This document shows, one piece after another, positions 1-43,554 of a stretch of DNA of 43,554 bases. The notes below the pieces were generated by a model that worked only from the letters and a program-made list of their open reading frames with translations, made no database searches and was not told the origin of the DNA. Where the stretch lies: positions 1 to 43,554 of the IMG/VR virus record IMGVR_UViG_3300032272_000026, one strand, 5' to 3'. This DNA is from a virus. Its lineage: Duplodnaviria; Caudoviricetes. The translations under genes and the position numbers were made by a program. Within the stretch, counting starts at the first letter, position 1; every line of letters begins with the position of its first letter.

Positions 1-273
1 GTTATCTTGACCCGGTTCTATTCCTACGCACTTTTTTAAAAGATTGGTTTCTTACCGAAATTCCTTGGGTGCATCGAGGTATTGTTGCCATCATCATACG
101 TTGTACAGCTTTTTTAAGTAAATACAGAGAACTAGAGAAGATACGAACTAACTTTATTTTCCAGCCCGATTTTGAAAATGCCCCTGAGGTTTTTAAGCAT
201 ATTTTTTCTTGGAATGAGGCTGGAGATGAACTTATTCTACACGCCAATAAATTCACTCTTATAATGATGCCCA
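1..273 (+). repeat. Terminal redundancy (copy 1), assembly overlap
   Basis: Matches 43282-43554 with 6 mismatches (positions 52, 97, 102, 126, 134, 146); 147-273 (127 bp) is identical. Confidence 0.97.
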
Positions 274-1556
274 GGGGGTTTTCAAAAACCACACTCCTTA
301 ACGGATTGAATTTGCATAATCTTCTTTATCAAGAGCGTCCTTTCACTTTGTATGTGTCTGAAGCTCAACCCCACGCCGAGCGTCAGGTCAAATCTCTCCG
401 AATACAGCTTGAGCAAAATGAACATATTAAAGAAGTTTTTGGTTTCTTAAAACCTGCGCAAAGGTCTGGGTTGTCTTGGTCGGATGAAATCTGTCAGACT
501 GCTAGTGGGGTAACAATTGCGGCCCGAGGCCGTGGCGGCCAAATTCGGGGCTTTAATATTAATGGGGTGCGCCCTTGGCATATAACTGTTGACGATGTCG
601 AGAGTAAAGAAAGTGTTAACACGCAGGATCAACGCTCGAAAGCCTTAGAGTGGTTTTATGGTGACTTAATGCCTGCCCTGCCTGAGCTTGTTCCTGATGC
701 CTCCATTACAGCTCTGGGGACACTTTTACACCGCGAAAGTTTATTGCAAACCTGCCGTAAAGACAAACGTTGGGTTGTGGTTATTTTCGGCGCAATTGAT
801 CGGGACGGGGAGTTGTTGTGGGAACTCAACCTAGATGCGAAAAAGCTCGAAGAAAAGAAAGCTGCATATACAGCAATCGGCAAGCTCCATCTTTATTATA
901 TGGAATATTTTAATCAGATTCGTGCAAACGACATGGCGCGATTCACCTCAGATCAATTTATTTATAACAAGCCTGATCCCACGGAACATCTTAACAAAGC
1001 GATTTTGATTGACCCTGCCATTTCAGAAGATCCTGGCGCGGACTACACAGCAATTACAGTTGTCTCGATGTCTGAAAAAGGTATTATCCATGTTCATGAT
1101 TGCTGGATGAAACGAGGCGCTTTACCTAGAGAACAAATTGATGTCTATTTTGAAATGGCGAAACTCTACATACCCACCATTCATGGAGTTGAAAGTATAG
1201 GGCTAGGGAAAGCTCTTGTTCATCTTATGCGGGAGGAAATGTTCCGCAAAAGTTATTATTTTGAGATTGAGGAAATTAAAAGCCATAAAAAAGCTGCCGG
1301 AACTCCACAGAGAAAAATTGATCGAGTTACTGCGATTCTCCAGCCACGCTTTGCCAATGGATATATCACCTTCGAACGTCGTTTTCCCCGTCTTGAGGAA
1401 CAACTTTTAGACTGGCCGCAAGGAAAAAAAGATGGCCCAGATGCACTATCGATGGCGATAGCCCTGCTAGATCCCTTCGCCGCCCAGGCTGCTGACCCAG
1501 AAAAAGATCTTGCAAAAGACGAATACGAGCCTCTCGGTAGCTGGGGCGTTCAATAA
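1..1556 (+). CDS. terL: Terminase large subunit (3' part; true start is ATG 43224 across the circular join, ~537 aa)
   Basis: PRGFSKTT Walker A-like, ITVDDVE Walker B, nuclease motifs LIDPA and KDGPDALSMA; lies upstream of portal. Confidence 0.93.
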   Translation, partial: YLDPVLFLRTFLKDWFLTEIPWVHRGIVAIIIRCTAFLSKYRELEKIRTNFIFQPDFENAPEVFKHIFSWNEAGDELILHANKFTLIMMPRGFSKTTLLNGLNLHNLLYQERPFTLYVSEAQPHAERQVKSLRIQLEQNEHIKEVFGFLKPAQRSGLSWSDEICQTASGVTIAARGRGGQIRGFNINGVRPWHITVDDVESKESVNTQDQRSKALEWFYGDLMPALPELVPDASITALGTLLHRESLLQTCRKDKRWVVVIFGAIDRDGELLWELNLDAKKLEEKKAAYTAIGKLHLYYMEYFNQIRANDMARFTSDQFIYNKPDPTEHLNKAILIDPAISEDPGADYTAITVVSMSEKGIIHVHDCWMKRGALPREQIDVYFEMAKLYIPTIHGVESIGLGKALVHLMREEMFRKSYYFEIEEIKSHKKAAGTPQRKIDRVTAILQPRFANGYITFERRFPRLEEQLLDWPQGKKDGPDALSMAIALLDPFAAQAADPEKDLAKDEYEPLGSWGVQ

Positions 1557-1572
1557 CTTAGAGGAAATACAA

Positions 1573-1869
1573 ATGCCTAATGAACGAGCTATAGCAGGAC
1601 CTTTCGGGGCTCCAAATCCAGACACCAACAAAGTTGCAAAACCTGAAGCTAATTATCGTCCAGCACCCGCCGAGCCTGGAGGTCAACCAGCTTTGCAAGA
1701 TTGTTCAGGTTGCCTCTCGTTCGAAGCGGGTCCTACTGCTTCATCCGGTCCCTGCACAGTGACTGAGGGGGTCTCTGAACAAGGTTTTATATGCGATCTA
1801 TTTCAACCAGCAACTCTGCCTGTTGACGACGCTAACCAGCTTGATCGTCAGCTCTTTGGGGATATATAA
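1573..1869 (+). CDS. Small 4-Cys protein, HiPIP (high-potential iron-sulfur protein)-like
   Basis: GAGG RBS at 1561-1564, ATG 1573; KVAKPEANYR...CSGCLSF...GPCTVTEGVSEQGFICDLF resembles the HiPIP Cys pattern. Confidence 0.55.
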   Translation: MPNERAIAGPFGAPNPDTNKVAKPEANYRPAPAEPGGQPALQDCSGCLSFEAGPTASSGPCTVTEGVSEQGFICDLFQPATLPVDDANQLDRQLFGDI

Positions 1870-3824
1870 TGGTAATGTCAACTAAACAGCCCAGCAAAAA
1901 CACAACTGGAGGAAGCCCTCCAGGACTAGGTAATGAGTCCGAGAGAGAATGGCCAAAAGTCACTCAAAAGGATCTTGAAGAGCGTCCCATTGACAGGCTC
2001 ACTCCAGGATCGATTCTTCATGACAAAGTTTTGAATTATTTGATGGACCGCCTCGAAATGTCTGAGAGGAAGATGAATCAGTTTTACCCTCGCTGGAGAG
2101 TGAACGAGCGTAATGTCCAGGCGTATGTGGATCTTGAGGAATACGAAGCGATTCTTGATGCGGATAACAAAGACGGCAAGCCCCGTAAGGCTGTTTCAAT
2201 GGTATTTCCATACTCCTTTGCGACAATCATGACCATTGTAACCTACCTTATGCACACCTTTGCTGGACGTAAGCCTATGTTCCAGCTAGGTTCATATCGG
2301 GGGGATGCGGCAGGTGCTGCTCGCAACATGGAACTCATCCTTCAGTATAATGCAGATCACTCCCGTCTTATTCGCCATCTTTATCAATTTCTTCTTGATG
2401 GTGAGATATACGGTCTTGGCGTTCTCAGAACTGAATGGGCAGACAAGAAAGCTCGCAGAACAGTCTGGAAAAATGGGCAAAAGTTTCGTGAAGAACGCAC
2501 TGTTTATCAAGGCAATCTTGCCGCCAGCGTTGATCCATTTATGTTCTTTCCTGATCCCCGCGTTCCTATGGTGGAGGTGAACAGAAAAGGTGAGTTTGTT
2601 TTTTGGAGGACTTTTGAAGGTCGGCATTCGCTTAAAAGAATGGAAGCAAGCGGAGCCCTTCGGTACGTAGATGCTGCGCCAGAGCAGCTTCGCAATAGAG
2701 GTAACTCCATGGGAGGCCTCAACTCAGGAAATTCTGACAGAGATATTCTTTCCGAAGGAGATGCCACCCCAGGAATGCTCAGGGATGAGGTGCGTTCAGG
2801 TAGATCTTTTTATCAAACTGACCAGGGCTCGATTGAGATTATCCCAGCTGAACTAGGTTTAAGTGACTCTCGTGTTCCTGAGAAGTGGATTTTTACCGTT
2901 CTCAATAAAGGTCAAATTGTCCAGGCAGAGCCTCTCAGCCATGATCATGAAATGCACCCTGTAGCTGTGCAGGAACCTTACTCCCTCGGATATGGGTTTG
3001 GCAACGCCGGGATTCTTGATTATACTCGGCCCCTTCAGGACACTCTTTCTTGGTTCATTGATTCACACATGCACAACGTAAAAGCGGCAATGAATAACAT
3101 GTTCATTGTTGATCCCTCAAGAGTTGAAATGCAGGATCTTAAAAATCCTGACCCTGGAAAAATTATCCGGTTAAAACGATCTTCGTATGGGCAGGACGTA
3201 CGCTCGGCAATTACTCAGCTTAATGTAACCGATGTGACTAAAAATCATATCAACGATATGCAAATGATGGTGAGACTGGCTGATTCCATGACCGCCATTA
3301 ATGATAATCTTCGAGGTCTGCAAACTGATGGGGGTCGGAAAACGGCAACTGAAGTGCGAACTTCAGGCGAAGCAGCCGCTTCTCGGTTAGCCTCACATGC
3401 AAGACTTACTTCGGCCCAGGGGGTATCTGATTTAACTGAGCAATGGACCCTCAACACGCAACAGTTTTTGGATCAAGAGTTTGAGTTTCAAATTACTGGG
3501 CCTGAGGGTCAGCAAGACCCCATACATCTCAGTCCCGAAATGCTCACAGGGGACTTTTATTTTCCTGTGCATGATGGTACACTTCCATTAGATAGGGTTG
3601 CTCTTTTGGATGTTTGGAAAGAAATTTTCGTAGCTGTGCAGGGTGATGAAGAGTTAAGACAGAAATATAAACTCCCGAAGATTTTTGATTTTATGGCCGA
3701 GCTGGGTGGAGCCCAAAACATGGAAAGTTTTAAAGCAGATCTTCAGTCAGATGCCTCAGTGCAAAATGGCGTTAACGCAGGGAACTTAGTTCCCCCAGGC
3801 GAGCTTCCTCCGGGAGTTTTATAA
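1869..3824 (+). CDS. Portal (head-tail connector) protein
   Basis: 651 aa, follows terL; YGLGVL, DPFMFFPDP, PGKIIR and RKTATEVR motifs typical of P22/SU10-like portals. Confidence 0.88.
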   Translation: MVMSTKQPSKNTTGGSPPGLGNESEREWPKVTQKDLEERPIDRLTPGSILHDKVLNYLMDRLEMSERKMNQFYPRWRVNERNVQAYVDLEEYEAILDADNKDGKPRKAVSMVFPYSFATIMTIVTYLMHTFAGRKPMFQLGSYRGDAAGAARNMELILQYNADHSRLIRHLYQFLLDGEIYGLGVLRTEWADKKARRTVWKNGQKFREERTVYQGNLAASVDPFMFFPDPRVPMVEVNRKGEFVFWRTFEGRHSLKRMEASGALRYVDAAPEQLRNRGNSMGGLNSGNSDRDILSEGDATPGMLRDEVRSGRSFYQTDQGSIEIIPAELGLSDSRVPEKWIFTVLNKGQIVQAEPLSHDHEMHPVAVQEPYSLGYGFGNAGILDYTRPLQDTLSWFIDSHMHNVKAAMNNMFIVDPSRVEMQDLKNPDPGKIIRLKRSSYGQDVRSAITQLNVTDVTKNHINDMQMMVRLADSMTAINDNLRGLQTDGGRKTATEVRTSGEAAASRLASHARLTSAQGVSDLTEQWTLNTQQFLDQEFEFQITGPEGQQDPIHLSPEMLTGDFYFPVHDGTLPLDRVALLDVWKEIFVAVQGDEELRQKYKLPKIFDFMAELGGAQNMESFKADLQSDASVQNGVNAGNLVPPGELPPGVL

Positions 3825-4099
3825 TGAATCCTATTGATAAAATCGAGCTTTTATACATTGCACCACTCCCTGAATGGTGTGTTGAGGATGTTGTAGACTT
3901 TCGATCTTTTCTCCATGGTTCGACTGGACAGAAATTTATTCATCATCTCATTGAACAAAGAGAACTTTATAAAAATCAGCTAGTTCAATTCGACATGAAC
4001 TTAGCGACTGACGCTGCATTTATCCAAGCCAAGTTTTCCCAAGTGAACGCAATGCTTGCTCTTATAATTGAACTGACTGAGGAGCCTACCGATGCCTGA
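3824..4099 (+). CDS. Hypothetical protein between portal and scaffold
   Basis: TAATG coupling to portal stop; helical 91 aa ORF in a typical position. Confidence 0.75.
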   Translation: MNPIDKIELLYIAPLPEWCVEDVVDFRSFLHGSTGQKFIHHLIEQRELYKNQLVQFDMNLATDAAFIQAKFSQVNAMLALIIELTEEPTDA

Positions 4100-4985
4100 A
4101 GCCACCCCCGATCCAACCAACATTCCAGCTGGCGATGAGAACTTGGCTGAGAATGAGATTTCCGATCTTCTTTCATTTGACCCCTTTGAAGAACTTAGTG
4201 AGCCAACCTCCGAAGCTACACCTGAGGCCCCCGGGAGTGGAACTCCCGAGTTTTCACCGGACGGACAAGGAAGCGAGACAGAGACACAGCAAGCAGGCCA
4301 ACTTGCTACCTCTCTTGAGTCTAAACCTGCCCCCGATCCTGAAAACAATGCCACGGTAAATCCCCAGGTGCGTTCAGAAGTTGATTCGCTAAAGAGCCAG
4401 CTGGCTCAGTATCAAGCGCTTCTCTCTCAGCGCAGTGCAAGCGAAGCCTCGCAGCAGCCAGATCCGAATGCAGCTTCCCAGTTGCCTGAATACAATTTTC
4501 CTGTACCGCCAGAACTCGTCGAGGCTCTAGGGTCCGAAGATCCTGCGTTGAGGACAAAGGGTATTCAGGCTATGATGACAGGTACAGCAATGTCAGTTCA
4601 TCAACGTATGCAGGGGGAATTTAAGCAGCTTCTTCAACAGGGGTTGCCTGCGCTACTTCAGCAACGGGAAACTGCGGCGCAACAGCGGGCTACAATTGAA
4701 TCTGATTTTTACAACACTTTTCAAGATCTGAATCTACCACAATTGCGGCCCCACATTAAAACTCTGGCTGAGCAAGTTGTGCAAGAAACAGGAGCTCAAA
4801 CTTGGACTGCAGAAATTCGGGATGAGGTGGGACGGCGAGCAAAGAAACTTTTTGGGCATATTGGAACATCGGCAGCCTCGAATCCCCCACCGCAGATGAT
4901 GGGGAGCAGTACTCGCCCAGCTGCTCCAAGTACCACTTCAGTTGAAAGCGATATCAATGATACCCTCTTCGGAGGGAGAAACTAA
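4092..4985 (+). CDS. Capsid scaffolding protein
   Basis: Acidic, Pro-rich disordered N-terminus, coiled-coil segments, directly upstream of the capsid gene; GAGGAG RBS. Confidence 0.75.
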   Translation: MPEATPDPTNIPAGDENLAENEISDLLSFDPFEELSEPTSEATPEAPGSGTPEFSPDGQGSETETQQAGQLATSLESKPAPDPENNATVNPQVRSEVDSLKSQLAQYQALLSQRSASEASQQPDPNAASQLPEYNFPVPPELVEALGSEDPALRTKGIQAMMTGTAMSVHQRMQGEFKQLLQQGLPALLQQRETAAQQRATIESDFYNTFQDLNLPQLRPHIKTLAEQVVQETGAQTWTAEIRDEVGRRAKKLFGHIGTSAASNPPPQMMGSSTRPAAPSTTSVESDINDTLFGGRN

Positions 4986-5006
4986 CAAGGCTCAAGGAGA
5001 TTTACC

Positions 5007-6224
5007 GTGGCAATTCAAGGACTTCGCACAACTCAAAATTTTGTTACCGATCAGCGACCAAAAAATTGGCGGGAGGGCATTTTGCTGCTTTCGCCGAACG
5101 GGCAGGCCCCCTTGACGGCTCTGACCGCAGCCATGACTACCAAGAAAACTGATGACCCTGAATTCAACTGGTGGGACAAGATCCAGAATTCTCGCCGAGC
5201 CGCTCTTAGCGCAGATCTTGACGCGGTTGAAACTGCGCTTCCCTTGGTTTCAGGAGCGCAGTTTTTCAAGGACGGCGACATGCTGTGGGTCGAGCAAGGC
5301 TCAGAAATTGTTCAAGTCAATGGTGATCCAGGTTCGGATACCGTCTTGAACGTACTTCGTGGCGCAGCAGGAACGACCGCTGCTACCGCAGATTTCGACG
5401 GCGCGGGAGCTAACCCATTTTTGGTCTGTATTGGTTCGGCGAATGAAGAGGGCTCAGACGCGCCAACCGGCGTGAACTTTGATCCCACTAAACGAACAAA
5501 CTATACGCAGATTTTTCGTAATACCCTCGAAGCAACGCGTACTGCAACGAAAACGCGTCTCCGGACGGGGGATGCAATCCGGGAAGCTAAGCGAGAGTGT
5601 CTGGAGCTTCATTCCATGGACATGGAACGTGCCTTTTGGTTCGGAAGCAAGAGTGAGGGCACTCGAAATGGTAAGCCCATGAGAACCACTGACGGTGTTA
5701 TGAATGTTATTGACACCAACAACATCAAAACCGCAGATTCAGACTATGCTTCAGGCGTCACCATGGCTGGCCTCGAAGAATACATGTACGAAATGTTCAA
5801 GTGGGGTTCGGATGAAAAGATGGCCTTTATGGGCAATCGTGCCATGCTGACCATCCAGCAGATCATCCGCAAGAACACCACGTACAATATTCAATTCGGG
5901 CTTAAAGAATTTGGAATGAATGTCTCACGCCTGACTTCGCCTTTTGGTGAACTGGTGATGAAATCTCATCCGCTCTTCAACCGCATGGTCGGCGGAACTA
6001 CGGGTACAGGTTCCTATTACGGCGTGGAAAGCTGGATGTTTGCACTTGACATGGCTGAGTTGGTTTACCGCCCACTTGACGACACCAAGTACCAGAAAAA
6101 GCTAGGCGACAACGGCGTGGACGGTGAGAAGAGTGGCTACTTGACGGAGACGGGAATGGAAGTGCATCACCCCACCGCTCATTATCTGATCAAGAACCTG
6201 CACACTGCAGCTGCAGATAGCTAA
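5007..6224 (+). CDS. Major capsid protein (SU10-like/DUF5309-type HK97 fold)
   Basis: AAGGAG RBS, GTG start; QRPKNWREGILLL.PNG, NYTQIFRN, DMERAFWFG and ETGMEVHH motifs; codon style suggests high expression. Confidence 0.88.
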   Translation: MAIQGLRTTQNFVTDQRPKNWREGILLLSPNGQAPLTALTAAMTTKKTDDPEFNWWDKIQNSRRAALSADLDAVETALPLVSGAQFFKDGDMLWVEQGSEIVQVNGDPGSDTVLNVLRGAAGTTAATADFDGAGANPFLVCIGSANEEGSDAPTGVNFDPTKRTNYTQIFRNTLEATRTATKTRLRTGDAIREAKRECLELHSMDMERAFWFGSKSEGTRNGKPMRTTDGVMNVIDTNNIKTADSDYASGVTMAGLEEYMYEMFKWGSDEKMAFMGNRAMLTIQQIIRKNTTYNIQFGLKEFGMNVSRLTSPFGELVMKSHPLFNRMVGGTTGTGSYYGVESWMFALDMAELVYRPLDDTKYQKKLGDNGVDGEKSGYLTETGMEVHHPTAHYLIKNLHTAAADS

Positions 6225-6266
6225 AACAGCAACTGTTTCTATCTTTTTTATAAGGAAAACAATATC

Positions 6267-6737
6267 ATGCCACCACTTTCACAAGGCCGATCAAGTGCCA
6301 TTACCCAGGACGGAAAAGCCCTGGTTATTCCGGGGCTCGAAACAGGTGCCTATAACATGGATCAAATGCCGATCCTCATGTCGTCGGATGCTGTTACTCT
6401 GACCTCTGACGCGCAAACAGGACTTCCGGTGCAGGCAGTGCCCTTCAACGCCACCATCATTGGTCTTAGCGTTATTTGTGAAACTGCCACTGCAACTGGG
6501 GTTTCGCAGTTGCTTACTGTGGGAACTGAAACCGACGCTGACAAGTATGTCAATGATTACGACATCACGGATATGACTGCAGGCACAGTCACCAATCTTT
6601 CAACCACCACGGCAGCCACAGGTTTTATCAATGCCTCGGTGGATGCCGGTGACATTATCCAAGTAGGGGCTTCGGCAATTGCTGGAGCTTCCGGCGTGAT
6701 CGCGGTATCCCTGACCCTGGTCCCCCGCAACTCTTAA
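6267..6737 (+). CDS. Putative capsid decoration/cement protein
   Basis: Thr/Ala/Val-rich beta-type 156 aa protein directly after the capsid gene; AAGGA RBS. Confidence 0.6.
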   Translation: MPPLSQGRSSAITQDGKALVIPGLETGAYNMDQMPILMSSDAVTLTSDAQTGLPVQAVPFNATIIGLSVICETATATGVSQLLTVGTETDADKYVNDYDITDMTAGTVTNLSTTTAATGFINASVDAGDIIQVGASAIAGASGVIAVSLTLVPRNS

Positions 6738-6763
6738 CAATAACTGAAAGTGAGTATTGAGCC

Positions 6764-7546
6764 ATGGACGCTTCTTATCCCTATCCTCGAATGTCTGAAG
6801 AAGGTAAAATCTTCTCCCCAGAGGCTAAGGCCTGTAACAGGGTCATTATTCTAGGGATGGGGGCGTCCATGTACCAATACCAGCTCCTGATGTATAACAA
6901 TCATCGTTACACTGAGGGGGCGCAGGTATGGGCTCTTAACGCTGCCGCACATGTTTTCCGTCATGATCTCGCGTTTCAAATCCACGAACACACACTCCTT
7001 GAGAAACTTAACGGCCCAGATTGGTGGAAGCTGTATGATAATGGCATTCCTGTAGTGATGCAAGAAAATCATCCTGAATTACCAAACTCAAGAGAGTATC
7101 CTTTCGGTGAAATCATTGATCACATTCAAGAAATTTATTTTAGAAATTCCTCAGCATATGCAATTGCCTTGGCTTTGCTTAGTGGCGCCGAAGAGATTGA
7201 ACTTTTTGGACATGATTATAACTATTCTACTAAGTCTAAAAATAATTCTTACGAGTTGGGTCGGTGTAATGTTGAGTATTGGTTAGGTCTAGCTAAGTTT
7301 TGGGATGGGGATCGAAACTCTAGATGCCGCATTAAGGTCCCTGCTACGACCACACTGCTAGATACCTGTGAGCGACTTGATCCTCAAACATCTTTTTATG
7401 GTTATAGTGATAAAGCTCCAATTATTACATCAACTGAGTCTGGTTATGTTCATGCTGGGTTCGGAAAAGGCTCTAAAGATTTTGAAAACATTCAGACTGA
7501 ACTTGAAAAGACCTCGACTTACTTTGATTTTGAAACCGAGGATTGA
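6764..7546 (+). CDS. DUF115/MAF_flag10 (CstII sialyltransferase-fold)-like putative glycosyltransferase
   Basis: VIILGMGAS...VWALN...NSSAYAIALALLSGAEEIELFGHDY matches the GxGxS / N / S..A+.+A..G+..I.L.G.D pattern. Confidence 0.55.
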   Translation: MDASYPYPRMSEEGKIFSPEAKACNRVIILGMGASMYQYQLLMYNNHRYTEGAQVWALNAAAHVFRHDLAFQIHEHTLLEKLNGPDWWKLYDNGIPVVMQENHPELPNSREYPFGEIIDHIQEIYFRNSSAYAIALALLSGAEEIELFGHDYNYSTKSKNNSYELGRCNVEYWLGLAKFWDGDRNSRCRIKVPATTTLLDTCERLDPQTSFYGYSDKAPIITSTESGYVHAGFGKGSKDFENIQTELEKTSTYFDFETED

Positions 7547-7580
7547 GCCATACATTTGTATTTTATAAGGTATTGACGCT

Positions 7581-8195
7581 ATGTCTCTTGCAGATTTTCA
7601 TTCAACGGTTTCCTCCAATGTCAACAAGGGAACTCTCCATGATGCCGTTATACCTGCGTTTGTCAAACAAGCTGGGAGGTGGATGGAGCGCAATTATTCT
7701 TTTAAGTACATGGAGCGATTCGTTACCTTTGCTATCGATCCTACTTCAACATATCCACGGTCTATAGCTCTGCCGGAACGTTTTAAGAGCTTTAATTTTA
7801 TTCGCATCATAAACGCAGATGGATCGTATAGTATACTCAACCAAGTCGATCCTGAAGATGTTATATCAAACGATCAGGCAACCCCAACAGGTTACTGGTT
7901 GGATGGTCTTGATTATATCTGGATGGATAACACACCTTCTGAAATTGTTAACCTCGAAATGTCTTATATTCAATATGCAGATTGGCCAGTTTCCCCCTAT
8001 ATCGAGACGCCCTGGCTGCTCGAAAATGGTGAAGAAATCCTGCTGGCACAGACCATGATGTTAATGGCGCCTCTTTTGAGGGAACCTGATTTGTTAACCC
8101 TTTATAAAGCGATTCGGGATGAAGGTCTGCGTACCCTGACTTTGGCGGATGAGGAACTTCGATCATCTAACCGAAACGAGGTTATGAACGGATGA
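7581..8195 (+). CDS. Head-tail adaptor (tail tubular protein A-like)
   Basis: 204 aa; LP.RF, P.GYW and T.WLLENG.EILL motifs; position after head genes. Confidence 0.7.
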   Translation: MSLADFHSTVSSNVNKGTLHDAVIPAFVKQAGRWMERNYSFKYMERFVTFAIDPTSTYPRSIALPERFKSFNFIRIINADGSYSILNQVDPEDVISNDQATPTGYWLDGLDYIWMDNTPSEIVNLEMSYIQYADWPVSPYIETPWLLENGEEILLAQTMMLMAPLLREPDLLTLYKAIRDEGLRTLTLADEELRSSNRNEVMNG

Positions 8196-8557
8196 CTATC
8201 TTTCATGATAAGGATCAAGGCTCTGATGTGACTTTTCGGCCCAGGGCTCCAAATGAGTCTTTTTGGAAAGAAAAACACTCAACAGATTCCTTATCTTTTT
8301 CTGATGCCCACTCGATGAAGCCAAAACCCGCAAGGGGAGATAATCTAACTTTAAGCGACGTAGGTACAGTTTCTGTCGGCAAGGTTATATCTGAGACCTT
8401 GGCTTTAAATGATGCTGCGGTTAGCCGGGTGGGGAAAGTTGTTTCAGATTCTTTGCTTCTTGGAGATACTTGGCTTATTACAGCTACAGATTCTCTCATG
8501 ACTGAGGCTAACTTATCCATCGTAACCGAGGCGAGCGATTTCCTGATCCAGGAGTAG
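8192..8557 (+). CDS. Small virion protein with ~18-aa repeats
   Basis: ATGA overlap; repeated D.L.LSD...VGKV units; C-terminal LMTE..IVTE..FLIQE. Confidence 0.65.
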   Translation: MTIFHDKDQGSDVTFRPRAPNESFWKEKHSTDSLSFSDAHSMKPKPARGDNLTLSDVGTVSVGKVISETLALNDAAVSRVGKVVSDSLLLGDTWLITATDSLMTEANLSIVTEASDFLIQE

Positions 8558-8559
8558 TT

Positions 8560-10419
8560 ATGACTACCAAGAAAATTACAGATCTTACTGTAGCGACTGT
8601 TGCTGACGACACTGATTTGCTTGCCGTGGTTCAGGGGGGCGAAACCAAGCAGATGACTCGGGAAGTTTTGACTGGTCCCGGTCCACATGAAATTGAGCAC
8701 GCCTTTAACGGATTTGCTCTTGGGGTACTCTCATTTATTATTTCAGAGTCTGGAGGCACTGTAACCGCAACTGTCGATAATTCAGTTTCTCCGGGTACGG
8801 ACCTTCTAACATGGCATTCGGATCGCGAGCATGATATTGTTTTACCTGCCTCAGTAAGTCTCACCCCAGGATCTGATATTTCGCCTCAGATTAACTTTAT
8901 TTATTTTCTAGCCTCTACCAATACATTAACTAAAAACACCTCAAGCTGGCCTGCAGGTGAGCATACCCGCATCGGTGTAGTGCTCTGTCAAAGTGCTACA
9001 AGTGTTGGTTTATATGGACCTTACAAAGTGCATCAATGGTCAGATCAGCCCTATGATGCAGGTGATGGCGGGCATATTACTCACTTGAATGAGTGGATTC
9101 GTAATCAACACGCAACATGGAAAAGTGGTTGTGTAGTGACCGTAACAGGGAGTGGTACTGCTAACGTTACTTTATCGACCACTTCAGGTATGGTGTACCA
9201 ATTACATGAACACTCCATGCCTGCATTTGCTGACCCAAGTGCTTTTTATGTACCAAACGATTTTACCACAGTCTATGTGCGCCGCACTGCGCTGAGTGAT
9301 ATCACAGCCGATTCAACCGGCACATCTCTTGCCAATAAAATTTTCGGTGTAGTGGTATGGGGCGTGGTCAATGCAGCTACAGGTGATTGTAAGTTGATGG
9401 TTAACTTACCTTCAGGTGGTTATAACGGGAGCGATCCTGAAAGTGTTCGGGGGGATGTTGATAGAACTGTTAACTTTTCCATACCAGAAGATTTTCTTGG
9501 TGTAGGGTTTCTTATTCGCCGATTGGTGTTTAAACTTTCGGGAGGCAATTATACACTGTACGATTCAACCGCCGATGACTTAAGAGGCTTTAGCCCGAAT
9601 TCAGCTCCCGGAGGGGCCTCTGGCCAGAGCAATGTTTTTGCTGATAATACTTTTCGCATTCAAGATGATGGAGACTCGACAAAAGAAATTGCTTTTGAAG
9701 CTTCGGGTATTACTACCGGGACAGTACGAACCCTGACAGCGCCTGATGCTAGCGGAACCTTGGTCTTAAAAGATTCCTCAGATATTTTAACTAATAAAAC
9801 TCTCGATGTTAATGGTGTCGGTAACGTAATATCAAATATTGATATCGGAAATTGTATCGCTGCGTCTCAGGTAGAAGCTGAAACAGGGACTGATAATACT
9901 AAACTTTTGACGGCATTGAGGGTTGCACAAGCTATTGCGGTTTTAGGTGTTGCGGGAAAGGTTCTTCAAGACCTTCAAACAAATAAAACGAGCACTTTCA
10001 CAAATACAACGACCTCAACCTGGGTGGCTCTAACAGGGCTTTCTCAAGCAATTACGCCATCTGCAACATCTTCAAAGGTCAGAGTAACCGTTGTTCTGAA
10101 CCACGGCAATACAGCTGGCTCTGCAATGAATCCATGCTTCCGGGTTAAGCGGGGAGCCTCGGTATTGACTGTTGGGGATGTTGTTGGGAGTCGCACTTCG
10201 TGTGCAGCTTTTGGCGTAGCGGTTGACTCACTCTCAATGAACAGCACTGTAATCGATCTTCTTGATTCTCCTGCATCAACAAGCGCTCAGACCTACACCG
10301 TGGAGGTATTCCACGCCTATGCCGGGACGTTCTACTTGAACCGGGAGTCTAACGACACCAATTCTACCAGCCATCCTCGCACCATTTGTTCAATATCCAC
10401 TAAAGAAATCGGAGCGTGA
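8560..10419 (+). CDS. Tail fibre / receptor-binding protein
   Basis: N-terminal KKITDL motif; internal FADNTFRIQDDGDSTKEIAF..SGITTGTVRTLT fibre segment; C-terminal ITPSATSSKV beta-sandwich. Confidence 0.8.
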   Translation: MTTKKITDLTVATVADDTDLLAVVQGGETKQMTREVLTGPGPHEIEHAFNGFALGVLSFIISESGGTVTATVDNSVSPGTDLLTWHSDREHDIVLPASVSLTPGSDISPQINFIYFLASTNTLTKNTSSWPAGEHTRIGVVLCQSATSVGLYGPYKVHQWSDQPYDAGDGGHITHLNEWIRNQHATWKSGCVVTVTGSGTANVTLSTTSGMVYQLHEHSMPAFADPSAFYVPNDFTTVYVRRTALSDITADSTGTSLANKIFGVVVWGVVNAATGDCKLMVNLPSGGYNGSDPESVRGDVDRTVNFSIPEDFLGVGFLIRRLVFKLSGGNYTLYDSTADDLRGFSPNSAPGGASGQSNVFADNTFRIQDDGDSTKEIAFEASGITTGTVRTLTAPDASGTLVLKDSSDILTNKTLDVNGVGNVISNIDIGNCIAASQVEAETGTDNTKLLTALRVAQAIAVLGVAGKVLQDLQTNKTSTFTNTTTSTWVALTGLSQAITPSATSSKVRVTVVLNHGNTAGSAMNPCFRVKRGASVLTVGDVVGSRTSCAAFGVAVDSLSMNSTVIDLLDSPASTSAQTYTVEVFHAYAGTFYLNRESNDTNSTSHPRTICSISTKEIGA

Positions 10420-10712
10420 CTATGGATATCCCAATGATCCTTGAGAAGATCCGTCCTGGTGCACAGTACACCCTTGGGGGTGATACTTACGATACTCTGG
10501 AGTGGAAGGACTCTACTGAGAAGCCCACCGAAGCGGAACTCGTTGCAGCAGAGAGTGGCGCAAAGATTGTCAAAGCGGCGAAAATTGAAATGCTTCGGCT
10601 TGAGGCTTTGGAAACATCAAGGCGAATTGCCGAAGCGACTCTTACCGATGAAGGTAGAACATGGCTTCAGGCAAACCGAGACTTGATTGCAGCAGAGAGG
10701 GAAAAACTATGA
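10416..10712 (+). CDS. Tail fibre assembly chaperone (XkdW-like)
   Basis: IRPGAQYTL.G..Y..LEW.D...KPTEAEL; overlaps the fibre stop (GTGA). Confidence 0.65.
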   Translation: MTMDIPMILEKIRPGAQYTLGGDTYDTLEWKDSTEKPTEAELVAAESGAKIVKAAKIEMLRLEALETSRRIAEATLTDEGRTWLQANRDLIAAEREKL

Positions 10713-11098
10713 GCTTAACGAACTATACTAAAAATTTTACTGACGAAGAGTTGCGCTGCCATTGCGGCTGTGGGTCTCCCGAGATGCCTCGCCGTCAGTC
10801 TCAAGAACGCCTACAGCGTGTCAGGGACCTTGTTGGGTTCCCTATGCCACTCACCAGTGCTAAACGGTGTAGGACGCACCCGATAGAAGCTGGAAAAAAG
10901 TCCCCAGGAACTCATTTTGATGGATTCGCCTTTGACAGTGGGAATCGGGGAGCAGAGGCCTTGAAGTTGCTGGAGATAGCAAAAGCTGAAGGGTTCCACC
11001 GCATTGGTGTAAGTCAGAAGGGGATTAATCGGTTTATCCATATGGATGATGCACCTATTAAATCAGGGCGTCCGGCACCGCACATTTGGAGTTATTAA
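10709..11098 (+). CDS. Endolysin, peptidase M15A-like
   Basis: NFT.EE..C.CGC, TS..RC..H, H..G.AFD and FIHMD Zn-peptidase motifs; ATGA overlap start at 10709. Confidence 0.85.
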   Translation: MSLTNYTKNFTDEELRCHCGCGSPEMPRRQSQERLQRVRDLVGFPMPLTSAKRCRTHPIEAGKKSPGTHFDGFAFDSGNRGAEALKLLEIAKAEGFHRIGVSQKGINRFIHMDDAPIKSGRPAPHIWSY

Positions 11099-11100
11099 AC

Positions 11101-11400
11101 ATGGACGAGACTGAACTGATCGGACGAATGACGCGCCAAGAAGCGCTATTAGAAGGGGTGCAGAAAAGCGTAGATGTGTTGGCAGCTGCAGTGACTGGAC
11201 TTACTCTGGCTCTGGAAACTCAGGGGGTTCACACCGAAAAGCACATCAGCCATGAAAAAAACATTACATCTCTTTGGGATAAATACGACGAAATTACTAA
11301 AACACTAGATGGACTTCCCGGCAGGATTCTGAAAGGTGCTAGTGTTATTTTATCAATTCTCCTAGGCCTGATAGTAGTTGTTGCTTCTTTGAAAGGATAA
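11101..11400 (+). CDS. Coiled-coil protein with C-terminal transmembrane helix (lysis-associated)
   Basis: GGAG RBS; hydrophobic tail VILSILLGLIVVV; next to endolysin. Confidence 0.65.
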   Translation: MDETELIGRMTRQEALLEGVQKSVDVLAAAVTGLTLALETQGVHTEKHISHEKNITSLWDKYDEITKTLDGLPGRILKGASVILSILLGLIVVVASLKG

Positions 11401-11406
11401 AGTGAA

Positions 11407-11943
11407 ATGAGTTGGTTTGATACTATAAAAAATGTAGCCCCTATGCTTGCAACTGCGTTGGGAGGTCCGATGGCTGGGATGGCAGCTACCATGGCTGTTA
11501 AAGCCTTGGGGGATGATGACGCTGAAGAAATCTCAGGAAAAGATGCTGTAGCTCGACTGCAAAAACATGTTATGTCGGGTAATCCTGAAGTGATGCTGAA
11601 CCTTAAAAAAGCTGAAAATGATTTTACGCTTAAACTCGAAGAACTAGGCATCGAACGTGAAGCACTTTATTTAAAAGATCGAGACAGTGCTAGAAAACGT
11701 GAGGCTACTGTAGGAGGACACACTCCAGCAATTCTAGCCTACCTTACTGTCGTTGGGCTTTTTGGCATCTTTGGATATCTTCTGATGACTGAAATGCAGG
11801 TTAGTGCAGAAGGAGCAACGCTAACTGGTCTTATTATTGGGCATGTATCAGCCAAAGCAGAACAAATTTACGGTTATTATTTCGGTTCCAGTGCTGGGCA
11901 AGATCGTACAAATGAAAAAGGTGAATCTCATGTTAAAGGATAA
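11407..11943 (+). CDS. Putative holin
   Basis: VAPMLATALGGP.AG, DRDSARKRE, two TM segments and terminal YYFGSS; lies in the lysis cassette. Confidence 0.7.
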   Translation: MSWFDTIKNVAPMLATALGGPMAGMAATMAVKALGDDDAEEISGKDAVARLQKHVMSGNPEVMLNLKKAENDFTLKLEELGIEREALYLKDRDSARKREATVGGHTPAILAYLTVVGLFGIFGYLLMTEMQVSAEGATLTGLIIGHVSAKAEQIYGYYFGSSAGQDRTNEKGESHVKG

Positions 11944-12376
11944 AGTTTTTCTGAGTGGTTATGTAAAAGTGGTTTTGCGGGATAAGCAAGGCAAGAGCAA
12001 ATTAACTCGCCAAGGGCCTAATCTTGTCGTGGATGCTGGTGCGATTTTGGTTGCTCAAAATTTTGCCAATGAAAGTCCTACATTACCTACCCATACTGCC
12101 ATTGGAGATTCAAGTCAAGCGCCTGTTGCGGGGGATACCACTCTGGTAGGGACAGAACTTGGTAGGGTTGCTCTGGACTCAACTACACGTACCGGGAACG
12201 CAATAGCTTATGTGGCAACTTTACCTGCAGGGACCGGTACAGGTGTTATGGAAGAAGCTGGTGTTTTTAACGCATCTTCCGGCGGAACCATGCTGGCTCG
12301 TTTTTTGACTGGTACTATCACTAAGGCGGCGGGAGATTCTCTCGAAGTTACTTGGACGTTGACCATGGGGACGTAG
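11930..12376 (+). CDS. Virion structural protein (paralog 1)
   Basis: NLVV..G, H.AIG, E..RVA, EAGVFNASSGGTMLARF, LEVTWTL. Confidence 0.75.
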   Translation: MLKDKVFLSGYVKVVLRDKQGKSKLTRQGPNLVVDAGAILVAQNFANESPTLPTHTAIGDSSQAPVAGDTTLVGTELGRVALDSTTRTGNAIAYVATLPAGTGTGVMEEAGVFNASSGGTMLARFLTGTITKAAGDSLEVTWTLTMGT

Positions 12377-12377
12377 A

Positions 12378-12821
12378 ATGTGTAATGTAAGTGTACGTGG
12401 ATGGGTTCGGGCTAAAAAGTTTGATAAAAAAGGAAAACTTGTTCAAATTTTTGATGGAAGCAATCTCATTACCTCCGCAGGTTTAGCGTTAATTGCAGGT
12501 AGAATGGTGGATGATACGGACGCAGAACCTTCTCATATGGCGATTGGTTCAAGTGCTGCCGTCTCTACCGTAGCGATGACAGCTCTTCAAGGAACTGAGC
12601 ATGAACGGGTAGCTTTTACTACAGCATCCCATGCCGCAGCCGCAACCACCTACACAGCTTCCTTCGGCACCGGCCTGGGCAGTACCGTTACTGTTAATGA
12701 GGTTGGTATTTTTAATGCGGCTTCTACTGGAACTATGTTAGCTCGTTTTTTAACAAATCAGTTTGAACTATCCGTAGGGGAAACCTTTGAGGTTTCCTGG
12801 ACACTCACATTTGGAGATTAA
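12378..12821 (+). CDS. Virion structural protein (paralog 2)
   Basis: NLIT..G, HMAIG, EHERVA, EVGIFNAASTGTMLARF, FEVSWTL; collinear with the preceding ORF. Confidence 0.75.
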   Translation: MCNVSVRGWVRAKKFDKKGKLVQIFDGSNLITSAGLALIAGRMVDDTDAEPSHMAIGSSAAVSTVAMTALQGTEHERVAFTTASHAAAATTYTASFGTGLGSTVTVNEVGIFNAASTGTMLARFLTNQFELSVGETFEVSWTLTFGD

Positions 12822-12823
12822 TA

Positions 12824-13705
12824 ATGGCCTCCTCCTTTACGTCAAAGCTTAATCTTGAAAAACCAGCTGATAAAGATAAATCCTGGGGGACTGCCTATCG
12901 AGGGTCTATGGATGAACTTGAGTCCCGTCTGACTTTGCAATATACTGGAACACCCCAAGGAAATGTGGCAGGAGCTTGGGTGGGGCAGACTTGCCTGGAT
13001 ACCTCAAATAATATTATGTATACCTGCACCACAGCTGGTATTGCAGCAGCTGCAATTTGGTCAGTCCTTGAGCTAAATGCGGCGCTTAACTTAAGTGATC
13101 TTGCAAGTGCTTCTGTTTCCCGAACTAATCTAGGCCTGGGGACAATGGCTGTTGTTTCTTCAGGTACCTCAGCTGGGAATGGTGTTTTGTTAACTTCGTC
13201 AGCAGCTTTACCTGCGGTCGATGGTAGCCTTTTAACCAATTTAGCTAAGGGAAAAATCAAACAAGTTGTTTATGTTGAAAAAACTGACACTTGGAGTGAT
13301 AATTCCAATAGCTTTGCTGGGGTAACAGGGTTGAGTGCTTCTATTACGCCGAGTGCGGCCTCAAGTAAAGTCTTGCTGCTAGCTAATGTGATGGTGTCCC
13401 GAGCCGGTATCGGAGGATTGCGGTTGGTGCAAGGGGCCAATGTAATATCTGAGGGGGATGCGGCAGGTAGCCGCCAGCAAGTCGGCGCTCAGTTTGATGT
13501 ACCAACAGACTCTCAAGCAGGGGCTCAGACAGTTATGTTAATGGGAGCGCATTCTCCCGCAACCACTTCTTCAACAACCTACGGCGTTGAAGCCTTGGCG
13601 CCTGTAAGCGGTTCTATTTATGTGAATAGATCCTGGACAGACACTGACAGTGTTAATTATCTTCGAGGTTCCTCTTGGTTGTTTTTACTTGAACTGGGAG
13701 CGTAA
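12824..13705 (+). CDS. Second short tail fibre/spike
   Basis: N-terminal T.KLNLEKP....WG anchor; NLSDLAS...RTNLGLG fibre motif; C-terminal domain paralogous to that of 8560-10419. Confidence 0.75.
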   Translation: MASSFTSKLNLEKPADKDKSWGTAYRGSMDELESRLTLQYTGTPQGNVAGAWVGQTCLDTSNNIMYTCTTAGIAAAAIWSVLELNAALNLSDLASASVSRTNLGLGTMAVVSSGTSAGNGVLLTSSAALPAVDGSLLTNLAKGKIKQVVYVEKTDTWSDNSNSFAGVTGLSASITPSAASSKVLLLANVMVSRAGIGGLRLVQGANVISEGDAAGSRQQVGAQFDVPTDSQAGAQTVMLMGAHSPATTSSTTYGVEALAPVSGSIYVNRSWTDTDSVNYLRGSSWLFLLELGA

Positions 13706-13707
13706 AA

Positions 13708-14982
13708 ATGAGTAAATTACTGAAAACTGTCCGAGAAGAATTGATGGGAGGGATTTCTCCGAATATACCTGGAAGGTCTCAAACACCGACAACTTCATTA
13801 CTTAATTCAGCTAAACCTAAATTTTTTGTTGACGGGAGAAATGTAGTATTTGAGGAATCTTCTGTTCAACCTACCTCAGGCCAACGTTTGATTGTATCTC
13901 CAGTTAATCAGGACTCCATCACAGGTCTACTTTCTGTTAATGCTGCGGGAACGCCAACTGCCTATTATGGCAACTCAACTACTTTATTTGAATACACTAC
14001 CGCAGGTGGAGCTACTAGCGTCGGCTCAGGTTATGCCGGGGTAGAGAATGCGACTAGCACCACCCCAGCAACTCTTTGGAGTTTAACTTCCTGGGGAACT
14101 TGGATTGCTGCAACCAATGGAGTTGACGTACCGCAAATTTTTAAGGGGACATCCTTTGCAAACCTAACAGGGCTCTCATTTACTACGGCGGAAATTTTTA
14201 TCGAGAGATCCCCGTTTATGATCGCCTTTAATACATCAAATGGCGTAGCTGAGGCTGAATGGTGTGATGAAGATAATATCGAAGACTGGTCCCCAACCAC
14301 TTCAAATGCTGCGGGTAACTTAACAATAAGAGAAGCTGGAGGGCCGATTCTAGCTGCGGTAATGCGGGGGAAAGATGTTGCCTTTTACACCAATAATAGG
14401 ATGTTTATTCTTGAATTTGTTGGTGCGCCATTCTGGTTCCGCTATCGCCCTCTTCTTATGGGGATCGGTACAGTTGGCAAAGCAGCTGTAGTTGCTGTGG
14501 GAGCAATCCACTACGGTTTTGGGCCTGAAGGTATTTGGGCTACTGATGGCACTAAGTTTGAGTATATTGCCTCACCTGAGATTCGGGATTTTATTTACAA
14601 CAACATCAACCTAGAGCAGATTTCAAAAGTTGTTGCTTGGCATGATCGACAACAACATTCAGTAATCTTTTTCTGGCCGGAAGATCCTTCTACAGCTAAT
14701 TCGCTTGGGGTTGTTTTTAATTATAAGAATAAAATTTGGAGTATCGATGATCGAGGAAGGTCAGCTGCTACTTACGCACCTGATTTTGGTGTTTCCCTTG
14801 CTGGAGATTCTTCAGGATATCTCTGGCAACAAAATATTACCGGCGATCCGACTACAAATACCAACTCAGGTGAGCTACCTGTGCAAGATGAAATATCATA
14901 TCAGGTCGGATTTGGTGAGGGCGGTTTCGGTGAAGTGCCTTTTGGAGGGGATTGGACAGGAGAGGATACACTCGATGGCTAG
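13708..14982 (+). CDS. Tail nozzle / tail tubular protein B-like (N-terminal, beta-propeller part)
   Basis: ATNGVD.PQ, EWCD.DN..DW.P..SNAAG, FVGAPF, FFWP and FNY....WS motifs. Confidence 0.7.
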   Translation: MSKLLKTVREELMGGISPNIPGRSQTPTTSLLNSAKPKFFVDGRNVVFEESSVQPTSGQRLIVSPVNQDSITGLLSVNAAGTPTAYYGNSTTLFEYTTAGGATSVGSGYAGVENATSTTPATLWSLTSWGTWIAATNGVDVPQIFKGTSFANLTGLSFTTAEIFIERSPFMIAFNTSNGVAEAEWCDEDNIEDWSPTTSNAAGNLTIREAGGPILAAVMRGKDVAFYTNNRMFILEFVGAPFWFRYRPLLMGIGTVGKAAVVAVGAIHYGFGPEGIWATDGTKFEYIASPEIRDFIYNNINLEQISKVVAWHDRQQHSVIFFWPEDPSTANSLGVVFNYKNKIWSIDDRGRSAATYAPDFGVSLAGDSSGYLWQQNITGDPTTNTNSGELPVQDEISYQVGFGEGGFGEVPFGGDWTGEDTLDG

Positions 14983-15373
14983 TGGAATTGCAACAATGCT
15001 AAAAACAGCAAGCTCAATCGAAACTAAGATTTGGCAAATTCCAGATCTTGACGAAACTTCAGTTTATGTAACAGCAAAAAGTTTTGACTTGGGACATCCT
15101 GATAGAGATAAATATGTTGATCAAATTAGATTTGAATTGGAGGGTATTTCAAATATAGGAGAATCTGTGGTGTCTCTCCAAGTAGGCGTCCAAGATAAAT
15201 TAAATAAAGATATTGTTTGGGAACGGTTTTATCTTTCGAGCGCTAATGATTCAATATATCTCAGGAAAACAGCTAGGTACTTTTCCATCATATTTGAAGA
15301 TGCTGTGCCTCAAGTTCGTTGGAAACTTGGTGCAATTGAGTTTTGGGGTCAACTTTTAAAAGGGCAGAATTAA
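14975..15373 (+). CDS. Nozzle C-terminal-like domain as a separate gene
   Basis: GGAGAGG RBS and ATG 14975; FDLG...DKYV.QIR, R..ARY.SI, W.LG.IEF typical of nozzle C-termini. Confidence 0.6.
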   Translation: MASGIATMLKTASSIETKIWQIPDLDETSVYVTAKSFDLGHPDRDKYVDQIRFELEGISNIGESVVSLQVGVQDKLNKDIVWERFYLSSANDSIYLRKTARYFSIIFEDAVPQVRWKLGAIEFWGQLLKGQN

Positions 15374-15622
15374 ATGTCTATTTATCCCATCCCTTCATTT
15401 TATACCACTTGGGAAGCCTACGCAGAAGCACTTATCAGTGTATTAGATGCTGAGGAAGAACTACCTGTGTTGCAGCTGCCGAGTTATACGGTGGCTCAAG
15501 TTCCTTCCGCACAAACCAAAAGTATGTTAATTTATGTTTTAGACGAGGTCGGAGGTGAGGTACCCGCATTTTCAGATGGAACGAACTGGAGACGCGTAAC
15601 TGATAGAGCGATTGTGTCATGA
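15374..15622 (+). CDS. Conserved small phage virion protein
   Basis: LPSYTVA..P, IYV.D..GG.VPAFSDGTNWRRVTDR. Confidence 0.7.
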   Translation: MSIYPIPSFYTTWEAYAEALISVLDAEEELPVLQLPSYTVAQVPSAQTKSMLIYVLDEVGGEVPAFSDGTNWRRVTDRAIVS

Positions 15623-16023
15623 TTGAGCCGGTTCCTATCGACGAAATAACTTCGGAGGATCTTAAATGGCTTGTAAAAGCCTTTGAGGTGAGTTACGATG
15701 GAATAGGCGCAGCTTTAGCTTTAGAGTGGATTGCTAAGGGTGTAGCCTCATTATATAGATTCACTGAGGAAGCCTCTGGAATTGTGCTTTTGCAGGTTGA
15801 GACCTTTCCGAGAGGAAAAAGATTATGGCTTTATGCTATAGCTGGAAATGGTGTTTTTAATAACTTCGATAGACTTTTTGCTGAGATTGAAAAGATTGGA
15901 AAGGATGCAGGTTGCAGTTGGTTTGCAGGTGCTGTTGTTCCAAAGGGTTTTCAACGGAAATGTTTCCACAGATATGGTGAGCCTCAGGCTCAAATTTTCA
16001 CTAAGGACTTGAACAATGTTTAA
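15619..16023 (+). CDS. GNAT/acetyltransferase-like protein preceding the ejection proteins
   Basis: LWLYAIAG...IEKIGKDAGC.W..G pattern; position analogous to T7 gp13. Confidence 0.45.
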   Translation: MIEPVPIDEITSEDLKWLVKAFEVSYDGIGAALALEWIAKGVASLYRFTEEASGIVLLQVETFPRGKRLWLYAIAGNGVFNNFDRLFAEIEKIGKDAGCSWFAGAVVPKGFQRKCFHRYGEPQAQIFTKDLNNV

Positions 16024-17023
16024 TTGGGTCAAGAAGTTTGAGCAGGGTCGCAGTCGGATTTACAGTGTCGGTGGTATGGGTGGGGGAAAGAGTGCGGTAA
16101 ATTTAAAAGGTCAAGTTCCTGATCAAACCTCCCAGACAATTACCCAAGTTGCCTCTGGGCCAGCACGAAAAGCTGTACAGTTAGGAACTGAAAGTGCTAT
16201 TGGGGCTTTAGAACAAGCACAATCCAAATCAACACCTTTTCATTTATCCGAGGCTGGGCAAGCATTTGGAGGTAATTTGTTCGCTAAGCCGACAGAACTT
16301 CAAGGCGAGGCGAGGCTTGGTGCCGAAGATTTTGTCAGATCACTTGATAATCCAGGCCAATCTTTTTTGGATCTGGGACAAAAAACAGCCGAGGGAGGTT
16401 TTTTAGATTTTGATTCAAATCCGTACTTACAGGGGGCAATTAATTCAGCACTTTCCCCTATCGAAGCTAAATTGACAAATGAGACCCTTCCTGCAATTGC
16501 CTCGCAGTCGATTGATATCGGTGCAAATAGCGGCGCTCGCCGAGCCTTGCTTGAGGGGCAGGCTGTTGGAGATGCTGCTAGCAATGCTCAAAATGTAGCC
16601 GCTAATCTTGCTTTTCAAAATTACAATCAAGAGCGCCAAAACCAAATTAATTCTGCGAATTTAGTTAATCAAGGAATTGATTTAGGCCAACAACCTTTTG
16701 AGTTTTTAGATTCTCTTGGAGCAAGAGATCAAGCAAATGAACAAGCCCTTATAGACGAAGCGAGGCAAAAACAAACACTAGAGCAGTTAGGTGGTTTTGC
16801 TGGGTTGCCTGAATTTGCTTCTATTCTTTCGTCGCTGCCTCTGGGTACGCAATCCAACACACACGGTACTGTTCAGCAACTTCAAGCCGATAAAGAAAGG
16901 CAGTTAGGGCAAAAAATCGGTACGATTGGAGGAACTGCTATTGGTGCTTATTTCGGTGGTCCGCAAGGAGCTTCTGCGGGTGGCGCAGCTGGCAGTTCTT
17001 TAGGTAGCCTTTTTGACGGTTAG
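16016..17023 (+). CDS. Ejection/DNA pilot protein
   Basis: Gly/Gln/Ala-rich; NPYLQ and GSGARR-like motifs; hydrophobic Gly-rich C-terminus; alternative start ATG 16076 (MGGGKS). Confidence 0.65.
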   Translation: MFNWVKKFEQGRSRIYSVGGMGGGKSAVNLKGQVPDQTSQTITQVASGPARKAVQLGTESAIGALEQAQSKSTPFHLSEAGQAFGGNLFAKPTELQGEARLGAEDFVRSLDNPGQSFLDLGQKTAEGGFLDFDSNPYLQGAINSALSPIEAKLTNETLPAIASQSIDIGANSGARRALLEGQAVGDAASNAQNVAANLAFQNYNQERQNQINSANLVNQGIDLGQQPFEFLDSLGARDQANEQALIDEARQKQTLEQLGGFAGLPEFASILSSLPLGTQSNTHGTVQQLQADKERQLGQKIGTIGGTAIGAYFGGPQGASAGGAAGSSLGSLFDG

Positions 17024-17034
17024 GAGTTTAAAAA

Positions 17035-17475
17035 ATGTCTGTGTTTGATTTTGATTTTCGGCGGCAACCTGTTGCTATTTCTCCCGAACAAATTCGGTTG
17101 CAACAAGCCCTGCAAAGTTTGGGTTCTGGTAGAGGGTCAATTAAAACGCAGCCTGTGCCGTTGCCTGGATTGCCTCAACCAGTTTCACCGAGTAATAAGC
17201 AAGGCGAAAAACAAAATGATCAAGGTCTTGGCGCTTTAGGTAGTCTTTTAGGGAATTCAGCTAAAGATTTTTCTTTAGAGAATTTTAAAGCTGAAAACAA
17301 CCTTAATCCACAAGGTATTCAGCCTGGAGGCTCGTTAGGAACGACAGCGACCTCACAAGGGCTCGATGCTTCAGTATGGCAGCCCAGCAATGTAAACGCC
17401 GGAAATGCTGCGGGGAGTGCTGCTTCTGGTGGTGGTGGTTTTTTTGATGGTTTGTTTAATTTATTCGGATCTTAA
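17035..17475 (+). CDS. Low-complexity putative ejection protein
   Basis: AGGAG RBS; Gln/Gly/Pro-rich; synteny. Confidence 0.6.
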   Translation: MSVFDFDFRRQPVAISPEQIRLQQALQSLGSGRGSIKTQPVPLPGLPQPVSPSNKQGEKQNDQGLGALGSLLGNSAKDFSLENFKAENNLNPQGIQPGGSLGTTATSQGLDASVWQPSNVNAGNAAGSAASGGGGFFDGLFNLFGS

Positions 17476-17487
17476 GAGGTTTAAATC

Positions 17488-18966
17488 ATGCCGGTACAAA
17501 TTTTTCCAGCGCGAAAACCACCTGAGATACAGCAACCTGAACCCTCTTCTGGTTTTAATTTCGCTGATATTGTACAGCTGCTGACTTCAGGGAGAGGCCA
17601 AGATGCGGCGTTTAACCTACAGGAAGCAAATGCTAAAGTCCCCTTAAGTCCATCTACTCAAGGACCTTCCCCCTCAATAGCAAATCGAATAAGAGATGCT
17701 CTTAGAGGATTTAATGCAGCTGTACCGCAAAGCGGTGTTGAAGGTGAAGTTGGAATAAGTCAAGCTAGCGCACCTCCCGAGAATGCTTTGTCTCCAGGAC
17801 CTCCTGCGCCTGCTACGTCCCCTGCGGAAATATCTGAAATGGTCAGGCGCATTGTTGCAGATTCTACGCCGCCGCCAGCTTCTTTTGCTCAGGCCTTCGG
17901 GGAAAGGGGATATAATCTTCTCCAAAATATTGTGGATGCCTCTGGCATTAAAGAACTCGGGGAGTCTGTAAATACTATCAGCCAGGATTTAACGTCAGGA
18001 CCTTCGACACCTCCTCATTCCACTATTCAGCCTCCGTTAGCTGGTGTGCTTAATCAATCTCAGGTACCTGCACCGCAAGAAGCCTCGCTACCCATCAAGG
18101 CCCAACCAGCGCAAGTTGCTGGCGATCCTGCTTCAGGTACAATACCCATTAATTCAGGTGTAGTTCCTCCAGGACCTGATTTGCGGGAACTTATCATACA
18201 ACAGCTTTTACAAGGCACTCAATCTCCCCAAGAGATTCAAGCCCCTATAGCGACTTCTCCTGGATCGGCCCTGCCAGCACCTTCTGAAATTGCTGAACCT
18301 CCCGGCTTTTTAGAAGATCCTTTAGGGACGCTACACAGAGGAGCTACCGAGGCTTTTACTAATCCTGAGTGGCTTGCATTTATGCAAGGTCTTGGAGCGC
18401 CTGCAGAGAACACAGCGGAAGTATTTCAAAACACTTCCCAGAATATTCAGAATGTACGTGCACAGGCTCAAGCGGCTGATCAACTTGGACTAAAAAATCA
18501 GCAAATTCAAGATGAACTTGGCTTGGAAAGAGATCGGGTAGGCATTGCTCAAGGGAATCAGGATATTGCCAGAAAACAATCCCTTATAAGTATGCTGACG
18601 GCGTTAGCTCCGCAGACCCAAGCAGGCTCGAGAGGCCAACTTTTTCAGACTGATCCAACCTCAGGAGTTGTTAAAGTACTCAGGGAAGCGCAAGCACAAA
18701 ACCAAGCAAAAGGCAAAACTTTAAATCCAGGTGAAGGAATTTCCTCCGTTGCCAATCAAGAGCTAGCAAGGCAATTAAGCTCTGATGGCTATCAAACTTA
18801 CCTCAACATTCAACGAGCTGTACCTGGGAAAAATCTGGATCAATTAACGCAAACTTTATCTTTAGCAATTCCTGAAATGCGGAATGAGCAGGATATAGCA
18901 ATCTTGATGCAGATGCAAGATGCGGTTAGACAGCAGACAGCTCAATTTCTTCCTACAGGACGTTAA
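17488..18966 (+). CDS. Pro/Gln-rich putative ejection/internal virion protein
   Basis: GAGG RBS; 492 aa, largely disordered composition; synteny. Confidence 0.6.
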   Translation: MPVQIFPARKPPEIQQPEPSSGFNFADIVQLLTSGRGQDAAFNLQEANAKVPLSPSTQGPSPSIANRIRDALRGFNAAVPQSGVEGEVGISQASAPPENALSPGPPAPATSPAEISEMVRRIVADSTPPPASFAQAFGERGYNLLQNIVDASGIKELGESVNTISQDLTSGPSTPPHSTIQPPLAGVLNQSQVPAPQEASLPIKAQPAQVAGDPASGTIPINSGVVPPGPDLRELIIQQLLQGTQSPQEIQAPIATSPGSALPAPSEIAEPPGFLEDPLGTLHRGATEAFTNPEWLAFMQGLGAPAENTAEVFQNTSQNIQNVRAQAQAADQLGLKNQQIQDELGLERDRVGIAQGNQDIARKQSLISMLTALAPQTQAGSRGQLFQTDPTSGVVKVLREAQAQNQAKGKTLNPGEGISSVANQELARQLSSDGYQTYLNIQRAVPGKNLDQLTQTLSLAIPEMRNEQDIAILMQMQDAVRQQTAQFLPTGR

Positions 18967-18968
18967 TT

Positions 18969-21900
18969 ATGCCTTTGTTTGATGAATTTCAAAATCAAGT
19001 ATCTCAGGAGAAGTTTGATTTTTCTCCAGGGCTGCCTTCTTCAGGAATTCCCCTACAGTCTTCTAGCATGAACTGGGGTGAAGGTTTTGCTAATTCTCTC
19101 GGTAGTTCTTTTACCGAACTGGTAGGTGCAAAGGCTACCAAAGAAACACAAAGGTGGCGTGATGAAAATCCAATGGGGTCGATTGCTAGCCAAGTTATGG
19201 GTTACGCCGTTCCTGGCACTGCTTATCTTAAGGGTCTCAAAGCGTTGGGGAGGGCGAAGAACCTGGGCGCTATTGCTAAAGGCGCACAGAAATTATCCCG
19301 ACCTGTGGCGAAGGGGGATCTAGCAACAAAACCGTTTGCGGCTACTATGGGGCGTGAAATAGTTCGTTGGGCTCCGTTCGAACTCGCCCGTCCTGTTATT
19401 GGTTCTGTCCTGGGAGAAGCTTTGGCGGAAGAAAAGGGAACCTCATATGAGGGAACCCCGACGATGATGATGAAAGCTGGATTTGATTTAGCTCTGGGCG
19501 GGCTTATTACAGGCACCTTTGCCAAAGTAAAAAGTGCAGGGGAACTTCAGGTTTCTCCTTCCTCGCGTCCAGGGGCGAATTTGAACGCCCCTAAGCAGAT
19601 TCAGATCCGGGACATGCTGGAAGCAAGGAAAGCTGGACAAGTAACTGAGGAGGGATTGAAGCAACAGAGGGCCGCTATTAACAACCTCGAAGTTGATATT
19701 ATGAATGAGATGCCTCCCAAAGGGAGGGCTGTTCATGGTTTGAGAAATGAAACCGCCGATGTTGCTAGAAAGCGCGGATCGGCGACGAAAAAGCTCAATG
19801 CCCATTTTCAAAATATCACTCACGGTAAACTTGGTCCTGGAGGTGAGATCAGGGAAAGAACTAAAACAATTGTTCGGAAATTATTGTCCCATAATACGTC
19901 TTCAGGGTTTGCAACTAAAAAAGCTCGGGATAACTATTTAGCTAAAGCAGGTTTGGAACCTGACTGGCAACAGTTTATGCAGTATCCTCGACGAATTACC
20001 TTTCCAAAAATTAAAGATAATTCTGAATTTGGAAGGTGGAATAAGCTCTTAAGAGAGAACTTTGAGCAAGTTGATACTGACCGAGGTATTCATCTCACTA
20101 GAGATTCTAAGGATGGGCTTTTTGTAATTGCCAAACAAGTTGATGCACATGATTTTATGCTCTTTAAAACTGACAGGCCTGATGTATTTGCAGCCTCGAG
20201 GAATGAATGGACGACAGAACAAATAAAAAAAGCAGCTTGGTTGGCTGATAAACCTATGCAAAAAACAGGCGTCAAAGCAGTTGATGAGGCACTATCTTTA
20301 TCTAATCTTCCCGCATTTGATTTCTCCGGAATTAAACGGACGACCAAAGGAGCCGCTCAAAGGGCAGCTCAAGCTATGGCCCAGCGGATTCCTGGCGTTT
20401 CAGATTCGGAGTTACGTCGTCGAACCGCTTTAATGTTTAATAAATATGTTTCCCCTGCAATGTTTCAATTTCGCGATAATCCTATTGCGGCGAGAATTTT
20501 TGCATCGGCCCGCTCCGCTCAGGATCTTGGTCAGGCACAAGCGCTGGAACGTTTTTTTGGTCGTCGAGTTCCTGGACAATCCAGGTCTGTTTGGAAACAG
20601 ATTTTTGCTTCGGAAAGCACTCAAGGAAATAAAGCCCCAGATGACTTAATCAACGCGCTTTATAAAGGTTCGCTCGATGGTAATCCCACGGAGGAAGTTG
20701 CTGCTTTTTGGAGGACAGTCAATGCAGAAGCCTCCGTTCAGGAAGGTGTTGAGAAGTATGGCCTAGGTGAAAATGGAGCTGCTTTGCTGAAAAAGTTAGA
20801 TGAAATTGACGGTTTGAATAGAAAAGATGTCTCGATGGTTGAGGATGCTATTGGAGAGTCCGGCAAAACTAAGTTTCTTGAGAACCATTATGGGATTAAT
20901 CACACTTGGGAAGGGGAAATTCGAGTACCCATTTTTGAAGGTGCCGGGGATAGAACAAGACTGGTCGGGGTTATTGGTGGGAATAATAACGCTGCAGCAA
21001 TTCAGGCTGCTAAAGATTTTCAAGCTGAGGCTCTTGTAAGGGCACAAGAAAGTGGAAACAAAATCTTAATCGATGCGACTGGAAGCTGGAGAATTGGTAA
21101 GGCAACTGCTGGCGATTTCAAGACTGACTCAGCTTTAAGAAAACTCCTTCCTAAAAAAGGCTCCAGGAACGAAATTTTTGATCAGATTAAGAATGAAAAA
21201 ATCTCTTCTCAAGTTCATGGGCCGAAAACCCTAACAAGAGAACGGCATCAGATCCCTGGCTTTAAAGAAATTATGAGTGCGAAGGAACTAAAAAATACTC
21301 TGCTTAAAAACTATCAAAGCACGCAGGGATATGTTGCTGATAAAGGTGTGATGAAGGTTTTTGAGCGCGATATAGAAGCACTAGGAGATTCTAACTATGG
21401 AAACATAGAGGTTGCCCGTCAATTGCAAGATCGTTTAGGGCAACTTAGAGGGGAAAAAGGTGAGATTGATAAAGCCCTCAATAAAGCTGCCGATACAGTA
21501 TTCTCACCCATCTTAGGAGCAAATAGCGCGAGCAAAATTGTAGCTGCCACAAATGGAGCTATTCATATGTTGACCCTGGGGTTTTTCAATGCCTCATATG
21601 CAGCTGCTAATGCACTTACGTTTATCCAAAATGCCATTCCGCACATTGCCTATATTACCCATGCAGCACCTGAAGATGTTTCAAAATACTATAACTGGCA
21701 TCCTGTTATGGATACTGCAGGTAAAGTTAACGGTGTTGGGGCACTTTCAATGATGAAGCTGGTGGGGAAAAGTTTTAGGGAGATGGGCAAACCAGATGCA
21801 CATTTGATGGCGCAATTCGAACGCGCAGGGGCTGAAGGTGTTTGGGACCCTAAGTTTATTGAAGAATTTGTAGGTGAAAATGCTTCGAAATTGTCCAATA

Positions 21901-23069
21901 TGAGGGCAACCCTGAAGCAAGAAGGTGGTTGGCCGGACTTTATCAAAGCTGTGGGTCAATTCTTGCCTTCGGCGAGTGAGAAGTTTTCACGCGGACATAG
22001 TTTTGTTCTCGGCCATATTGTAGGGCGAGACATTTTTAAATTCAAACCAGGAAGTGAGCAGCTGTACCGCTTTGCAAGGGAGTTTACCGAGAAGACCCAG
22101 TTTAATTATTCCGCAGCAGATCGAGCTCGGGTTATGACAGGTCCTGCGGGTTCAGCCTTCGGGTTGTTTAAAAACTGGGCTATGCACTATATGGGCTGGA
22201 TGGCAGAATACGCTGGGCAAGCTCAAAAGGGTAACTGGCGTCCTCTCATGTGGCAGACAGGTGGAACAGCTGCAATGGGCGGTGCAGGTGGCTTACCCTT
22301 TATCGAGTGGGCAGGTGAAAACACCGCGCAGTGGTTAGGGGATGATTCGCTCCAGAATGTTATTTATGATAGATTTGATGGAGGTCCAGATGGCTCAGCC
22401 TTGGCTGATACGGTTTATTATGGGCTGCCTTCAATGCTTGGTTTTTCCCTGCAAAATCAAATGGCCTCACCTTTCGCTGACCCTGGGGAAGATGCTGCAA
22501 GGTTGTTTGGTTTTGTCTATTGGGATAGGATGAAAGCCGCTGGAAGACTTGTCGGGGATGTAACAAATACCCTTGATGTGACTGGTCGAAATCCCATCAC
22601 AGATCGGAGCACTGTTGACGCACTTACCAAAGCGTTCGCCCCTAAGTTTATGCACCGAGCTAATATGGCTATAGGGAATGATTACATTCGAGGGTTTTCT
22701 TCAGGCAAGCCTATGGTTCAAGATGTCTCGTTGGCGAGGCGGGCTGCATATATTGTGGGATTGAATCCGCTCCAGGTTGAGCGCGCTATGGATGTTGGGA
22801 ATAAGCTATGGAAAGATGAGAAAGCTCGGAAAGAAGCTATCTCAGCTTTTGGACAACGATGGGCGGCAGCTGTGATGGAGGGGGACTGGTCAACTGCACA
22901 GCAAATCCTGGCTACAGCAGCTGTTCAGGGCACCCCTGACATTTCAAGTGTGGTGCGGAGTGGAAAAAGCCACATTGCCCGCTTCCAGGGAGACAATGTG
23001 GCTGATAAATTTTCACCTGAAGCAATCATGGAAGCTAGGCAAAGGGGCTTGCTTGGGCGGAAGGATTAG
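18969..23069 (+). CDS. Large internal virion/ejection protein
   Basis: 1366 aa helical protein closing the late operon; TQFNYS...G...GLFK.W motif typical of podoviral large ejection proteins. Confidence 0.7.
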   Translation: MPLFDEFQNQVSQEKFDFSPGLPSSGIPLQSSSMNWGEGFANSLGSSFTELVGAKATKETQRWRDENPMGSIASQVMGYAVPGTAYLKGLKALGRAKNLGAIAKGAQKLSRPVAKGDLATKPFAATMGREIVRWAPFELARPVIGSVLGEALAEEKGTSYEGTPTMMMKAGFDLALGGLITGTFAKVKSAGELQVSPSSRPGANLNAPKQIQIRDMLEARKAGQVTEEGLKQQRAAINNLEVDIMNEMPPKGRAVHGLRNETADVARKRGSATKKLNAHFQNITHGKLGPGGEIRERTKTIVRKLLSHNTSSGFATKKARDNYLAKAGLEPDWQQFMQYPRRITFPKIKDNSEFGRWNKLLRENFEQVDTDRGIHLTRDSKDGLFVIAKQVDAHDFMLFKTDRPDVFAASRNEWTTEQIKKAAWLADKPMQKTGVKAVDEALSLSNLPAFDFSGIKRTTKGAAQRAAQAMAQRIPGVSDSELRRRTALMFNKYVSPAMFQFRDNPIAARIFASARSAQDLGQAQALERFFGRRVPGQSRSVWKQIFASESTQGNKAPDDLINALYKGSLDGNPTEEVAAFWRTVNAEASVQEGVEKYGLGENGAALLKKLDEIDGLNRKDVSMVEDAIGESGKTKFLENHYGINHTWEGEIRVPIFEGAGDRTRLVGVIGGNNNAAAIQAAKDFQAEALVRAQESGNKILIDATGSWRIGKATAGDFKTDSALRKLLPKKGSRNEIFDQIKNEKISSQVHGPKTLTRERHQIPGFKEIMSAKELKNTLLKNYQSTQGYVADKGVMKVFERDIEALGDSNYGNIEVARQLQDRLGQLRGEKGEIDKALNKAADTVFSPILGANSASKIVAATNGAIHMLTLGFFNASYAAANALTFIQNAIPHIAYITHAAPEDVSKYYNWHPVMDTAGKVNGVGALSMMKLVGKSFREMGKPDAHLMAQFERAGAEGVWDPKFIEEFVGENASKLSNMRATLKQEGGWPDFIKAVGQFLPSASEKFSRGHSFVLGHIVGRDIFKFKPGSEQLYRFAREFTEKTQFNYSAADRARVMTGPAGSAFGLFKNWAMHYMGWMAEYAGQAQKGNWRPLMWQTGGTAAMGGAGGLPFIEWAGENTAQWLGDDSLQNVIYDRFDGGPDGSALADTVYYGLPSMLGFSLQNQMASPFADPGEDAARLFGFVYWDRMKAAGRLVGDVTNTLDVTGRNPITDRSTVDALTKAFAPKFMHRANMAIGNDYIRGFSSGKPMVQDVSLARRAAYIVGLNPLQVERAMDVGNKLWKDEKARKEAISAFGQRWAAAVMEGDWSTAQQILATAAVQGTPDISSVVRSGKSHIARFQGDNVADKFSPEAIMEARQRGLLGRKD

Positions 23070-23505
23070 ACAGAGGTTTGCTGTTCGATTCAACAGCCTC
23101 GACAATACACAGCGCCATGGCTCGGTGGAGGGATTTGTGAGTACCGCTGACCCCCATCCAAGCTTTAGGCGGTATTGATCTAGCCCACGGTTTCCAAACA
23201 GGCGTAACTTTCCCATGAAGATCAATCGACCCTTGCATTATGTGTAAGATATCCCCCCACTCCCAACCTTCAGGTAGTGCGTCCCATAGCTCCGGGATTG
23301 GGTGTTTGGAGGTGAGTAGGGGGAGGATTGTCCCTTGCGAATCTTGGTTGGCGTGCCATGAAAAGTAGACAATCTTTCCAGCAAGATTTTGAGTAGGAGG
23401 AATAGTGCATCGAGCCTTTTTAGGAGCCAACCCCAGATGGATCATAAAAGCCAGATCAGCTTCTGGCCCCTCTCCTGTGTAGATGATTTCTTTGATGTTT
23501 TTCAC
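23035..23505 (-). CDS. Hypothetical protein (possible phage ABA-sandwich-like domain)
   Basis: GTGA overlap with upstream gene; C-terminal RAMALCIVEAV helix; overlaps the convergent late gene by 35 bp. Confidence 0.6.
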   Translation of the reverse strand: MKNIKEIIYTGEGPEADLAFMIHLGLAPKKARCTIPPTQNLAGKIVYFSWHANQDSQGTILPLLTSKHPIPELWDALPEGWEWGDILHIMQGSIDLHGKVTPVWKPWARSIPPKAWMGVSGTHKSLHRAMALCIVEAVESNSKPLSNPSAQASPFA

Positions 23506-23849
23506 AACCCTTCTCCTTCCTCAAAGTCTAGGTCGATTTTGATGCAGGCAATCCTGTCTATAAAGTAAGGTGGTTCGTTGGCCTCCTTTTTCGTGAGGTA
23601 GGCGCGACAATGTAGTGAATCTCTATCGATGTTTAGCCACACCGAACGCTTAATACGAGGCTTGACTTCGATGAGGTTGTTATTGCTCGAAAACCAATGT
23701 TCCCCCTCTAGGGTCCATCGATCCAACTGGTCTGCGTCTCCGATGTACCCAATAACAGGGCAGCGCGCATCTCTCCCTGCAATCGACAAGATTACAACCT
23801 CTTGCTTATCTTTGGTGTGGTATGTCTTTTCCATATTGATCTTAGTCAT
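23502..23849 (-). CDS. Hypothetical phage protein
   Basis: AAGGA RBS inside the 33-bp repeat; PVIG, W...G and RIACIKI motifs. Confidence 0.75.
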   Translation of the reverse strand: MTKINMEKTYHTKDKQEVVILSIAGRDARCPVIGYIGDADQLDRWTLEGEHWFSSNNNLIEVKPRIKRSVWLNIDRDSLHCRAYLTKKEANEPPYFIDRIACIKIDLDFEEGEGL

Positions 23850-23879
23850 TTTTATTTTTCCTTTAAATATTAGCTTCGT
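23847..23879. repeat. 33-bp direct repeat, copy 1
   Basis: catttttatttttcctttaaatattagcttcgt, identical to 24197-24229. Confidence 0.95.
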
Positions 23880-24199
23880 CAGAATATGGCAAGTGTATCT
23901 CTGGTATCAATCTTAAATTGAGATAGGGTAACTTGCTCACCAGTTTGCTTAAAGATAACTATTACAGTAAAAAAGCCTTTAGGTAAAGTTACACTTTTAG
24001 AACTGCCTTTTGCTATTTTTAATATATACGAGGCATCCAGTTCTAATGTTATTCTACCCAAATCGATTGCTTGAGACCAATCTAAATCAGTTCCACAAAC
24101 AAGCCCCTCTTTACTTGGAACAACATAACAGTTTATTTCTACTCCAGCAATAAACTGTTGAAGACCTTTCATTATTGTGACAGATTTTGCAAGTAACAT
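23879..24199 (-). CDS. AT-rich hypothetical protein flanked by 33-bp direct repeats
   Basis: ATG 24199 with AAGGA RBS (MLLAKSVT...LAIF). Confidence 0.7.
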   Translation of the reverse strand: MLLAKSVTIMKGLQQFIAGVEINCYVVPSKEGLVCGTDLDWSQAIDLGRITLELDASYILKIAKGSSKSVTLPKGFFTVIVIFKQTGEQVTLSQFKIDTRDTLAIF

Positions 24200-24229
24200 T
24201 TTTATTTTTCCTTTAAATATTAGCTTCGT
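24197..24229. repeat. 33-bp direct repeat, copy 2
   Basis: Identical to 23847-23879; encodes the end of the DUF3987-like gene plus RBS and ATG. Confidence 0.95.
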
Positions 24230-25490
24230 GATAGTGTTTGACTCGAGGGATATATCTACGAAAGCCTGGTGTTTGAGATCCTGTGGGATCAACCGAAATC
24301 CAGCCCGCACCTACCATACTATCGACTAAGTGCGGGATTTTATTCGAGGCTGTTTTGTTGATAAAGTAGTTCTTCAAAAGCTGCTCAGTTATAGGCTTCT
24401 TTTTATCTCTCGTATATTTTAAGATTAAAAACTCCATAGCCCCATCTTGCAGCACACCATCTGGAGATGACGACATTTCCTTGAAGATTTCTGGCATCAT
24501 ATCTTCAGTAGCCAGAAGCATATGCTTTGCTTGCTCGTAGTCGTCCAGGGTGATTATCATCTCTGTTGAACGAGCTGCCGAAAAAACCATGGCTAGTTTG
24601 ATAACGTGGATTGTTCTCCTGGGGTTATAATTTTGAAGCCTAGCGTTTGTTGGTACAGGTGGATTGCCTGATAAGTGCCAATTGTCCACGGCACGAACAG
24701 CCTCATCTTCCCAGGTAAATTCTCCATATAAAGCTAGGAGTTCTTGTAGGCGATCATGGATTTCTTTCTTAAGCGGTAGGTTTTTCTGTGCTGAGGAAAA
24801 AAGAGATATAGTAACCCGAGCACCTCCATAAACCATGATGATGCGTGAGGTTAGGCCCATGCCATACGCAGCTTCAGGAAGTAACTCAGCAAGGTATTTC
24901 GGCTGAGTGCCGCCGATTAAATTCAATCCTGGTTTGCGTACAACCTCCATCCCACCGCCGCGAGTTCGTCCTTCGTATGATTCCCTACAATCGTAGAGAT
25001 CATTCAAAGTATTGATAAATTCAAAGTCGTGTGAAGCTATAAGTGTGCCTAACTCAGGGGCGGCTAAGTTGGCAAAGTTTATCTCAATACGCTTGCCTGG
25101 AGTCTCGATAGTTTTCGGAAATTCCATAAGTTGATCGATGAACGCCGCCTTGGTCAATGCCTGAGGGGCTGTATTTAGCCCTGGGTTGCCTGGTTTATCC
25201 TCAAGCTTGCGCCAAAAGCGGTCAATTTCATTAATAGCCATGGACTTACCCACTCCAGGGTTGCCCACCAGAAAAATAAACATGTTTGGGTATAGACGAG
25301 AATTGGTAATTTCTACCCAAGTTCGGCGCTCAAGCACTCCAGCGATCATCGATACTGCGGCCCACTCCCTGAAAATTTTAGGTGAGGGAATGCCGTCTGT
25401 GTACTCGAGAAACTTCCCGATCAAGCAACCCGGTCGGCGGGAATTCAGTGCGGTTTCTTCTGTCAAAGCCGTTATATTCGATGAGCCCAT
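24213..25490 (-). CDS. DUF3987-like P-loop ATPase (putative replicative helicase)
   Basis: LYPNMFIFLVGNPGVGKS Walker A; L.DLYD, GGTQP and GLTSRII motifs; start uncertain, overlaps the polymerase 3' end. Confidence 0.75.
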   Translation of the reverse strand: MGSSNITALTEETALNSRRPGCLIGKFLEYTDGIPSPKIFREWAAVSMIAGVLERRTWVEITNSRLYPNMFIFLVGNPGVGKSMAINEIDRFWRKLEDKPGNPGLNTAPQALTKAAFIDQLMEFPKTIETPGKRIEINFANLAAPELGTLIASHDFEFINTLNDLYDCRESYEGRTRGGGMEVVRKPGLNLIGGTQPKYLAELLPEAAYGMGLTSRIIMVYGGARVTISLFSSAQKNLPLKKEIHDRLQELLALYGEFTWEDEAVRAVDNWHLSGNPPVPTNARLQNYNPRRTIHVIKLAMVFSAARSTEMIITLDDYEQAKHMLLATEDMMPEIFKEMSSSPDGVLQDGAMEFLILKYTRDKKKPITEQLLKNYFINKTASNKIPHLVDSMVGAGWISVDPTGSQTPGFRRYIPRVKHYHEANI

Positions 25491-26958
25491 CAGGATTGTC
25501 TCCGGGTTCTTTTTTGTTTAGTTTAGCCCAAGTCCAGCCTACTTCTACTGAATTTGGTATTTGAAAGTCTCGAACCTCAGAAGTAATTTCGCTTCTTACT
25601 GGTATACTGAGTGTCTTAAAAAGATCAAGAAGTGTTTGGAGAATTTCAGCCTCATGAGATTCTTGATATTGAATAACAATAGCATCATGTACTTGACCCA
25701 AAAGTTGAAAGGCAGGTAAAGAATTGATTGTATAATCAGGTTCAAGCTTCCACGCCATGTGCAATTGTGTGTTTAAATAATCAGCAACAAGTGATTGCGG
25801 ATTATGCGCAATGGCTTCTCGTAAAGTGGTATCGTCTCCTGGGCGACCAAAGAAATGGCGCTTTCTTGAAAAAGGTGTAATGAGAGATCGCTCAGTCTGA
25901 AGCTTGAAAGCAACGTTTTGATGCCATAGGGGAATTTCTGGAAAAGCTTCAAAATAAGCACGTTGGAAATTTTCCATTACCCTAGAAGACACTTTAAGTA
26001 TATTGGCCATTGAAGAGGGAAGGCCATAATAATTAGTGCCATGACCACCTCGTTTTGCCATGTCTCGGTACGAAAACTGTCTGTAATAAAGCGCCCCAGC
26101 TAACTTTTTATCTTTAAAAATATCTCCAGTCCATGGTAAATCTTGTTGCCACACCATACGACAAACTGTTGTATGCAAGTCTTCAGATTCACAAGCATCA
26201 AGATAATTGCTAAGATTTGAAATTGCCCAGGCCAAAATACCCACACCACGAGACTCAGCTTGTTCAAGATCGATGTAAGCCAGTTTATACCCCGCGTCAG
26301 CGCAAAATATTCGCTTAACATCATTGGTAAGATTTTGATAGTTTGCCCCTCGGTCGAAAATATTTTTGCTGGAAGACCACCGCCCAGTTTCTGTTCCGCA
26401 TACATTGAAACCAAACCGCATTCGCCTGTCTTCATCTACACCATATTTTAACGCCCCTAAAAGTTTGGTAAGATCTCGAAGCTTTAGAATGCAGTTAATA
26501 AACGGGCGGGCATGTAGATAGATTGATAATTTTTCTAAAGCTTCTCTGTTTGTAGTTTTTACTTTTTTACCTTTTTCAAATTTAAATTCTTCAGGGAGTC
26601 CGAGGAAAGTGTAGAAAAAAGCAATAAGCTGCTTTGGTGAATTTGGGTTGAGAAGAGTTCCCGAACAACCTATGGATAGTTTGTTTAATACATATTGAAC
26701 TTTTTTCTGCTTGGCCTCAAGCTCATAAATAAGCTCATTTTTGATATTATCATTGATACGCATTCCGCGTAACATCATCTCAAGCGCAGGGGCAGAAACT
26801 GACTGAACAAATTGGTAAGTTTTAAGAGCTTCCGGGGTGAGGCTTTCTCGAAGTCCGTCGAAAACTTCACATGTGATGGCAGTATCTAAGCCATTATAAA
26901 CATAAAGGGTTTCTGCTTTGTTAAGCTCGGGAAGAGCTTCGGTGTGGAATATTTTCAT
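25378..26958 (-). CDS. polA: Family A DNA polymerase, polymerase half (begins with the ExoIII motif)
   Basis: TETGRWSS, motif A DLEQAESR, motif B RDMAKRGGHGTNYY, motif C QVHDAI; YNGLD near the N-terminus; TAATG-coupled start 26958. Confidence 0.92.
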   Translation of the reverse strand: MKIFHTEALPELNKAETLYVYNGLDTAITCEVFDGLRESLTPEALKTYQFVQSVSAPALEMMLRGMRINDNIKNELIYELEAKQKKVQYVLNKLSIGCSGTLLNPNSPKQLIAFFYTFLGLPEEFKFEKGKKVKTTNREALEKLSIYLHARPFINCILKLRDLTKLLGALKYGVDEDRRMRFGFNVCGTETGRWSSSKNIFDRGANYQNLTNDVKRIFCADAGYKLAYIDLEQAESRGVGILAWAISNLSNYLDACESEDLHTTVCRMVWQQDLPWTGDIFKDKKLAGALYYRQFSYRDMAKRGGHGTNYYGLPSSMANILKVSSRVMENFQRAYFEAFPEIPLWHQNVAFKLQTERSLITPFSRKRHFFGRPGDDTTLREAIAHNPQSLVADYLNTQLHMAWKLEPDYTINSLPAFQLLGQVHDAIVIQYQESHEAEILQTLLDLFKTLSIPVRSEITSEVRDFQIPNSVEVGWTWAKLNKKEPGDNPDGLIEYNGFDRRNRTEFPPTGLLDREVSRVHRRHSLT

Positions 26959-27218
26959 TAGCGTAAACCTCGAAAGGGTACAAAAGCTTTTTCTCTCCAA
27001 CCATTAAATACGTCCCAATCTCGCATGGTATTTTCTTTCTTGACAAACATTATAGAATGAAACTCTACCTTGTTAATTTTTATTGCTGAGTAGGCATTGA
27101 AAGGGTTGGTCGGACAACGAGCCTTAATTGCATCAAATTTAACCCAACAAGGTTTAGATGCTCTTGCAGGCCATTTTCGCCAACAACCGCCCTCATGTGT
27201 TGTATAGAATATTTTCAC
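26958..27218 (-). CDS. Small basic hypothetical protein (paralog B) between the polymerase halves
   Basis: Likely GTG start 27218 (GTGA overlap, GGAG RBS); G.W..WP...KP, IN, W....GW. Confidence 0.65.
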   Translation of the reverse strand: MKIFYTTHEGGCWRKWPARASKPCWVKFDAIKARCPTNPFNAYSAIKINKVEFHSIMFVKKENTMRDWDVFNGWREKAFVPFRGLR

Positions 27219-27448
27219 GTCAAAACACTCCAACCCGTTGTGCTGTTCCAGTTTTTAGTCCCTTTTGATGTAGTAAAAGAAAGAGCAAAGACTCGAATAC
27301 CGTTTATCATAGTGTATTCTTTTTCTTTGCTTGATTTTAAGATAAGCTTTTTTTGAATCGGTTTTGCGATATTGGTAGGCCACTCGTACCAGGGGCCATC
27401 TTTGCGAGCTTGAAAAGAACACAAAAGTTTTGGTTTAGTTCTGGTCAT
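27215..27448 (-). CDS. Small basic hypothetical protein (paralog A) between the polymerase halves
   Basis: ATG directly after the UDG-exo stop; G.W..WP...KP, IN, W....GW. Confidence 0.65.
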   Translation of the reverse strand: MTRTKPKLLCSFQARKDGPWYEWPTNIAKPIQKKLILKSSKEKEYTMINGIRVFALSFTTSKGTKNWNSTTGWSVLT

Positions 27449-27449
27449 T

Positions 27450-28559
27450 TTAGGCGTCCTTTTTAGTTTCGGTATCGTGAGAAGTTCGCATAGATTTCCA
27501 ACTAGGTTCATTCGTATAAATTGAACCTAGGAAACCTAAACCTTTTTTCAATTCTGGCTGTATGGAATGCGCCAGAATCATACTGTCGTAATAAAACCCT
27601 TGGGTTTTTATTCCTATAGTGCTGTAGAGGTATTGAACATCATAGAGGCCATTTTGAGCTAGTTTAGGAATTGGACTCTCAAGGATTCTTTTAATGACCC
27701 GCCAAGCATAGGCTTCAAGACGAAAAATTCTCCAATAAGAAAAATCAGGTTCAAGCTCATTCCAAATGGGGATAACATAAGAACTGTATTTATCTGGCGA
27801 AAAGGAAATTGAGGTTATTTGACTTAGCTTTGTCTCAATGTCAATTGATAGAAAATCACACTCCATTAAATTTATTTCAAATTGTTCCAAATCCTCGCTT
27901 GTTTCGGCAATGTAAATGGTCCGCTTTGGTCGGGTTATTTCGGAAGTTTCAGCTTCTTTTTTCGCTTTCATCAGGTCTGCGATTACGACCGGGCGATCAT
28001 GCCACCTTCTTAAAATGTATGAAGGGTGGTATGTCGGCAAGACTTTGAGTCCCGGGAGTAAGGAAGACTCAATTATAGTGCCCCGCAAGGTTGTGATTTT
28101 ATGATTACCGAGAAGTGCCCAGCAGGCTGTAGCTCCTAGAGCTATTACAATATTAGGCTTGATTTGGTCAAGCTCGGCCCTAAGACGTTCTAGGCAGGTA
28201 AGCTTTTTAGGGTGTAGATACTTACCAGCTTTGATTGGTGGAAATTTATAAGAACTTCCCAGGTGCTTAGAGGCTTCGGTTTTGTTAGAGCACCAGGAAT
28301 CAAGTTTGTTCCCTGGGGGCTGTTCTAAGAAAACTGTAGTGACATGAAACGAAGTCTGTTTCCACCATTTTAAAAGGGAGAAGGGGCCGCTTTTAGGCTC
28401 CTCGATGATCAATCCTGCGTCGAATAATTGTGCTATTAATTCTTTCCCTGAAGCACCTAGAAAGGGAAAACCCAGGTTTGCGTCCTGCTTGCCAGGGGCC
28501 TCGCCGACAATGGCTATTTTTGCCCCCGGTCGAAAATATGGCTGGATTGATTTAGTCAT
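27450..28559 (-). CDS. Uracil-DNA glycosylase (family 4-like) fused to the N-terminal part of a 3'-5' proofreading exonuclease
   Basis: IVGEAPG, PF.GASG, ALGATA and TYHPSY (UDG); SIDIET (ExoI), AQNGLYD (ExoII), DSMILAH. Confidence 0.88.
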   Translation of the reverse strand: MTKSIQPYFRPGAKIAIVGEAPGKQDANLGFPFLGASGKELIAQLFDAGLIIEEPKSGPFSLLKWWKQTSFHVTTVFLEQPPGNKLDSWCSNKTEASKHLGSSYKFPPIKAGKYLHPKKLTCLERLRAELDQIKPNIVIALGATACWALLGNHKITTLRGTIIESSLLPGLKVLPTYHPSYILRRWHDRPVVIADLMKAKKEAETSEITRPKRTIYIAETSEDLEQFEINLMECDFLSIDIETKLSQITSISFSPDKYSSYVIPIWNELEPDFSYWRIFRLEAYAWRVIKRILESPIPKLAQNGLYDVQYLYSTIGIKTQGFYYDSMILAHSIQPELKKGLGFLGSIYTNEPSWKSMRTSHDTETKKDA

Positions 28560-28628
28560 TTTATAAAGTTATCCTCTACCCAATCTAAATGGATTGAAAA
28601 TCTGTGTGATTATATTTGAATGGCAAAA

Positions 28629-28850
28629 CTACCATTTTCCGTCTTCCTTGATGGACGCTTCTTTTTTTACCCAGAGATGGGTCAACATGAACGCCCAGGG
28701 GGACTCGGCCCGGAGGGTGTCAATTTCACCTTTAGCCCCTTCCTTTGTTTCATGAGGCGTTCCACTGATTTTCGAATCCTTGAACCGGCCTGTATCCACT
28801 CTGGAACCTGGAAGATGAGTTGGGCCAAGCATGGCGAAATAAACTGTCAC
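28629..28850 (-). CDS. Hypothetical protein
   Basis: 73 aa ORF filling a gap in the - strand operon; GTG start. Confidence 0.5.
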   Translation of the reverse strand: MTVYFAMLGPTHLPGSRVDTGRFKDSKISGTPHETKEGAKGEIDTLRAESPWAFMLTHLWVKKEASIKEDGKW

Positions 28851-28907
28851 GATTTGTTCCCTTCAACGGACAGGAGGGTATCTTCAGCGATCTCCGCTTC
28901 GGCTCGA

Positions 28908-30275
28908 TTATTCAGTTCCATGCGTTATCCCTTTTTGTGAAACTACTTTTTTAACCCACTCGGTATTTAGTCGACGATTAGCCGCTTCGGCATATTCTGG
29001 ATTTAGTTCTAAACCTTTGATGGTCTTAGGGGAAAAATCAAGCGCCGCAATTAGGGCATTCCCACTACCTGCGGTTGGATCAAGGACTGACGTATGCTCA
29101 TCAATAAAAAGGCGAAAGAAATGCTTTAACATCGGCACTGGTTTTTCTGATATGTGATTAGCTTTTGTTGATGGGGCAGAATACGCATTGCTTACCATGT
29201 TAACAGTTTTACGATTGCCCCTGGACAAAATCAAGGCGGTTTCATAAACGCGCCTGGGTTGACGTTGGGCGTCCGGGCATATTCCTGCGTTGTCAGATTT
29301 TGTCCAGATTAGCGGGAAAGGTTGTACAGTAAGTTCAGTGTTGTTCTGGAAAAATTCCATGGTCTCGGTATAGTACGACATAGAAAACCAAAACATGATG
29401 TGAGCTTGTGGGAATAAAATTCTGTCGAGGTTGTTCCGCAAGGTCTCGCATAAGGCCCAATAAACATCTGGAGAGTCTTCATAGGCTCCATGGCGGGCAC
29501 TACCTCCGAGATCGCTTTTTTGGTGGTTAATGCCATAGGGGAAATCGCAATGAAGAAATGAAAAAGGGCGTCCCTTGTATGAGTTAGCCCAGGAAATGAA
29601 ATCCGTGCAAGTTATAGCATCAATGGGTTTGGTTGGGATAGATTCTATAGGTGCTGTATCTTCTTGGTCGTTTTCCTGGGAAGAATTTAAAATAATATTC
29701 GCTTTGGGAATATATACTAAGTTTTCAACTTCAACCTCGATGAGACGCTCCCGGCGCTTGCTTTCCAGATTCCAAGCTGCGTTTAAATTGGAGCATGCAA
29801 GAAGCTTTTCATCCCCGGGGTTCTCAAGAAGGGCTCTGCCTACAGTTATCCATCTTGATATAGAACCTTGAGGAAGTCCTAAAGAATCAGCGGTTTTGCT
29901 AAGTGTCCACTCGGTAGAATCTGCAAAAGCTCGATCGCTGAATTGCACAATTGCAAGGGCTTGATCAGTCCAGGTAAGTTGTTCTCGTTTGATGTTTTCT
30001 TCGAGTTCAATTTGATGAATGTCCTGGGGGGTCAGGTTATCGCGGAAAGTGGCTGCTATCTTAGACCATTTTAATTTTTTGGCGGCGGTCAGGCGGCGTT
30101 CTCCTGCAATAAGAGTCCATTCACCGGGGACGTCAACAAAATCCCCTACGATAATTGGAGCAAGCTGACCTAGACGGAACATTGAATCCGCCAAAATATC
30201 AATATTGGTTAAGTCTTTACGCTGGCGATTTTCTTTAATGTGAATTTTTTTTATGTCGATAAAAGATGTTTTCAT
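28908..30275 (-). CDS. ParB-like N-terminal domain fused to an N4-C/N6-A (beta-class) DNA methyltransferase
   Basis: RQRK, LIAGERRL.A and ELEENIKR (ParB); DFPYG (motif IV variant), H.SEKP and VLDPTAGSG (motif I); ATGA-coupled start 30275. Confidence 0.85.
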   Translation of the reverse strand: MKTSFIDIKKIHIKENRQRKDLTNIDILADSMFRLGQLAPIIVGDFVDVPGEWTLIAGERRLTAAKKLKWSKIAATFRDNLTPQDIHQIELEENIKREQLTWTDQALAIVQFSDRAFADSTEWTLSKTADSLGLPQGSISRWITVGRALLENPGDEKLLACSNLNAAWNLESKRRERLIEVEVENLVYIPKANIILNSSQENDQEDTAPIESIPTKPIDAITCTDFISWANSYKGRPFSFLHCDFPYGINHQKSDLGGSARHGAYEDSPDVYWALCETLRNNLDRILFPQAHIMFWFSMSYYTETMEFFQNNTELTVQPFPLIWTKSDNAGICPDAQRQPRRVYETALILSRGNRKTVNMVSNAYSAPSTKANHISEKPVPMLKHFFRLFIDEHTSVLDPTAGSGNALIAALDFSPKTIKGLELNPEYAEAANRRLNTEWVKKVVSQKGITHGTE

Positions 30276-30568
30276 TTTAAAAGACCTCTGGATACACATT
30301 CTTCATGAAGCATATGACAAGAAATAATAGAGAAGTTATCGCACTGGGGGCAAATACCGTTAACTGCCTGAGCAGTTACAGGGGCTGTAGCCCCACAGCC
30401 TGGATCGCAGCAGATACCCGCAACGAGAGGTGCGGAAAGATTAGCTGCAATTAAGGCTGCTATATCAGGGCTAAATTTACCCATTGACCCTAAGACAAAA
30501 CCTTCGTTCAAGGCTAAGTCTTCGAGGAGTTCTTTTGCATCGATGTCATTGTAAAATGCTCGGGGCAT
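30272..30568 (-). CDS. Zn-ribbon hypothetical protein
   Basis: CCDPGC...CPQC; GGAG RBS. Confidence 0.7.
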   Translation of the reverse strand: MPRAFYNDIDAKELLEDLALNEGFVLGSMGKFSPDIAALIAANLSAPLVAGICCDPGCGATAPVTAQAVNGICPQCDNFSIISCHMLHEECVSRGLLK

Positions 30569-30583
30569 GATTGACTGCTCCTG

Positions 30584-30649
30584 TTACTGGTGGGTGTAAT
30601 AAAAAATTACATAAGAAATAATAAGGCCAATTAGAATCTCAATAAACAT
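30584..30649 (-). CDS. Possible 21-aa hydrophobic peptide (MFIEILIGLIISYVIFYYTHQ)
   Basis: Translated by hand, below the ORF-track cutoff; single TM-like stretch; weak RBS. Confidence 0.35.
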   Translation of the reverse strand: MFIEILIGLIISYVIFYYTHQ

Positions 30650-30679
30650 TTTTTTTTCTTTCTATTTATAAATATAAAT

Positions 30680-30733
30680 GCAGGGTCACCGGAATGGGTT
30701 GGTAGATAAAACACCTTATTTTCCGGCCCCTGC
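30680..30733 (-). other. Long imperfect RNA stem-loop (terminator or processing site)
   Basis: GCAGGG/CCCTGC and CCGGAA/TTCCGG arms, followed on the - strand by ATTTATATTT. Confidence 0.55.
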
Positions 30734-30799
30734 TGACTAAGGTTACTAAGCCACTCTTAGCCTAGGCTTTTGCGCTTCTTGAAAGACTTGGCTAACTTT

Positions 30800-31249
30800 T
30801 TATTCTACGGATACCTGTGCCGTGGAATCGATTTCGGCAAAAGGAGATTCAAGGTCTTTTTCGTTCGGTTTATGGACAATTCGACCGACGAAAGAGGCTC
30901 CGGTGGTTTCGCCAATGGCTTCAGAGAGTTTGCCTGTAAGTCCCAGATGCTCACCTACAAAGGTATCCAAGCGAAACAAAGAATCTTCAGTGAGATAGAA
31001 CGTATACCGAATTTTCTTCTTTGCCATGGCAGCCTGCCCGCCGAAAGCTTCCAGAGCTTCATCATCCACATCTTCATACGCTTCGACAGGCTGACACATA
31101 AAGCGGACGAACGGCGTTTTCTTCTGGTTAGACTCCCCAGTTTCATGCTCGGAGATGACAAAGGTGTAGGAACCTTCGGGGAGTGGTTTTGGTTTTTCAA
31201 CGGTGCCGACATTACGATCCAGAAGGTTAGCAAAGTTTGGGGTGCTCAT
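30800..31249 (-). CDS. Single-stranded DNA-binding protein-like (DUF669-type)
   Basis: PKPLPEGSY, S.QKKTPFV.F, FYLTE.SLFRL, G.I.H; adjacent to the AAA ATPase and exonuclease. Confidence 0.65.
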   Translation of the reverse strand: MSTPNFANLLDRNVGTVEKPKPLPEGSYTFVISEHETGESNQKKTPFVRFMCQPVEAYEDVDDEALEAFGGQAAMAKKKIRYTFYLTEDSLFRLDTFVGEHLGLTGKLSEAIGETTGASFVGRIVHKPNEKDLESPFAEIDSTAQVSVE

Positions 31250-31333
31250 TTGTAAGTCTCCAATTTTCAAAATGTGGGTTGGCGATTATTCGCTACCCTG
31301 GGTTTAATTAAAACAAGTAAGACTGGTTAGATG

Positions 31334-32152
31334 TTAGCTTTTTCTGAGGGCTTTGAAAAGATCAGCAAGCCCGGTAGATAAGGGTAGCTCTGCAGGGACA
31401 GTGCCGGGAACTGCGGCAACTTTTAGATCGATCAGAACCTGGGGCTGTGTGCAGAGCACTCGTTTCATTTTGGCTCCCGCAGTTTTAGTTTTTGCCAAAA
31501 CGCAGGTGTTAAAGTAGCGGAAAATCTTAGGCGGTAATTTTTTGCCCAAGGATGTCGGAACGAGCTTTATAGTTTCTCCTTTTTCATTTTCAACTGGTGA
31601 AAGATGTGCAATCACGACGACGTTACATTTAACGGAATCGGAATAGAGCATCTCAAGAAATGATTGAACAAGGGACATTGCTTCGCCCCAATCGCTTTGG
31701 TAGGGATGTTGACCATTGCGCCCGTTAAGAACTAAAACATACCGGAGGGCAGCATCTGATAGCATTGAGAGGGAATCGATAACAAGAACATCTTGGGAAG
31801 TCCAGGTATAAATCGAGCCTAAGTCGATATGATCGGGGGAATCCTTGAGGCCTTCTTTCCATCCATCAAGAAGACGAACGCTCTCAGGCCATGCTTTGGC
31901 GGCTCCTTTTACCATGACTCTCCCAGCAGCTGAAGTGAGTCGATCCGTGAATGTTTTGTATTGGACGGTTTTAATTTCTTTCTCAGTCAGCAGGTGTGGG
32001 AGAATATCCAAACCTGAATCGTAATCGAGAATGCGTAAGTTGTAACCATCTTTGACTAAGGAGGCTAAAGAGCCTGTTTTACCTGTACCTGAATCGCCAA
32101 GGAGAAGCATCTTAGTTGATGAGGCTGAGGTATGGTTACTTAAGCTAGGCAT
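31334..32152 (-). CDS. AAA_24/Sak4-like P-loop ATPase (recombination)
   Basis: GDSGTGKT Walker A, VLVIDSLS Walker B, DWG, VVIAH. Confidence 0.82.
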   Translation of the reverse strand: MPSLSNHTSASSTKMLLLGDSGTGKTGSLASLVKDGYNLRILDYDSGLDILPHLLTEKEIKTVQYKTFTDRLTSAAGRVMVKGAAKAWPESVRLLDGWKEGLKDSPDHIDLGSIYTWTSQDVLVIDSLSMLSDAALRYVLVLNGRNGQHPYQSDWGEAMSLVQSFLEMLYSDSVKCNVVVIAHLSPVENEKGETIKLVPTSLGKKLPPKIFRYFNTCVLAKTKTAGAKMKRVLCTQPQVLIDLKVAAVPGTVPAELPLSTGLADLFKALRKS

Positions 32153-32417
32153 TGGTTTTCTCCGCTTCTATTCTCTTCAGAGTTTGCCAGAGTTCGTCTA
32201 TTTTAACCGCAATTTGACGTAATAATGCTTTTATCTCATCGCTGTGTTGATATGCTAGATCTTTTTCGGCATTTAATTTTGTTTGATAAGAAATTTTATC
32301 TCCAGGTCGAATCGAGATTAACCGTAACAGTCTTAATTGTGCACTCAATCCGTCAAGAGATCCTTGGAGAAAGTTTCTGGATCGAGCTAACTTTTCATTT
32401 TGAGATAATTGTCTCAT
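32145..32417 (-). CDS. Hypothetical protein
   Basis: ATG 32417 (MRQLSQ...) with GGAG RBS just after the exonuclease stop. Confidence 0.6.
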   Translation of the reverse strand: MRQLSQNEKLARSRNFLQGSLDGLSAQLRLLRLISIRPGDKISYQTKLNAEKDLAYQHSDEIKALLRQIAVKIDELWQTLKRIEAEKTNA

Positions 32418-32421
32418 CGGT

Positions 32422-33471
32422 TTACTCCAGCGCCGTTCGAGCTTTGGTTGGATCCCAAAGTCGTTGGACAAAATCACCTTTGAGATACATTTCGCGCACT
32501 CCAGGATCTGCGGCGCAAATTTTAACAAAAGGACAAAAAGAGTGTGAACAAGCCATGTCATTCTGAGGCCAAGAACCCTCGGCGGCATACATCTCAGCGT
32601 GTCTGAGATAGTATTTAAGGGAGTCCAACCACTCTTCCTGGTGGGCCGAGGTTCGATTAGCGAAACCACGGGCGTATCGAGTAAAGCCTACTGCGATTTG
32701 GGCTCCGTCGATGATTACGCCTTTTACAGGTTTTGCTAGAGAAACTGTACCAGCCAAGGTGTAAAAGGTCATCTGGTTGTCTGGGGTGAAGCGATCAAAC
32801 CAAGAAGAGCTTAAGGCTGTGCCCGTGGTTTTATAATCAGCAATGTAAAGAGCGTCTTGGAATTCAACCACACGATCAAGATGGCCCGCCAAAAAATACT
32901 GATGCTGGGTGTCCATGCTGGTTATGCCAGAAGAAAACTCAAAATGATGCTCAACAGCTGGAATATTCCCAGAGAGCATGTAAGTTTTTGCTGGGTCATT
33001 TATCCCGTAATGATCCAGATACCACACGACCGACCGAAGGAGTGTTAAAGGTGTCTTAGTCTTGAAACCGAAGAACTTCTTTTTATAGCATTGGGTAAGG
33101 ACTTTTCGCACAGCGGCTCGAAGAGCAATTTCATGTCCGGTGTCTGAATAAGCTTGAGACGCCATTACACGTTCGTAAGTCTCGAGCGCTTCATGGTAGA
33201 TGCTGCCGAATGTAAGGTGCTCGGATTGAACGCGAGACCTCCAGCCCAGAACAATCTCGAGATAATATTTATAGGGACAAGTTTTGAGTGCCCCAAGAGA
33301 TGTACTGTCCCAAGTGGTTTGAAGGAATGGTGATTCCTTCAAAGTTTTGTTAAAGGCCCCTGAGTGCTCAAAATTAGGTCCAGATATAACTGGAGCCCTC
33401 TCATCTGGGTCAGAAACTGGAAGTTGATCTTCTTGCATTTTTATTTCCACCATCCTGTTTGAGTGCTCCAT
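32422..33471 (-). CDS. PD-(D/E)XK exonuclease (RecB/Cas4-like)
   Basis: TCPYKYY, FGSIYHEAL, GHLDRV, IADYKTT, Q...Y, C-terminal C....CPF..IC. Confidence 0.87.
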   Translation of the reverse strand: MEHSNRMVEIKMQEDQLPVSDPDERAPVISGPNFEHSGAFNKTLKESPFLQTTWDSTSLGALKTCPYKYYLEIVLGWRSRVQSEHLTFGSIYHEALETYERVMASQAYSDTGHEIALRAAVRKVLTQCYKKKFFGFKTKTPLTLLRSVVWYLDHYGINDPAKTYMLSGNIPAVEHHFEFSSGITSMDTQHQYFLAGHLDRVVEFQDALYIADYKTTGTALSSSWFDRFTPDNQMTFYTLAGTVSLAKPVKGVIIDGAQIAVGFTRYARGFANRTSAHQEEWLDSLKYYLRHAEMYAAEGSWPQNDMACSHSFCPFVKICAADPGVREMYLKGDFVQRLWDPTKARTALE

Positions 33472-33489
33472 TTTGGCTTTCTCGAGGCC

Positions 33490-33810
33490 TTACCAAGACT
33501 CAACTTTCGTCTGCATGTACTTCGCCAACTTCCCACCCTTCACTGCGTGGTTGGACATAATGTCACTCTCGAAGAGAGTCTTCTCCTCAACAGCAAGCGC
33601 CGCCACGGCGAAAAAATCCCCGACCTCCCGCGAGATCCTGGCCGCGTTCGTGTAAGGCTGCCCAGGCTGAATTTCGGAAAGACCAAACCGCAGCGCCTTG
33701 GAGGCTCTATGTACTACTTCAAGCGCTTCTTCCATCAAAATAATGAGTGTTTCGCGCTCTCGATCGGTCGGGAGCGGGGCGGTAGTTTTGAATTTTTCAG
33801 ATTCTTTCAT
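33490..33810 (-). CDS. MazG-like nucleotide pyrophosphohydrolase
   Basis: LMEEALEV..ASKALRFG...REVGD (EExxE...ExGD). Confidence 0.65.
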   Translation of the reverse strand: MKESEKFKTTAPLPTDRERETLIILMEEALEVVHRASKALRFGLSEIQPGQPYTNAARISREVGDFFAVAALAVEEKTLFESDIMSNHAVKGGKLAKYMQTKVESW

Positions 33811-33867
33811 GGTGTTCTAATCCTCCATTTGGTGACATCGACATAAAAGGCTTTTAAGGTTGTTGCT

Positions 33868-34080
33868 TTAAATACCCAGGTCGGCAAGGTCTAATTTTTT
33901 AATCTTAGGACCTGATCCTGGTTTTTTGGTGCGCTCGGCTAAAGCAAACTCTGCCCGCTTTTCCCTGAATCGACGTATAATTGTATCAATGTCTACGTCG
34001 TCCATTTCGAGTGGGTCTCGAGAAAATACTTCGACAATGTCGTCAGAGTTTGGTGGTTTGATTAATGGTAAATTTGTCAT
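33868..34080 (-). CDS. Hypothetical protein
   Basis: AAGGAG RBS; FSRDPL, R..RA.F, LDLADLGI. Confidence 0.7.
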   Translation of the reverse strand: MTNLPLIKPPNSDDIVEVFSRDPLEMDDVDIDTIIRRFREKRAEFALAERTKKPGSGPKIKKLDLADLGI

Positions 34081-34246
34081 GGGCTTCTCCTTCACGTTGG
34101 CGTAAGGCGTTACAAAAGTTATTAAGAATTCGTCGAGCTGCGACAGTTTTGCCTATTTGAGGATAAAATCGCTCAAGTAACTCCCAGTCGTCAACTTTAA
34201 CATTGAAAGTTACTTTAATTAGTGAATGGTCTTTACGCCTAGCCAT
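34043..34246 (-). CDS. Small basic protein, possible ribbon-helix-helix
   Basis: Beta strand KVTFNV followed by two helices; GGAG RBS. Confidence 0.55.
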   Translation of the reverse strand: MARRKDHSLIKVTFNVKVDDWELLERFYPQIGKTVAARRILNNFCNALRQREGEAHDKFTINQTTKL

Positions 34247-34490
34247 GCTCAGGCTCCTGATTTTGCTTGACGAGAGCTTTATTGATGAGAAGAAGTTTAT
34301 TCGGATCGTCCGGGTGGTTACGTATTTGAATATCCTCAGCTTCGGTAATGCCTCGTTTTTTTAATTGGGCGCGAACTGAGTAATAGTTAGCTCGGAACGC
34401 TTTAGGATCATTTGTCTCGACAAGAATACCTAAAGGGGAATCTATAGCTGAATATATAAGTGCTTGGACTATTTTTTGATTATCAGACAT
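34239..34490 (-). CDS. Hypothetical protein
   Basis: SPLGI.V.T.DP..FR...Y..R; operon-packed. Confidence 0.7.
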   Translation of the reverse strand: MSDNQKIVQALIYSAIDSPLGILVETNDPKAFRANYYSVRAQLKKRGITEAEDIQIRNHPDDPNKLLLINKALVKQNQEPEHG

Positions 34491-34501
34491 TTTGACGGCC
34501 T

Positions 34502-34759
34502 TTATTTACCAGCGTTGTAAGACGCTAGAATAACGCCTGGATGAGTCGCAGTACTGTATCCAATGTGCTCAACTGTTATTTGATCGAGGGAAGTAGGCCA
34601 ACCATAATTACTTGTATTATTTTTGTTTAGCGGCTTGCCAGTGCAGGGATGTATGTTGCTGGCCTCTTTAGTGCTGTCAGCAATGACAATTGCTGAATCG
34701 AAAGTATCATAGCCAAAGGTATAATTAGTGGGATAGATTTTATAAATCTTGAATGGCAT
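34502..34759 (-). CDS. Hypothetical phage protein
   Basis: YDTFDSAIV.A....A..IHP...GVILASYNAG; GGAG RBS. Confidence 0.75.
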   Translation of the reverse strand: MPFKIYKIYPTNYTFGYDTFDSAIVIADSTKEASNIHPCTGKPLNKNNTSNYGWPTSLDQITVEHIGYSTATHPGVILASYNAGK

Positions 34760-34799
34760 GGGTTGGCTCCCGGTTAATGTTTTTAAAATATTTTTAAAG

Positions 34800-34829
34800 G
34801 GGGAGGAGGCTTGGTTGATCCTCCTCCCC
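34800..34829 (-). terminator. GC-rich hairpin, probable intrinsic terminator
   Basis: ggggaggagg-10 nt-cctcctcccc perfect 10-bp stem, followed by an AT-rich run on the - strand. Confidence 0.65.
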
Positions 34830-34927
34830 TAATGGGCGCTTGAATTCCCGGTGAGGTTAAGACTTCTTTGAAGATGCTGGTGGAGCAGCTTCCTTTCTAA
34901 AGTCCCTTTGCTGACGCGGGCGGGGTG

Positions 34928-35431
34928 TTAGTCGAGTTCGATTTCACCCATCTGGGAGCGGAGAGCGATGTTGGACTCCGCCTGGGTGTGGATGGTTGCT
35001 TCGTATTTGGTGAGGATCTGCTGCAAGAGTCCCTCGACAGCCTCGGTGGTAAGGTCTTTCTTCTGGCGACCTTTGGCTCGGAGGGCTGTGGTGAGCATTT
35101 CGGATGCGAGGCGTTTCTTTTCTTTGTCCAGGGGGGACAATTGCACTGCGATTTTTCTGGCGCCGATTTCATAGGACTTGAGATAGTCGTCCAGTTCGGC
35201 CTGAGAAGGCATGGGCTGCGGTTCTACACCTTCAGCCAGCTTGCCGTTTTCTTCGTTGATCTTCTTAAGTCGCCGGGCAAAGTTGTTGCGGGCGTTTTCA
35301 GCGATAAGGCCGTTGAGGGCTTTCGCCTCAGCCTCGGTGCAGACATGTTCAGGTGCATAGGGCTGGGGCACTTGATACTTTTGGCCCTGAATGGTGATAT
35401 CAGCTTTTGGGGTTTTCTGAGTAAACTTCAT
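34928..35431 (-). CDS. Hypothetical early protein with its own promoter
   Basis: AGGAG RBS, ATG 35431; PY...H..T.AEA.ALN...AEN.RNNFA. Confidence 0.8.
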   Translation of the reverse strand: MKFTQKTPKADITIQGQKYQVPQPYAPEHVCTEAEAKALNGLIAENARNNFARRLKKINEENGKLAEGVEPQPMPSQAELDDYLKSYEIGARKIAVQLSPLDKEKKRLASEMLTTALRAKGRQKKDLTTEAVEGLLQQILTKYEATIHTQAESNIALRSQMGEIELD

Positions 35432-35502
35432 TTTGCGTCTCCTGTGGGAATTAACTGATTGTTCCCTGGTGGTTAAGGCCGGTTGGCCGATCATTTGTAT
35501 AG

Positions 35503-35531
35503 ATGATATCACATCTTGATCGGATATGCAA
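35503..35531 (-). promoter_or_regulatory. Sigma70-type promoter
   Basis: TTGCAT-17 bp-TATCAT with TGn extended -10. Confidence 0.7.
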
Positions 35532-35700
35532 GGGGTTTAGTTAGCGGGGAGATTGGGCCATATCCTGGGACCATACGTTTGTATTTTATACGGTATGGCT
35601 CTTACTCCACAGGCATTCTGAACTCATTGTCCGGGATTGGTGGTTTACAGGCCCCGTCGCACTTATGGCACCAGCCACTCCCTCCCCTCTAAAATAGTTC

Positions 35701-36150
35701 TCATAGGTCTAACTCCTCTATACTTAAGCTGGTTGTTTTGGTTTCATAAATGCCTTGGTTGAGGTAATAGTCTCGAATCAGGGATAGAGTCACCGGGCGT
35801 CCAGCCCACATACCCGCTGAGTCGTGTTGGGCTTTGGTGTAGAAATCAAGCAAAAAAGGCGTGTTTGACTGTAGTGCGAAATGCTCGCGGTGGTAATGTG
35901 CCCACACCAAGAAAAGAATGAACTCGAGGTACGAACCTGCCTGGGGAATGATGTGCCCTAGTCTGTGTCCTCCGGCGACTTGAACTTTTGCCACTAGGGT
36001 TCCATCGAGGGTTTTGTATGGGCGTAGAACCAGAGCCGAGGTATGTTTTAACGCAGGGTGAGTTGGCGAGGACTTTCTCAGCAGAGGGCTTTCAACTGGG
36101 GTCGATTTTAGGCTCTTCTCAATGATATCTGCAGGTTGAGGGAAGATCAT
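35701..36150 (-). CDS. Hypothetical protein
   Basis: AAGGA RBS before ATG 36150; ends LSIEELDL. Confidence 0.6.
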   Translation of the reverse strand: MIFPQPADIIEKSLKSTPVESPLLRKSSPTHPALKHTSALVLRPYKTLDGTLVAKVQVAGGHRLGHIIPQAGSYLEFILFLVWAHYHREHFALQSNTPFLLDFYTKAQHDSAGMWAGRPVTLSLIRDYYLNQGIYETKTTSLSIEELDL

Positions 36151-36160
36151 TTTGAATCCT

Positions 36161-36511
36161 TTAGAGTTCTGTGAGGTTGTATGAAACCTCGGCCGCAAGG
36201 TCTGGATCATGCACCACCCAAACTTCGTGTAGCAAGTGGGGGACGCGGGCACTGTGCGGTTCTTCGGCCCAATCTTTAAGAATAAACGTGAGACTGTCAT
36301 AAGGGCTAGCGTCGTGTAGTTCGTGGTCTGGGGGATACATTTTGTTGTTAAGCTTGCGCTGCGCTTTGCGGGCTGTGTATAGACGCTGGCGGAAATTCAG
36401 TGCTTGACCAGAGGTTTGGAAGGAGGCGCAGGTTCCTCGAGGGGCAGCAATAGCCCGTTCAAGGACGCCTAATGGGGCTGCGTAAGCTAGTTCTGATTTA
36501 GGCGCTGGCAT
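36161..36511 (-). CDS. Hypothetical protein
   Basis: GGAGG RBS before ATG 36511; A.NFRQRLY.AR, SPYD.L. Confidence 0.7.
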   Translation of the reverse strand: MPAPKSELAYAAPLGVLERAIAAPRGTCASFQTSGQALNFRQRLYTARKAQRKLNNKMYPPDHELHDASPYDSLTFILKDWAEEPHSARVPHLLHEVWVVHDPDLAAEVSYNLTEL

Positions 36512-36827
36512 TGGGAAAGTCCTCCGGGCAAAGTTTTTTATAGAGATTCTTGAGGTAGTCAAGTTCGGCTTGGGCTAGTTTGGTAAGATTTGTAGAGCCG
36601 TCTAGCCAGGCTCGGCTGAATTCAACAAATGGAGTACCCTTACACTCTGATAGACATGTATCCTCCCAGACAGGGCAAGAAATACACAAGGCTAGGCCTT
36701 TGCTAAACAACCGGCATAAAGGGCAGTTTATTGAGTTGGTGGCTTCACGCGCTGATATTTCCCCTGACACAACTTTTTCCCATTTTTCGATTGAGCCTTG
36801 TAAGGCTTTTTTAGTTACAGAGTCCAT
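36498..36827 (-). CDS. Cys-rich hypothetical protein
   Basis: SIEKWE, CPLC, C..CPV, C.GTP; AAGGA RBS. Confidence 0.75.
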   Translation of the reverse strand: MDSVTKKALQGSIEKWEKVVSGEISAREATNSINCPLCRLFSKGLALCISCPVWEDTCLSECKGTPFVEFSRAWLDGSTNLTKLAQAELDYLKNLYKKLCPEDFPNASA

Positions 36828-36915
36828 GCCTAGTTTATCCTTTTTTTTTTTAGATTTCGATATCGTCGTAGGAAGTCTTTCGGGAGGCGTCCTTGCCTGT
36901 TTTGACTTTTTTTGG

Positions 36916-38445
36916 TTAATTGATGTAGTGGAGATTTGTTATTGCTCTTGTTATGGCAACATAAAGGAGATTATCTTCTTGAGCATGTTCCCACTCAGAC
37001 TCGGCATATTTTGAGGGGATGAGATCGGAATTAAGAATGAAGACGTCGGGCCACTCTAAGCCTTTGGCACGGTGGATGGATGAAAAGGTGATATCAGGAT
37101 CGTCCCTCGAGAAAAGTCTTTCAATTTCTCTTGCCAGTTCAGGCTTAGTTGAGGCATTTGTTTGAGAAAGTATTACAGTGAGAATAGCTGCTTTGTCTTC
37201 GACGGTTGCTTGGATGGTTGGGTTATTGGAGGCTTTGGAAAGCTCGGATCGTTTCCAGATATCGATGGCCGCCTGAGAGACGCTAGGTAATTTTTTAATT
37301 AGCCCGACGAGCCCTGCGGCAATGTCCCGCCCTGGGAAGTTTATACCTCGACCAGCTTTCAGGGCTTCATAGGCTTGAGTAACTAAAGGGGCGTTAAAAC
37401 GGCACAGAATCACAGAACCTCGGGGCATGCTGTTGATACTAAAATTCCATTCAGTATCTGCCCAATGGATAACATCTCCTTTAGGTGCTGAGGCCGACTG
37501 CTCAATGTGTGGTACGATTTTTTGAGCCTCAAGAACTACATTTTGGGCGCACCTGAAGGAGACAGACAGCGGAAGTTCTGTCATTTTAAATCTTCGCTTG
37601 AGAGACTGAAAAGAATCCGCCAAGGCTCCGCGAAACCCGTAGACTGCTTGATAAGGGTCTCCTACAGCTATAAGGCGTCCCTCAGGGGCGAGTGATTTGG
37701 AAATCATTTCATGCTGGATGTGGGATAGATCTTGCGCCTCGTCAACAAGGATGGTTGGGTATTGGGCAAGCTTTAACTTGAAAATTGTTGGGAGGTATAA
37801 TTGATCGTTGAAATCTAAGAAGGGGTATGACTTTCCTGAGTGACTTTTGGCAGGAGCGTTGCCAAAAGCCCAGTGGATTGATTCCTTGAGGATGGCGGCT
37901 GCAATGTCTGTGTCAGCTGTTGTATGGGGGATTCCGTGATAGTCTAATTTTTCTAAGAAATTTGAAAAGTCGAGAAGGGAGAAAGCGCCCTCGACAGATG
38001 GTGGAACCCAGCCATAAGTTTTGGCTAAAGCCACAATTTTATTAATATTTAGCCGCTCGTCTCGCGATAGATCTTCGAACCAGTTTAGTTGATAAAGGCT
38101 TCGAGCAACGGCGTTTGTTTTGGTATTTGCTAAGAAAATCGGGATTGAGATAAACTGGGCACGCAGGTGTTGTGCCCAGGCTCGGTGTCCAAGACTGTTA
38201 AAGGTTCTGGCCTCGGCTCCTGGGGGAAGCCGTTCAGCTAGTGCCAAGGCGGTTTTTTTGTTGAAGGCGAGGGCGAGGGTTTTGTTGAAGAGTGTGGCGG
38301 CAGCAACGAGGGTGGTGGTTTTGCCTGAGCCGGCGACCGCGTTAAGTGCTATACTTGTTTTGGTTGTGGCGCATTGAGTAAAAAAGTCTAACTGGTGCTT
38401 AGACCAGGGAATTGTTGAGTCGATGTTGGCTAAAGGATTTTTCAT
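36916..38445 (-). CDS. UvrD/Rep-like superfamily 1 helicase
   Basis: AVAGSGKTT, VDEAQD, VGDPYQAVYGFRGA, SFRC, SSIHRAKGLEW, LLYVAITRA. Confidence 0.93.
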   Translation of the reverse strand: MKNPLANIDSTIPWSKHQLDFFTQCATTKTSIALNAVAGSGKTTTLVAAATLFNKTLALAFNKKTALALAERLPPGAEARTFNSLGHRAWAQHLRAQFISIPIFLANTKTNAVARSLYQLNWFEDLSRDERLNINKIVALAKTYGWVPPSVEGAFSLLDFSNFLEKLDYHGIPHTTADTDIAAAILKESIHWAFGNAPAKSHSGKSYPFLDFNDQLYLPTIFKLKLAQYPTILVDEAQDLSHIQHEMISKSLAPEGRLIAVGDPYQAVYGFRGALADSFQSLKRRFKMTELPLSVSFRCAQNVVLEAQKIVPHIEQSASAPKGDVIHWADTEWNFSINSMPRGSVILCRFNAPLVTQAYEALKAGRGINFPGRDIAAGLVGLIKKLPSVSQAAIDIWKRSELSKASNNPTIQATVEDKAAILTVILSQTNASTKPELAREIERLFSRDDPDITFSSIHRAKGLEWPDVFILNSDLIPSKYAESEWEHAQEDNLLYVAITRAITNLHYIN

Positions 38446-38460
38446 TTTTGAGGGCTCCGG

Positions 38461-38976
38461 TCATTTTAATTTTTGGGTAAGTGATAACAAGGCTAAGTGC
38501 TCTTGTTCTTGGAGGAAAGACTCAAGTGTGGTGACAAAAGTCGCATATTTTCTTCGGTAGGTGCTTTCATTTATTCCGAGAAGTTCAGCTTTGCGGCGAC
38601 CTGAGATTTTTCGGTGGCCTGAGCCTTTGCAACTTGGGCAGGGGTGTAGTCTATGTCTGCCTTTGCATGTTAAGCACATTAAGGGCTTCGCAAATTCACT
38701 CATTGTTAGATATAGTAAGCTGTTGTATATGTCCTTGGGGGGTTTATTCTGCAGGTGTATTTTTTTAGGTAGGTTGTGGCTAAGCTCATGTGTTGAGCAC
38801 TCAAGTTCACAATATTTCCAGTTTAATATGATTTTATGTAGCTGCGACATTTGCGCAAAAAGGACGTAGATGTGCAGAGGGGAAATTGTTTTGCCTTTAG
38901 GTGTTTTTTCAAGTTTAGCCCCCCGAAGTTGTTTTAATTGCATGATTGTGTTTATTGCTAATTGTTTGTGTGACAT
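38461..38976 (-). CDS. Lambda-Q-like antiterminator / late regulator
   Basis: CLTCKG...CPSCKGSG Zn finger followed by HTH-like RRKAELLGINESTYRRKY; GAGGAG RBS before ATG 38976. Confidence 0.6.
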   Translation of the reverse strand: MSHKQLAINTIMQLKQLRGAKLEKTPKGKTISPLHIYVLFAQMSQLHKIILNWKYCELECSTHELSHNLPKKIHLQNKPPKDIYNSLLYLTMSEFAKPLMCLTCKGRHRLHPCPSCKGSGHRKISGRRKAELLGINESTYRRKYATFVTTLESFLQEQEHLALLSLTQKLK

Positions 38977-38998
38977 TTTTATCTCCTCGTGGGATTTT

Positions 38999-39184
38999 TT
39001 AAAGTTCCCCGTGGATAGGGCACTCAAGCCAAGTCCTGATGCGGATTATTTTTTGAGTGCTGACTTGTCCCCAGGCTTCTGTGGTTTCAGACTCTTTTTC
39101 TACCTGAGGGAGTAGCAATCGTGTGCATATAGGGCAGCGCCCTTGAGACATACATACGAGTTGTTCTTTTGTGTATTTTGGCAT
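38999..39184 (-). CDS. Small Zn-ribbon protein
   Basis: CPIC...CPIH; AAGGA RBS before ATG 39184. Confidence 0.65.
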   Translation of the reverse strand: MPKYTKEQLVCMSQGRCPICTRLLLPQVEKESETTEAWGQVSTQKIIRIRTWLECPIHGEL

Positions 39185-39189
39185 GATTG

Positions 39190-39510
39190 TTAATTCCTTT
39201 GAATAATTTCGCCGAGAGTCATACCACAAAGCCGCCTTTGGATGGCGTCAGTGATTATTTCAGCGTGCCCCTCGGTAAGACCAACATCTAGTAGGGTTTC
39301 ATGGATGGTTAGTTCGAGCATGGTGCGCCTTTTTACCGGCAGGGGAGGTAAGTACGGTAGATCGATGTTTTCAGGTTGTGAGGCGTCCAACCAAGGCTCG
39401 TTGCGAGGATCGGGTTTTGTTTGGTTTTGTCGATCTAATAATTCCACCTGCCCAGTTAGGGCGCAAATGTAGCTTGGCTCGTCGCTATGGTAATTAGGAT
39501 TTTTTTTCAT
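39190..39510 (-). CDS. Hypothetical protein
   Basis: Operon-packed 106 aa ORF. Confidence 0.65.
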   Translation of the reverse strand: MKKNPNYHSDEPSYICALTGQVELLDRQNQTKPDPRNEPWLDASQPENIDLPYLPPLPVKRRTMLELTIHETLLDVGLTEGHAEIITDAIQRRLCGMTLGEIIQRN

Positions 39511-39527
39511 GGTGTGGGCTCTTTCGG

Positions 39528-39968
39528 TTAGAAATTGATTTTTTCTTCGATATCACAGATTAGTGAAGATGATACAATATTGTTTAAGGTAATATGGCCT
39601 AGTCGATTTAGAGTTTCATGATATTCTTGAGGCATATTAACATAAAGAGTAAGCTTGCATATGGCAGTATTTGAATATGCTTTAACAATAGCATATCCAG
39701 AAGTATCCTCCATGAGTTCAAATGTCGGATGCATTAAAACAGATTCGAAATGTTCGGTTTTTAGAAAAAGCGAGTCTGTAAAAATAGCTTTGCCGGTAAA
39801 GTCTGTGTGTGCGTATCGAAGCTTAGGGTAATGGTGGATGTTGTAGTCGCGAAGCTCGAAGTGGATTTTATCCAGGAGCGGTACAAGGTCTATCGGGATT
39901 GAGAAGTTTTCAAGGGTTTGAATTTCTTTTTTGGCGACTTGAATTTTACGTTGAATAATTTGCAACAT
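39528..39968 (-). CDS. Hypothetical protein, first gene after the 40055 promoter
   Basis: AGGAG RBS; 146 aa, AT-rich. Confidence 0.7.
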   Translation of the reverse strand: MLQIIQRKIQVAKKEIQTLENFSIPIDLVPLLDKIHFELRDYNIHHYPKLRYAHTDFTGKAIFTDSLFLKTEHFESVLMHPTFELMEDTSGYAIVKAYSNTAICKLTLYVNMPQEYHETLNRLGHITLNNIVSSSLICDIEEKINF

Positions 39969-40054
39969 GTCAGGCTCCTGGTGGTGTGGGGCTCCTTGGA
40001 GGTATTCCCGAGGCCATCCCGTTTTTTACTTTCTTACAATTTTGATTGCCCCCC

Positions 40055-40083
40055 TTTATACCACGAAGCCGCCCAGGAGTCAA
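40055..40083 (-). promoter_or_regulatory. Sigma70-type early promoter
   Basis: TTGACT-17 bp-TATAAA with TGn extension. Confidence 0.78.
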
Positions 40084-40144
40084 TGGGGTTGGTTAGGAGG
40101 AATACTTTATTGGCAGGGCTTATGTGGTCTATTTCCTCCATAGT

Positions 40145-40369
40145 CCTCCATCAACCTACATCAACCTACATTTCTCCATTTAGATATTTGGTCGTTTGCT
40201 CGGGCCTTGCCTTTCTTAGGGTTGTCCTTCTTGTAGTTGTTAAATTAAAAAAAAATAACAAATAAATACTGTACAACTCCAGAGACCTCAAATGCTTCCC
40301 GATTTTGGAAAAATGTCCAAATATCTAAATAGAGCAATAGACGATGATAGAGGTTGATGGAGGTTGATG
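40145..40369. repeat. Nested inverted-repeat element (candidate replication origin)
   Basis: CATCAACCT x2 (40149-40167) vs AGGTTGATG x2 (40351-40369); perfect 14-bp IR 40178-40191/40317-40330; central A9 tract. Confidence 0.75.
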
Positions 40370-40723
40370 CAGAATGTATAGAGGGAGGGCTGGTTGGAAT
40401 ACTTCAAACGGGGGTAAAATCCTTGTGGGTTAGTGGCTTGGTGACTTTGTTTCGTGGCAACGTGGCGGTTTGTGGGGTGGATCAATGGATAGTGGCGGCG
40501 GTGGGTTAGCGGGGAACATGGGCGGCGCTAGTGGTATGGATGTCTCTCGGGGCTTACTCATGTGGACTTAAAAGAACTGGGGGGGGAGTTCCATATAGGG
40601 CCGTCTTTAGGGCGTCCGCTGGGCTTTTCGCGACTTGGGCTAACTGAAAAAGGATTCCTAGGTGTACAATGCTCGGGGGAAATGGTTTTAATAACACAAA
40701 ACTTTTGTACTTTAACTAGAAAG

Positions 40724-40761
40724 AAAAATCCCCTCCACTAACCAAGCCGAAGGGGATTTTT
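40724..40761. terminator. Intrinsic terminator (bidirectional form)
   Basis: aaaaatcccct-16 nt-aggggattttt directly downstream of the 40770-41360 gene. Confidence 0.78.
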
Positions 40762-40769
40762 TAAAAATT

Positions 40770-41360
40770 CTAGATATCAAGGTCAATATCAACCGAGGTG
40801 GTGTTTTCCACCCTGGCTTTGATTTCCGCCAAGACCTTATCAGCGTCGTTCCCTAGCAGCCCGCACACTTTCCGCATGGCTGCTACTGGTCCGCCCAAGT
40901 CTCGCATTTTCGCGCCAGCTTCTTTTGCCGTGTGCTTGGCTTGGGTTTCCTTGTTCTTCACTTGCCGCAAAATCTGAAGGACATCTGCCTTGACCGCAAT
41001 CAAGAAAGGATCGGATTCCCTGCCACCTCCGCCAACGTTCCCCTCGGCAATGTTCCTCATCTTGGTGTGTGCTGCTGCGGTCTTGTCTTCCGTGTTCCCG
41101 TTCTTCCCAGGGCTATTATATGCATCGGTCACAGCTTGCTTAAAACCAAATGCCAACAAATGCCGATAGCCCGCTGGTTTGATTTCTTCCGCCCGGATAA
41201 AGAAAGTCTCTTCCCCCTTCTTCACCTCAAATTTGTGCGGAATTTCAACAACTACCCTTACCGTCTCGTTATCAATACTGTGGATTCCTTCTTCGGCTTT
41301 GGCTTGAAGAGCAGACAATGCTTCGATCAATTCAGCCTTGTTCATTTTAGAGAGTTCCAT
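40770..41360 (-). CDS. Stand-alone early protein with an N-terminal Rho-N/HEH-like helix pair
   Basis: MELSKMNKAELIEAL; own promoter and terminator; acidic tail VDIDLDI. Confidence 0.78.
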   Translation of the reverse strand: MELSKMNKAELIEALSALQAKAEEGIHSIDNETVRVVVEIPHKFEVKKGEETFFIRAEEIKPAGYRHLLAFGFKQAVTDAYNSPGKNGNTEDKTAAAHTKMRNIAEGNVGGGGRESDPFLIAVKADVLQILRQVKNKETQAKHTAKEAGAKMRDLGGPVAAMRKVCGLLGNDADKVLAEIKARVENTTSVDIDLDI

Positions 41361-41422
41361 CTGTTTACCCTTTGTTTTCTAAGTGCCTGAAGCGGTCAGG
41401 CTACCGTTTTTGCTTGTCTTCC

Positions 41423-41450
41423 ATTATATACAGTTAGACAGCCAAGTCAA
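41423..41450 (-). promoter_or_regulatory. Sigma70-type early promoter
   Basis: TTGACT-16 bp-TATAAT. Confidence 0.72.
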
Positions 41451-41626
41451 AGTTATGTTGCAGGTTTTTTGTATAAAAGTGTAACAGTTAGAGGCTTACT
41501 AGGAAAAAACTCCAAGGGGGGTACGCCTCCCCCCTCGACCTCGGGCGGGCGTCCAAGGGGGCCAATTTACCAAACTGGAAATTTTAAGGAAAAGTATGGC
41601 TTTAATCCATCCGCTAAACAAAATAC

Positions 41627-41655
41627 TTGCTTTTTATTTTCTGTTACCCCATACT
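41627..41655 (+). promoter_or_regulatory. Candidate late-operon promoter
   Basis: TTGCTT-17 bp-CATACT about 60 bp upstream of the first late gene. Confidence 0.4.
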
Positions 41656-41715
41656 ATAAAAAGAAGGGGCGAGAATTTTTCCTTTCACAGTACCTCCCGT
41701 GAGCCGGAGAAAAAA

Positions 41716-42387
41716 ATGTCTATTGAGCCTGAAAATATCGAGTCCGAAGAAGAATTTGATTTAGAAAATTTGTTGGATGATATCTCCCCTGAGGCCGCAT
41801 TAGGCTCGCTCGGGCTTAAGCCTGTGGGACGTAAGCTTCCTCTTAAGGCGCTTTTTGTCAGGAACCTCGAAGCGGGGGATATCTATGCAGCTGCCACTAC
41901 ATCTGCAACTGAACCTGTCGGAACCCCTCCGTTAAAAAAGCTTCGGGACAGTCATCATGAAATGGCTCGGTTGCTGGCATCAGGCCTTAAAAACATCGAG
42001 GTTTCACAAATTACAGGTTATAGTGCTAGCAGAATATCCATATTAAAAAACGATCCGGCATTTCGAGATCTTCTGGCTTTTTACGCTGAGCAGCAAGAAG
42101 AAGCGTTTGTTAATGTCAAATCCAGACTAGCTGGACTCTCTCTTGACGCTGTAGGCGTTTTAAGCGAGCGCATTATTGACGCCCCTGATGAGGTTAAAAC
42201 TTCAGAACTTCTTGATATTGCCAAACTGGGGCTGGATCGGACCGGGTTTGGTCCCTCAACTAAAACCGAAACCTCGGTTCAGCATCTCACTAAAGAAACT
42301 CTTGACGACTTAAAAGCTGCCCTACAAGACCGAACAGGGAAAGTGATAATGGGCGAAATCTTACTAGAGGAGGGATCTTCATCATGA
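41716..42387 (+). CDS. HTH protein, probable terminase small subunit
   Basis: GGAG RBS, ATG 41716; HH..ARL.A.G....EV..ITGYS.SRISIL..DP.F and LDRTGFGP motifs; first late gene, upstream of terL. Confidence 0.6.
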   Translation: MSIEPENIESEEEFDLENLLDDISPEAALGSLGLKPVGRKLPLKALFVRNLEAGDIYAAATTSATEPVGTPPLKKLRDSHHEMARLLASGLKNIEVSQITGYSASRISILKNDPAFRDLLAFYAEQQEEAFVNVKSRLAGLSLDAVGVLSERIIDAPDEVKTSELLDIAKLGLDRTGFGPSTKTETSVQHLTKETLDDLKAALQDRTGKVIMGEILLEEGSSS

Positions 42388-43007
42388 GTCTTCATTCACC
42401 TAAACCTCTTCCGTCTCGCCCAGATCGAATTCGCCACCGAAGGCTGGAAAGCCTTATTTGGACTGATCTGTGGACAGGTAAACCTCCCTTCGGCGGCGCA
42501 AAGAAAGCCGCCACAACAGCTCAACAAGAGGGTTTAACCTTCCAGAAAAAAGCCTTTAAATGTCTTAAAGAGGCGATATCCAGGGGATACCTCCAGGGAG
42601 AACTTTTCGTTGAGCCTTGGTTTGAATTCGAAGATGCAAATGGACCTGGATTTGCCCAACCTGATGCGTATATACTCCCTGAAGATGACGAGGCGCCAAT
42701 TATTCTTATTGAGTGTAAGTTAACTCAAGTTTCAAAAGGTTGGGCGCAGATGAAACAACTTTACGCCCCTCTACTTGCGCAATACTACAATCGCCCAATT
42801 CTCCATGTACAGGCGGCGAAAAAATTATCCAACGTCAACCGTGTAGCAATGGTCAAGCCCTGGGCACTACCCCTGGACGAAACCAAACCTATGCTGTGGC
42901 ATTTCTTAGGCAATACTGAAGCTGAGCTTGCTTCATTTTTAGCCACTTTGGCTTCAGTAGTAGACAACGGGGAGAACGGCTCCCTTCCCGTTGTAGCGGG
43001 GGCATAA
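42384..43007 (+). CDS. PD-(D/E)XK nuclease-like protein
   Basis: QPDAY...LIECKL...Q...LY. Confidence 0.6.
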   Translation: MSLHSPKPLPSRPDRIRHRRLESLIWTDLWTGKPPFGGAKKAATTAQQEGLTFQKKAFKCLKEAISRGYLQGELFVEPWFEFEDANGPGFAQPDAYILPEDDEAPIILIECKLTQVSKGWAQMKQLYAPLLAQYYNRPILHVQAAKKLSNVNRVAMVKPWALPLDETKPMLWHFLGNTEAELASFLATLASVVDNGENGSLPVVAGA

Positions 43008-43008
43008 C

Positions 43009-43227
43009 ATGCCGGGATCTACATTAACAGGATTAGATTCGGTCATCTTAGCTCTTGCTATGGGCGGGCGATCAGATATTACTCTCGGCACCGCAGGTCA
43101 AAAACCTGTAGCTGAAGTTGGGAAAGCCGTGGGACTTTCCCCTCAAATAATTGATGCTTTTGGGATATCTGGTTTTGCCCGCCCAGCCAACCTCACAAAT
43201 CTTGTAGGGGGTTTAGGCCTTAAATGA
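43009..43227 (+). CDS. Small hypothetical protein
   Basis: Stop overlaps the terL ATG (ATGA). Confidence 0.6.
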   Translation: MPGSTLTGLDSVILALAMGGRSDITLGTAGQKPVAEVGKAVGLSPQIIDAFGISGFARPANLTNLVGGLGLK

Positions 43228-43554
43228 CTTCACCTAATAAAACTCTCTCGAAAGATGAACGCTCGCTACTAGCCTCGGAATGTTATCTTGACCCGGTTCT
43301 ATTCCTACGCACTTTTTTAAAAGATTGGTTTCCTACCGAAATTCCTTGGGTGCATCGAGGTATTGTTGCCATCATCACACGTCGTACAGCTTTTTTAAGT
43401 AAATACGGAGAACTGGAGAAGATACGGACTAACTTTATTTTCCAGCCCGATTTTGAAAATGCCCCTGAGGTTTTTAAGCATATTTTTTCTTGGAATGAGG
43501 CTGGAGATGAACTTATTCTACACGCCAATAAATTCACTCTTATAATGATGCCCA
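43224..43554 (+). CDS. terL: Terminase large subunit, 5' part (continues across the join)
   Basis: Open frame MTSPNKTLSKDERSLLASECYLDPVLFLRTFLKDWFPTEIPWVHRG..., in frame with ORF 69-1556. Confidence 0.9.
   Translation, partial: MTSPNKTLSKDERSLLASECYLDPVLFLRTFLKDWFPTEIPWVHRGIVAIITRRTAFLSKYGELEKIRTNFIFQPDFENAPEVFKHIFSWNEAGDELILHANKFTLIMMP
43282..43554 (+). repeat. Terminal redundancy (copy 2)
   Basis: Re-reads 1-273; the last 127 bp match 147-273 exactly. Confidence 0.97.

Follow-up and report, generated by a model that had tools for sequence, protein, structure and literature searches.

Can a phage family A DNA polymerase have its proofreading site divided between two genes and still rebuild it from the two products? 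The question is raised by a virus genome (Caudoviricetes; IMG/VR record IMGVR_UViG_3300032272_000026, estimated completeness 92%), whose 43,554 nucleotides form the window analysed here. The polymerase is encoded on the minus strand by an upstream gene, U (28559-27450, 369 aa), and a downstream gene, P (26958-25378, 526 aa, ATG start), and the cut falls between ExoII, at the end of U, and ExoIII, at the start of P. An earlier note, made from the letters alone, had read this as a two-part polymerase with its proofreading motifs divided between genes. Gene calls and Pfam/PHROG matches bear that out, and the measured gap of 491 nt, filled by two small ORFs, matches the 491 bp it had given. The features are:

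27450..28559, minus strand: subunit U, a family-4-fold uracil-DNA glycosylase (UDG) followed by the first three quarters of the 3'-5' exonuclease domain (Pfam/PHROG, AF2, Klenow matches)
27939..28559, minus strand: UDG domain, U residues 1-207 (homolog alignments, fold match)
27912..27926, minus strand: K212-Y216, the first strand of the exonuclease, predicted to pair antiparallel with the P N-terminal strand (covariation ladder)
27834..27842, minus strand: ExoI, D240-I-E242 (invariant in 118/118 homologs)
27639..27653, minus strand: ExoII, N303-G-L-Y-D307 (D307 in 118/118 homologs)
27495..27500, minus strand: W354-K355, the final exonuclease motif conserved ahead of the cut (homolog alignment)
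27450..27464, minus strand: conserved C-terminal tail of U, K-[RK]-D-[DE]-stop (211/233 junctions)
27215..27448, minus strand: inserted ORF1, 77 aa, variable cargo of no family (Pfam, PHROGs, ESM Atlas)
26958..27218, minus strand: inserted ORF2, 86 aa, GTG start, no family (ORF call, locus comparison)
27049..27076, minus strand: predicted sigma-70-like site, 11/12, within ORF2 and 90 nt before the polymerase start (window-specific)
25378..26958, minus strand: subunit P, with a new N-terminal strand, the ExoIII helix and a complete PolA polymerase domain (Pfam, AF2, Klenow fold)
26938..26958, minus strand: conserved N-terminal segment of P, M-x-[IV]-[IV]-x-T, predicted docking strand (loose motif in 215/233 junctions; covariation)
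26884..26898, minus strand: ExoIII, Y21-N-G-L-D25, on helix 14-37 (helix seen in AF2 model)
24213..25490, minus strand: DUF3987 helicase/primase-like gene overlapping the polymerase 3' end, context outside the split (Pfam/PHROG)

The two products together make up the expected domain order. Pfam DNA_pol_A_exo1 is matched at U residues 217-350 over profile positions 3-129 of 173 only, DIET (240-243) and NGLYD (303-307) being followed by the stop, and W354-K355 aligns within two residues of Klenow F473. One PHROG polymerase profile is covered consecutively by the two genes (479-793 by U, 801-1246 by P). The AF2 model of U (pLDDT 93.8) shows a strand at E214-217, while that of P (pLDDT 93.4) matches Klenow 1kfs with Z 31.1 and rmsd 3.0 over 389 residues; residues 1-7 of P, however, form no strand in that single-chain model, and confidence is lower there (pLDDT 74). 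P is a family A polymerase by Pfam (DNA_pol_A at residues 92-455) and by its residues, with catalytic positions D230 (motif A) and D425 (motif C), and R193, D230, R298, K302, Y310, H424 and D425 each present in 119/119 homologs. The F762 position is occupied by His306, and His is invariant there; our search for literature on His762 in PolA brought up unrelated papers only. Along the strand the junctions read TAA-A-ATG, GTGA and TAATG, every start having a Shine-Dalgarno-like motif of its own (AAGGA, GGAG, GAGG). A single contig of run X1 spans the stretch without differences, possibly from the same source DNA and hence not independent.

The earlier note had proposed checking whether homologs conserve the split point, and we found the cut to be lineage-wide. 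Single-protein pattern scans of viral contigs gave no matches, and in the fused-family alignment conservation was too low throughout for a locus scan; the loci were fetched by likeness to split-form alignments. With this sampling, 345 of the 388 loci examined are split at this loop, three are fused and 40 have one half only, that is, 345/348 loci with both halves share the cut, as does the cultured, plaque-forming Caulobacter phage Kuura, whose two halves are gp29 and gp26. The 233 unique junctions have gaps of -4 to 2762 nt, 29 being adjacent or overlapping (-4 to 3) and those above 3 nt falling in all three frames (74/65/65), and gene order is constant in every split locus. The DUF3987 gene is found in 78/78 loci with sufficient downstream DNA. 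In the trees of each half, which are unrooted, one edge parts 81 split from 36 fused sequences (support 0.998 and 1.0).

At a median polymerase identity of 45% among loci, the DEDDy motif persists across the cut: the six exonuclease residues (D240, E242, D307 and W354 of U, Y21 and D25 of P) are all retained in 216/219 loci, the other three having one substitution each (Asp by Glu, Trp by Phe, Trp by His), and the ExoIII Tyr and Asp in 219/219. The distance from WK to the ExoIII Tyr (tail plus head) has a median of 36 residues, versus 18 in 22 measurable fused proteins. Conservation of the U tail is partly explained by its encoding a ribosome-binding site and start codon, since its codons double as the ribosome-binding site of the next gene (AGG makes up 30/55 Arg codons there versus a 9% background). 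A docking role of this K-x-D-E tail on P found no reliable support: its best couplings reach z <=7.4, and it is disordered in the U model.

Gaussian DCA was run on 219 locus-paired U-P alignments (Neff 175, which is low for DCA); plain MI-APC was set aside, its maps being dominated by clade signal, with shuffles at z 6.9-8.6. The top inter-chain pairs (U-P) are S252-T26, S332-V51, Y324-Q52, L300-F33, I215-A27, K212-E7 and V262-G23. All seven, and eight of the top 10, fall in the block of exonuclease core against ExoIII helix, which is set by domain borders and covers 18% of the map; a tighter block, picked like the ladder shape below after the map was seen, holds 0-3 of the top 10 pairs in 10 shuffles. 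Because shuffled maps reach z 7.5-10.3, single pairs below about z 10 are not reliable. On the same 167 loci, U and P have five pairs above z 9, versus none for U and the neighbouring DUF3987 gene. Some pairs look compensatory, with acid/His against Arg/Lys at 324-52 and Gly-Cys versus Ser-Ser at 252-26, and among 61,103 placements of a ladder of this shape, U212-216 against P1-7 ranks first. Whole-gene distances of U and P correlate with rho 0.52-0.54, which is not above the values for either half against a neighbouring gene (0.53-0.73) and is below those for the two halves of P (0.66-0.73); there is therefore no gene-wide sign of tight co-evolution. Split point, catalytic residues and inter-chain covariation make it likely, as had been proposed, that two separately translated subunits rebuild the exonuclease site in trans.

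From these comparisons we think it quite probable that U and P are made separately and assemble into a replicative heterodimer, the proofreading site of which is predicted to come from both chains. A single-chain UDG-Exo-Pol ancestor would have undergone one old fission in the surface loop that corresponds to Klenow 474-496. The ExoIII helix of P (Y21, D25) would be laid back across the U beta-sheet (D240, E242, D307, W354), and the new N-terminal strand of P (1-7) may pair antiparallel with U strand 212-216, substituting for the covalent connection that was lost. Unrelated small genes would later have used the space between the two genes as an insertion slot, and the UDG domain would ride on U, perhaps sitting on the incoming template by analogy with SP15-like polymerases.

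We consider it unlikely that the editor is instead detachable, with the halves interacting but P also copying DNA alone, such that proofreading and uracil scanning vary with the amount of U. The complete polymerase domain of P, confidently folded on its own in the model, would fit this, as would the loosely coupled distances of the two genes and, in this genome, a sigma-70-like site just before P, one of two 11-of-12 sites in 43.5 kb. Promoter sites before P are not enriched in relatives, however (3/199, expected 2.2), which led us to reject a conserved polymerase promoter; the genes stay close (gap <=2762 nt) and in the same order in all split loci; and PolAs need the exonuclease domain for stability, according to Czernecki et al. 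(PMC10201439). Slightly less likely again is a switchable form of proofreading, where P would run without the editor and the subunit ratio would set the mutation rate, tuned by the promoter before the polymerase and by ORF2 as a decoy: the ORF2 start, MKIFYT, resembles the polymerase start, MKIFHT, and as a copy of the docking strand it could compete for the editor.

Two further explanations we regard as very improbable. One is that a single chain is restored by RNA splicing, frameshifting, readthrough, bypass or protein trans-splicing. Group I introns are common in phage polymerase genes (PMC10580990), 29/233 junctions are adjacent or overlapping and about 10/113 gaps have an HNH-like ORF, but splicing or recoding is made unlikely by gaps of -4 to 2762 nt in all frames, by unrelated cargo and by the lack of an intron match: Rfam gave none at E<=1 over 25000-29000 and none in 13 loci, among them those with the 10 HNH-like gaps. 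The 228 gap ORFs fall into 149 families; the gap of the window has no nucleotide relative that we could find, its two ORFs have no relatives among the compared loci, and neither obtained a usable family from ESM Atlas. Motifs anchored on the stop and the start are conserved at the two termini, and the WK-to-Tyr distance exceeds that of fused proteins. The earlier note had seen no intein ends or homing endonuclease; indeed Pfam gives no intein match, intein residues are lacking at either junction end, and neither family occurs in the halves or the gap ORFs (Pfam, PHROGs). The other, no more probable, is that the halves associate for structure alone and no longer proofread. CCPol and its MP partner would be the parallel: like P, CCPol has three exonuclease helices but not the remainder of the domain (PMC10201439). 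The retention of the exonuclease residues at 45% median identity argues against this reading, the more so as UDG residues by contrast drift (all five kept in 188/219). A recent break, pseudogene formation or misassembly, which the two inserted ORFs without relatives might suggest, is refuted by conservation of the cut in 233 distinct junctions and a plaque-forming phage, with no second copy of U in the genome.

The UDG domain of U has the family 4 fold, with motif A GE[AG]PG and motif B HP, a Pfam UDG match at residues 7-188 (E 9.6e-19) and, for residues 1-207, a match to 1ui1 with Z 19.7 and rmsd 1.8 over 161 residues. In T. thermophilus numbering, transferred by alignment, the five checked catalytic and uracil-pocket residues of the family (E41, E47, F54, N80, H155) are all retained in 188/219 loci; the window differs at two. 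It keeps E20, F33 and H178 and has D26, T75 and Q80 in place of the family's E, N and R, that is, Asp at the Glu47-, Thr at the Asn80- and Gln at the Arg85-equivalent. Family 4 UDGs carry 4Fe-4S cysteines; here this motif is lacking, the N-terminal CxxC being absent in 119/119 homologs and Cys not being among the common residues at the C84-equivalent alignment column. From these residues, the UDG probably still excises uracil in most relatives, and that of this genome is probably weakened or structural. The earlier suggestion that both halves are intact holds only in part, the UDG half not being fully so at the motif level in this genome, and the coupling of uracil sensing to the fork is weakened for this genome because D, T and Q replace the Glu47, Asn80 and Arg85 equivalents, with two conserved catalytic-site residues missing.

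A nucleotide-quality or modified-base system, also proposed earlier, finds no support. Among the window ORFs scanned, 40 and then 12 more, many without a family, there was no match to a thymidylate-synthase or base-modification family nor to genes for 5hm-dUTP synthesis or T modification, in a record of 92% estimated completeness. The MazG-like gene has a homolog in 1/113 loci, flanks often being too short to reach its position, and the ParB-methylase lies beside both fused reference polymerases too. Kuura DNA went through standard Illumina sequencing and gives the expected BamHI fragments (PMC9959647). We therefore set this reading aside on the lack of such genes and on the Kuura data, the latter being weak evidence, from a relative.

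There are separate publications on split phage polymerases, on UDG-PolA fusions and on an active site common to two subunits (phiKZ), and the split described here is a variant of known split phage polymerases rather than categorically new; a cut within the proofreading site, between ExoII and ExoIII, was not found in the literature searched. In S-SBP1-like cyanophages the PolA gene has likewise undergone fission, and AlphaFold2 predicts a heterodimer of the two products (Czernecki et al., 2023, PMC10201439); LUZ24 gp25 and phiEco32/kuravirus gp74 are separately encoded 3'-5' exonuclease subunits, several unrelated genes lying between exonuclease and polymerase genes as inserted genes do here (PMC9965538). 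Exonuclease and polymerase are on separate genes in all of these, but their splits fall after ExoIII, which is on the exonuclease gene there and on the polymerase gene here: S-SBP1 keeps its site on one chain because gp15 itself carries ExoIII (YCIQD), and the LUZ24 and phiEco32 exonuclease genes, which have no UDG domain, include it as YCLQD and YCEQD. S-SBP1 is moreover T7-like, without a UDG, and its fission is described as recent (PMC10201439), whereas the cut described here runs through the site, in a deep lineage with new, conserved terminal segments.

The order UDG-Exo-Pol is that of the single-chain UDG-PolAs of SPO1-like, N4-like and SP15-like phages (phiLo, YerA41; Missoury et al., 2026, PMC13697223), and Foldseek ranks PDB 9qhs first for the U model. 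SP15-like enzymes are described as one chain of >1100 aa that contains large inserts, from phages whose genomes are T-hypermodified (PMC13697223). The present polymerase has two chains that together make up about 900 aa (369 + 526 aa versus 1142 aa for 9qhs) in place of a single chain with Insert 1, Insert 2 and a C-terminal domain; His occupies the F762 position, and base-modification genes were not found. The nearest fused relatives are proteins of 760-860 aa, e.g. of Microcystis phage Mel-JY34. In phiKZ PolB, DNAP-N and DNAP-C bind each other stably in a 1:1 ratio, and the catalytic aspartates are distributed over the two (PMC13648687, preprint), an arrangement predicted here; that enzyme is of family B, cut in the palm, with all four exonuclease acidic residues on DNAP-N according to the preprint. 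In CCPol-MP of staphylococcal mobile elements, too, the polymerase chain keeps the last exonuclease helices and the partner binds there, yet MP is unrelated and no complementary exonuclease fragment is reported as found (PMC10201439); here that fragment is encoded upstream, with catalytic residues intact.

These results correct the annotation of an upstream half labelled 'hypothetical' (Kuura_029) or 'uracil-DNA glycosylase' and of a downstream half that looks exonuclease-less, and the invariant His at the F762 position bears on PolA-762 typing of viromes. If the heterodimer is real, it would show where a PolA can naturally be split to separate synthesis from editing, and would supply a candidate docking strand for doing so. 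It would also be a natural case of a DnaQ-type proofreading site to which two gene products contribute, retained in a deep, widespread phage lineage, and one that can be tested at once because the lineage has a cultured member in Kuura.

The earlier note's reading of a family A DNA polymerase (PolA) divided between two genes, as UDG-Exo(I,II) and Exo(III)-Pol, was borne out as written by gene coordinates, motifs and a 491-nt gap. The genes discussed here are:

28559-27450, minus strand: upstream gene (U), 369 aa, with UDG, ExoI (DIET) and ExoII (NGLYD)
26958-25378, minus strand: downstream Pol gene (P), 526 aa, with ExoIII (YNGLD) and the PolA domain
28908-30299, minus strand: fusion of a ParB N-terminal domain with an N6/N4 DNA methylase, conserved on the upstream side of split and fused (single-chain) polymerases alike

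A W354-K355 motif sits 14 residues before the end of U, and 20 residues precede YNGLD in P, which begins at the ATG at 26958. The gap is occupied by ORF1 (77 aa) and ORF2 (86 aa), with junction sequences TAA-A-ATG, GTGA and TAATG and a Shine-Dalgarno-like motif ahead of each start. When a profile of 43 fused relatives is aligned to Klenow fragment, the cut maps to the loop that links the F473 region to Y497. Single-chain AlphaFold2 models of U and P (pLDDT 93.8 and 93.4) resemble a family 4 UDG (Z 19.7) and Klenow (Z 31.1), respectively. The C-terminal tail of Pol is modelled with low confidence, and the last 113 nt of its gene (25378-25490) are shared with the start of the DUF3987 gene. His occupies the Klenow F762 (B3) position (P H306; 26041-26043, minus strand) in 119/119 split and 39/43 fused homologues, and Ala replaces the third motif C residue in 118/119 split homologues; nothing relevant on His762 in PolA turned up in the literature searched.

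The window is a whole virus record of 43,554 nt, with an estimated completeness of 92%. Its plus strand encodes a portal and capsid of SU10 type, and its minus strand carries the replication module: a PD-(D/E)XK nuclease, a Sak4-like ATPase, the ParB-methylase, U, P and a DUF3987 helicase/primase-like gene. The palindromes GGCC, CGCG, GGATCC and CGATCG are rarer than expected across the whole window, consistent with restriction avoidance. Among 50,697 phage records the nearest cultured relative is the Caulobacter podophage Kuura (identities 41% and 37%), which has the same two genes, separated by two unrelated ORFs; the accessible part of the Kuura paper (PMC9959647) speaks only of 'a DNA polymerase'. 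A species-genome scan gave 12 loci, every one on MAG contigs.

The split point proved to be conserved in homologues. From six locus scans, together with three reference records, came 388 loci; the window is counted among them, and the records of LUZ24, phiEco32, S-SBP1 and the own genome are not. The cut falls between ExoII and ExoIII in 345, 40 have one half only, and three are fused, namely two references and a distant match. Because the loci are the best 80 per scan, ranked by likeness to split-form alignments, the ratio of split to fused is no census. Fused forms from a separate search among longer proteins reached at most 37% identity, against 41-50% for the split forms listed. Once duplicates were removed, 233 junctions remained; their gaps range from -4 to 2762 nt, with a median of 448. 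For each half, an unrooted FastTree tree was built from 81 split sequences, after dereplication, and 36 of the 45 fused ones (the other 9 lacked a junction-pattern match); in both trees one edge divides split from fused, with support of 0.998 and 1.0. PolA is in general a single chain, and we therefore infer that the fused state is ancestral. Some loci depart further: more than one ORF matches the U half in L145 and L153, where the polymerase may be in three pieces; the P half is broken again by a frame change in L061 (4252-5713); and a P-half match spanning ~2.3 kb in L248 and L253 suggests an insert.

Could the two genes still yield one chain? Gaps longer than 3 nt are spread evenly over the three frames (74/65/65), and the 228 gap ORFs of the first 113 junctions fall into 149 families, including DUF7768, DUF1937, DUF7220, HAD and HNH-like proteins. 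DUF7768 is the commonest cargo (26/113; gaps of L129, L036, L120 and relatives), with DUF1937/DUF4406 in 9/113 and a weak nucleoside deoxyribosyltransferase match in 3/113. Rfam found no match in the window region or in 13 loci picked for HNH-like or long gaps. At the new termini, conserved residues keep a fixed distance from the U stop and the P start (Lys at -4 from the stop in 101/113, Thr at +6 of P in 92/113), and the two termini together are ~18 residues longer than the fused linker (median 36 versus 18); thus two finished proteins fit, and a precursor does not. U-tail conservation acts partly at the DNA level, since AGG accounts for 30/55 Arg codons there but for 9% in the gene body, and in 104/113 an ATG begins somewhere between 8 nt ahead of the stop and 3 nt past it.

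That proofreading is tuned by the U:P subunit ratio is very improbable, the case consisting of a promoter-like site specific to the window and a single duplicated N-terminus. The genome has only two 11/12 sigma-70-like sites (27076-27049 and 41450, minus strand); the former is 90 nt upstream of the Pol start, with a score reached in 1/300 gap shuffles. Eleven identical bases open both ORF2 and the Pol gene (27218-27202 and 26958-26942, minus strand), which begin MKIFYT and MKIFHT, a likeness seen in 1/113 junctions; this is most likely an insertion relic, possibly a decoy. The modified-base system suggested for the MazG-like and methyltransferase genes finds no backing: no base-modification family matched among the window ORFs scanned (Pfam, PHROGs), the MazG-like gene (PHROG E 2.6e-12) has a homologue in 1/113 loci, with short flanks limiting reach, and the ParB-methylase, common among loci whose upstream DNA is long enough (63/80), also flanks both fused references and so has no tie to the split.

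Uracil sensing probably suits the family better than the window. The family retains equivalents of T. thermophilus E41, E47, F54, N80 and H155, without Fe-S cysteines. The window carries D26, T75 and Q80, found together in 1/219 loci; Kuura also departs from the family residues. In L007, L069, L133, L143, L155 and L099, UDG motif A and the Asn position are largely gone and the exonuclease residues kept. In SP15-like single-chain enzymes, uracil in the template is excised by the UDG before the fork arrives (PMC13697223); in N4-like enzymes the UDG is inactive and may help processivity (PMC10201439). The family UDG probably resembles the former and the window's the latter.

The published split polymerases compared are cut elsewhere. 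In S-SBP1 gp15, LUZ24 gp25 and phiEco32 gp74, ExoIII lies on the exonuclease gene, whereas here it is on P; in MEP401-type phages the cut falls inside the polymerase domain (PMC10580990) rather than between ExoII and ExoIII; and phiKZ PolB (PMC13648687) shares the polymerase site between subunits with the exonuclease on one, whereas here the exonuclease is divided. The full texts searched, mostly without subscription papers, describe neither this lineage nor any PolA whose cut falls between ExoII and ExoIII; UDG-PolA lists in the supplements of PMC10201439 and PMC13697223 could include members.

No use is known for an ExoIII helix without ExoI and ExoII. All six exonuclease residues, divided between U and P, are retained in 216/219 loci; UDG residues, by contrast, drift (retained in 188/219). 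Gaussian DCA of 219 locus-paired alignments (all of U with residues 1-240 of P; 14 of the 233 junctions, partial or doubly split, excluded) ranked U S252-P T26 first (z 15.0), then S332-V51, Y324-Q52, L300-F33, I215-A27, K212-E7 and V262-G23. All seven link the U exonuclease core with the first 52 residues of P, and 8 of the top 10 lie within a block that was fixed from external domain borders and makes up 18% of the map (binomial p 4e-5, taking pairs as independent); ten shuffles placed 0-3 of the top 10 in a tighter block, chosen after the map was seen. In the same 167 loci, U with its DUF3987 neighbour, a control of the same phylogeny, gave no pairs above z 9, and U with P five. Pairs between U212-216 and P1-7 line up as an antiparallel ladder, which ranks first when that shape is tried at 61,103 placements. 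Against contact count the low alignment depth, shuffled maps that reach z 10.3, the post hoc definition of the ladder from the map, and a whole-gene distance correlation of U and P (0.52-0.54) no better than that of neighbouring genes. Rebuilding of the proofreading site in trans is favoured by residue retention and inter-chain covariation. With only split forms among the 219 rows, the covariation reflects constraint kept after fission. The split is real, old and widespread, and we consider it quite likely that it yields a two-subunit PolA, probably with a proofreading site shared between its chains.
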